From Eledone cirrhosa (lineage: Eukaryota), in assembly GCA_964016885.1 (NCBI GenBank), contig OZ024741.1:291028001-291092000 (forward strand): a DNA stretch of 64,000 bases, written 5' to 3'. The translations under genes were made by a program, and so were the position numbers. How positions within the stretch are numbered: position 1 is the stretch's first letter; every line of letters begins with the position of its first letter. Below, piece after piece: positions 1 through 64,000 of the stretch. The notes under the pieces are model-generated. The model was given only the letters and a program-made list of their open reading frames with translations. It ran no database searches and had not been told where the DNA came from.

Positions 1-899
1 CTAACATTGTTCCACTAAAGATGGCTTTTGGAAGGTTTATGGACCAATACTACTATTTAAATAACCACGAACACATACACAGAGAGAGAAAAAACAGTCT
101 CCACATACACAAGTATTTAAAGAAAGAGAGAGATGTATGTGAGTGTGTGTGTACCGACTCACATAAACATACGACAAATATACATTTACACTGGTTCATA
201 ACAACGTTTTATTGTCTTTCTCTACTTAAATTTATATATATATATATAAATTTATATATATATATATATATAATGAAGTCAATATGTTTTACTGTAGAGA
301 AAGGAATTTGGAATGCTTTTCTTTTTCATAACTTGTTTTTTCTACGATTTGTATTAATATTATTTCCTTATTTACTTATTTCTTGTTTACATTTTTATCC
401 TCATCTTTGTTTTATAATCTTATTCTTGTCAATACCGTGCTCACTGACGACCTTATCGCTTCGGCTGTTGTTGTTATTGGTGCGGTAAGTCTCGTTCATC
501 TTGCTTACGTTGAGGCCTTCTTCCGTATTTGTTACTATTATCGTTATTATTATTGTCGTTGCATTTTTTTCTCTTTTCGTTATTCTTGTTATTTGTGGTG
601 TTGTATTCCATTTATTAATACTGCACATTATTTATAGTAGCCATTGCTGGTGGTGTCGGTGATGGTGTTGGTAGCGGCTTTGATATATTTCTATAAATCC
701 TTTATTGTTTACATTGTAGTTGTTGTTGATTTTTGTTTTTTTGTACTTTCCTTGAGTTATTTGGTTGGTGGATTACTGTAACTTAACACGCCTAATGGGA
801 ACGTTGATGATGATGATGATGATGATGAGTATGGTAGCGGGGAAGGTGGTGCTGAAGATAATACTTTATTTTTATGTTTATTATTATTTTTGTACGGGA

Positions 900-1083
900 G
901 ATGGATTGGTAGTATCGGTAGAGAAATGGACAATATGCTTCGTGGCATAGAGTCACGACCGTCTGCGTTCTGAGTTCAAATCTCGCCGAGTTTAAGCACC
1001 AGTAATGTACTGATGTTGAATTAATCGACTTTCCTTTTCCCTTATCGCTGGTCATGTGCCAAAAGCAGAAACAATTATTATTA
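900..1083 (+). mobile_element. tRNA-derived SINE family A, internally deleted older copy
   Basis: A-box-like GGATTGGTAGTATCGGTAG, B-box GAGTTCAAATCT, and 3' end AGAAACAATTATTA shared with many copies in the window. Confidence 0.75.
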
Positions 1084-1086
1084 TCA

Positions 1087-1272
1087 TGGATTAGCAGTAT
1101 CGGTAGAGAGCCGGACGCCATGCTTTCCAGTATAGTTACGTCCCTTTACGGTCTGAGTTCAAATCCCGCCGAGGTTAACTTTGCCTTTCATCCTTACGGG
1201 GTCGATAAAATAAAGTACCAGTAATGCACTGGTTAATTGGTGGCCTTGAGCCAAAAGTAGAAACAATTATTA
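1087..1272 (+). mobile_element. tRNA-derived SINE family A, near full length
   Basis: Pol III A/B boxes (GAGTTCAAATCCC), central GCCTTTCATCCTTACGGGGTCGATAAAATAAAGTACCAG, (ATT)n tail; very similar to 13275-13458, 37313-37491 and 49219-49410. Confidence 0.9.
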
Positions 1273-1304
1273 GCATTGTAGTAGTAGTAGTAGTATATAT
1301 CCAT

Positions 1305-1440
1305 TTGGAAGCGGAGAGACGTGGTTTAGTTAGTGTGTTCGTTTCATGATCTTATGTTCATAAGATTGAATCCCGGTGGCGTGGAAAAACTTTGAGCAAA
1401 ACAATTTATTTCGTTGCTCCAGTCCATTCAGTTGGAAATA
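1305..1440 (+). mobile_element. tRNA-derived SINE family B (CORE-like centre), decayed
   Basis: tRNA-like head, then TTGAGCAAAACAATTTATTTCGTTGCTCCAGTCCATTCAG; similar to 9120 and 24433. Confidence 0.6.
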
Positions 1441-1691
1441 TAGTTTTGCCTTGTCTCTCACTCCACCAACACCTTCTTATCATGTATCAGACTGTGACCC
1501 TGGGTGAACCAGTAGTACCATCGATAGGGGTCGAAACTGCCAGATGTCCATCTCGAAAGCTGAAACCTTAAAGTACTGTGTCTTTCATTCGTATGTCTAT
1601 TTAAAAAGAAAATATTTTCGTTCTGCCTTGTTTTCGTTCATTGTCTTCTTTATTACTTTTCTTAAGTTTGTTTATATATATATATATATAT

Positions 1692-1822
1692 AAACACCTT
1701 TCGCCCTTCTATTATACCAATATATATATATATATTATATATATATAAACATTTTTCGCCCTTCTATTATACCAATACATATATATATAAACACTTTTCG
1801 CCCTATTATACCAGTATATATA
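1692..1822. repeat. Three copies of a ~28-bp unit (AAACACYTTTCGCCCTTCTATTATACCA) separated by (TA)-rich spacers
   Basis: Direct repeats at ~1692, ~1747 and ~1789. Confidence 0.85.
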
Positions 1823-2279
1823 TAAATGAACAAACAAACACCAGGATGCAATAACATGAAATATGTTAGTTTCACGCTTGGAGGAAGAAGAATGAAAAAT
1901 GAGTCACACACACAATTTGAAAACATGTGTGTATTAGAGGGAAGACGCTACAATGCAGATAAGTATAAATAATATTTGTACAAATCGGGTGGGCAAGTTT
2001 AATAATAAACAGATTGATGTGATTGGAGTGAAAGTTTCTCTTGTGGAGAGAGTGTGTGTGTTGGGGTGGGTTAGTTTGTGTGTGTAATTAAATTGACTTT
2101 CAGCTATAACTACGACGAAGTAAGTAGCAACAAGGAAGCGTGAAGGACATAATTACTGTCGGTAAAATGATAGGCACTTCATTTAGTGGACAAGGAAAGG
2201 TAAAGTTAGAGAGGAAATTGTTTTGTCAGTATATGTTTCCAACGTTTGATTAAACGGAGCGAGGGGAGGGTGTGTTTTT

Positions 2280-2670
2280 TAGACGTAGAGGAAGAAAATA
2301 GTATCTACTACAGTCGCTAGAACGTTTACGTTTAATTCAGATCCCACACTGCCGAGCTCCTTCCACATGAGCGGTGCGTCGGAGGCCCGTCTGAGGTGGG
2401 AGCCCCGTGATGTTGGGTGGCTGTTGCAGCGGGTGTCACTGGCCATCGTCCGGAGCAATGCTTTTGCCGTCTTGTCAGCGGGTCGCGGCACTTCTGCCCT
2501 AGGCCCAAAGCCCAATCACCTTCCCCCTTCATCCCTCCCCTCCCTTCTGCGATACCAGAGTTCTTGGCACTTCCCGTTCTTTTTTTTCTATATTTCCCTA
2601 TTCTTTCTTTCCTTTTATTTCCCATTTTTTAAAATTTTTTCTCACTAAATTTTTATTTTAATAATAAACA
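2280..2670 (+). mobile_element. 3' relic of a CRE-like non-LTR retrotransposon (end of restriction-like endonuclease plus 3' UTR)
   Basis: ORF 2367-2648 contains EPRDVGWLLQRVSLAIVRSNAFAVLSAG, matching the C-terminal W-L-x-QR-x-SLAI-x-RGNA motif of CRE-like elements; locally GC-rich. Confidence 0.7.
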
Positions 2671-3806
2671 GTATCTTATTAAAACAAAACAAAAAAAATA
2701 TTTCATTTACCACAAAGGTGCCATACAGATGAAGGGGAGAGTGCTAAAGCAGGTGACCGAATGTGGAGGAAAACACACACACAAACACACACGTACATGA
2801 TGAAACATGCAACAGGGGGGCTACTAAAATAGAGGGACCTCATGGATCAACGGTCATCTTGATCACCGAGGACAAGTGCACTCATCAAGAAGAAAACTTA
2901 TTTTCAAAACTACCGTCTTATGCTGAGCGTAGAACCATTCTCATGTTACCACCCACCCCACAATTTAAAAAGAAATTACTAGAGGCGATGCCAGTCTCGA
3001 AATGGTAATGCCACTTTCTACCACTTCCATGCGAAAACGTTTAGTAAATTGCTTATATTCCCAATATGAAATTTCTCTAAAAGAACTTTTTCAGACTGGC
3101 TTCTTCAATGCCGTTGACCGCCTCCACCCATTGTCACTCATGTCCTTCACAAACGGTCTATAACTTGCAAGTGTTGTTTCCCTGACGCTGATCCTGTAAT
3201 CTAGCGAGGAAAATCCCGTGACCATCTTGAATCACTCAAGATGAGAAACATTTCCTTTATTAGCCAAAACGGCGAACGTCTATGGGTATAATAGAAAGGC
3301 AGAAAGGAACACTAAGTAGGATTTACATCGAGCAACGTTTAGAGGAAATCAATGCAGTGAAAGTGTAGATGTAACAATACCAATAGTACATAGTATTAAT
3401 GATTTATTTTATTGGCCACAATATACAAAGACATTTGTGACAATGTATGGACCAAAACCAAGAAAGGGAAAAGAACATTAATAACGGGAAAACAGTAGAT
3501 ATAGGAATAATTGTAATAAATACTCACGATAACATTACAAAACAAAAACAAATGTTGGGTAAGAGCAATTCCTGAATAGCAGGGTATTGCGCTTTAGCGT
3601 ACCTCCAGAGCCAAGCTCCACACAAAATGTTTCCCTGACGCCGATCCTATAAATTAGCAAAGAAAATGTTGTTGCGTCATAAGCATTGAAGGTGCTTTTC
3701 GCGGTTCCGTCCCTCCTACTTAGAAAAGTTTATTCAGAGTAGGTTCACACGGTTTAATCAATCTCGTCACTCGGACTCATTTTTCATAAAAACCTTTCAT
3801 CTAGAG

Positions 3807-4197
3807 CAGTGGTTCTTAACCTTTTTCTATCGTGGCACCACTTGAGATTTTGGAATTCCATCCCGTACCCCTAGGCCTAACGCATAATACAAAAGAACTT
3901 GCATTTTCAAATTATCAGCTACTTAGCTGATCCCGCCGAGGTTAACTTTGCCTTTCACCCTTCCGGGGTCGATAAAATAAAGTACCAGTAATGTACTGGG
4001 TAATTGCTGGCCTTGTGCCTAAATTAGAAACAATTATTTAATTAAGTATCTACTATGATTAATAAAATTAACAGAAAATATCTCATCAAACACAGAATGA
4101 TGAGAATTTAAAAAAAGGTTTTCTGGACTTCTGCTCGCACCAAGAAATAATCTTCCACCCCATGGGGGATGCCGACACTCCAAGTTAAGAACCACTG
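3807..4197. mobile_element. hAT (Charlie-like) non-autonomous element with a nested SINE fragment
   Basis: TIRs CAGTGGTTCTTAAC / GTTAAGAACCACTG; left flank ATCTAGAG fits the NTCTAGAN target preference, right flank TTCCAAAG is degenerate. Confidence 0.75.
3929..4037 (+). mobile_element. 5'-truncated SINE family A inside the hAT element
   Basis: ATCCCGCCGAGGTTAAC...AGAAACAATTAT. Confidence 0.85.
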
Positions 4198-4879
4198 TTC
4201 CAAAGCAAGATAACAGTTCCACTTACACTATAGACATTGCTGATATCCAATGCTGTCTTACACGTGATATCAATTGTTCGACTCAATCTCACAAGTCTGT
4301 TGTTCTGTAAGACTTATGCGAAATTTTGTTTTAAGAATTTCAATAATTCCTGACCTGAAAGTACTCCAGAAAAAAAAAACTTCAACAAGGCTAAGAAACC
4401 CTAATATAATTCTAAGATACCCCTTCCCATTAAATGGTTCAAATATATGCGCAAATTTCTTCACTGGTACTATATTTTATTCACCTCAGAAGGAAGAAAA
4501 GCTAGGCTTATACTTCCATAGCGGTACCAGATGTGTGTGTGCGTCGTGGGGAATAACAAGGACATATTACAAAGTAGTGGAATGTTATGGTGGTGGGAGT
4601 CATTTTATCTATCATAACAACCCACAAAAAAGTAACAAGGCAAATAAACGTTTTTAATTTTCTGCTTTTTGTCTTAATAAGCATTCATGCCCTTTCTCCT
4701 ACATTGGTAGGAAAAAGGGAAGAATCTAACTTCTGATCGGAAACCTGGTCTGAGTGCTTGCATCAGAGTAGACTCCACTAAGGTGATCCATGTGTTAGGT
4801 GGTGGTATTAAATCAGTTGACGGATTAAACATTCCACCCAAGAACAGGAACGCTCACTCCTAACAGGGTTCGACATAGT

Positions 4880-5020
4880 GAGTGAAGGTAGATGTAAACT
4901 GGAGGGATACATTAATTCTAGATACACCATGTCTGAAATACAGGCGGGATGGTCAAAACTGGAATGTCTTGGCTAATAAATCTTTGTCTTATCAGAAGTA
5001 ACCTGGGTATAAACAGAAAC
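4880..5020 (+). mobile_element. Interspersed repeat family E (3' part); related decayed copies near 5490-5580, 5695-5760(-), 8280-8540, 10420-10560, 10700-10860, 11975-12260, 33915-34120(-), 38090-38230(-)
   Basis: Recurrent motif ...CTAGATACAC...GGGATGGTCA...CTGGAATG...GACCTGGG..TAAACAACAAC. Confidence 0.55.
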
Positions 5021-5774
5021 AGAAATAACACAAAATAACATTTTGGAAACTATCGATTGAACAGAGGCCGACATGTTTGGAAGTTTGCCAAGCAGGAAGT
5101 AGTTGGCATACTGTAGAATATAGAGGTCAGAGAAGTTCGGCAGTTTGTATGTAAATGACACAAAATTTTGAAATATTATGTGGACAGTCCATCATCACCA
5201 TCGCCTTTGTCGATGTCATCGTCACCATTATCCCCATCATAACTTTTACCATTGTTACAATTGACACAACCATTGCAGATGGCGGACAAAATAACATGCA
5301 GTATATTTTCTGTATTTTTCTATTAAGTGCAATAACTCCCAAGGTGTCTTTGCCTTTCACCCTTCCTTGAGCGATAAAATGAAACATCAATGATTGATTT
5401 CACGTTATAAATTTCTAGATCTTACATTACAAACTATTGTTAGTACCGTCATCATCATTACTACCATTATTGCGCTAAGTTGAGAAATCGGCAGCTAGAA
5501 ATAACAACCAAACATCCTTCAAATCACAGACTATCTATTAAACAGACTGACTAGGCGAGATGGTCACAATTTGAAAGTCGTATTGACAATGAGAGCAATA
5601 ATCATCATTCTTGTCATCATTGTGTATGTCATTGTAGTAGACAGCATCATAATCTTCATCATCATCATTATCATCATTATCAGCGTCGATAGTAAATTGT
5701 TTAGTCCAAGATCAACATTGATCGAAAAGACCACCTATGATCAAAAGTATTCTCGACATGACAAACATGATTTT

Positions 5775-6285
5775 ATTATTATTAATATTATTATTTTGTC
5801 ACGCAGTGTAAATGAAAACAGTCATCTGTCAAGTCACAAGAAGAACCTCAGGCAATACTTTCCGTAAAATGTGTGAAGTACCGACCAAGGCTGATTTTCT
5901 ATGACACCATCTTGCATGGTATTCCCAACTGCTTTAAGACGTTTTGAAGTTTCAATAGCATTAAAGCTAATGTCCCGTTTACAACTGGTATCACTTTTAT
6001 ATTACTATTTCGCATTGTATTCCAGACTGACTTGCCATCTCTACTTTCAATTCTGAGTACTTCGTTTTCTTTTTTTGTTTTTCTTTTAACCACTTTACTC
6101 ACAATATTCATGTCATTTGGTATGGCTATGTTTGTGATCATTGACATTCTTGTTCAATACGACAATGTCCGTTAGCGATGCTCAATTATTCTATCAATCT
6201 GAAAGTCATAATCCCAGAATATCGATACTTTCCCATTCTCCTGCTTTACTTTACAAGGCTCATTCTCATACCAATTCTCTATTTT
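5775..6285 (-). mobile_element. 3' relic of an R4/Dong-clade non-LTR retrotransposon (restriction-like endonuclease region, frameshifted)
   Basis: Minus strand reads WYENEPCKV..ENGKVSIFWDYDFQIDRIIEHR../DIVVLNK../IAIPNDMNI../KVIPVVNGTL../KSALVGTSHILRKVL, followed by a (TAA)n-like tail at ~5775-5795. Confidence 0.85.
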
Positions 6286-6313
6286 TTTTTCTTATTGGTT
6301 TAAGATTATTGTG

Positions 6314-6553
6314 TGGAGGATTGAAAGTATCGGTAGAGCGTCGGACAACATGCTTTGTGGCAGAGTTTCGGTCCTTTGCGTTATTACTTCAAATAACACC
6401 GAGGTTACCTTTGCGTTTCATCCTTACGGGGTCGATAAAATAAGACACCAGTAATGCACTGGGGTAGATTTAATCTACTTTCCCCTGTCCCAAAATTACT
6501 GGTCTTGTGTAGAAACAATTATTTTCATTTGCGTTAAAAGTAGAAACAATTAT
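6314..6553 (+). mobile_element. SINE family A, long variant
   Basis: Head, central domain, extra GATTTAATCTACTTTCCCC segment, duplicated GTAGAAACAATTATTTTCAT end. Confidence 0.8.
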
Positions 6554-6750
6554 TTTCATATCTAAGTTGTCTGCATTGGGCAGTGTGTTTTTCTTTCATT
6601 AGAACAGTAACGTGAAATTTGCAGGAGATTTGGTAGATGTTCTTGGCAGGTCGAACAAATACAAAGTTTCCCATATTCATACATGATTTGTGTTGTATGT
6701 GCTACTATGGTGGTAACGGTGGTGGTGGTGGTGGTGGTGGTGACGGTGAT

Positions 6751-6781
<31 letters not shown>

Positions 6782-7109
6782 TTGTTGGTGGTGGTGGTGG
6801 GGACCAATGACATAGTTGCAGAGGAAGGGGATGTAAGGTTATAAGGTTTGGATTTAATAGGAAAGATTTTTCTGTAGGAGTGGCCTGAGCTGGTTTACAC
6901 AACCAGGAAAGAGGAAAAAATGGCAATGAGTGCGTATGCATTCATGTGTAAGATTCATTCTCTCTCAAACACATATACATGAAATATGTATATATACATA
7001 TGTATGTGCGTGTGTGTGTGTACATACGTACACAAATACACATATGACCGAGACCTATGTTGTGTGGACATGTATCACTGTTTATGTAAGAGCGTATAGG
7101 TCCGCGCGC

Positions 7110-7111
<2 letters not shown>

Positions 7112-7185
<74 letters not shown>
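7112..7185. repeat. (TG)n microsatellite
   Basis: Direct reading. Confidence 0.97.
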
Positions 7186-7189
<4 letters not shown>

Positions 7190-7373
7190 ATGTGTGAGCG
7201 TCTCTGTATGTTTATATACGAATATATGCGTGGTGTTTTGTTAGATAATGCAAAGGTATTTACGGAAATTACTAAGTAAACATCAGGCATGTGAATAATT
7301 GCAAAATTATACGACCTGAATCTCTAAAGAAGAGAGAAATTATCGGATACGTAATAGGAAGTCCATAATAACC

Positions 7374-7405
7374 ATATATATATATATGTATATACATATA
7401 TATAT

Positions 7406-7477
<72 letters not shown>

Positions 7478-7482
7478 TATAT
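7374..7482. repeat. (TA)n/(CA)n microsatellite
   Basis: Direct reading. Confidence 0.95.
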
Positions 7483-9119
7483 AATGGCTTTTTGTTTTGG
7501 CGCAAAGCCAGAAAATTTCAGGGTTGGACATGATGCAGGCGAATATTTAATTCCAGTAAATATCTGCTAGTTAGATTAACTCTCATGGTGAGGATGAAAC
7601 CTATTGTCGACATGGCCTGGATTAGAAGTCAGAACATTTGATACAATGCTTTATCGATCATGCTAATCTACAAACCTTTGAATTCTATTGTCCTATGGTA
7701 ACCGTTTTAAGAAATATATTTTCTTCTAGAATTAATACAAGACCACATAGTTTAGGTAAGGTTAAAAGATTGGGCAATTATATCGAGCTAAATGCTTCAT
7801 CTGGAAAGATGAAGCGAAAATTTGACTTAAGTGGGTCATTGTGTATATTGTTGTTTGTGTTTTGTTACCCGCTCTTCTGGTACTTCACTTGTGTGAATAA
7901 ACGATAACGCGAAACTTATCCACAATTCAATTCACAAAGTTTCACTGTCAAATATCATATTCACAATACTTTATATATTGATTAATTTTCTCAGGTTTTT
8001 TGTTTTAACATTTGGGCAAGAGTGTTGTACTATAACCTCAAGTCTATCCAAGCCGTAATATCGAAATTGGGTACAGAGAAACTGTATGGAAATACACGCA
8101 AAGGGCATTATCTGTTTTGTTCTGTCGTCGGTTTGTTTGTTAAACATCCATGCCTTGGGTTCACGTGACTCATTTAACAGACATTCTAACAAGGTCCCCG
8201 GCCTTTAGATGGATTAACTCGATATATAGATACGCAGTTTCATACTATACAACCTAGGATTCATTGAGACAACATAAAGACTCAATCTGATAGAAAAAGC
8301 AGCCAAGTTTTCCCTCAAATCACACACTAAAAAAGAACAACATGCTCGACTCACAAGGAAAAAACGATATGGTGGAAGGTAGTACACCTTTGATCATATG
8401 TTACCAAATAAAGGTTGACCTAGGGATGAACAACAACAACACCTAAAACCAAATTGGATTATTGTATCATAGAACACGAATAGTGCTGGAATACATTTGT
8501 TCTCAAGTCTGTTCGGTCACCTGCGGCTAAACAACAACAATAAAGGAGTCGTGTGGTTTTCTTTTCCTCTTCCCTTCCTCCCACTAGTGTTTGGGACCCT
8601 AAAAAGATCACGTGTACAGCCCTTCTTTCTTCTATGACGAGGCCATAAAGCCATTCATTAATCCGGCGTGTTGAAGTTCAAGACACTGAATTGGAGGCAG
8701 TCATTTGACAGCAATATAGAAACAAACACAGCTGTTTTCATTACATCACACTAATAACAGTAATTAATTTGTGTGTCTATATGTATGTGTATGTGTCTAT
8801 GTGGGTTTGGGTTTGTATCTACCAATGTGCGTGTGTGTGTATGTGAATGTGTATGAATCACGGTGTGTGTGTGTGTATGTGTGTGTGTGCGTGTGTGCGT
8901 GTGTGCGTGTGTGCGTGTGTGCGTGTGTGCGTGTCTGACTATGTAACAGATAGCGAATGAACACATGAAATGTATCTAAACGGAGGTGTAGGGGAGGATG
9001 AGAGTGTAGTAGATAACTTGGTGGTGGTGATGCTGGTGGCAGTAATTTGTGTTGTGATAGTGGAGGGGTTTCAGAAATGGTAGTTGTGGGGGAAGTGGTA
9101 GTTTTTCGTTCTCTTTGTT

Positions 9120-9505
9120 TGGTGAAGAAGCGTGTATTTTGTCGTTAGTGTCTTCAGTTCACGATCTTAAGCTTGTGACTTCAATTCCAAGTGTTGTGTC
9201 CTTGAGCAAGGCACTTTCACTTTGCGCCAGTCCACGGAGTTGTACAAATAGTTGTACCCGAGAATCAAAACGCCGATTTTGTCAAGATGGACCTCCCTGC
9301 GAATTACATTAAGGAAAAGGTAGTACCTGTAATTCAAATGGCTAGCCTTGCCACAACCTGAATCACGCTGAATCGTTTTGAGGTCTACTCTACGTTAAAA
9401 GTACACATCTGTGGAATGCTCAGCCACTTCCACAATAATTTCAGGGGTGCCGCGTTGGTCAAACAACTGCAACACTCGTCGTCGGAACTGACAGAAGTTC
9501 AACCG
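9120..9505 (+). mobile_element. SINE family B (CORE-like) with long 3' tail D
   Basis: GTGTTGTGTCCTTGAGCAAGGCACTTT core, then tail GTACCTGTAATTCAAA...TCTGTGGAATGCTCAGCCACTT also seen at 19925, 35778 and 48040. Confidence 0.7.
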
Positions 9506-9761
9506 CAACAAGTTATCTTCTGTTGGCTGTTTGTGGGTAAAATACTAATACAAACAACATTCTCAGTTAAAACACTATTGTTGTTGTTATTGTTACAACA
9601 GAGTTAGTAAAACCTTATGTCGTCATTGGCATTGTCATCTTGTCAAATGTAGCGATGACGGGATAGATAATAATGGTGATCAGTGCACCACCTTCATTTA
9701 ATAACACGGCAATTGATTTTTCTTTCTTTCTTGTAATCTAATAAGCTATAATAAATGCAAC

Positions 9762-9800
<39 letters not shown>
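9762..9800. repeat. (GTA)n microsatellite
   Basis: Direct reading. Confidence 0.95.
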
Positions 9801-9802
<2 letters not shown>

Positions 9803-11199
9803 CGGCAGCAGTAGCACAGAAGAAGAGAGTTGTTACATAAAGAGCGATGTAAGATATATGTTAAATGAAGTTAAATACAAATTTGAAAATGAGAGAATCC
9901 TAAAGACAGAAATTAACAATATCATCAATAGACCACTATAAATGATAGTTAATAAAATCGAGTAAATTAGCCTTAGAAACAGGAAAAACTGGACAGCGGT
10001 GAATACGAGTCTATTTTCTATATTAATGGACTATTAGAATTATTTTATGCGTCTGGGACTCATACACTTTCAAATTCTAAACACCCCATAAAATGTTAAA
10101 AACTTTGCAGAACATCATTTAAATGATGCGTTAGCTAATAGAATGATAATATGAACTGTTAGTACAATAATATACTAAGTTGTATAAAATGTTATCTCTC
10201 ACCGACTTAATGTCATGAATGTGTCTCTTAAAAACATGATTGGAAGTAAATTTTACTCTTTCTACAAGTGATAGCTCAGTACTGTGTGCAAGTGACAGAG
10301 AACCAGTATAATGTGTGTTTTACCAATAACACCAGTCGAAATACAAGAAACAAGACCATAAGTAAACATTTAATTGGTCTCTCGATCTAGAAATAAAATC
10401 CAAGCGTATGGACAGCAAACTGTTTTGTAAAGATAAGAGCACATCAAATAATGCATTTCTTCAAAGTCTATACCTGAAAAAAATATACGACTGACGGGGT
10501 AGAGACATATTTCATCATAGATCTATTTGACAATGGTTCATCTGAGGCTAAACAATAAAAAGAAGACATGCCACCAGCATCACCATAAACAAACCAAAAA
10601 GATCATTTTTATAACACTAACACCATACACACAACGACAACTATTACACTAACATTAACAACAATAATATCAGTCAACGGAGTGACCATTACATGGTGCC
10701 TCGTCCTGCTAGTAGTACTATAGATTTCTCCCTTAAATTACACATTACTGTCAAGAAAAAGGATGACAGATTTACCAATGTAAATCTAGATTTACCAAAG
10801 ACAGGATAGCCTGAGCTAGAATACCTTTGAATAAATGCATGCTCATGCTAAAATTTAACAACATCAGCGCCTTATTCGAGACCAACAACAATCGTTTTGT
10901 TGCTGATGGTTTAGTTGCGTTTCCTCACCATTTTCTGGGGGGGGGGGGGGGGTGACATAAGAAAAAAAAATTGCATGTGATGTCAACTGCCCTAACCATC
11001 TAACACATGCACCCAGCCAACCAAATATTTAAAAGTACATGCAGCTGATTAGCCATCAAATCAAATCGACTAACCAATTGAACATCCAGCTAGTTATCCA
11101 ATCAAGTGATTGATCTGGCAATTAATTGACCAAACAATCAATTGATCAGTCAGCAGATTCACCACCGAATGAATTTACATAAGACCAACCAAGTAGTTG

Positions 11200-11500
11200 A
11201 TCTATAAAGTGCTTACCAATGTGTCCGAACACGGAAGTGTCGAACTCCCACTGTCATCGTCTCCAACTCCTTCCCCATCTCTCTGTATTATGAGCAAATG
11301 GGATCCCACGTGTTGGCCGCCCCACAGCCCCGGCGGACAGAATAGAGAAGGCATTTCCCGGAGGATAGTAAGGGAGATGCGCTGGAAGATCCATTCCATC
11401 TCGCGAGGCTTAGACCTGCGGCTGGCCAGCTCAGCGCCTATGGTGTCAATTGACCAAGTACTCTCCCGTCCCCAATAATATGGGTGTTGGAATAAACGGG
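11200..11500 (-). mobile_element. Second 3' relic of a CRE-like non-LTR retrotransposon
   Basis: Minus strand reads LLGRESTWSIDTIGAELASRRSKPREMEWIFQRISLTILR/(frameshift)NAFSILSAG, paralleling 2367-2480. Confidence 0.75.
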
Positions 11501-12266
11501 TGAGGTTGGATATTTGCTTAAATTATTATAAGCAGGGAAGGGGGAGATAAACGGTGGTGGTGGTTGGGGTGGGGTGGGAGGTTTAATTGTATAGTGTACT
11601 TTCGTAAATATAGGATTTCTTGTAATGTTCATTTATTTTACATTAAAAACATTATGTATGGCAAAAATTATTATTAGATTCGCCAGCTACTCTATCAATA
11701 TGAATCACGATAAAATTTCGCCATAGATAGATTAGCAGCATTTAATGAGCGGGGTGGGTGGGTTGCGTGTGGAATAAATAAAGGGGGGGGGAGGGTCTGA
11801 AAAATTAATAAGGGCGAGGCTGGGTCATTATTCAAAACCTCAGTAAATAACCTGATAGTTTACCTATTATTCATTTGACCAGTCCACAGATAATATGAAC
11901 ATTCAAGAATTCAACCAATGGCCCTAGTTTGACCAACAGCACAAACTAACTGGGGACTTAATACGTAAGCAAACCATCTGCTATAAATAGCAGTCAAATG
12001 TCATAGAAATTAAACAGAATCATCTTTAAAAGTGCAGAGTCCATTGGAAATGAAGTACTAGAAATATGATGTATAATATTTGTTAGGCTAGTCCCAGCGG
12101 GAGTGTTCAAATCACATCATACCATCATTGAAGTAGACATGCTGGATAATGTGGTAGTAGTAGTAATATTAGTAGGATAACTACTGATAGAAAAATGGTG
12201 GAATGGTCACATCTAGAATGTCTGATCATACATATATTCAGTCAGGGCTGACCTAGTGATATATAT

Positions 12267-12675
12267 CAACAGTAGGCACAGCACGATTGCAGCAGTAACA
12301 ATAATATTAGGAACAACAACAACAACATTCGCAGACTCGGCAGCAACAGCAGCTCGGAAACACCAAGAGGAACAATCACAACAACAACAACAACAACAAC
12401 GTTAATAGAAGCAATAACAATCACAAAAAACAACCACAAAAGCAACAACAAAAACGTCAACAACACCATTAACAACAGAAGGAGGAACAGTCAGAAATCT
12501 CCACAAGAGCAGCACAACTAACAGAAGCAGCAACAACACTAACGACCGAAGCAGTAACACCAACAGGAGCAATAACAACAACAAGAACAACATCACTAAC
12601 GACAGCAGCAGCAGCAAGTACAACAGAACAGTGGTTGGGCAGAATAACTCCACAACATATCACATACCACCACAA
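12267..12675. repeat. Degenerate (CAA/CAG)n low-complexity tract
   Basis: Direct reading; explains the Leu/Val-rich minus-strand ORFs. Confidence 0.85.
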
Positions 12676-13068
12676 GAAGCCCCCCCCCCTCACACACTCA
12701 TTGATTCTCTCTTTCTCCCCCTCTCGATGTTTATACACCTAACCCACCTAACATGTAGTTGATTTGTGCTGAAAGATTATGGAGCTATGTCTGGTATGTA
12801 CTGTCTATATAAACAAACATCTCATTAAACACGTCTACTACTACACACACACATATGCACAGTCACACGTATATATACCAATATAAGCACATATTGTACT
12901 ACACTATATTATATACATATATATGCATCATCATAGGTACAAAAATATTTACACCGCTCCACCAATTTATTTATATATATACACATACATACATATATAT
13001 ACACATACATACATATACACATACATACATATATATAGACATGCATACATATATATATACATACATAC

Positions 13069-13268
13069 ACAGGAATTGGTACAAACGAAAGAAAACAGCA
13101 ATCAACACATTGCGGAAGTCGAGAACAATTTTATTAACAATTTCACTTAAATCCACATTTCCATTGGTTTCAAGACGTGAACATCTATGCCATCAGATGC
13201 ACCTACTGACATAGATGTGTTCACGCCTCGAAACCAATGGTAATACTGAGTTAAGTCAACCTATTAAT
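13069..13268 (-). mobile_element. Old PLE-like terminal fragment with fold-back hairpin containing a half-hammerhead
   Basis: Inverted arms 13161-13189/13210-13240; arms carry GAAACCAATGG(TA); bounded by TA-rich simple repeats. Confidence 0.5.
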
Positions 13269-13274
13269 ATAATA

Positions 13275-13458
13275 TAATTGTTTCTACTTTGGGCACAAGG
13301 CCAGCTATTATCCCAGTGTATTACTGGTACTTTATTTTATCGACCCCGTAAGGATGAAAGGAAACGTTAACCTCGGCGGGATTTGAACAGTCCGTAAAGG
13401 GACGTAACTGTGCTGCAAAGCATGACGTCCGACCCTCTACCGATACTGCCAGTCCACC
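13275..13458 (-). mobile_element. SINE family A, full length
   Basis: Reverse complement of the 1087-1272 consensus; flanked by TAATATAATATAAT on both sides. Confidence 0.9.
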
Positions 13459-13569
13459 TTTTAATATAATATAATATAATATAATATATATATAACCTAA
13501 TCTCGGGAATTTTACCCGCCCTAGATAGATATATAATCTCTAGCTGGATTACCTTAAACGATATCTTGT

Positions 13570-13679
<110 letters not shown>

Positions 13680-13720
13680 CGTTTCTGAATTTGTTTAGCA
13701 ACATGACCCTCCCAAAGTAT

Positions 13721-13758
<38 letters not shown>

Positions 13759-13760
<2 letters not shown>

Positions 13761-14110
13761 GCATATAAGACCATTGTTATAAGACCATTGTTGCACCAAT
13801 CAGTCTACTAACCCAAGGCAACTAAAACCGTACGCGAACCTGTAAACATGACTCCTGCCAAACAGACAAATACTCCCTCTCCAAATTTAGAAAATCAAGC
13901 ACCGACCACCCTTTCTCCCAAGCTTGGCATATTTAACGAGATCACAATAGTCACCAAATGTGGGAAGACATACGTTATCAAGCTGCAGCTTTCATATGAT
14001 GTAGTTTCTATATAATAAAGCCAAAGCTATTATTATCTGCAGCCACTACGACCACATTACGTAATCTGACGTAGTCCATCGAACTTAGACTCTGAAACTG
14101 CCCGATTACA

Positions 14111-14112
<2 letters not shown>
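13759..14112 (+). mobile_element. Possible decayed PLE 3' end (GIY-YIG C-terminal relic plus degenerate HHR), TA-flanked
   Basis: (TA)n on both sides; with frameshifts reads TPANRQySLsKLE...FNEITIVTKC, resembling the PLE CxLCxxEK...NxRxExxxKC tail; GTAAT-CTGACGT-AGTC..GACT-CT-GAAAC...ATTAC at 14061-14109. Confidence 0.4.
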
Positions 14113-14149
<37 letters not shown>

Positions 14150-14517
14150 TTTTTCCTGTAACAGCTGAGAGAGCTCTAGGAACGGCGTATTGATATAACA
14201 CATTCTATCCGATGTCCTAAACATGCTGTCAATTGGCCGACACCCATAAATACACATATACACACACAAATACATACACACATACATAGGTGAAGCCAAC
14301 TCGTGTCCGACTACAACCACTTCTTAGACCAAAACAAAACAAAAAGCAGACATTGACAAAAACGTGTTACTGATTTTTGCTGACATCGATCTCGCCTTTG
14401 ATAGCTCATCAAACCAGGAAGTGAATTACATGTCATACTACACATTGTGTAGGTAAGTTTCTTTCTTGCTTAAGTTTGATGATTGGTGTAGCATGCTTTT
14501 TAGTGCGTTGTTACATA

Positions 14518-14913
14518 CGAGGGTAATCCCAAAAGTAAGGTCTCCAAAGCGATGGGGACACAGAGAAACTGTTCGTACTGCTATTGGCAACACTATTGTG
14601 ATTGGTGTTTCCTTCACTCCCAAACAAGCATGTGCGCACTTCGCTGGGATGCTCAATCTTGGCTTGACAGCAGTTGAGAATGGAGCTCCCGTTGAACCCT
14701 ACCCCCAAGTGCGAATTTCGCGCAGTTATTATATAGAGGGCAATCCCAAAAGTAAGGTCTCCTTCCGAGGAAAACATGCGTAACACTCTGGATGCTCTCT
14801 GCATTTTGGTTCCTGAGGTTTCCCAAAGCACCATCCACAGGACTTTAACGGAAAAGTTGCAATATCGGATGTTGCAATATCGGAAGGAGACCTTACTTTT
14901 GGGATTGCCCTCG
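14518..14913 (+). mobile_element. Internally deleted mariner element with three TIR copies
   Basis: TA-flanked 28-bp TIRs CGAGGG(T/C)AATCCCAAAAGTAAGGTCTCC at 14518-14545 and 14886-14913 (inverted), third copy at ~14735-14762; transposase pieces MELPLNPTPKCEFRAVI (ATG 14680) and TLDALCILVPEVSQSTIHRTLTEKLQYR. Confidence 0.88.
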
Positions 14914-15000
14914 TACATACCCCCCCCCCCCCCACATATATATATATACATACACACAAATATTTACCTACATAGATACATTGTTAGATAGATGTATGTA

Positions 15001-15292
15001 TGGTCCCGTAACTCCTGATAGAGCCGTAGTGACGCCGTATTGTCATACGGCGTTTCTAAGGGAATTTTAAGCCTGGTGGAGCCCATCCCTCTCCAGGCTA
15101 GAGTACAGCAAATTTCTTCCAGAGAAAGATAGTAATAGAGAGAAAGGGTTTGAGAAGAAGAGATACAGGAAGAATCGAACCCAGTACTAGACTGGTACTT
15201 TTTTATCGACCTCGAAAGGGATTTGAACTCAGAAAGCGAATACCATAAAGCATTATATCCGACGTTCTAACGACTCTGCCAATTCGCCGCCT
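15001..15292 (-). mobile_element. SINE family C (family-A-like head, distinct tail ending CAGGAGTTACGGGACCA)
   Basis: Homologous to 24090-24375 (+) and 52340-52650 (-). Confidence 0.75.
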
Positions 15293-16799
15293 GATAGATA
15301 CACATATACAAATATATTTAAAGGGCAGTCGCCTCACACAGTGGTATCATCTAATATCTAACATATTCTTAAAAGTTTATAATTTTTTAATTACATTATA
15401 CCAAATTGTTAATGTTACTATTTAAGTATTATATCAATGAATGTGATATTGGACGAAACTGGGAAAGAAATGAATATTTTAGAAAACTAAATATATATTT
15501 TTTGTAAGGTCACCTGGTACTTGGGTGCTGTTTGTCGTGTCCACTCTTGCGAGCATTTCAGCCATGTCTGTTTTTTTTGGATACTTTCCTACTTCATCTC
15601 TTCCCTAATTCCTTCCTTCGTTTCTTCCTCCCCTCGATCTCGCCAATCGCAAAACCCATAAAAAGGGTCATGGAGACTGCCCTTCTTTCCATGTCTAATC
15701 AGTAAAATAAATAAAATGCCTGCCTTGCATTTTATGTATACACGCCACTGATAGAAACACACATGACATACATAAATGCACACATATCACATATACATAA
15801 ATACATACACACATTTACATAATCATAAATACACATACATACAGGCATACATACACACATACATCTTCATACATTCATAAAAGCAATCATACATACTAAC
15901 ATATTTACACGAAGTCATACATAGTTACATAACCAGAAATTCATTTGATAATCTGACACGTCTGGGTCGTTGATGGATCATCAGTGATGACCTTGTCATT
16001 ATATAGAGCATTTAGGGTCAGGACAGTTTGGTGGAGCACATATGAGCTCAGACATGGATGTGTTTAAAACGTTTGATTTACAACCATGTGGTTTCTGATT
16101 TCCTACCCCTGTGTGGCAACGTGTATTACAGTGTTATATCAGGCCCTTAGGTCATGCATATCACACAAATCTGTGGTGTGGTGTATGTACATCAACACAC
16201 ATATATGTTACAGCAGTGATATATAGTGGTACTTAAGTTTCGTTAGGTTATACATACCAACACATTCAGCCTGTTATAACAAATAAATAAATATAGCTAC
16301 CACCACAGGTTGATATAACGTTTTTATTGAAATTCAAATCAGTTAATCTAGTCTATACCATTTTATCAGAATGAATTTCGTTTCGTGTGGACAGCAACTA
16401 AAGCAGTCGAGAAAGAAGGTGAACACAAAGATGCAATAACATACGTCTTATAAGATTCACATATGTTAGAAACAGAAAATAAATATTTCAATGAATTGGA
16501 CGTCAGTCCTTCATTGGGAGAGAACAAAGTTCGGAGAAAGAGGTTGGAAGGTTGACAAAAAAAAATAAAACAATTTTTCAGTTTAGAAAATCTGATTAAA
16601 AATGATAATGCATATATATTTATAAAATAAATTACTACTACCACCACTACTACTACTACTACTACTACAACAACAAAAACTTTCCCGGCCATACAAACAA
16701 AAAAGAGTTTATCTTTTGTACATACATCGAAAATTTGGACCACTTACAACATACACAGTTTGTGTAGAGATTTCAAAGCTGACATCCTGCGTCCAGGAG

Positions 16800-17410
16800 T
16801 AATGACATTACCCACAAAAGAAAAAGAGAACTATTAAAAATGTCTATCCTCTATAAGTATCTCAATAGAAACATAAGGATCCTACTTCCACTGAGACTAA
16901 ATAATGCTTTGAGTAATTGTGGTCTTCAGTTCCATTTCAAGAGGGGAACAACACGGGATGGTTGTAGCCTTATCCGAAAGCGAGGAAGAGGCTCGCAGAC
17001 TCACCACAATGATCTGCACCACTCGACATTACGTGATGGTATGCTTTTATTTCTGTTGTAGACTCAAGAAATTTCGTATTTGCCACCTGAAGCCCCACAC
17101 GGATCAGACCAGATTAATGGCAATGGGGAAGTGACTGATGTGAAATGAACTCACCAAGCAAATAAAACCAGAATGAGTTTGGAGTCTGAAGCAGTAGTGC
17201 AATTATCAATGGTTACCAGCATACCGGACCACTTCCAGTTCGAGTACTGCGAACAAAGGAGGGTGATAATGGCAGACAGAAGACCGAAATACTGGAGACG
17301 TTCCCCTGACCTGGATGGTTTGCCATACAAGCTCTATATTCCCTTACAGTGTTGTTTGATACAGTCATGGCAACCGTCTACTGCAGCTGAAAACAGACAG
17401 GAGTAGATAA
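16800..17410 (+). pseudogene. Possible decayed ORF1 (gag-like) of an L1/Tx1-type LINE
   Basis: Frameshifted EKRTIK..SSISRGEQHGMVVALSESEEEARRLTT..VIMADRRPKYW resembles the RRM-like region and zinc-knuckle entry of such ORF1s; recognition from memory only. Confidence 0.4.
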
Positions 17411-17505
17411 CATAAAGTACCAGTAACGCACTGGTTTCGATTTAATCGACTTTCCCCTCTCCCAAAATTGTTGGCCTTGTCTAAATCAGAAATAGTTTCT
17501 ATTAT
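17410..17505 (+). mobile_element. 3' fragment of SINE family A, long variant
   Basis: ATAAAGTACCAGTAACGCACTGG..GATTTAATCGACTTTCCCC..GGCCTTGT. Confidence 0.75.
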
Positions 17506-19924
17506 CATCATCCTCATCCATGAATTTCACACTAGAGTTATCACGACGACATACCAATATACAATATTAACCTTCAATCTCATAAATGGAACGGTTTATT
17601 ACCCGACCCAGTATTATATTCAATAAATACCAGAGTTATATGTTCAATCAACCATGTTCTTCTAGTTTCTATAGATCTAGGCTCACGCGAAATAATTATT
17701 GCACCTACTCTCTCGCACGCAATTCTCTAAAACCCCTAGGCTCCAGAATCTAAATCATCAATCCATCGTCGACACATTTGCAGCGTTAGCCTACAAACTT
17801 GCTAGTGGATAACTAAATACATAAATACCCTTATTAATTGTATCAATCTGATACGTTAACTTGTAGAACTAAATGACTTGCCAGCATTTTTAACGGTTGG
17901 TATATGTTCTCTCTCTGCTTTCTGATTCAAAATCATACAACAAATAATATAACAAAAGCAGGTATGAAATCTCTCATTGCCAACATATTGTAGCCTCTGA
18001 CATAACAGGCTTGTCCCCACCGCTTTCTCGGCTTTTGCATTTTCTTCCACGACTAACTGACCTCCGCCTCTGGGAGATGGCTGGTCGCATGCAAGAAATT
18101 CCAAATTCGCACGGTTCTTTTCAACTATATTATGTTCACTTTCTCACAGGTCTTCTCAAGCCCGGACAAAGTGAGTAATTCGATTCCTGTTTATAATTTC
18201 TCTGCATTAATCGATTTTAATCCATAAATTTCATCCTTATTTCAAATCACAGTATTTTATTTTTATTGGATTTAGGTATGGTGGAATTTCACTGAGGGAT
18301 GAGAGATTTTTAGGCGACCAACATTTATTGCATTTAACTCTTTCAAGGGAACAATAATGCCCGTCGATCTCCATAGGACCCGGAGGGCCTGGGGCAACAA
18401 TAGGCATCAGCAGGATCTCCAAGAAAAATTTTGTAAAGTGACGTCAGATATTCATAAACTATCACCTTGGTTCTCGGACCTAGGGCCGATATGATTTGCA
18501 CAGTCATTCTCCCCTCCGAACCACCACCCGCCAAAATATTCATAATTTAGAATTGTTTACACAGAACACACAGTGAAAAAATATAATAAAACCAAAGAAC
18601 CAAAGCACAAGGACAAATCAACACTCACCGGCACAACATTCGGCCAACATAAGGAAATCATGGCACTTAGTTTACAAAGAGTACATCTGCTTCCTCATCA
18701 CCGTCATAGAGTCAGTAATATATTATGCCTCATTCCTTGCAGCGACTACCAACTTTTCTGTCATAAAAACGATAACAATTTACAAAGAACAGGAAAACAA
18801 ATGTGAACACACTCAGTCTATACACACACAAACAGACACATATACAGAATGAGAGAGCAAGACACACACATACGCACCGTCTAGACTATTTTGACGGATT
18901 ACAGGTACACTTAGCAACGTGTAAGTACATATAGAAATATGACATACTAATAGTTACATCGATACATACATCATCGTTCGTTTAAAAAACGCTGATATAC
19001 ATACTACATACACCCACACATACACGCATGTGATAAATACTGTATGTATTTATAATTATGTATGTATACCAAAATATACAATCACCCACATATATACACT
19101 AGGATTTATAATTTGTCAAACACACCTGTTTATATTATAATCTTTCATACAGAAAGCATTGAGTAATATACGGCATTCATACATAGATAGATAGATACAT
19201 ACATCGTATGTGTGTGTGTATTTACAAAAGAGAATATAATGAAACCAAGTACCTGGTGAGAATCGAACCTAAGTAAGTATAGGTAAACATCCAAAACACG
19301 AGTGCGATAAGGGCGGGGGTTGCGACAACAACAACTAGAGAATACAAAGGGGTAGGGGTGAACGGGGGAGTAAACTGAACATCGTCTGAATGGTACATGG
19401 CTAGACTAGCTCACTGTATAGGATGACACAAGTAAACAGTGTAGAATAACAATGAGAATTCTGATGGTAGTGGTGGCGGATCAGACAGAGAAATACCGTG
19501 TAGCAGGTATGTAGTATGTAATGCTGGATTTATGTGTTACGTTCAAACTGTTTGATAGGCTGAGGGTGAACAGTTACACTACAACAACTACAACAAACAA
19601 CAGCAACAACTTCAACAAGGATATGGCAGCCGATGGGAGAAGTAAAATAAATAAAAGTATAAGTATAAAAAAAAAAAAAACGATAAACACTTCCAACAGC
19701 GTACATGCAGATTTGTTTTAGCACGTCACGTGATTGTCGCCAACCAATCAAATTAAGTCAACAAGTTGACAGAAAGAAATTGCTTTTAAAACCTTAAAAT
19801 AAAGGTTAATGGAAAGCAAACAAAAAAAAAAGATTACAAGCAGACTAAAACACACACACACACACATTGATGTATACAAATATAAACACAGACAAACACA
19901 CATTAAGATAAAGGTAATTATACC

Positions 19925-20105
19925 TTTGTCGGTTTCTACAATGAATGTTGCAGTTATTCGATCAACAGAACGGCCTGATCACGAAATTAACGTGCACGTA
20001 ACTGAGCATTCCGCAGTCACGGATACATATAATCTAATTCTGTTAGAGGTTCTGTGTGACAGAGCGTATGACACGGCTGTCCCAGCCTTTGAACTACCAG
20101 TACAC
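19925..20105 (-). mobile_element. SINE tail D fragment
   Basis: Reverse complement of the 9320-9500 tail. Confidence 0.6.
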
Positions 20106-21223
20106 TCCATTCGACAAAATTCTGTCCACTCATTAAAATGCTAGATTTATTTATATTACAGAGTACCTAGTAGAAATATGCCCCATAATCTAGAATCGAA
20201 CGGGATAAGCAAGAACTGAGTGGAAGACCAACAGTTGGACTGCGTCAGGAAGTGCAGGGCCACCAAGCGAAATTATGCAAGGTTATACAAGACCCGTTTG
20301 GGGCCCGAAGCAGGCGGCGACTTTATACCGGCGACATTGCTATCTACTGGGTGTCATATTTTCACTTCTCAGCTAAGGCGCGTTCCCATTTCTGTTTCAA
20401 TTTGTGTGCATAGCTACGACTTCAGTTTTTCATGACACTGTTCAAGTTTTCTTTTTCTTCACTTTGCCTAACCTAGGGGTCCTGCAGCTTAACGGACATT
20501 AACCAAAGGCTAATCCGCCTGTGACTACCCTTATAATTCACAGATAGTGTGCACATATTCTAATTCAAATAGCCATGTTTGTCATGCAGACAATGTCACG
20601 TCGATTATAACAAAATATTACGGTAAAAGTACAAGTGTCTGTGGAGTACAAGATCGACAGTATCTGTAATTAGACTTGTCATATACACAGTATCAGGCTG
20701 TCGGTAACAAAAGATCATGTTATGGGGACAGCTGCCTGAGCAATAGTCAGACACTTATGTTATACAACAAGATCGACTGTGTGTAATTCAAAACGTCACA
20801 CAGTATGTCAGGATGATTCGAATTGATAGTTACGTTAAGGAATTCTTAAACACAATGCACTACAATAAATAGAAATATTCGGGAAGGTAGGAGGTCCACG
20901 TTTGGTTTGCCGAATTCGGTTTAGGGTGTTTGCCGAATGTCTGTGGACTGATTATGGCAACAGCGTTCTTATTTACGTATAAATGAATGAACGTATATGC
21001 AGAGAGAGAGAGAGAGGAGAGGTGTATGTGTGTGACTTCATGACCATGTACAGAGAGGGAGAGAGTGAGAAAGTACTTCGGAATTCAAAGTTCAAAGATC
21101 CAGGCTTGTCATGTATCAGGTTGATTATGACTAATGGATTACATTCATGGGGTTGTGTACAAAATTCAGTTAATTACACTTTAATATATAGTATGTTTTT
21201 GAAACAGCGAGCAAGTTTGAAAT

Positions 21224-21411
21224 TAGAAAATAGATGCTTTCACCGTATTTTTGTTTTTAGTAAAGAAATTTTAGCCTGATAATGGGATTTAGAACCCTCA
21301 GAGAAATGGAAAAAGATGAGTATTGACGTACATGTACGTCAATACTCATCTTTTTCCATTTCTCTGAGGGTTCTAAACCCCACTTAAGGCTAAAAAAGCT
21401 TCTATTTTCTA
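21224..21411. repeat. Palindrome with a perfect 90-bp core (21288-21377) and imperfect extension
   Basis: Centre GACGTACA|TGTACGTC, 45-bp arms exactly complementary, short (TA)n on the right. Confidence 0.93.
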
Positions 21412-22602
21412 CTTTAATATATATATATATCGTTGATAAAAAAACTGATACTAATTGTTGAAACTGACGGACGATCCATGCACATTTCCGCTCTGTATGT
21501 TTATGTAGCGTTGAAACTGATTTCCTAGTTTAAGTGATACACATGTGTAAAACATATCTCTAGGATTTCTATTTTTGTTATTCCAATGCAGTCCATCATG
21601 TGTAACTATCTTCTACTATGGTCCCATGTTGACCAGTAATTTGTAAGTAGAATTTCGTAGACGAAAACTGCCGATATTAGCTACTCACTATAAACCTTAA
21701 GCACGACCATCAGATGTTCCCATACACACACAACACCACCCCAAACACACACACATACATACATACATACATTTCAATCGCAATGCTTGGGTTGGTCAAA
21801 AGTTGGAGTAAGGAGAATTGCTTAATATGCCGCACAGTTTGTATGATTGTTCATGCATCCAGTAATTCTGGAATATATGACATACCCCCATCGCACTTTT
21901 TGACGGTACGGGCCCACTAGTATCAGAATAAACCACACAGAAATATGTAAAGTATATGTTTTTGAGTTTGTTTAATGGTGTGAGGGACGGGTAAGCTTTT
22001 TTCTTTTCTTTCAGTCAAAGGTAAACGGTATTTGATTAGTGAAGCTTGGTAAAAAGTTCAGAGGCGCAGACAGACTACATACAAATATGTATATACATAT
22101 ATTCAAATATTTGTCTATCAGTGGGTGTGTTTCATATAAATGGGTTGGTGCTGCTGGTTTTGTTGTTTATCAGTCATCAATAGAAAAAGAAGAAATAATG
22201 AAAGAATATTTTAATGGTGTGAAGAAACAGAGCAGAAATCCGGGTATCTATACGTGTGTGTGTGTGTGTAAAATACAAAATATATTCATACATAGTCATA
22301 TATATATATATATATACACATACATACATAAAATACAAAATATGTATATATATATCCACATATATAAGTAAAAATGTACAACTAGTGAATGTGTTCGTCT
22401 TTATGTGTGCGCGTAAAGAGAAAGTAGGTAATGAAAAGGCGGGAGGTAGAAAGAACAAAAGTGTGTATACGTGTGTCTGGGTCAAATAAATGTCTGGTAT
22501 GTACATATGCGTCTCCCTCATTTTGTCTACTCACACCTATTCATATATCGGTATATACATTTTTTTTTGTAAACGCATGCGCACATGTGTTTGAGGGGGC
22601 AT

Positions 22603-22635
<33 letters not shown>

Positions 22636-22720
22636 ACAAAATGACTGAATACACTAAACTATACATATATATCTATACACACATGTTCTTCAATGTTTAG
22701 AACAAGATACTTCAATAAAA

Positions 22721-23457
22721 TAATTGTTTCTACTTTTGGCACAAGGCCAGCAATTACACAGTGTATTACTGGTACTTTATTTTATCGACCCCATAAGGAT
22801 GAAAGGCAAAGTTAACCTCGGCGGGATTTGAATTCAGAATGGCAAGGGCCGTAACTCTATGCGTCAAAGCATGGCGTCCGACCCTCTACCGATACTGCCA
22901 ATCCACTGGCCATACTTTGATAAAATAATAATGATTTCTAGTATAGGCACAATGCCAGTAATTTGGGGAGGGGAAGTCGATTAAATCGATCCCCCAGTAC
23001 GTTACTGGTGCTTTATTTTATCGACTCGGTAAGAGTGAAAGGCAAAGTTAACCTCGACGGGTTCTGAACTCGGAACGTAAAGGGCCATAACTCCGTGCAC
23101 ACAATTGACTTTTATCAGAGTTTTATAGAATATATAATAATTGTTTCTACTTTTGGCACAAGGCCAGCAATGATCCCAGTGTATTACTGGTACTTTATTT
23201 TATCGACCCCGTAAGGATGAAAGGCAAAGTTAACCTCGGCGGGATTTTAACTCAGAATGGCAAGTGCCGTAACCCTTTGCTCCAAAGCATGGCGTCAGAC
23301 CCTCTACCGATACTGCCATTATATATAATAATTGTTTCTATGTTTGGCACAAGGCCAGCAAATACCCAGTACATTACTGGTACTTTATTTTATGGACCCC
23401 GTAAGGATGAAAGGCATAGTTAACCTCGGCGGTATTTGAACTGAGAACGTTAAGAGC
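22721..23457 (-). mobile_element. Cluster of four co-oriented SINE family A copies (22721-22911, 22928-23095, 23137-23318, 23327-23457)
   Basis: Each begins TAAT(T)G(A)TTTCTA and contains TTTATCGACCCC..AAGGATGAAAGGCA; the first has a TSD-like ATACTT..ATAAAATAAT. Confidence 0.9.
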
Positions 23458-24051
23458 CAGACCTAAAGACTGTAAAAATATTTCATTTGATTTTTAACGA
23501 TCCGGGATTTAGTCAGTTGCATGTGAATCAACAGAACCTACAGCAAAATATATGGAATGTGTAAAACATGGATATGGGAATGTCCAATGTAATACTGAAA
23601 CATAGTAAGTCCCGATTAACTTAATTCAGGCTCTTCCCTTCATTCTTCTCTCTTTCGGTAGAGAAGGAATGAAGCCAATCAGACCAATTGCACCTAAGTG
23701 GTATGGGTGTGGTCGCTAGAGTAATCTATTCTCGGCTTGTCAAGTACACACAACACATTACTATATATATGTAATACATAATTGGGTCACCGGCCTCCTA
23801 AAGCTAACCCTACCTCGTAAAATCGGCTGTGTTGTGCCGTGAAAAGAGCCGCCGATGTGGTTTGGACACTCACATCGACTTATCCAATAACGGAGCAGGG
23901 TCGAAGGTGATATTGAAAAATCACTTTGGTACTAAACCTTCGAAGGATGAGGTCTATCACTGGCGTCTTTTTTGAGAGAGGTGTGTGTGGTGGTGGTGCT
24001 GGTGGTGGTGGTGGTGTGTGCGTGTGCGTGTGCGTGTGCGTGTGTGTGTGT

Positions 24052-24086
<35 letters not shown>

Positions 24087-24089
24087 AGA

Positions 24090-24375
24090 GCGGATTGGTA
24101 GAGTCTTTTGTAGGTCAGAATGCTTTGTGTTATTCGTTTCTACTCTGAGTTCAAATCCCACCGAGGTCAACTTAGCCTTTCATCAATTTTAGATCAATAC
24201 AAAATGTACCGATTCCACCTCTATATCCCTTTCTCTTTTTTATTCGGCCCACACTCACTCCCCTACTCTTGGGGAAATCTATTGTATTCAAACCTAGATA
24301 TTTGGACTCCGCCAGGTTTTAAAAGTGCCGTCAATACGGTGCACCTACGAATCCCTCAGGAGTTACGGGGCCATG
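24090..24375 (+). mobile_element. SINE family C
   Basis: GAGTTCAAATCCCACCGAGGTCAAC head plus tail CCCTCAGGAGTTACGGGGCCA. Confidence 0.7.
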
Positions 24376-24432
24376 TTTGTGAATGCGTGTGTGAGAGAGA
24401 GAAAGTGTACATGTATGTGTTTGTATGTCTAT

Positions 24433-24720
24433 AGGTGAAGACGCATGGCCTAGTGGTTAGGGTTCTGAACTTATGATCATAATAACATGGATTCAATTCA
24501 CGTACCGGGATGTACGTTTTGTTCTTGAGCAAAACACTTCATTTCACATTTCTCCGGTATACTCAGCTGCAAATGAATACCAATAGTAACTGGGGTTTAA
24601 CCCTGCGATAGACGGGCATACTGCCCAGGGGGAGTTTGTACTCTGTCACATAACGCCACTGTAACCGGGAGAAGCACCGGTCTCATCAACCACCGGACTC
24701 GGGATAGATTTTTAGATTAT
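24433..24720 (+). mobile_element. SINE family B (CORE-like)
   Basis: A box TGGCCTAGTGGTTAGG, B-box-like GGATTCAATTC, core GTTCTTGAGCAAAACACTTCATTTCAC. Confidence 0.75.
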
Positions 24721-26224
24721 GAGTATATGTGAGTGTGTGAGAGAAAGAGAATGTGAAAATATATATGTATATGAGAGTTTGTGTTTGAGAGAGAGAATAA
24801 GAGACAGAATAAGAGAGAGAATGAAACAAACAATTTTTTTTACGAATCTTTCTTTGTGTGTGTTAAAATAATGAACTTACATTTATTCACACACTTTTAC
24901 GACCGACATACAGTAAATTTACATGTATATTAATATGTATGGGTGTATGTTCTGAGACACAAATAAATATATACATCCATACGTACGTAAATATACATAT
25001 ATATATATTTACGAAAATTACGACCATCCCCCATAATTCTAATAATCTTAGTTAATGATATTAGTATGCTTAAATAACAATAAGCAAATTAAGAAACAAA
25101 CATGAGAGTACAACTCAGCATCGCTACATCAAGGATGCAGGCCCGGGCGGCGTAGTTTTCTTGTGCGTGAGAGCATACCTGTAGGCCACCCCGGCACCCT
25201 ACCAGAGTCGCAATGTAATAGCCCTTTCAACTCATGTTGCTCGCTTCTATGCGTAGCCTACTCCGCCTCTATAGAACTGAGTTACGTACGCCAAGCAATA
25301 CTAATTAACGTAATGCGTTGGCCACCATAGGTTTTGCGGTTTCGCTCTTAAAGCTCAGCTTATTTTCACATGATTAAAAAATGTTCAAACTATGTTTGTG
25401 TCGTCTTTATATGTTGTAACTTAGCTCTTTTGCCAATAGAGATTGATAAAATGTGCTGAACAGAAATAACTCCTGGGGTGAGGGTGACATGATCGATGCA
25501 AATCCTTGGAGGTTTTACCAGTTTAATGTATTGAAGCCAGTAAAAGACAAAAAAGAAAGAAAAAAAAAGAAAAACAAACGTGTGTGTATGAGTGTGTGAA
25601 TCTACGTGTGTATGTGTGAGTGTGTTTGTCTGTTTGCATGTGTATTCTCAGAGGATGAAAGGAAAACAAATGAAATAAAACAAATAAAATAAAAACGAGA
25701 AATAATAGAACAGCCGAATAATAGAATGAGATAATAGGAATAATCGAATAATAGGATAATTAAATAATACGAATAATTAAATGAAAGAATAATGTAATAC
25801 AAAAAAAGAAGAAAAAAAGACATACGAAAACAGGTTATCGCCCTCACTTTGCGAATTCCTACATACCTTTCGCATGGCCTCATAACCTCCAACCCTCCCT
25901 TCTATCTGTGTGTCTGTATGTCTATCTGTGACTGTATAAGTTAAGCGAAAATCTTTAAAATCTATTTTTGTTTTAACACTTTTTACAGAGTGTGTGTATA
26001 GTGTTGGGATTGTGGCTTGCGACTGGTGATGTTTGCTGTGTCTTGTTTTCATTTATTACCGTCCCCTCTCACTTTCTTTCACTCTCTTCTTCCAAGCCTC
26101 AATTTTTATCTTATTTTTATTAATATTTTATACATTTATTTATTTACTTCAGGTCAACCTTGCTAAAACCGTGACAATCCTCTCTTTTGTGTTAGAGACA
26201 GTGAATATCTAGGACGAGTTTAAC

Positions 26225-26690
26225 TATAGGTGACGAAATGGTAGAAACTTTATAACGTCTGACAAAATGCTTTCTTGCAGTATTTATTTATTGCACGAGT
26301 TTAAATTCAACCAGATTAAATTTGGCTTTCATCTATACGGGAGCGAAAAAATAAGTATCAATCAAGGACAGTTATCTGGCGAAATCATTAGAGCGTAAGG
26401 TGACATGCCTTGCGGTATTTGTTCTCCCTTTCTGCGTTTTTAGTGCTTGGTACATAATCCGGTTTAACCTCTCAAAATATATCTTTGGTACATTTAGCAG
26501 AGTCGGCACAGTCGGAAGCATTACTACCTGCTCCCACCCAGTTTCGACTGGCTAGTAAATTTAGTAATGTAAAGTTGATTAAATCAATCCATTACTTGAC
26601 TGGTTAACAAAAGAGAGCTTGGTGGGATTTGAACTCCAATGAAAACAGCCAAAATAAATATAGTTTTTCTAATTCCGCCAAATCATCAGC
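26225..26690. mobile_element. Several strongly decayed SINE family A-like fragments
   Basis: GAGTTTAAATTCAACC..GGCTTTCATCTATACGGG on the plus strand; GGGATTTGAACTC on the minus strand. Confidence 0.5.
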
Positions 26691-26702
26691 TTCAATTGTA
26701 AT

Positions 26703-27040
26703 ATAATTGTTTCTACTTTTGGCACAAGGCCAGCAATTAACCAGTGCATTACTGGTACTTTACTTTATCGACCCCGTAAGGATCAAAGGCAAAGTTAACC
26801 TCGGCGGGATTTGAACTGAGAATGGCAAGGGCCGTAACTATGCGTCAAAGCATGGCGTCCGACCCACTACCGATACTGCCAATCCACCTGGTTTCTAATG
26901 GAGGCAAAAGGCCAGCAATTTTGAGGGAAGGGGAAATCGATTAAACGGACCCCAGTACTTCACTGGTACATTAGTGCACCCACCACATGATTACAAAGTT
27001 CACCTAGGTGTGATTTGAACTTAGACCGTTAAAGACACGG
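26703..27040 (-). mobile_element. Two adjacent SINE family A copies (26703-26888 young, 26889-27040 older)
   Basis: Consensus match on the minus strand. Confidence 0.85.
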
Positions 27041-27392
27041 CCAAACCAGCCCCTTCTCAATTTCAGATTGATAACATGAGTAACAGAATCATTAAGGTTG
27101 TGGATATTTTCGACTTTTAGGTGGGGCCACAAAATGGCCAGTCTACTGATTGAATGCACGAAAAGAAAATATATATGTTTCAGTGAGGCTATGTGCGTGT
27201 GTGTGAGTATGACTACGAGTGTACCTGTGTATATGTGTTTAGATAACGCCGAAGAAACTTCGAAGATAGAATTCTCAAATCATAACAAATGTTATATCGA
27301 ATCTGCATTAAACATACCAGCCCTTAATTCAGTGCATTTTTAGGGTCTTCATCACACAAAACTATAAAATGTGTGAGGGGTTGCATATTATA

Positions 27393-27430
<38 letters not shown>

Positions 27431-27433
<3 letters not shown>

Positions 27434-27917
27434 GATAACAAAATATCGTTATAGGTAATCCAGTTAGAAGTTGTGAATACTTCTTATTATGGATAGATTT
27501 AGCGTACGGCGTTGTTTGACTCAACAAGAGGTTTACGTAGATGACGAGTTTATGATTTCACTTGTTTTCCTATGTAAGTTTATCTTGGAGTAATAACATT
27601 GAAAAAGTGGAGAATAACATGGTCAACAGTACAAAAAGGGGGATTTATTTACAGTCTAACAACTGTTTCTCTGATAAAGCTGTCTAAAAATTGCTGAACA
27701 CTAGAAGCAGTGCCACTCTATTTCAAATACAATGCCAGCTCGATCAGATCTTAAGTTTCTGAAGATCTGATCGAGCTAGCATTGTATCTGAAATTGAGTG
27801 GCACTGCTTCTAGTGTTCAGCAATTTTTAGACAGCTTTATCATAGAAACAGTTGTTAGACTGTAAATAAATCCCCCTTTTTGTACTGTTGACCATGTTAT
27901 TCTCCACTTTTTCAATT
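27431..27917. mobile_element. (TA)n-flanked PLE-like insert forming an inverted repeat with 155-bp arms (27598-27752 / 27762-27916)
   Basis: Arms differ at 4 positions by my count; HHR in the right arm; (TA)n at both ends. Confidence 0.8.
27754..27861 (+). ncRNA. Type I hammerhead ribozyme motif with greatly elongated stem II
   Basis: Stem I AGTTT/AGACT, CTGAAGA (27759-65), stem II TCTGAT...ATCA(G/T)A with internal helices, GAAA (27845-48), stem III ACA-GT-TGT, predicted cut after GUU at 27856. Confidence 0.72.
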
Positions 27918-27961
27918 ATATATATATATATGTATATATAAACATATGTGTGTGTGTATGA

Positions 27962-28022
<61 letters not shown>

Positions 28023-28419
28023 TTGAGAGAGAGAGGAAGGGAGAGAAAGAGCGCGCGCGAGAGAGGGAGAGAGAGGGATAGAGAGAGAGAGCGCGCGAGA
28101 GAGAGGGAGAGAGCTGGGGAATTTGCTAAACAATAATATTCTCTCTATAGGTTTGAAGTAATAAATTTTACAGCAACGTTTTCCCACACTTTTTTTAGAT
28201 GATCTACATGAAAATTAGCATTAGTGGGAACAAAAAATAACTAGCCATTTCTGTGACTGACCAAACATCATTTGATTTTTATATATGTCATTCTTTATTC
28301 CCATTCTCTATTGCTTTCTTTGTCTATTTATTCATATATTTACTTTGTCCTCTTAAAATCTATAATTAAGGAGTTTTATCATTATTGTTACCAGTTATTA
28401 CTCTGACGGACTACTGTAG

Positions 28420-28690
28420 TGGGTTAGCTGAATCGTTTCTGTCGGAGAAGATGCCTTGCGGTATTTGTTTCGGTCTGAGTACTGAGTTTTAATCAGGCCT
28501 AGTGTAACATTGCCTTATATATTACCTGGTTGGATAAAATAAAGTATCAGTAATATAATGGAATCGATACAATTGTTGGCTGTCCTTGTGTTTATTGTAG
28601 AAACAATTATTACTGGATTGGTAGATCATTACAAAATCAGACAAAATGGTTTTGTTGTGTTTAGTTACAACTGTTAATGTTCCGAGTTGA
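28420..28690 (+). mobile_element. Decayed SINE family A copy plus a second head fragment
   Basis: GGATAAAATAAAGTATCAGTAAT...GTAGAAACAATTATTA. Confidence 0.6.
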
Positions 28691-28779
28691 GAGAGAGAGC
28701 GAGAGAGAGAAAGAGAAAGAGAAAGGGAGGAGTGTGTGTGAAGTTATGATATATAAATAAGTATCTTCGTAGATTAGAT

Positions 28780-28975
28780 TGTATAGCTAGAAAGATAGAT
28801 ATATAGCTAGATAGAAAGATAGCTAGCTAGCTAGAAAGATAGATAGATAGATAGCTAGAAAGATAGATAGCTAGCTAGAAAGATAGATAGATAGCTAGCT
28901 AGAAAGATAGATAGCTAGCTAGAAAGATAGATAGATAGATGATAGATAGATAGAAATATAGAAAGATAGATAAAT
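28780..28975. repeat. (GATA/GCTA/GAAA)n compound tetranucleotide repeat
   Basis: Direct reading. Confidence 0.95.
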
Positions 28976-29384
28976 AGAACAAACAGGAAAACTACGATAA
29001 TAAAAAAAGAAAGTACTAAAAACAAAGCAGCAATGACAGAGGGAAAGAAAGTGACAAAGAAAGAAATTAAGAACCACAGTCAGGAAGAATGAAAGACGTA
29101 AAATGAGGTCATTAGAACACGAGAACAAAAAAGACTAACAGAAAACACTCAAATAAACATAAAGGAAAAATCAAAAGAAAGACTGAAAGAATAAAAGATA
29201 AGAAAAAGAAAGAGCTAGGGAGAATGTAAAATATAGCGAAAGGAAAAGAGTGGTGGGAGTAGGAGAAAGCGATGACAAAAGAATCTAAATAAAACAATGA
29301 GAATGAGAACCGGAAAAATATATAATTCTGGAATCAAAATGCCACAAACGAATAGGAAATAAAAGTATGAATACTAATGTAATA

Positions 29385-29720
29385 ATAATTGTTTTTCCAC
29401 GGGGCCAGAACTATCACGAAACAGAGAGAGTCGATTGTATCGACTGTAGTACTTGACTTGTATTTATTTTATAGAAAATCTTAGGGTGAAAGGCGAGATT
29501 TGAACCCAGGAAGTAAAGTGCTGCAACGAAATAGTACAGAGCATTTTGTCCGATCTTCTAAGAATCTGTTAATCTTCCGACCTTATTAATTTTAGATATG
29601 GTTACAAGACCAGAGATCGTCTGCGTAATGGGGAGATGTGGATGAAACCCCAGTACATGACTGGTACTTAAATGTATCGACCTCAAAAGGATGAAAGGCA
29701 AATTTGACCGCGACAACACA
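29385..29720 (-). mobile_element. Two decayed SINE family A-like copies
   Basis: CCCAGTACATGACTGGTACTT..ATCGACCTCAAAAGGATGAAAGGCAAA. Confidence 0.6.
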
Positions 29721-30426
29721 TTTTTTCAGATGTCAAAGGACTTTGTCAATTCTCAGCTCCTATCGTATCTAATTTAAACACAAACCCCAAAAATTGTGAA
29801 GGAGAATGTTGATTGCATCGACTCAAGTACGTGACTTGTAATTTATTAATTTACAACTATAATAATAGGATTCAATATAATTGGCAAAGGGCCACTTATT
29901 TTAAGGAACCGTTTTGTCAATTAACACCCTACCTGTTCAATTATAGTGCAGTACCTTTCCTTTTACTACATTTACTTATTAATTACCTTGTTTATATAGC
30001 AGGTATATACATACATACGTGCATATGTGGTCCTTTATTAAATCCTCTTCGTTGAATGCTCTCCATTATTGACACGTTTTTCATAGCATTCCTTCACTAT
30101 CCTTTCTATTAGCTTACTATTTAACTTTATGTAAATATGACATATTATGCTTCTGGCTACAAGCTTAACAGATTCAGTGCTTCTTCAGTCAAACGGCTTG
30201 TTTATACATACATACGTACATATACACATAAATACACTTTATATATATATACTTGTACACACGTGTGTGTGTGTGTGATTCTTTGACTGCGTCTGTATTG
30301 ATGTCCTGTAACTGATGTACGACAATAAATGATTGATAGCATATGTACTAAGGTCGATATGATCGATTAAATTAATATAAGACCAAACATGACAGGAGTA
30401 ATTAATGTAATGTAATAGAATATATA

Positions 30427-30504
30427 CAGGGTGTCTAAAAAAATGTATGCACACTTCAACAGCAATCTCATCAAAGCGTGTATACATTTTGGGGGAACAA
30501 CCTG
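30427..30504. mobile_element. Tc1/mariner-type MITE (~78 bp)
   Basis: TA-CAGGGTGTCTAAAAAAATGTATGCAC ... GTGTATACATTTTGGGGGAACAACCTG, imperfect TIRs. Confidence 0.65.
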
Positions 30505-30520
30505 TGAATATATATATATA

Positions 30521-30552
<32 letters not shown>

Positions 30553-30704
30553 CTATTACATTCATGCATTTTAATGCAATTCCTTCTGGACCGTCTAAAA
30601 TGAATTGGTTCTGTTACCTCATATTTCATTTTTATTGTTCTTCTGCACCCTAGGGGAAATTTTTAAACATTTAGCATTTACATTATATATACAATTGTTT
30701 TCCA

Positions 30705-30797
30705 ATTGCTTTCCAGCATAGTTATGTCCCTTTACGATCTGAGTTCAAATCCCGCCGAGGTAATTGCTGGCCTTGTGCCTAAAGTAGAAACAATTAT
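30705..30797 (+). mobile_element. Truncated, internally deleted SINE family A with TSD
   Basis: TTATATATACAATTGT upstream and downstream; central domain deleted between the GAGGT and GGTAA microhomology. Confidence 0.8.
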
Positions 30798-31352
30798 ATA
30801 TACAATTGTATTTTCACAGTAAAGGCTTTACCTCCCATAATCATCTCACAAAATATTGAATCGATGAGATATATATATTATTCAATTTGAGAACAATAGC
30901 TTAACATCAGTATGAGTAGCCAGTTACAGCCAGTTTGAACAGAAAGAGGTGAGAGAATTCTGGCTGGATACGGCCAGTTTAAATGCTAAAGTATTAACGT
31001 TTGCATTCTTGATGAATTAACGAGTGAAATCAATTAATAGAAATTATCGATTATTAGTTGCTTCGTCTTGCCACTGATATTTAGGGAAAATAAAAATAGT
31101 TTTGAATCCTTCCAAGCTTTTGGTTTTCCTTTTTATTACATATTAATGCTGTGAGGCTGATAATCTTTCAAATCTTTCGGATCTTACCTTCTAGATCTTA
31201 GTTTGGATATATGTTATCTGTATGATTAATTATTATAAACACAGCCAGTTTTTCAGCATCATATTTAGTCAAAACTAAATGGTCATCGCCATGTAATAAA
31301 TCTTTGTGTATGTGTGTATATATATATATACGTACACACGCTCGCACATCTA

Positions 31353-31384
<32 letters not shown>

Positions 31385-31418
31385 CACACACAGACAGATA
31401 CACACATTTACGTACATA

Positions 31419-31553
<135 letters not shown>

Positions 31554-33492
31554 AAGAACATGTCGCAAAAATTGCTCAGAGGCAGACTCATGTATTCATA
31601 TAAATATACTCACAAATTCACTAACCAAAATTAGTGTCGAGGGAAAACTGTTGCCTTATAAATACGACTTCTAAATTGCTTTCGAAAGAATGTATATAAT
31701 ACATATATAAATGCATACTTGTGTGTGATTGTATATATATATATATTAATATATATATATATATACGTGCGTGCGCGCGCATATCTACACACACACACAC
31801 ATATTATATATATATATATATATATAGTTGTCAAATGAAATCATATGGTTTCTCTCGACTTCTAAACCAGAATGGTATTTTTGTCTATTTCTTTTCATTT
31901 TTGTTTTCTTTTTTCTTTCGCATATTTCTTTAAGTAAAGAACACAAGCTGGTTAAGTCGTTACAGTACGCATCTATTAAAACTGAAGGGTCGTTGCGTTT
32001 TTTCTTTTGTACTTTTTCTATTTGATATATTTTTCTCTTTGTTACTTTTTTACCATGCCATCGGTGTAGGGTTATTCCAATGTCAAAGATACATAAGGCT
32101 CAATGTATTTGTCCACTTAGTCCTAAATATTAAGATCTAGATTTCTGTCTGTTTCAACGATATGTAATTCAATCTTTCAGTCAACTGAGTTACATACTTA
32201 TTGAACTAGGAAATGAATAGCTGAGTGATTTACAGTCACGTGTACGCTTAATGTAATCCTGATCTAAATGTATACCACAGTTTGTGAGACACAAGAGGGA
32301 CCTTTGAAACAAAAAGGTTTAAATACACCAGCGGAAATCCACGCAATTTCCTTCTATCCAATTCCGCTCAAACAGCTGGGGTCGACCCGAGACTATAATA
32401 CAAACACTTGTTCAAACCACCGGGCAGGGAATCAATCGGGCGGTTCTGTGAAGGCGAAACGAACAACTTAAATCTTCTGCTGTGCTGATGAAGATCTGTC
32501 AACCTGCTTAAAACTGGACCTGACCCATCTAGGTGTTCCCTCACCCACACACAAAGCTATAGTCATAGGCCTCACCAAAATTAAACCCACCTCCACCCAC
32601 ATTATCGCTATTCTCAGCATCACTATCTCCCCCACTCCTGCTCAGCTTCTCCCCCAATACGTTAACTATCCACAATCCACACCTACAGGCCTTACAGCCC
32701 CCTTATTAGCTATTATCAGCACAGCACCTCCCAAACTGCCAGAAGTCACGCCCCCCCCCCCCCCCCCTTCAACATCCTTACCCTGTCAAATTATCCCCAC
32801 ACTTGGCATCCACCCATTACATATACTTCTCTGTCCGTAGAGCAGAGAGGGCTCTTCAGTAGAGTCAATGATGACAACTTCTCTATTGATGCTGTCACGA
32901 TATATGCACCCAGTACACCCTGCTAGATTGTTGACAATAGGAAGGGTAACCCACTGTAGAAACTACTCTAAAAGTGTTAAAGGCGTGACAACTTCATTGC
33001 TGCTGGTGATCTACACAATAAACGCGCACCGTTCAATCGGTAAAGTTATGGGAGACAGGAGGATATCGAGCCTTAGAAAACTTATCAGACAAAATATCGT
33101 GAAATCTTGCCTGCGGTTGATGCTACGATGAAATAGAAGCATACCCGTTATTAGCTGTGAATAGCATGGTTGATATAATTAGAAATAGATAACAATATTG
33201 ATATATCAAACTGATACCAATATTTAATGTACTCTCCAACTTTTTTTTTTCTTTTCAGTCAAACATTGTTCTCGTGTTATCAGAATGTAGTAATAACTAT
33301 TCTAGAATTTGTTAAAATTAACGATGAAAATACGTTCTAAGATTCCAATAAAAAGCATGTTTCATGGTAAATCTGTAAGACATTTTGTAAAATATTTCCT
33401 TCTAACTAATTTGTTTCAAACCTTATTTTCTCTCCGCTCTTCCCTTTCATGTAACAAACGCCAAGGGATCCAAACTAAGTCTAATGCCACTG

Positions 33493-33910
33493 TTTGAAGG
33501 AGTCATGTCATCTGATATCTGTGGATGTTCTCCTCATCCTTTTCCTCCCTTACTTCTTGATAATCACTAAGTATTTGAAGGAGCTAGTATAATATCCCCC
33601 GTTGAGACGACATCTTTGTACATTGTCCTTTCTCGTATTGGCTAATTACTTGAAAGGGTAAGAACAATAAACTCCTGTTTTGACGAAAGACGTCTACAGA
33701 CATTGTCCTTCAGTTTCACACTTATTGATTATTTGAAGGGACGAGAACAATAAACCCTTGTTTCAAGAATGCTCTGTAGATATTGTCCTCATTTCCCAGA
33801 CACACGATTGATTTGAAGGAGAAAAATATTTTCTTGTGTAGAGGGCATCAGTAGAAATTGCCTTTCATTTCCCCACTTACTGTCTGAAGGACTGAGATCA
33901 TTAAAACTCC
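33493..33910. repeat. Degenerate tandem repeat, about 6 units of 71-83 bp
   Basis: TTTGAAGG-like starts at 33493, 33574, 33649, 33732, 33812 and 33883; five are followed by a TCTGTAGAYATTGTCCT-like motif. Confidence 0.75.
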
Positions 33911-35649
33911 ATTGATTGCTGTTTGGTCCCAGGTAAACTGTAATGGTAATAAAGCAAAGAAACAGGGAATTTAATTATGATTTTAATCACCTGGAATTAA
34001 AATCATCCCATATTTTTATGTGTATCTTAAACTATATTATCCAACATATCCTTTGTTTAAAACGGTGGGGTGTCATTTGAGAGAGATTTAGCTGACACTT
34101 TTGCAAATCGGGAGAACATGTGATGTCCACTTATTGTCATGTGACTGTAGAAGTATGTGGATATATATTACCACTCTTCCCTAGATGAAAGAATGAAATA
34201 AGGAAGAAAACAACTATGCAAAAGTATGAAATACATTCTCTCGTTGACAATTGATCTTTCTGGCATAGCAATTGATTCCAAAATCCAATCTTTTTTTTTT
34301 TTTTTGTGATTCCATTAGATAGTATTTTGTAGAGTTTATGTTTTCTTGGAGCTACTGATAGAAATAAAACAGACAGGAAATAGAAATACCAATGTGACAT
34401 TATTTATGACTTATGAGGTAGTATCAGTCCGACAGAAACTGAATGTGTGGGAAGTTTCGGCAAGGTTTTGAAAGATCTAGTTAGAATAGAAAAATAAGTG
34501 TTTGAACTACTGCATATTATTATGTGGTGTGAATTTAGGACAAGGGAAGGGTCAGAGGTATATAGAGAAGGAGAGAAAATGGGGCTGTTCTCATAGCACA
34601 TCAGATACCTCGAGGAACTGAAGTGTATAGAAGAAAACGAGGTTAGGTAAGTTTATGTTGCTTTAATATTTCAGTTGAATGAAATGTTGCATCTAATTAA
34701 GTTGTGAGAATAAATTGAAAGGGAAGAAGAAAAAAGAGGGTTCTAAAGATCCATATTATTCAGCTTTAGAGAAACACATACACAAACACCTATACAACAA
34801 ATATATATACACACACACACATTTTAAGTAGATATATGTGTACATATATACACACGTATAACATCTATATTGTACATATGCCTGTGTGTGTGTGCATATA
34901 TTGTAGAATGTCTCATTCTGAATATAGCGGGTGGGAGAAATTTCAATCAAGTGTGACTATCTTCGCAATTTCACTACCAAAACTCTCCTTGAGGATATTT
35001 AGTTCGTGAGAAGCAAGCAAAGAAACAAATTTCTATAGACTGAACTGGTCCAAATCTTTTGAAACACTTTTAGACAAAGCAGTGGGAGTGGGCCTTGTCT
35101 TTATGCCAAACTGGTGAAAGCAAAAACCATCTTTCTATCTAATTATACCTCCTCAGCGAAGCACATACAATTATAAAGTTGTTTAGACTAGAATACTGTG
35201 AATTTACATATGAAAGATGAAAAGAATTATGTATTGATTATATGTTCCAACAAATGGTAGTAACAAAAATGCAGATGGACCGTGCGCTAGATGAAGGGCA
35301 TACATACACGTAGAGGATGGCATTCTGAATATAGTAAGCGGGGGAAAATTCAAATTAACTGAGACTTCTCAAATTGGTCTAGAATTTTAGCCGTAATGAA
35401 ATACTAACCAATACATTATATCTCCTTTTAAAGGTATAATAGAGAATTACACCTCTTTACATGAGATTCTCAAAACTTAAGAGTTAGGCCAAATACAGAC
35501 GAAATTTGAAGCTCAAAGGATCCTGCCAATCCACCCATAAATATATATAAAGAGAACGAAAGAATAGTTTGTTGTAGGAAAAAGGTATATGCTTAGAATC
35601 AGATAAGAACAAGAACAAACTGTCATGGCGAAAAGGCTAGTAATCATTA

Positions 35650-35935
35650 AACCCCGGCTTCGATTCCACTACATGGCAGCATGGGTAAGTGTAATCTACT
35701 ATAACCACGGCTTGACCATTGCATTGTGAGAGAAACTGGGTAGAGGAAAACTCTTTGGAAGCGCACTGAATGGGCTGTACCTGTATTTCATAGATCCAGC
35801 TTTGTTATCCTGAATTCCCTTGGAAATTATATCGTGGACGCACGTATCTGTGGAATACTAATCAATTTACAAGGGAATTTCCTGAGCAAGTTGTTCTGTT
35901 TATCGAAAACATCATCGAAATGGATGGAAATCCAT
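35650..35935 (+). mobile_element. Decayed tRNA-derived SINE with tail D; related fragments near 16040-16130, 21585-21675, 42290-42370(-)
   Basis: TTCGATTCCACTACATGGCAGCATGGGTAAGTG..CTACTATA..GACCA..TTGTGAG..GGTAGA.GAAAACT. Confidence 0.55.
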
Positions 35936-36684
35936 TGAAAAAAAATACTAGAAATACTTTTGACTTCATTGCAGCACTATATTACACTACACCAACTTGA
36001 AATATCGATCACACACGTTAATTGATACAAGCATTCAAATATATCGGAAGATGAAATTTCCATACATTCCCCTAGTGAATGAATAAAGTCATCTGTAATA
36101 AATTGGGAAATGGCGGTGTTCCAGCATGGCATCAGTCTGTCCACTGGAACACGCAATTGAGTCACAGTATATATTAAATAGGGTGAACAGAAGAATTCTT
36201 AGCAATTATCACTCTAAAATTATGGAGTCTAATGCTTAGGGTGTTGCACTCAGTACTGTCTTTTATTAGTTTTCTCTTTAGCTGCTGCTGTTGGAGGTAA
36301 CATCGGTGTTAGTATCATATATGACAGTAACTGCGATGGATATGGTGATAGTGGTCGTTGTATTGTTGAAGTTGTTGATGGTTGTGATAGTATTAGGCAT
36401 GGTGGTTGTAGCGGTGGTGTTTGTCGTCTTGATGATGATGCTAGAGGCAGTATTGGAGATGATTGTAGTGTTAGGAGTGATGGTGTATGTGGCGGTTGTA
36501 GTTAAGTTATGACAGTGGTTGTAGTGTTAGGGCTGTTAATCGTAGTAGCGGCAGTGATTTAATAGTAGTGGTGATGGTAGGAGAATGCGGAGCTTGGGCG
36601 TTGATCAGAGTGTTCATCAGGATGGGTGAGGTAGGTGGTCACTTAAACATACACGGAGACACACACACACATATATATATACCG

Positions 36685-36772
36685 AGAGAAAGAGAAAAAG
36701 AGAAAGCGATAGAAAGAGAAAGAGAGAAAGCGATAGAAAGAGATAGAGAGAAAGCGAAAGAAAGAAAGCGAT

Positions 36773-36837
<65 letters not shown>
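36685..36837. repeat. GA-rich repeat / (GA)n
   Basis: Direct reading. Confidence 0.95.
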
Positions 36838-36838
<1 letters not shown>

Positions 36839-37312
36839 GGACGCTATGCCAAGATTATAAATGGCAGGAAGAAAGCCTTGACCTGGTTATGCAGTTCTCG
36901 AAAGATATGTGAATGGAGTTTGGCCAGGGTAAATATTCCTATATGATTGTAAATTGAAGTAAAACGACAAGCCCATCTAGCAACATTTCTATCAATGGTC
37001 TAACTATTTCTACGGAATCTAAGAGGACTGCTACAGAATAAGAAAAATATGATCTTCTGGGCTCTCTGCGCAAAAAAAAAAGAAAAATCTGTAACCCACA
37101 ATGTGTTTGCTAACACCAACATTTGGACTACTTGACTGAAAAGTAGATGAGATGCGAGCCGTTGATGTTAAAAGCCGAAAGGTTCTAACCGGCACCGGAA
37201 ATTTCCACATCAACAGTGACATTTATCGCCTCTAACTAAAACGTAAACAGGGAGGCAGAGCCGTAACATCAATCGAAAAAAAAAACATTTGTTTTGGTGA
37301 AACTTTATACAA

Positions 37313-37491
37313 TAATTGTTTCTACTTTAGGCACAAGGCCAGCAATTACCCAGTGCATTACTGGTACTTTATTTTATCGACCCCGTAAGGATGAAAGGCA
37401 AAGTCAACCTCGACGGGATTTGAACTCAGATCATAAAGGGACATAACTATGCTGGAAAGCATGGCGTCCGACCCTCTACCGATACTGCCAA
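37313..37491 (-). mobile_element. SINE family A, full length, with TSD ATACAATAAT
   Basis: Consensus match; 10-bp direct repeat on both flanks. Confidence 0.92.
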
Positions 37492-37747
37492 TACAATAAT
37501 AAAACCAGAAGAAAATACATACATATATATATACATACGCAGATACACGGATCTTGTGTAAATACAAATAGACATACACACAAATATGCACAGCACAAAC
37601 ACACTCACAGGCATGCACAAAGATAAAATCCCTCAACCTGACACCCACAAAATACGACCAGTCCGTTTCTTGTGGTAATATGACTTTGGTCATGACAGGT
37701 TTCATAAAGATGGTGATAGGTTATTTGTAATGATGCTGATTGTAGTG

Positions 37748-38068
37748 ATAATTGTTTCTACATTTGGCACATGGCCAGCAATTACCCAGTGCATTACTGG
37801 TACTTGATTTTATCGACCCCGTAATGATGAAAGGCAAAGTCGGGATTTGAAATCAGAATGGCAAGCGCCGTAACTATGCGTCAAAGCATGGCGTCCGACC
37901 CTCTACCGATACTGCCATAGTGATAATTGTTTCTACTTTTGGCACAAGGCCAGCAATTACCCAATGCATTACTGGTACTTTATTCTATCGACCCCGGAAG
38001 GATGAAAGGCAAAGTTAACCTCGGCGGGATTTTGAACTCAGATCATACAGGGAGGTAACTCTATGCCA
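37748..38068 (-). mobile_element. Two SINE family A copies (37748-37917, 37924-38068) separated and flanked by TAGTGAT
   Basis: Consensus match; three copies of the target motif. Confidence 0.88.
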
Positions 38069-39887
38069 TAGTGATCATGAGAGGAATTTGTTGTCGCTAA
38101 TGTTTATTTAACCCTAGGTCAGTTTGAGTAGATCTTTGATAAAAGAAGTACCGGTTGAGACCATCCTTACTGCGCTAATTTTGGAGGATTTGTTATTCTA
38201 AGACTACATTATCTAATATACTATTAGTTTCTTTTTTGTTTCAAAATGATGATGATCACGATGAGGACAACGATAATAATGTGAAAGACGACGACGACAA
38301 AAAAGATGATCGTGCTAATTGCGATCGCATTTTATAGCACCGGGATTGAAGTCTCTTACAAAAGAGGAATCACTAAGTGATGACCACTGAAGTAGAAAGA
38401 ATGTGACCCAATTTCAAGTCTTTTGTTGTCCTTACACACACATTTTTTTCTATTTTGTTTCTTTGTCTGACTGCGAATCCCCTACGTCACTAAAAATAGT
38501 TGTTTAATTTTTCGTGACAAGAATGAACATCATCACGAATTCCCTTTCAAGCTACAACCTGAAAGACAGATAAACCCCTGCTAATCACGGAAAGGTCAAT
38601 GAACTGTTTGTCATGCTAATACGTGGAACAGATAGACAGATAAATAAACAAATATTTTAAGATTCTGGTGTTTTTGTAATATATCCGACCAAGGAAGGGG
38701 CCATATGAGGTAGAGTGGCTGATACAGTGTGGGCTACTGGTTATTCCCTGCTGTAATGCCTTCGCCATTTTGCTCGGGGATGAAGCTGACGTACACTGCA
38801 GAGTCTACCACACCCTTCATCTTTCTCTTAGTTCACAATTAGTTTTTCTCCTTTTATTTTTATCACAAACATTATATAATCCAATTAAATCATTAAATAC
38901 AATTTGATAATTATATCATTTGTGGATTTAAGTGATACACGTTGTGTTCTGATTTTTGAGGTTTTCTTTTTAACGATACATTCAGCTATTCTATAAATGC
39001 GATACATTTTGAACACCTAATCAAAGCGTTGTAGTTCAATTATATTAGAAAAATACCAGAACTTAAAACATTCTCATTAATATGACTTTTTCGTCAATTG
39101 ACAATACATTTACAACGGAGGGCCATTACAGTGCAATGCAGTAATATAAAAAACAAAACTGAACTAGATAGAGAAAAGAAAACATTAGTTGATGACACTG
39201 CTTTGGTATATAGAATGTTTTCACCAATAGCGAAACAGGAAACTTAATTAATTATAAATTAACACCACAACGAATAGAAGTTAAGAGTTAACCTATTTGA
39301 AATCCGGCGACGATGATGTTTATCAAATAAGACATAATACTAATGAAGCCACATTGCTTAAAGAAAACAACAATAATAGCGCCCATATCATCACTTCATT
39401 CTATAAATGAGAGCCAGGTGGTGTTGAAAAGTTAATGGACTTAGAAAAGCTATTGTACCAAACTAAAACAACAAATAAGGAAATATAACTCATAAAAGAA
39501 AAAGATCAATCTCAAACAGTGTACTCCCTCTCTCTCTGTATATAATTATGTAAATATGTATGTTATGTGATCCTACAGACATGTGTGCACACACGCATTC
39601 ATGCTCTCTCTCTCTCTCACGCACACGTTTCAGAAAGAATATGTCCAGCCATTTATCCGAGGTTGTAACACTTTTACAAACACAAGTAATTCAAAGTGAG
39701 AATTTTAATCATTAATACGCCGAATTGTGGCTGCAAGTTTTTCGACCGGATACAATTCTTTATTTAAAATTATATAAATAAAACGTTTCAATTGCATCGA
39801 AGAATGGTGCCGTATCATTCGGAATAACGACACTGATAAGTATTTTTCTTTAATGGTCTCTGTGAGTGTGTGTATGCATATACACAC

Positions 39888-39953
<66 letters not shown>

Positions 39954-39955
<2 letters not shown>

Positions 39956-40148
39956 CGAAGGAAATGTGGTAAGGAACCAGGTGGACCATAACGCACCAAA
40001 GTACTCAATACTTAGGGTAGTAGAGTGGGTAATAGGAACGGGTAAGACACCGACGGCTGAGCTCAAGCCGTTTCGACGGCTAATTCAGGTCCAGAATTAG
40101 CCGTCAAAACGGCTTGAGCTCAGCCGTCGGGGTCCTACTCGTTCCTAT
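39954..40148 (-). mobile_element. (TA)n-flanked ~195-bp hairpin element, copy 1 (half-hammerhead)
   Basis: Inverted repeat 40032-40148; GAAA-CGGCT-TGAGCTC-AGCCG-TC motif; same boundaries as 56611-56813. Confidence 0.8.
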
Positions 40149-40347
40149 ATATATATATATATATATATGGTTGTTTTCATACGTACATATTTATGTACAC
40201 ACTCATATCTACAGGCACTCAACACACATACACGTTTGTTCACACCATTTGTCTTTATATTACAACAGTATGGAATGTCGTTGACTGTGGCATGGAAGAT
40301 ATTTAAACAAAGTACTTGTGTCATACAAAGAATGTTATTTCTCCCCT

Positions 40348-40406
<59 letters not shown>

Positions 40407-40695
40407 CAAATAACGAAACGAAATTAAATTTTGTTTCGTTTGTAACTCACTTTTGTATGACTGACGCTTAAACAATTAAGTTAAAGATGTACATCCATAT
40501 ATGTATACTGAAATACTAGTATGTATATGAATACACACACGTATACATATGTAGATGTACCAAGTTTTTTCCCTGGTCACTTTACTGTGAGTGGCCAGCT
40601 ATTCTGTATGTAAACACACAGACAAACCGGTTTTTAGAGTCATACTGGTTTTTGAGGAAACACCTTTCCTCTATTCTCCAGAAAGCCAGACAAGG

Positions 40696-40740
40696 AATAT
40701 TGAACTAGTTTCGTTGTTGTTACAACTCATCAGCAATATT
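40696..40740 (-). ncRNA. Minimal type I hammerhead ribozyme (inverted copy)
   Basis: Reverse complement of 41188-41232. Confidence 0.85.
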
Positions 40741-41187
40741 TACCTATCTTCCGGCCTCTCTAGAGAATTGTCTGGCTTTCTGGAGAATAGAGGAAAGGTG
40801 TTTCCTCAAAAACCAGTATGACTCTAAAAACCGGTTTGTCTGTGTGTTTACATACAGAATAGCTGGCCACTCACAGTAAAGTGACCAGGGAAAAAACTTG
40901 GTACATCTACATATGTATACGTGTGTGTATTCATATACATACTAGTATTTCAGTATACATATATGGATGTACATCTTTAACTTAATTGTTTAAGCGTCAG
41001 TCATACAAAAGTGAGTTACAAACGAAACAAAATTTAATTTCGTTTCGTTATTTGTTTTTATTGTCTCCGTTGAACCAGTACTTACTCACACTCTATGCAA
41101 ATTAGTCTGCCCACTACTAATTTTCATAGAAAAAGCATATAACGATATGTGCTTTTACGATTCTCTAGAGAGGCCGGAAGATAGGTA

Positions 41188-41232
41188 AATATTGCTGATG
41201 AGTTGTAACAACAACGAAACTAGTTCAATATT
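41188..41232 (+). ncRNA. Minimal type I hammerhead ribozyme
   Basis: AATATTG-CTGATGA-GTTG-taacaa-CAAC-GAAA-C-ta-G-T-T-CAATATT: 7-bp stem I, intact core, 4-bp stem II, palindromic ACTAGT stem III, predicted cut after 41225. Confidence 0.88.
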
Positions 41233-41475
41233 CCTTGTCTGGCTTTCTGGAGAATAGAGGAAAGGTGTTTCCTCAAAAACCAGTATGACTCTAAAAACCG
41301 GTTTGTCTGTGTGTTTACATACAGAATAGCTGGCCACTCACAGTAAAGTGACCAGGGAAAAAACTTGGTACATCTACATATGTATACGTGTGTGTATTCA
41401 TATACATACTAGTATTTCAGTATACATATATGGATGTACATCTTTAACTTAATTATATATATATATATATATATA

Positions 41476-41830
41476 AATGGAAAAAAATGAAACGAAATTT
41501 CCTTTCTCACTCACTCTTAGTACGGCTGTTACTTAAATATAAGTATGTACACGTACATACATATATGTATACAGACGTACAGTAGTATGTATATATATAC
41601 ATAAATGCACACACATATATATATGTACGTATGGATTTACCGAGCATTTATTATAATGCTCAGTTTATTTGTAAACAAACATCCTGGATTAAGCCGTACA
41701 GTGTTTAGCAACCATCGTTGCCCTTTTGTTCAACACTGACAAAGGAACGATGTACTAGTTTCAAGCTTATTAGCTATCGTCAGCACCGTATACCTTCCGG
41801 CCAGAAGATTGAACGTCTGAAAGTATATAC
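41476..41830 (-). mobile_element. PLE-like terminal repeat fragment, family 2
   Basis: Follows (TA)n; homologous to both arms of 46852-47438; carries an HHR. Confidence 0.8.
41747..41789 (-). ncRNA. Minimal type I hammerhead ribozyme (family 2)
   Basis: Minus strand ACGGTG-CTGACGA-T-AGCT-aata-AGCT-T-GAAA-C-ta-G-T-A-CATCGT; GUA cleavage triplet; U-U mismatch at the base of stem II. Confidence 0.78.
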
Positions 41831-41874
41831 TTTCCTTATGCATATTAACGGATGAGCAGCCTAATTTGCATATC

Positions 41875-41944
41875 GTGTGTGTGTGTGTGTATGTGTGTGT
41901 GTGGGTGTGTGTGTGTGTGGGTGTGTGTGTGTGTGTGTGTGTAG

Positions 41945-42006
<62 letters not shown>

Positions 42007-42023
42007 GTGTGTGTGTGTGTGTG
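41875..42023. repeat. Interrupted (TG)n microsatellite
   Basis: Direct reading. Confidence 0.95.
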
Positions 42024-42473
42024 CATACATACACACATTTTTTTATTAGTTTCAATCATTAAACGGTGGCCATTTTGGGCACCGCCATTTCTATTGAGCA
42101 TATGCCTTTTTTCCAAGCCTGGTAAATAATTTATCGGTCTCTTTTTTTTTTATCTAACCACTAACCTACGGGATATAAATACAGCGGGAGACAAATCTCA
42201 CAAACATAAATACAGACAGACTTCTCTCTCTCTCTCTCTCTCTCCCACACACACACACGCGCGCGCGCGCATATATATATATACCGATACATAGCGGGGT
42301 TCGGCAATTCCCGTCTACTTAATTCCAATTACAATAAATTGTTCAACCCGAAGCGATTGTAGAAGACGTCTTGCTTTTCTTTAGCCTATATCGTTAATAA
42401 TGGACCGAGCTTTGCGAACATTTGCAGTTTTAGAGTAAAGACGTTAGTATTTAATGTGATTACTATTATCTTC

Positions 42474-45332
42474 CATATATATATACACTGATATCTCTCA
42501 CATATATATAGTGGTATCTCTCACATATATATACTGATATCTCTCACATATATATAGTGGTATCTCTCACATATATATACTGACACCTCTCACATATATA
42601 TAGTGGTATCTCTCACATATATATATAGTGGTATCTCTCACATATATATACTGATATCTCTCACATATTTATAGTGGTATCTCTCACATATATATAGTGG
42701 TATCTCTCACATATATATACTGATATCTCTCATATATATATACTGATATCTCTCACATATATATAGTGGTATCTCTCACATATTTATAGTGGTATCTCTC
42801 ACATATATTTACTGATATCTCTCACATATATATACTGATATCTCTCACATATATATAGTGGTATCTCTCACATATATATACTGATATCTCTCGCATATAT
42901 ATAAATATATCTCTCACATATATATACTGATATCTCTCACATATATATACTGATATCTCTCACATATTTATAGTGGTATCTTTCACATATATATAGTGGT
43001 GTCTCTCACATATTTATAGTGGTATCTCTCACATATTTATACTGATATCTCTCACATATATATACTGATATCTCTCACGTATATATAGTGGTATCTCTCA
43101 CATATATATAGTGGTATCTCTCACATATTTATAGTGGTATCTCTCACATATATATACTGATATCTCTCACATATATATACTGATATCTCTCACATATATA
43201 TAGTGGTATCTCTCACATATATATAGTGGTATCTCTCACATATTTATAGTGGTATCTCTCACATATATATACTGATATCTCTCATATATATATACTGATA
43301 TCTCTCATATATATAGTGGTATCTCTCACATATATATACTGATATCTCTCACATATATATACTGATATCTCTCACATATATATATAGTGGTATCTCTCAC
43401 ATATTTATAGTGGTATCTCTCACATATATATAGTGGTATCTCTCACATATATATACTGATATCTCTCACATATATATACTGATATCTCTCACATATATAT
43501 AGTGGTATCTCTCACATATATATACTGATATCTCTCACATATATATAGTGGTATCTCTCACATATATATACTGATACCTCTCACATATATATAGTGGTAT
43601 CTCTCACATATATATACTGATATCTCTCACATATATATACTGATATCTCTCACATATATATAGTGGTATCTCTCACATATTTATAGTGGTATCTCTCACA
43701 TATATTTACTGATATCTCTCACATATATATACTGATATCTCTCACATATATATAGTGGTATCTCTCACATATATATACTGATATCTCTCGCATATATATA
43801 AATATATCTCTCACATATATATACTGATATCTCTCACATATATATACTGATATCTCTCACATATTTATCGTGGTATCTTTCACATATATATAGTGGTGTC
43901 TCTCACATATTTATAGTGGTATCTCTCACATATTTATACTGATATCTCTCACATATATATACTGATATCTCTCACATATATATAGTGGTATCTCTCACAT
44001 ATATATAGTGGTATCTCTCACATATTTATAGTGGTATCTCTCACATATATATACTGATATCTCTCACATATATATACTGATATCTCTCACATATATATAG
44101 TGGTATCTCTCACATATATATAGTGGTATGTCTCACATATTTATTGTGGTATCTCTCACATATATATACTGATATCTCTCATATATATATACTGATATCT
44201 CTCATATATATAGTGGTATCTCTCACATATATATACTGATATCTCTCACATATATATACTGATATCTCTCACATATATATATAGTGGTATCTCTCACATA
44301 TTTATAGTGGTATCTCTCACATATATATAGTGGTATCTCTCACATATTTATAGTGGTATCTCTCACATATATATAGTGTTATCTCTCACATATTTATACT
44401 GATATCTCTCACATATATATACTGATACCTCTCACATATATATAGTGGTATCTCTCACATATATATAGTGGTATCTGTCACATATTTATAGTGGTATCTC
44501 TCACATATATATACTGATATCTCTCACATATATATACTGATATCTCTCACATATATATATAGTGGTATCTCTCACATATTTATAGTGGTATCTCTCACAT
44601 ATATATAGTGGTATCTCTCACATATTTATAGTGGTATCTCTCACATATATATAGTGTTATCTCTCACATATTTATACTGATATCTCTCACATATATATAC
44701 TGATACCTCTCACATATATATAGTGGTATCTCTCACATATATATAGTGGTATCTGTCACATATTTATAGTGTTATCTCTCACATATATATACTGATATCT
44801 CTCACATATATATACTGATATCTCTCACATATATATAGTGGTATCTCTCACATATATATAGTGGTATCTCTCACATATTTATAGTGGTATCTCTCACATA
44901 TATATACTGATATCTCTCATATATATAGTGGTATCTCTTACATATATATACTGATATCTCTCACATATATATACTGATATCTCTCACATATATATATATA
45001 GTGGTATCTCTCACATATTTATAGTGGTATCTCTCACATATATATATACTGATATCTCTCGCATATATATACTGATATCTCTCACATATATATACTGATA
45101 TCTCTCACATATATATATACTGATATCTCTCACATATATATACTGATATCTCTCATATATATATAGTGGTATCTCTCACATATATATACTGATATATTTC
45201 ACATATATATATACTGGTATCTCTCACATATATATACTGATATCTCTCACATATATATATACTGGTATCTCTTACATATATATAGTGGTATATCTCACAT
45301 ATTTATAGTGGTATCTCTCACATATATACACT
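42474..45332. repeat. 23-bp satellite/minisatellite, TATCTCTCACATATATATA[GTGG|CTGA], about 120 units
   Basis: Two interspersed monomer types; rare variants recur at 897-bp and 278-bp periods. Confidence 0.97.
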
Positions 45333-46564
45333 AGGTATAGCGCTCTTCTGCCATTTCAAAAATGTCCTGTTATTTTGGTTTCATGTGGTTCGTGAAAGTT
45401 TAAATAAGTGCACAATTATTTATAGGAATAAACGTGAATTTATAATCCGAGTAGAGAAGCTGTAGCTTTCGAAGCATTTGTCCATACACTTTTCTCACTA
45501 AGTTTGACAGACGTGTTTACATTATGCAGGAGAGTCACATACATCATTGTTTCCTAGGGAGGCTGTTAATGTGATCAAACAAATGGAAGACTAATTGCCG
45601 AACCGACGGATGTTCATTCCAATCTGTGTGCACATCTATGTTTGATCCACACCTACATACGTGTGTAGATACAATGACTGTATGCATGAGATTGCGTGAA
45701 CAAATGTTTGTGTGTGTTTTATAAACAGATATCGACATACATATGTTTATATCAATAGCATTAAATATAAATGAATGCAAAAAAAAAAATAGTCAGAAAC
45801 CAAGTACATACACGCTATAGATACTCTACTTCATTAATCAGGTTTTGATTTTGAAAATTGCCTGCTCCAGCTTAAATACCAGCAATCGCGCTAGTTTGCA
45901 TGTCCATAGGGGTGAATGAACATAATATACAAGAACGTCCAGAACGCTGCACATCTCTAATGACTTCTGTTTTCGTTGGTTTAGTGAAGACCAACTTCTC
46001 AGGATAAGTACTGAGGCAGTTAATTACAAAGAGAATCAGACAGATGCAAAAGTATACACATGCATAAATGGGTAGTATCTCTGGATTTATAATTAATTCT
46101 ATATAAATATTTTGTTTTGTCTTTCATATGAGGTGGGTAATATATTTCTACAAAACTGCACACTTTTGTTTAAGTCGCAGATCATTATCTAGTCTTTTAT
46201 GACTACATTTTCAGAGGTTTTGAATGACACACATAGCTGAGTATGCTCTGAAATCCTTGTAAATTCTTAAAGCGGTTAAGTTTGTGGCGATGTTAGTGAT
46301 CGTAATGTTAAAGAAGGAGCAACGAGCATGGTGATGGAAGTGATGGGGTAATAGTTTTAGTGTAAACAGCAGCGAGGTAGAGAAGGGGAAATAGCTACGG
46401 TATGGTGGCTCTGATAAATAGGTTAGATGTAGCCGGTGTGTATATTTTATCTATCATGACCGTTGAGGATACTCCTGTAAAAGATGGACATGAATGATAT
46501 GCCAAGTATGAATAGATAAATTATCAGTAGTAGTAAAAGTGTATGTCTCTGTATGTATGTGTGT

Positions 46565-46782
46565 GTGTGTCTGTCTCGTAATATCCATAGGTATGAAAAA
46601 AGATAAAAGTGCTCAATCGGGAAGAGACAAGAGTGCTCAATTGGGAAGAAGCCAGACATATTGTATTGTTTATATATGTACACGGAACAAAAGCGCTACC
46701 CAAGGTTTCAAGACCCAATATTGACCAAACATCAGAATACTAGAGGGATCAAAATTGTGACATATCTTCAGGCACTTATAGA

Positions 46783-46787
<5 letters not shown>
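46565..46787 (-). mobile_element. PLE-like terminal fragment, family 3, between (TG)n and (TA)n
   Basis: Starts about 10 nt upstream of an HHR and runs into a pyrimidine-rich tail. Confidence 0.6.
46691..46777 (-). ncRNA. Type I hammerhead ribozyme motif with elongated, partly decayed stem II
   Basis: Minus strand AAGTGC-CTGAAGA-...CAATTTTGATC...GGTCAATATTG...-GAAA-CC-ttg-GG-T-A-GCGCTT; stem I AAGTGC/GCGCTT, GUA triplet; base of stem II mispaired. Confidence 0.68.
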
Positions 46788-46851
<64 letters not shown>

Positions 46852-46855
<4 letters not shown>

Positions 46856-47438
46856 GAATATAAGTATGTACACGTACATACATATATGTATACAGACGTA
46901 CAGTAGTATGTATATATATATATACATACATGCACACATATATATATGTACGTATGGATTCACCGAACATTTATTATAATGCTCGGTGTGTTTGTAAACA
47001 AACATCCCGTATTAAGCCGTAGTGTCTAGCAACCATCGTTGCTCGTTTGTTCAACACTGACAAAGGAACGCTGTACTAGTTTCGCCGTAGTGTCTAGCAA
47101 CCATCGTTGCTCGTTTGTTCAACACTGACAAAGGAACGCTGTACTAGTTTCAACTTGAAACTAGTACAGCGTTCCTTTGTCAGTGTTGAACAAACGAGCA
47201 ACGATGGTTGCTAGACACTACGGCTTAATACGGGATGTTTGTTTACAAACACACCGAGCATAAAAATAATTTTCGGTGAATCCATACGTACATATATATA
47301 TGTGTGCATGTATGTATATATATATATACATACTACTGTACGTCTGTATACATATATGTATGTACGTGTACATACTTATATTTAAGTAACAGCCGTACTA
47401 AGAGTGGGAAATGAAATTTCGTTTCATTTTTTCCGTTT
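46852..47438. mobile_element. (TA)n-flanked palindromic copy of PLE-like family 2 with an internal 68-bp duplication
   Basis: Apex at 47154 (GTACTAGTTTCAA-C-TTGAAACTAGTAC); 47016-47083 repeated at 47084-47151. Confidence 0.88.
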
Positions 47439-48019
47439 ATATATATATATATATATATATTCACACAGGCACACGTGTGTGTATGTGTGTATTCATTTTT
47501 ATTAAATGCATTTGTGAAGAATTGGAAATTGGAGCTCAAAAGATCCCACAGGCGAATAATAAAAGCTTCACTGTATTTGTGTGTATATGTGTGGGTATAT
47601 ACGTACACGTATGTACATGAATAAGTGGTTGTACTGTTGTTGATGCTGGTGGTATTGGTTGTCATGGTGACAATGATGAAATGGTGAATGTTGCTGATGA
47701 AAACAGTGGCATTGATGATAATAATAATATTAATAGTATTGGAGGTGGAGTGGTATGGGCCGTAAACAGGTACAACATATGGTAAGAGTTAAATAGTCAC
47801 ATTAATGGGTGTATCTACTGTTCCTTTGTTTAGTTATATTTCATTCTGTTTTGTATATATTTCTAATTTTATATACTTTATTTTATTTGAGTTATCTTGT
47901 GGTTTTGCTTCATATTTTTCTTTATTCTTGAATTACGAATAAGATTCAGATTGCTAGATACAGCTGATACTTGTTTAGAACGATACATTCATACACATTT
48001 ATATAGATAGGAATGTAAT

Positions 48020-48352
48020 GTAGTGGACCTGCTTCAGTTTCGATGGTGAGTCTTCCCACTGTTCAATCGAAGGGGAAGACACCTAATGAAATTAACGTTC
48101 AAGTGGCTGAGCATTATATTTTAATGTCGATCTCCGTGAGATTCAGCGTGACATGGATTATGACATGGTTGACCCTATAATTTACAGGTGTAGTCCATGT
48201 GATAGGTATCCAACCAGTTTTTGTCTAATTTCAATCAAAGGAATGGTTTGACTCAAGTCTAGTAAACTACTCTGGTTTAGAACGCCACGCAGTGAGATTG
48301 AATCCAGGATCTTATGATTTCGAATCAAATGTCTTCACCATCAGGCCATGTT
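48020..48352 (-). mobile_element. Decayed tRNA-derived SINE with tail D
   Basis: GAGATTGAATCC...CACCATCAGGCCATG head (reverse) and GAAATTAACGTTCAAGTGGCTGAGCA tail. Confidence 0.6.
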
Positions 48353-48532
48353 TCGTACACACACACACACACACACACACATACACACACACACACACAC
48401 CCAAATAGGTACTTACACGTATACACACAAGACAATGCTATACGAACTTGCATTGTTACATATATTCACAAAACCTTATTTATAATATCTATGAAACAAC
48501 AAATGCATGCATATACGCATGTAGATACACAT

Positions 48533-48595
<63 letters not shown>

Positions 48596-49218
48596 CACAC
48601 ATTTCTTATATACAAGTATTACTAGCCCCCCCCCCCCCACACACACATGTATAAATAAATATATATATTTCATATATACATGTATTTCTAGCCTCCACAA
48701 ACGTGTGTGCGTACATTCATATATACACATAGCAGTATTGTTATTGTATGTGGCGTATTTTGAATACCTTAGTAATTATACTACTATTGTAGAATTCTTT
48801 CCTTTACATTGCACTACAATATGATTCTCTCATATATTCTCTTACGCTTTCTCTTGGTGCTTTGCCCCTCCCCCTCTTTCTCTACGCACATACAAAAGTG
48901 TGTTTGTGTGTGTTTTTCTTTGACAATTATGTTTTCTTGGAAGCTTTACTGTTAGGAATTAGCTTTCAGACTCTCCGACTCATTTTCCTTATTGTTACAT
49001 AATTACTATGCTTGTAAACCTTTGTATTTGCTATGCCTGTCCTGGCCTCTTCCCTCCCTCTCACAAGCTTATACAAATAAGGGAATATCACACACACACA
49101 CGCGCAAACACACATGAACACATCCATATATATGTGACCGTGTTTATATGTGACCATGTTTATATGCGAGTGTGTTTATATGTGTATGTTAATATGCAGA
49201 TATTATTACTACTGATTT

Positions 49219-49410
49219 GGGCGGTGGATTGCCAGTATCGGTTAAGGGTAGGACGCCATGCTTTCCAGCATAGTTACGTCCCTTTACGATCTGAGTTCAA
49301 ATCCCGCCGAGGTTGTCTTTGCCTTTCATCCTTACGGGGTCTATAAAATAAAGTACCAGTAATGCACTGGGTAATTGCTGGCCTTGTGCCTAAAGTAGAA
49401 ACAATTATTA
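49219..49410 (+). mobile_element. SINE family A, full length, with TSD ATTA(C/T)TACTGATTTG
   Basis: Complete head GGGCGGTGGATTGCCAG through (ATT)n tail. Confidence 0.93.
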
Positions 49411-49639
49411 TTACTGATTTGAGTGATTATTACTCTTCTTGATTGCTTTACACATCTTCTCTTCGGCGCTTTAAGTGTGTTCAATCTTTATAGAATTTTA
49501 CTACACCATAGATATTAACTTGCCATATTTTGTTTTGCAAAGTAAGAGGCCCTTCACACATAAAAACATGCCCCAATGTATTTGGAGTCAAATAAAACTC
49601 GCCCTATAATCACTTCAACTGCAGGATTTAGAAATGAAA

Positions 49640-49829
49640 TAATTGTTTCTACTTTAGGCACAAGGCCAGCAATTACCCAGTGCATTACTGGTACTTTTAT
49701 TTTGTCGACCCCGTAAGGATGAAAGGCAAAGTGAACCACGGCGGGATTTGAACTCAGATCGTAAAGGGATGTAACTATGCTGGAAAGCATGGCGTCCGAC
49801 CCTCTACCGATACTGCCAATCCACCGCCC
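49640..49829 (-). mobile_element. SINE family A, full length, with 17-bp TSD TTTAGAAATGAAATAAT
   Basis: Consensus match and perfect flanking direct repeat. Confidence 0.93.
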
Positions 49830-50586
49830 TTTTAGAAATGAAATAATATGGCGGTATTAGTGTATCACAAACGAAGATATACGCCACGTATATATTAAAT
49901 GTAGCTAATTTAAAAGTTTGAAATATGTCTGGGTAAATAAAGTTATTCACATACATAAAGTTACTCGTAAAGGCAAGTTTGTTTGCAAACAATATTTTAA
50001 CTTTAAATGTACGTTTGTGTTCCTATGAAAATTTACCTGTAAATAGAAGGGATTACTGAAATATTTGTCTTACGAAATTCTATGTTATCTGGAATCATTA
50101 TCAATCATTGGCCTTTGGCAAATCTAATCTCCTGCTATCAACGCTATAATGGGTGGGGATCAGCTCGCAATAAAATACTCAATTTTATGATATATAATAT
50201 AAATTTCATTTTCTAATCATGAGATGATATGATTATATTACTTCAATTGAGATTTCTGAATGCGAAAGTATAAAATTGAATGTAACTAATGGATCCATTA
50301 GTTGAAGTTTGTAGAGTAATTTGGTAACCTATATCAGTAGCTAGGCAGGTAGAAGGTTCTTGAGTATTGTGAAAAACACAATTTGCAAGTTTTGTTCAGC
50401 TAGAATAAAATCGAGTTTTATATAAAAGTAGTCTAGAGGTATATATATTTTAGAGAATTTTTCAAACCACATCGAAATAGAGCATATTTATAATATTGGT
50501 GAGAAAGTTAGACAGATTATATGAAACAGCCTTCTCTAAATTATTGATACTTGTAACTGATGTGGTTTGTAGGAAGAAACAACTAC

Positions 50587-50631
<45 letters not shown>

Positions 50632-50818
50632 TCATATTTATCACTGGCTTGATCGATTGTGAAAATATTTTTAAAAATTTAAGAAAGGTAATATTGTAAA
50701 AAAACACGATAATGAGACAAAAAATAAGTCAAGTAAATAAACATATCAGATATAGAAATTAAATTGATTCATTAAAAAAACATGAAAAGCATTAACAAAA
50801 ACAAATTGAGAAAAAATC

Positions 50819-50821
<3 letters not shown>

Positions 50822-50907
<86 letters not shown>
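50822..50907. repeat. (GA)n microsatellite
   Basis: Direct reading. Confidence 0.97.
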
Positions 50908-50911
<4 letters not shown>

Positions 50912-51399
50912 AAAGATAGGAATGATTGAAGAATACTAAGTGGAGGAAATCTTAAAAATAGAAAGAGTGAATGTGTGAGTGAGAGTTTGATTATTGTTGG
51001 ACTGAAAACGAACCTGTTGTGATCCAGGTGAAACCGTTTAATAGTTGGATAAGGCAGTGATATCATTTCATTGTGTCCATTCGAAGACAGCGCCTGATAA
51101 ATGTAAAAGCTATTGTCAGTATAGGAAAAAAAAAAATTCTTCGTTTGCCACAAGGGCAACTGATGAAAAAAAGAAATTATAGACGGAATAATATAAAAAT
51201 AACAGTTCTTCAGGTCAATGGAGTGTTTAATTTTCTATAGGTAGAGGATATGTTAGAGAATATATTTGGTACTTTTGTGTATTATATATATTGACGTTTA
51301 CGAACAGAATTAGTATGGACGGATTTGGTCAATCTCTATTAAGTTCAAAATTAGTATTATTTTTAAGAGACACTACAGCTCAGAAAGAGGCTATGCAAA

Positions 51400-51880
51400 G
51401 ATTAGTTACTGCTGTAATTATATTATGAAGACATCACTAGCAAACAAGGCATGCAACGATGAATCGGTTGTGTAAGAGTCCGACGGTACCTAAATCGTAT
51501 CACACCAATTGTTTATGAAAGAAAAACATTGCGGATGATTGTAAGCTCAAGCAAAGATTTATAAACTACAGCGCTTCTTACTTCAAGAAGACTTCCATGA
51601 CACTGGCCTGCAAAATTTAGAGAATGAACTATTTCAACGTAAGTGAGTTTTTTTCAGTTCAAGAATAGCCATTATCATCCATAGAAGACGCTTCCTTTCT
51701 ACGGGACAGCGTTTACAGCGCTGAATGTACCATTTACTCCTGTATTAACACAACACACTGCATGGTCTTTATAGCAAATTTGACGCCAAATTTCCAAGCT
51801 GAAGCCAGTTTGTCATTTTAACATAGCCACTAGAATTTTAACATTAAAATTTACAAGGATGAACCATAACATCGAAAAGG
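51400..51880 (-). pseudogene. Possible highly decayed mariner transposase 5' half
   Basis: Scattered minus-strand motifs VKFAIKT, RKEASSMDD, HGS and HNIITA occur in the order expected for mariner; many stops and frameshifts. Confidence 0.3.
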
Positions 51881-52167
51881 CAATTTTCAAAATGGCGCTC
51901 ATTGGAATCAATCCCGTAATTTGTGAAGTGAATGTATTAAAACCACAATCACAAAATAACAAAGTACATTATCTGTTTGTAACTTAGTAAAACCATTCAG
52001 AAGTTGTTGGATTATTCTGTGTTTTTAAGAATAACTGAGTAGATATGTCCCTACAACACTTCTCTGTACGTATATATCTCATAACCACTAGAACACAGAC
52101 ATAATCGCGCAGACATACAGACACATTCTCACACAATCCACAGTGTCGCACGTTTAAATGTATGTGA

Positions 52168-52259
<92 letters not shown>

Positions 52260-52339
52260 ATGTATACACACATATGCATACATTCATATATATATATATT
52301 TATATATACACACATGCATATGCATATATCTATATATGG

Positions 52340-52650
52340 ATGGTACTTAACTCCTGATGGAGTCGTAGGGGCACCGTACTGAAATATTGCGTTTCTAGGG
52401 CATTTAAAATCCTGGCTGAGCCTATTCCTCTCCAGGTCTGAATATAACAGATCTTCTCAGCAAGGATAAAGAGTAAGAGGATGGAAGTGAGAAAGAGATA
52501 CAGAGAAAAAGATTCGGCCCAATACTAGACTGATACTTTATCGACATAGAATGGATGAAAGGCAAACTTGAGATTCAGCGAGCTTTTAATACATTGAGCA
52601 GAGAGCCGAAGCAAATACCGCAAATCTTTCTATCCATCCGACGTTCTAAT
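52340..52650 (-). mobile_element. SINE family C
   Basis: Aligns by eye with 15001-15292. Confidence 0.72.
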
Positions 52651-52992
52651 GACTATATGCAATTCAAAATGGATACAGTAAGAAACTGGTTATATATAAT
52701 TATATATAAGTGTATATATGTGCACATACACGCTTGTACACATATATACATATATATACATATATACACACACATGTAATTATGTATACATATACATATC
52801 TAGAGAGAGGGTGTGGGAGAGTTAGACAGAGAAAGCAAATGGCATGAAAAGAAAGAGGTAATGTCAAAGCATTTTCGCTTTAAGTAGTGTGTATGGCGCT
52901 ATTCAATAAACGGCACGTTTCTGGATGTAGTGAGAACTTTGAGTGAATGGTACAGAGATTGTGAAAATCCACAATCGAGGATAGCTGTATAT

Positions 52993-53155
52993 GACATCCT
53001 GCCCTTTGTGGTGGATAGATCCTCATGAGGAGAGCCTAACACTGGCAACACCAGTTTTCACCAACCATTTGACATCGTGCCTTTGATGTGGGATAGATCC
53101 TCACGATGAGAGACGAGAGCCTCACACTGGCAACACCAGTATTCACCAGCCATTT
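52993..53155. repeat. Two-copy tandem duplication, ~78-bp period
   Basis: GACATC.TGCC.TTTG..GGATAGATCCTCA..GAGAGCCT.ACACTGGCAACACCAGT.TTCACCA.CCATTT at 52993 and 53071. Confidence 0.88.
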
Positions 53156-54074
53156 AAAGAACCAAATATCAGATTCATATTCTCAAATGTACTATTAAAA
53201 TTAAAGAATAATGTGTTTATCAAAATAAGAATAAGATAGAGACTTAAACTTTATCTAGAATTGATGTTATTATCACATGAACATTATATAGCGCAGTACA
53301 AATAAACACTCGTAACTATTCCAGCTACTGAGTGATATATTTTGGATTTGAAAGTAATATAATTATTTAAGTTAGCTCCTATTTAGTGTCACGAGCACGC
53401 AAGTAACATAAGCCATGAATACGCATCTGTAGTATTTAGTACATGCATATACATAAACACATACATACACAACAGCATGTTTACATATATACATACAGGC
53501 ATACAGTGATGATTGTCGACTGACGGTGAGTCTAACCACCATCTGTACCTCTTTCTACTTTCATTTTAAAAAGCGTTATCAGTCTGTCACACGGCCTCAT
53601 GATGACACACGGCAATTTGTCAAGAGAAAATACCCACCATCTGAGCACAGACAACACGTCAATGTACGGTGCAATCACACAGATGGGCCACCGAGGTTTA
53701 TACAGACATACAATAAATACAAAGACATAAATACAAATGTCGATTATACCATACGTCTGTTACAGAGAATACACATGTGTGCAGCAGCTGCAACAAATAT
53801 TGCCATAAAGATATCATCCGATATGGAACGATGTAGTTGCTGAAGTAACATACAACAATGTTCACAAGAAAGACGAACCTGGTGTGGTGTGTGTGCTCAT
53901 AGAGGGAGAGAGAGGGGAAGGGAGAGGGGGAGAAACCAAGATAGATATACAGCAAAAAAGAGAGAGTGACAGTGAAAGAAATATTTTGAGATGAATGGGC
54001 TCCACCACGACTAAAGGGTCATGTCACACCGGCAACCTGTTGACAGCCATAATAGATATGTATGTATGCACGTA

Positions 54075-54117
54075 CGTGTGTGTGTGTGTGTAGGTGTGTG
54101 TGTGTGTGTGTGTGTGT

Positions 54118-54181
<64 letters not shown>

Positions 54182-54315
54182 ATTGTTATTATTATGGGTT
54201 TTTTTCATCGTGCAATGGCCATACTCGACAACGAGGGGCAGCCATCATGTATGTATGTATGTATGTATGTATGTATGTATGTATGTATGTATGTATGTAT
54301 GTATGTATGTATGCA
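54075..54315. repeat. (TG)n and (GTAT)n microsatellites
   Basis: Direct reading. Confidence 0.93.
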
Positions 54316-54632
54316 TGGACGGATGTGTGTGCGTGTGCAGAAAAATGAGATTGGATGTGTATGAGTTCAAGAAGTGTTGCATACCTGGACAAAATACAGA
54401 CATTCAAATACGAATGTACTGTTAAGATTAATTGGGTGAAATAAATAGCTGTGTTGACACAATGTCTATCTGATGAGAAGGATATTGATAAAATCACTTC
54501 TGTAGCTGTTTGTATAGTTGTGTAATTTGTGTACAGATTCATGAGATAATTATGCATGCTCTCACTCTAAAGTTTTGAGTACCTTTACTTTAGTCACCCC
54601 CGATTTCACTCGGGATCTACATATGTACTTTA

Positions 54633-54641
<9 letters not shown>

Positions 54642-54728
<87 letters not shown>
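54642..54728. repeat. Long (TA)n microsatellite
   Basis: Direct reading. Confidence 0.97.
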
Positions 54729-54729
<1 letters not shown>

Positions 54730-55059
54730 CTTTTGTATTTGTATTTATGAGATTTTTTTAAAGTGTAAACGTGTGTTCAATCTGATATTCTAATAATTTG
54801 GTAGAGTCATGTTGCGAAAAAACACACACGCACCACCTGGGATCGCTTAAACTTATTATTATTCGTTAATTTTTCCGACCTTAGTTTAATAACCGAATTG
54901 TTGTTTAATCGTTTATTGTCAAAGATCTTTTGTAACATTCTGTGAACTCTTCGCTAACTACTTTTGTTACTTTGTTTCTCCTCTAATCTAACTTTCTTTT
55001 ATGAGCTGTGCACCTGGACTGCGCATGCGGTTGTGTTTCCCTCTGTGTGTGATATATAA

Positions 55060-55595
55060 CTAGACATGAGAAGTTGGTGTATGTATACAGCCGGAAGCCA
55101 CAACCCAGTTATCACAGTGGCAATATCCTGGGTGAAGCACATTCAACATGATGCTGGTTGTACCGAAAGGAAAATCAGTTACATAAAAGAAGGCATACTA
55201 TGTGGTAATCCCCTAACGTCATAATGATGCAGTTCGACGTAAGGAGCCGGATCTGGTGGGCTTGCAAAACAAGCAGCTGAATGATGGCAACGCTACGCCC
55301 CATTTCATGCAGCTGATCCAAAGCTTCTTGGCAAAGAAAGGTATTTCGCTAATTTACAAATCTCTTTACTTTCCAGACATGGCTTCTTATGTCAAGTGTG
55401 AAAGACGAGACATTTTCATGCCGACTGTGACAGCGGTGATATAATCTTTTTTTTTTTTTAGAAAAAGCATTCCAGACATGCTTCGAACAGTGGAGGGATC
55501 AAAGATACAAGGTGCTACTTCGCAGGAGATTAGCATTGAACTACAAGATATACGTAATATTTTTCCAGCCTAAGGTTGGATATTTCTCCGACAGA
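55060..55595 (+). pseudogene. Decayed mariner transposase catalytic domain plus right end
   Basis: SWC..PEATTQLSQWQYPG; YYVV..DAVRRKEPDL..LNDGNATPH (cf. LHHDNAPAH); FLAKKGI..LYFPDMAS (cf. YSPDLAP); KAFQTCFEQW..YFAGD*; TIR-like GGATATTTCTCCGACAGAACCCATGTA. Confidence 0.85.
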
Positions 55596-55625
55596 ACCCA
55601 TGTATATAAATAGTTTTTATTTCCC

Positions 55626-55628
<3 letters not shown>

Positions 55629-55691
<63 letters not shown>

Positions 55692-55750
55692 CAGAGAGAG
55701 AGAGAGTGAGTGAAGAGAGAGAGAGAGTAAAGGGAGAGATAGATAGATAG
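55629..55750. repeat. (GA)n microsatellite
   Basis: Direct reading. Confidence 0.95.
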
Positions 55751-55843
55751 CGAGAAAGAGACGAGCTGAGGAAAGAAAGCGAGTATTATATTTCTGACAG
55801 TTTTCATCACACATTCTTGTGTCAATAACACGTTCGTTGTTAA

Positions 55844-55930
<87 letters not shown>

Positions 55931-55933
<3 letters not shown>

Positions 55934-55967
55934 TGGATGAGTGATGCAGATGTACATACATACATAC

Positions 55968-56007
<40 letters not shown>

Positions 56008-56040
56008 GTATGTATGTACATCTGCATCACTCATCCAACA
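55931..56040. repeat. Inverted repeat of ~35-bp arms around a (TA)n centre
   Basis: TGTTGGATGAGTGATGCAGATGTACATAC... / ...GTATGTACATCTGCATCACTCATCCAACA. Confidence 0.92.
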
Positions 56041-56066
56041 TATATATATATATGTATATATATATG

Positions 56067-56122
<56 letters not shown>

Positions 56123-56319
56123 TATGGTGTGTGTGTGTATGTTTACATTGATGTGCACACGCGTATGTTTGTGTAAAGTAGGGAGGTGAAAGATATCTTA
56201 AATTTTATAGAAACTTTTACTGACGATGGGTTTCCTTGTTTGTTGATTGTATTTTATATCACGTCTCACATAACGAAAAATAGACAAAGTTAGATAGCGA
56301 AGGGGTGTGTCGCAGTACA

Positions 56320-56423
<104 letters not shown>

Positions 56424-56535
56424 GGTGCGACAAGGACAGATATATAGATATACAATGTGAGTGAGCCGGAGAGAGAGATAAGATGAGATGAGAATGAGAG
56501 AAAGAATGTAGCACAGACACACACTCATATGCATG

Positions 56536-56610
<75 letters not shown>

Positions 56611-56612
<2 letters not shown>

Positions 56613-56808
56613 CGAAGGAAATGTGGTAAGGAACCAGATGGACCATAACGCAACAAAGTACTCAATACTTAGGGTAGTAGAGTGGGTAATAGGAACAAGT
56701 AGGACCCCGACGGGTGAGCTCAAGCCGTTTCAGCGGCTAATTCTGGACTCAGAGTCCAGAATTAGCCGTCGAAACGGCTTGAGCTCAGCCGTCGGGGTCC
56801 TACTTGTT

Positions 56809-56813
<5 letters not shown>
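56611..56813 (-). mobile_element. (TA)n-flanked ~200-bp hairpin element, copy 2 (half-hammerhead)
   Basis: Inverted repeat 56689-56813, apex CTGGACT-CAG-AGTCCAG; GAAA at 56771, GTC at 56791-93. Confidence 0.82.
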
Positions 56814-56876
<63 letters not shown>

Positions 56877-56890
56877 GATATACATATGTG

Positions 56891-56926
<36 letters not shown>

Positions 56927-57229
56927 CAGATATACATATGTGTAACTATGTGTGTATTTATATAATATATATATATATATACACACACACGTGTGTATAC
57001 ATTCATACATACTACCACCACCAACACCATCACACCTACCACTATCATTACTACAGACAACAACAACAATACATTGATAAGACTCGATTAGTGTTAGACC
57101 TCATGTAGACCAAGCTCTCGGCGCACATGTTTCCCATTCATAGCATGAGTGGAATGTTAGGTATGGTGTGTATTATTTAGAGATAGTGAACAGTGGATAA
57201 TACTAATTCTAATAATAACAATATTAATG

Positions 57230-57645
57230 ATTTAGGCACAAGGCCAACGATTCTGATGGGAGGGGAAGTCGATTAAATTGACCCGAGTGCATTACGGGTG
57301 CTTTATTTTAACGAGCCCGTAAGGATAAAAGAGAAAACTAACTTAGGCGGCATCTGAACTCAGAAAGTAAAGCGCCAACTTAATTCAGCAAAGGCATTCC
57401 TCTGACAGTCTACCAATTCTGCTAATGCCTACACATTAATAAAGTTTGTAATTTAGAGAAAAATAACATCTATTTGTGGATAAGAAAAAAAATTTAACTT
57501 GAGTACTGTACTTGTACTTTATGTTATTGACACGGGAAGGAAGAAAAGCAAGGTTGACCTTGGGAGTTTTTCAGCTTAGGATGTAAGGATAGGATAAAAA
57601 GATGCAAAGCATTTTCTTTCGGCACAAGTCGTTTCTGCCAATAAT
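57230..57645 (-). mobile_element. Two older SINE family A-like copies
   Basis: TTTAGGCACAAGGCCA..GTCGATTAAATTGACCC..CCCGTAAGGAT; the second copy is more decayed. Confidence 0.65.
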
Positions 57646-57819
57646 AGTAATAATAATTAGAATTTTTTCAAATTCCAGCAATACCTTATTGTATTCGGGA
57701 CAGTACAAAAAAAAACAAAAACGTGATACTGGGAAGAGGTAGTTTGCCTAAATATAGAAGTAATAAAGAACGTAATAACAACAGACACTAAAATACCAAG
57801 GAACAACGTATCCCGACAC

Positions 57820-58065
57820 GAAGTGGGGCACCGTCGTTAGGGTATCGGATTCATGTTTATACTTTATATATAAAGTACCGTACTAGGTTCGATCCTTCGT
57901 CTATATCTACCACTCTTCGCTCTCTCAGTATGCCTGTGTCTAGCTTTCTCTCTGAAACTCTCTTTCTCGTGAAGAAATCGTCTATGTTCAGACCTGCAGA
58001 CGTATGGCTCCTACGGGTTTTAAATGTCTAATACGCGCCTTGTGACAGGACCTCGAGACTATGAA
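57820..58065 (+). mobile_element. SINE with a different tRNA-like head and a family C-like tail
   Basis: GGCACCGTCGTTAGG / GGTTCGATCC boxes; tail GAAGAAAT..TATGTTCAGACCTGCAGA..GGCTCC..GGGTTTTAAATG. Confidence 0.5.
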
Positions 58066-58833
58066 CATTTCTATCACACCTAGGACGAAATACAAGCACT
58101 TGCAGGGGTTGATTTAAATCGAGGAAAATGGGGACTTCAGCAATAACAAAACAATAACTAGAAATAACAAAAACGATACAAAGCAACAATGTACAAAGGG
58201 ATTCCCCAATATGTAAACAAGCCCGTAGCTTATATTCTTATGATAATATAGATTACTTTAACTGTCCGTTGATGTGACGATTGGGTGGGATGGATGAGGT
58301 GGGGGTGTTATAGAAACAAATTACAAATCAATTTATAGTTATAATTGAATATTTAACACCAGGTTTGACCACAGCCGTAATAAGGCCAGCCACCCACACA
58401 CAGAAACATACGCATATATATACAAAGTTATACATTTGAGGAGAAAATAGACGAAATATATTTTTTCTCAAACGTCCCGACTGCAGTTTTACTGATATTG
58501 ATTTGCTGCTGTAATACAACAGAATGCCTCAGGGCTGTGAGGCTACCGGTTTCTCAAGTGAAAATATTACTTAAAGTGACCGTTACAAGGAAAAAATTCT
58601 CGTTATGGGAATTTGTCACACGGAATAGCAGTCAAAGAAGAGGGATAACGGCTGAACGTTTGGCGAGTAACATATTTTCTAGAAAAAGCAACTATCACCC
58701 GCCTATTTTACTCGACCATAAGGGAGTAATAAGACACACATACAGATACATAAAGTGCGCTCAATGATTGAATCGTATATGTAAGGAGAAAGCAGACAAA
58801 ATACAATCTATTTTTTTTTCTCTCCAATGTTCC

Positions 58834-58870
<37 letters not shown>

Positions 58871-59378
58871 CGCATACATACATACATACAAACTAATCTC
58901 AGTAGAAAGAGAAAGAAGGCCACCAGTTGATGTACCACCGACTGTGGAATGTAACCAAGAATGCGACCGCTTGACAAGTCTATAGGTGCCTCGTGGCTTA
59001 TCTTACGCATAGGTCTGACCTAGGAGGTAGAGAGTAAATTGACGCATAATCCGTGTGATATGGTGCAATCAGATGTATCGAATGAAGGGCAAGGTCACCC
59101 TCCTCCCACCTTAAAAATATTTTTGCAGGTGCCCACAATATCTGCACATCGCTACTGATCCAACAAATGCGGGTTATTTCAAGACCCCCACGAAACAGGT
59201 GTTAGTAACAACAGATGTACTATCTGACATTCACCTAGACTAGCATATGTATGTATATACAAATGTGTGTGAGAGAAGAGAGAGAGAGTACATAAATATA
59301 TTTTATCTCAATCTACTGAATCAGTTATATATTATAAAGATTATAAAAGTTACCAGTTCACGTTTTAGAACAATGATG

Positions 59379-59432
<54 letters not shown>

Positions 59433-60282
59433 CTGGAATATATACTGCATTTGTGAATGATGCATATTTCTTCTATTTCCTTGATCTTTCTATTCCAAAG
59501 AAAGTCGCTCAAGGAAACCTCCCACTTCGCTTCACATACACCGTAAATTTGCCAATATATAATCTATTGTCTGACATAAGCAACTAATGAACATCATCCA
59601 TGATAAAGAAGTCTAACTCTAGGTTATGGAATGTTGGTTTTGGTTGCATAAGCTGCTATATGGTCCGGCTATACGACAGTTTCTTTACTTGTCGACAGGT
59701 CGTCGCAGTTTCTATTTTCACAAAATTGCCGGTCGACGTTTTATGCGCTTCGTCTCAAGCCGCGATGTATTTGTTGTAGAATGAAAACGCAAAAACTAAG
59801 TCGAAAATTGAAGTGTAAGTGTCTAAAAATAAATGTTTATAATAAGATTATTTCGGTTAATTATATTCATATTTAAATAAAATATTTGCTTTTAATATAT
59901 ATTTACATCTATATTATATTCATATAGTTTTTATTTCTGGGTTTTATTACTCTGTAAGTACAATATGTCTAGCTGGATTTGAACGTGAAATCTAGTTTTT
60001 GCACCAGTATACCAGTAAAGACCAACCTCTTTACTTTTAATTAAAATTCCTAGTTCAAATTCAACGTGCCCATATGTAAGACTAAGACACTCGATGAAGA
60101 TCCGTTAGCAAACTTGGCGAAAGTTGTATAGATGCAAATACTGACAATGTTTCATCTCGAAATATAAAGTTAGCAATCTTAAAACGTAAAACCTTTTTTG
60201 AAAATTAATGAAATATATCATTTAACTAAATATTGGATCAGTATTTTTTCCGGCAGAAAGTCTATAAATTAATTTTAAAATA

Positions 60283-60467
60283 TAATTGTTTCTACTTTTG
60301 GCACAAGGCCAGCAATTATCCAGTACATTACTGGTACTTTATTTTATCGACCCCATAAGGATGAAAGGCAAAGTTGACCTCGGTGGGATTTGAACTCAGA
60401 ATAGAAAGGGCCGTAACTCTATGCGTCAAAGCATGACGTCCGACCCTCTACCGATACTGCCAATCCA
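60283..60467 (-). mobile_element. SINE family A, full length, with TSD AAAATATAAT
   Basis: Consensus match. Confidence 0.92.
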
Positions 60468-61029
60468 AAAAATATAATGAAGAAAGATATAAGGGGAATA
60501 ATAACAGTCATTATTGGCCTTCCAGGAAATCTATCTAAACACAAATGTGATGTCGAAGATGACTTGGACTTCCTGGTAAAATTCTCGAGTTCGGACAGGT
60601 CAACCAGGAATTTCAAATAAAAGAATAGAAAATGATTAAACTCTGTTGGAATAAAAATCAATAAAGAGTGCTGGTGCAAATAGGTGTCATGGTAACGATC
60701 ATATCGATAAACGAATCGATACATGCCTAAAACCAGCGAAGTACGAGGTATTGACTGCTGCGAAAGTTAACCAATACTGTGAGATTCTTTTGTAGCCCAG
60801 TTTGCATACATATGGAATATAAGCACTGTCAGTAAAATCTTATCTAAACACAAAAATGTATCTGTTATACATGTTTGTGGAAATACAACTGACTGTTAGA
60901 GGGTACTTAGTTGTAAAAGAATATCTTTCTTGATAGAAGCTATGACACATAATACTACCAATATATATACCTGGGATAAATTCTCGACATGTGTGGAGAG
61001 TAGATTCAAAGTCGTGAAATCTCCAATAG

Positions 61030-61450
61030 ATAGTTGCGACCATGCGTGCATGTAAAACGTGCCGCACTCCATACAGTTACGGCTCTCTGCATTCAGAGTT
61101 CAAATCTTGCGGAGGTCAACTTTGATTACATTCTTCTAAAGAGGGATACAATTAAGTAACAGTCAAGGCATAAATTCGATTTAACCAACTAACTCTCTCC
61201 ACTCCAAATATGTGGGCTCACTATGTTCAAAATTGTTTCAAGAGCGGTGGATTGGCAGCATTGTTATTACGCCGGAAAAAAACATGACGTGTAACTTGCA
61301 TTCTGAGATCAATTCCCGTGGAAGTTAGCTTTAACTTTCATCCTTCCAGGATGGATAAAATAAAGTACCATTCAAATACTAGAGTTGATAAATTTGACCC
61401 TACTCCAAGAAAAAATATATGGTTCTGTGCCTATTTTAGCAACATTTATT
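61030..61450 (+). mobile_element. Two older SINE family A-like copies in tandem
   Basis: GAGTTCAAATCTTGCGGAGGTCAACTTTG; GCGGTGGATTGGCAG...CTTTCATCCTTCCAGGATGGATAAAATAAAGTACCA. Confidence 0.65.
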
Positions 61451-62361
61451 TATACTTCAGGGATTGAACAAAATTATCTACAAGTCAAATACTGAGATTG
61501 CTGTGCCTAAAGACATGATCTTATGTATAAGTCAGAAACAATCATTGTCATCGTTGCAATAAGTATGGCAAGGACATTATTTTGAAATATTATTTGTTTA
61601 TATATATTTTCTCTTTTATTATAACCGTGGTTCACTTATTCTTACATGTTGATATATTTGTCTCAATTTAATCAGCTATTTTCCTTTCCTTAGAATTCTG
61701 GGAACCTTGTACTTAAATTTAAAATGATATTATTGCTGTAATAGTTGTGGTTGTATGCATTTCTGTTGTTTTTTTTTTCGGGTTGGAACCGGGTGGTATA
61801 GAGTAAGAAAGATTTACATCGCAGATCTATCTGAAATGATTCTTAATTGCAGTAGAATGTAATGAACCACTGTTGGTTTTAACGATGAGTGTTCCAGTTG
61901 GGTGGCAAGAGATGCTATAAATACTGCATGACATTTATTTGTACTATCAAACGACGCCGCCAATTCGCCGCCTATGAATCAATTTTCAGTATAAATTCTA
62001 CGAGGAAATATTGTTATTTTGGTATAAGGACAGACGTCAATAACCACATTGAAGTAGATTATTATTATTAAAGTACGTTAAACAAGAACAAAAAAAATCT
62101 GATGATGCCTAAAAGTGAACTAAAACGAATGGGAACTTCAAACGAAGCGAATTCAAAGCAAACGAGGGTTTAATTAAGTAGGAAAAACTACCACAACAAA
62201 GTAAAACAATAACTACAACAAAATCATTAAGAAATAACTTAAAAGTTCAGGCAAAAGAGTTTTGCTTTCACCTCAAGCAGGATCATATGTTGCTCTACGG
62301 GTTTATAGACATATATACAACCCTTATCGAACCCTCTCAGGTCTTTGGTCTTTGTATCTAT

Positions 62362-62393
<32 letters not shown>

Positions 62394-62743
62394 AAGTGAT
62401 AAAAACATGAAGGCTCTCTGTAGATATTCATAATACATTTTAAACATAATCTACTGTGATACGTAATTCTGTGGCCTTAATAATTATGTAATGCTGCCCT
62501 CAAGCAATTATTATCGCCACAAAAACCCGTGTTACACCAGATTATGTATATAATGAATTATGAACATCTAGATCTATTCTTCCTGTTTTTATCTTGATTG
62601 TACGTAGAATCAGCCATTGACTAGTATATTGGAATTAGAAGTATACACATGGCGCTGAGTGGTTTAATTGCATCATTGTTTAGTGATTACTATTGGCGTT
62701 GCACACGCAACCCTAGTTGATCAACATCGTATACCCCCCCCCC

Positions 62744-62778
<35 letters not shown>

Positions 62779-62779
62779 A

Positions 62780-62972
62780 CACTGTAAATTGGTCGTGTAG
62801 GTGTCACGACAAAAGGCACCTAGTACTCACTGTAAATGAAGTTGGCTCTAGAAAGAGCATCCAGCTGTAGAAACCAAGCCAAAATCAGTTCTGTATGAGT
62901 AAGAGAAGGTCACCTGACCTGGCATTGCTCACAACAGGATAACTTGTCTAACCCATGCCAGCGTGGAAAAGT
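62780..62972 (+). mobile_element. 3' part of a common octopus-type SINE/retroposon, TA-flanked
   Basis: GTTGGC..TAGAAAGAGCATCCAGCTGTAGAAACCAAGCCAAA...AACCCATGCCAGCGTGGAAAA; recognised from memory. Confidence 0.55.
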
Positions 62973-63824
62973 GTATATATATATATATATATAGCTACAT
63001 ATTAAAGGCAGGGCGACAAAGTTAACGTCAATGACCCTTTTCAGGGCCTCCAACACTGGTATGTGGGGGGAATGTATTCTCAATCGTAGACATGTATCCA
63101 AAGCTTGCAACTGAATGAACTTGTTAAAGGCACCAACATCCACGAGGTGGTGCTCAGCCGGGTGATTTATTTATTTTATCACCGAAACATTGTGCGTATA
63201 TATTGATGTGCACGCTCATATGTATATGTGAGTGAGTATGTGCATGCTTATACGTATATTTATACATGTATGAATGTAAAAGGGTCGGTTGACCGAGTCG
63301 CTAGATTGTTGGATAAAATGTGTTGCGATAATGTTTTCTGGCACACTGCCCAATGCTTTTAAATGCCGCCCAAGTTTACTTTTGAATTCATTCTTTCTGG
63401 CTCCATAATACTGATACAGCTATTTCCCCCTATATATGTCACGTCCTAGATGTTCCGATAGGGGAAGGGTGGGAGGGCCAAGAGTGTGTCTGAGTTTGCT
63501 TGCAGATATATGGTTACATTATACCAAATCATACTCGATTACAAGTGATGCCCGTTAGTAGGAAACAATTATATAAGAATATTGAAAACATTAATGAAAG
63601 TGAGGAAGGGAAGGGAGTGTATGTATTATAGGGCGACAGAAAGAAAGAAAAGGAAACATAGGTAGTCTGGGTGAAGAAAAGAGGTAAATATTTCTGATTG
63701 GATAAATTTGTAAGAAACGTTTCGGATTATTTATAATCTCAGGAAGTCGTTAATCATTTTTGTTGTGTCTTTTGTAATTAATTACTGAAAAGTATTTTGT
63801 TTTTCTTCCTTCTATAATTACTTC

Positions 63825-64000
63825 TGACCACAACCACCAACACCTCCGCCATTACATTTTCCACCAGCAGCAGGAGCACAACCACCACCACCCCAAACAC
63901 TACAATCTATAACATGACCACCTCCATTATTATCACTACAACCAAATCCATCAACATAACCTCCACTAACATCAACACCGCCACAACAGCAATAACGACT
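63825..64000. repeat. Degenerate (CAC/CAA)n low-complexity tract
   Basis: Direct reading. Confidence 0.8.

Follow-up and report, generated by a model that had tools for sequence, protein, structure and literature searches.

Paired end sites in two-armed arrays of a non-coding 467-bp hammerhead repeat from Eledone cirrhosa

Described systems and the locus

Non-LTR retrozymes, their link to PLEs and the one-sided tails of PLE insertions are already published (PMC7229834; bioRxiv 10.64898/2026.07.22.740005). In coral, mussel and axolotl, retrozymes are expressed in circular form according to PMC7229834, which leaves open the priming (DNA target or small RNA), the driver (LINE or PLE) and the return of the circle to the genome. 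Circles as templates for more-than-unit copying have already been proposed (PMC4209133). Insertions of endonuclease-bearing PLEs comprise a partial tandem, an inverted 5'-truncated copy and a 'tail' on one side (PMC3846280, PMC8557442), and the cause of the inverted copy, and of the tail being on one side only, is stated as open in PMC8557442. Purified PLE protein, a predicted dimer, cleaves AT-rich DNA on both strands and extends both, has two internal start sites that bound the genomic tail and inserts in vitro with no need for hammerhead cleavage (PMC11167929). Non-autonomous Chlamys elements, such as MRC1, resemble the 3' ends of autonomous elements and belong to a clade for which no canonical hammerhead is reported (PMC8557442). 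A young, abundant family offers countable footprints that tie together the two questions that these papers leave open, the return of the circle and the one-sided tail. In L1 twin priming, both target strands prime cDNA, and the outcome is an inversion with a microhomology joint; its second priming site varies, and there is no overlap between the arms.

The window analysed here is the whole stretch of 64,000 nucleotides from E. cirrhosa (contig OZ024741.1 of GCA_964016885.1, positions 291,028,001 to 291,092,000). The locus is one insertion, in two head-to-head arms, of an abundant non-coding 467-bp hammerhead repeat. Monomer coordinates M1-467 are defined as window 40768-41234, and S (M219-229) and T (M290-294) are the two end sites of the family. 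The features of the locus are as follows.

40354-40402, no strand: left (TA)n target tract, the last AT being common to tract and arm end
40400-40771, minus: left arm of 0.8 monomer (M390-467 + M1-294), whose outer end falls on the T start site M294
40680-40751, minus: left-arm type I hammerhead, predicted cut between 40703 and 40702
40768-40771, no strand: centre joint of the arms, an overlap of 1 exact base, or of 4 with one mismatch
40768-41234, plus: full monomer M1-467, 34.7% GC, no ORF, strongly folded as a modelled circle
40987-41061, plus: 'tail' between the family-wide end sites S and T, containing a covarying hairpin
40987-40992 (S site, M220-225) and 41061 (T site, M294), plus: bounds of the tail
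41188-41232, plus: canonical type I hammerhead with palindromic ACUAGU helix III, predicted cut between 41225 and 41226 (GUU)
41235-41454, plus: incomplete unit (M1-220), the second of the right arm, whose outer end falls on the S start site
41454-41475, no strand: right (TA)n tract, doubling as the T-end tract of the adjoining family-B copy
41473-41875, minus: copy of sister family B (430-bp monomer) with a GUA hammerhead core at about 41783-41753; context, outside the insertion

The earlier note on this DNA had described a plus-strand tandem of about 1.5 monomers, a near-identical inverted arm that carries a second hammerhead and crosses the monomer junction, and flanking (TA)n tracts around a unit without coding capacity, and the locus agrees with this description in each respect. 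The plus arm (40768-41454) is M1-467 followed by M1-220, with a 467-bp period and 100% identity between the units. In the minus arm (40400-40771), M390-467 and M1-294 are present in reverse complement, identical at 371 of 372 positions, with the one mismatch at the joint. TA runs lie on both flanks of the unit 40400-41454, and in the circularised monomer no stop-free frame is longer than 62 codons. An ORF with RT and GIY-YIG is absent from the unit, and none is joined to its ends. A simple deletion derivative, continuing elsewhere into an ORF at the position of 41061-41159, was a possibility raised in advance; it is seen in no fetched copy, and the number of arm ends running into an ORF among the fetched family-A copies is 0. 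Since the right (TA)n tract is common to the T end of the family-B copy, the unit sits in a TA run at the end of that element.

Two short motifs lie upstream of the plus-strand hammerhead. ATGCAAAT, at window 41096-41103, is retained in most A and B monomers, and CCGGAAG, at 41173-41180, is present in family A only. We take the former to be octamer-like and the latter to be ETS-like, and the two may form an internal promoter or have a purely structural role. A 23-bp tandem repeat of 123 copies with 89% matches occupies window 42479-45328. No tRNA lies within the window, and its Rfam miRNA matches were rejected as low-complexity TA/CA sequence with scores far below the gathering scores.

Like the metazoan non-LTR retrozymes (PMC7229834; bioRxiv 10.64898/2026.07.22.740005), the repeat consists of ORF-less, low-GC tandem units some hundreds of base pairs long, each with a canonical type I hammerhead, and is dispersed in thousands of copies. 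Further points of likeness are a TSD of more than 4 bp, a GC content below 50%, a strongly self-paired predicted circle and the presence of PLEs in the genome. The unit of 467 bp is just above the range of 150-450 bp in PMC7229834 and within that of 51-972 bp in bioRxiv 10.64898/2026.07.22.740005. No homologous PLE terminal repeat was found here beside the 50 GIY-YIG loci screened, and the latter source likewise has none for 33 of its 57 Xenopus families. Two-armed arrays with fixed paired ends are present here but are described neither in the main text of PMC7229834, where 'inverted' occurs 0 times, nor in the available text of bioRxiv 10.64898/2026.07.22.740005. RNA circles and cleavage have been shown for the published metazoan retrozymes and are predicted for the present family.

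The insertion also resembles those of PLEs (PMC3846280, PMC8557442, PMC11167929) in its head-to-head arms within one TSD, its AT-rich or (TA)n targets and its two end sites with an extension at one end only. The family differs from them in having no ORF and in forming multi-unit arrays in either arm. Its tail measures 69-74 nt (58 nt in family B) compared with 30-40 nt in PLEs, and pairing of the two ends is near-strict (42/43), while for PLEs it is called 'optional' or 'often at one end' in these papers. The Chlamys element MRC1 is likewise a non-autonomous PLE dependant with multicopy head-to-tail insertions (PMC8557442); unlike the clade of MRC1 as reported there, the repeat has a canonical hammerhead. 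Plant LTR retrozymes, with a type III hammerhead in their LTRs and a 4-bp TSD, are different from the present family, which has a type I hammerhead, tandem arrays and a TSD of about 12 bp. As in L1 twin priming, both strands appear to prime and the joint is one of microhomology, but the second site is fixed here and both arms copy the same sequence repeatedly.

The family, its hammerhead and its predicted fold

An exact 30-nt core has 5,212 matches in the 3.0-Gb genome, compared with 0 for the reversed control, so the matches are not due to chance. Hammerhead cores with the same helix III number 40,658 genome-wide (control 23), and the first 100 cores listed all belong to the family of this locus (family A), to a stem II variant of it or to the 430-bp family B. 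Family-A copies are dispersed over many contigs as head-to-tail arrays with locus-specific haplotypes. The mapped sample consists of 61 loci, 36 picked by similarity and 25 collected one after another over the initial 56 Mb of contig C1; its arrays have up to 14 units per arm, and a further locus, L163, has 30.7. Family B is collinear with family A over the whole circle and has a monomer of 430 bp (variants 422-502 bp), a GUA cut and a U-U at the base of stem II. Its copy at window 46857-47432 has two arms, one ending at S and the other at T, and contains an internal duplication of 68 bp. Judged from these copies, family A is an abundant, young non-LTR retrozyme family, itself new, of a class that is already published. 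Two other loci, L208 and L209, are short perfect palindromes around a hammerhead-like core with an ACTAGT helix and represent another family.

Both arms of the insertion match the type I hammerhead model HH9 of Rfam, at 41177-41248 on the plus strand and 40680-40751 on the minus strand, with a score of 37.7 bits (E 2.9e-7) that is below the gathering score of 52 bits. The predicted cut follows the triplet GUU, which is also the usual cut triplet of family A. Helix I has 7 bp and a further stem past an internal loop, helix II has 4-5 bp, and helix III is the 2-bp palindrome ACUAGU. The minimal hammerhead is defined by the absence of helix III and loop 3, a long helix II (7-8 bp) and a short helix I (PMC4209133). 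With helix III present, helix II of only 4-5 bp and helix I extended beyond its 7 bp, the predicted ribozyme belongs, by these definitions, to the canonical metazoan type I class, which depends on dimers, and not to the minimal PLE class. The earlier note was right in its type I assignment and in placing the predicted cut between 41225 and 41226, but the 'minimal' in its name for the motif has to be dropped.

The catalytic core contains 0 variant cells among 540, compared with 162 among 16,806 (0.96%) over the whole monomer, which gives an estimated expectation of about 5; only loci not selected on the core enter this count. In stem II, a U-A pair is swapped to A-U in 39 of 317 units. Among 16 A and B monomers, compensatory changes are found in 27 of 88 consensus pairs, compared with no more than 4 in slid controls, in a structure derived from the same A/B alignment on which the pairs were counted, and since most of the changes come from the single A/B split they represent few independent events. 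The circular minimum free energy of -145.7 kcal/mol is far below that of 60 shuffles (-91.5 +/- 5.0; z about -10.8), and the fold includes stem I and stem II. In silico, the self-paired circle leaves the hammerhead free to fold, and two hammerhead copies co-fold via helix III. On the preferred reading, the transcript would cleave itself and give rise to a monomeric RNA circle. Against this count the predominance of GUU as the cut triplet and the in vitro assays of Xenopus retrozyme dimers, of which eight of nine were uncleaved and one was cleaved (bioRxiv 10.64898/2026.07.22.740005).

Pairing of the end sites

The 61 loci contain 47 head-to-head junctions in which both arms have at least 40 nt. 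Both outer ends lie on a defined site in 43 of these, and one end lies elsewhere in the other 4. The 43 consist of 42 S+T pairs, one S+S pair and no T+T pair (binomial P = 1e-11 against an independent 50:50 choice), and in the position-ordered sample all 14 pairs are S+T. The ends are complementary, too, at four further loci with stub arms of 11-26 nt. The arms of the sole S+S case (L049) have two haplotypes that differ at 9 segregating sites, so this exception probably represents two events. What the family predicts is a single S start and a single T start per event. Either arm may be the longer one, T in 28 junctions and S in 14, and L163 has 30.7 units on its S arm compared with 0.7 on its T arm. 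Fold-back onto the first cDNA is therefore excluded, since the S arm can be 40 times longer than its partner.

TA runs are present on both flanks in 36 of the 47 insertions. Where the target is readable (L037, L046, L059 and L070), a TSD of 12-15 bp surrounds the whole unit. The ends of L046 are shifted to M290 and M229, with 5-6 bases that match the target. The arms overlap by at least one base at 33 of the 47 centre joints, as roughly measured from BLAST ends.

The same pairing is found in other families. Family B has S+T in all five clear cases, and among the PLE families that carry an ORF and a hammerhead, adjacent pairs read by eye are S+T in 3/3 (F3) and 6/6 (F5). The rule does not hold for every family, since 5 pairs of PLE family F1b have their two ends on one and the same site. 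A mini-palindrome family in (TA)n, seen in 19 pairs, combines a long and a short arm in 14 of 14 scorable pairs. Mini-palindromes at window 39955-40148 and 56612-56813 have arms of 135 and 58 nt and a 77-nt tail, and no hammerhead was seen in the 135-nt arm. In the openly accessible main texts searched, strict S+T pairing on rolled, two-armed retrozyme arrays was not found.

Template, rival explanations and driver

The distance between units is 0.0019 in the same arm, 0.0030 in opposite arms and 0.0271 at other loci. The two arms differ at fewer than two segregating sites in 42 of the 47 insertions; in the remaining 5 they differ at two or more, and one RNA molecule therefore cannot explain all insertions. 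Rare alleles are shared by both arms in 16 of the 47 loci (28 alleles). Distinct majority monomers are found in 22 of the 25 loci with at least three full units, and the units within a locus can be identical throughout, as in L080 (18/18), L066 (16/16) and L037 (10/10). These sequences point to a monomer bottleneck at most generations.

The cut junctions between units are free of indels in 333 of 335 cases. The inner ends are distributed evenly over the length of the monomer (KS p = 0.23), with 9 of 94 in the interval from -5 to +25 of the cut and 6.2 expected. The start of the first monomer 9 nt past the cut, to which the earlier note drew attention, is thus true of this locus but is not a signature of the family. 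A closed circle predicts both the lack of a pile-up of inner ends at the cut and indel-free junctions, and both are observed, while a cut linear RNA would be expected to give run-off ends or scars at the cut.

Some arrays are not uniform. In L060, one arm switches after five units, between M225 and M315, to the haplotype of the other arm, either by a template switch or by a second insertion joined in phase. Variant blocks with a period of three units occur in one arm only of L094 and L052, and L163 has 19 distinct units among its 30. A satellite of at least 97 units at C1:95640000-95687200 (L227-L231) consists of a 470-bp subfamily of A in a 6-unit higher-order repeat; the subfamily is 89% identical to A, has a GUC cut, and its short opposite arm ends at T. 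This satellite is a retrozyme insertion turned satellite. A periodic hammerhead cluster of 2,817 bp, considered as a PLE tandem, was rejected because it is the 6-unit higher-order repeat of the same satellite. The period-3 blocks, the diversity within L163 and the satellite indicate that arrays can also grow as DNA after insertion. The family also shows how a ribozyme unit can become palindromic satellite DNA, and it offers a compact cis-element for multi-copy insertion.

The insertions are probably the work of a PLE RT-endonuclease that primed both strands of a staggered (TA)n break at two fixed sites on a likely circular monomer. This is in line with the proposal, made from the locus itself, of a non-autonomous hammerhead unit copied more than one round, most likely by PLE machinery, and the arrays, the two-site ends, the (TA)n targets and the TSDs all favour it. 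An array would be transcribed, and adjacent hammerheads would pair via ACUAGU and excise a monomer, which would be ligated into a circle. A PLE protein dimer would then cut both target strands, about 12 bp apart, and one subunit would start at M294 and the other at M220-225, with 2-6 nt of microhomology fine-tuning the choice. Each RT would complete between 0.03 and many turns of the circle, displacing strands as it goes, and the two cDNAs would be joined at short microhomologies and filled in. Afterwards, some arrays would expand further as DNA. A more general form of this mechanism, for which we see the case for and against as evenly balanced, is that the arrays record an obligate two-site, double-primed rolling-circle integration by a PLE dimer on a ribozyme-made RNA circle, with one active site per tail end and two RTs working at once, and that the same rule would account for the inverted copy, as well as the tail on one side, in PLE insertions at large and would seed palindromic satellites of at least 45 kb. 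The similarity of the bulk start sites on both strands in vitro (PMC11167929) counts against the pairing model.

Other templates would account for part of the evidence. If a PLE performed twin priming on long, uncleaved linear read-through transcripts, the hammerhead would be an inherited passenger and the arrays would be homogenised and lengthened as DNA. A homogeneous source array would also yield identical units, inner ends on uncleaved RNA need not stop at the cut, DNA-level expansion is seen, and hammerhead mutants still insert in vitro (PMC11167929). We nevertheless regard this explanation as unlikely: a per-locus haplotype in all units of both arms, distinct in 22 of 25 loci, is hard to fix in this way, the rare alleles common to both arms (28, at 16 of 47 loci) are equally difficult for it, and the invariant core and the compensatory stems are left unexplained. 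Somewhat less likely still is the use of two RNAs, one per subunit, in the form of circles or cut monomers of neighbouring units, possibly paired through ACUAGU, with tandems formed by rolling or by precise end-to-end template jumps. Two RNAs fit the two haplotypes in 5 of 47 insertions, the switch within an arm of L060 and the helix III co-fold of two hammerhead copies in silico, and they avoid the difficulty that overlapping arms on one molecule require one RT to displace the product of the other. However, 42 of 47 insertions have a single haplotype, and jumps at the cut should leave indels or haplotype switches there, whereas 333 of 335 junctions are clean and the switch in L060 is between M225 and M315, not at the cut.

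The idea that a hammerhead lies by chance in satellite DNA, in a rolling-circle element of DNA or in an assembly artefact is largely refuted and keeps only a very small share of the probability, even though some arrays do behave as satellites. The fixed paired ends are common to ORF-bearing PLEs, TSDs are present, and the centre joints are unique. An artefact, which the earlier note had named as a way in which its reading could fail, is very unlikely, since the same arrangement is seen again at 47 junctions, whose centre joints differ, and since minus-to-plus joints and TA loose ends at 41061 are also present in contigs from a separate run. Priming at two fixed sites on a likely circular monomer by a PLE protein remains the preferred reading.

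The screen for a driver comprised 10,597 first-look GIY-YIG candidates, 150 scored candidates and 50 screened loci, the last being compared with the use of blastn, a profile and shuffled local alignments. Beside these 50 loci, the screen revealed no autonomous element whose terminal repeat is homologous to A or B, and the best similarities have p of about 0.02, uncorrected, which is not significant. Among 60 loci with other loop lengths, similarity to PLE protein is found at one locus only. A retrozyme-PLE chimera suspected at L055 was rejected because its 47-nt piece is not a PLE end site and 30 of 30 copies read through it. Three PLE-like fragments gave no Pfam families. Runs X4-X6, which are labelled as other organisms and contain the monomer, were rejected as evidence of expression or horizontal transfer and are read as trace host DNA, since family B and a LINE-like ORF with no relation to it also occur in them at about the same proportions as in X1. 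In X5, the monomer is present as a single 497-nt contig whose end joins its start.

Several PLE families of the genome have features of their own. Families F1, F1b and F2 contain hammerhead-like motifs, read by eye, in which U3 and A8 replace C3 and G8 and helix III is CCGG or ACGG. A hammerhead-like motif lies about 1090-1115 nt past the ORF stop in L128, with similar ones in L143 and L097. The two end sites of F2 are about 70 nt apart, and a long frame in L127 stays open over 938 codons. Loci L233-L262 represent a young PLE family, two-armed and with 775 near-exact motif copies, that has arms kilobases apart and a microsatellite-rich 3' region.
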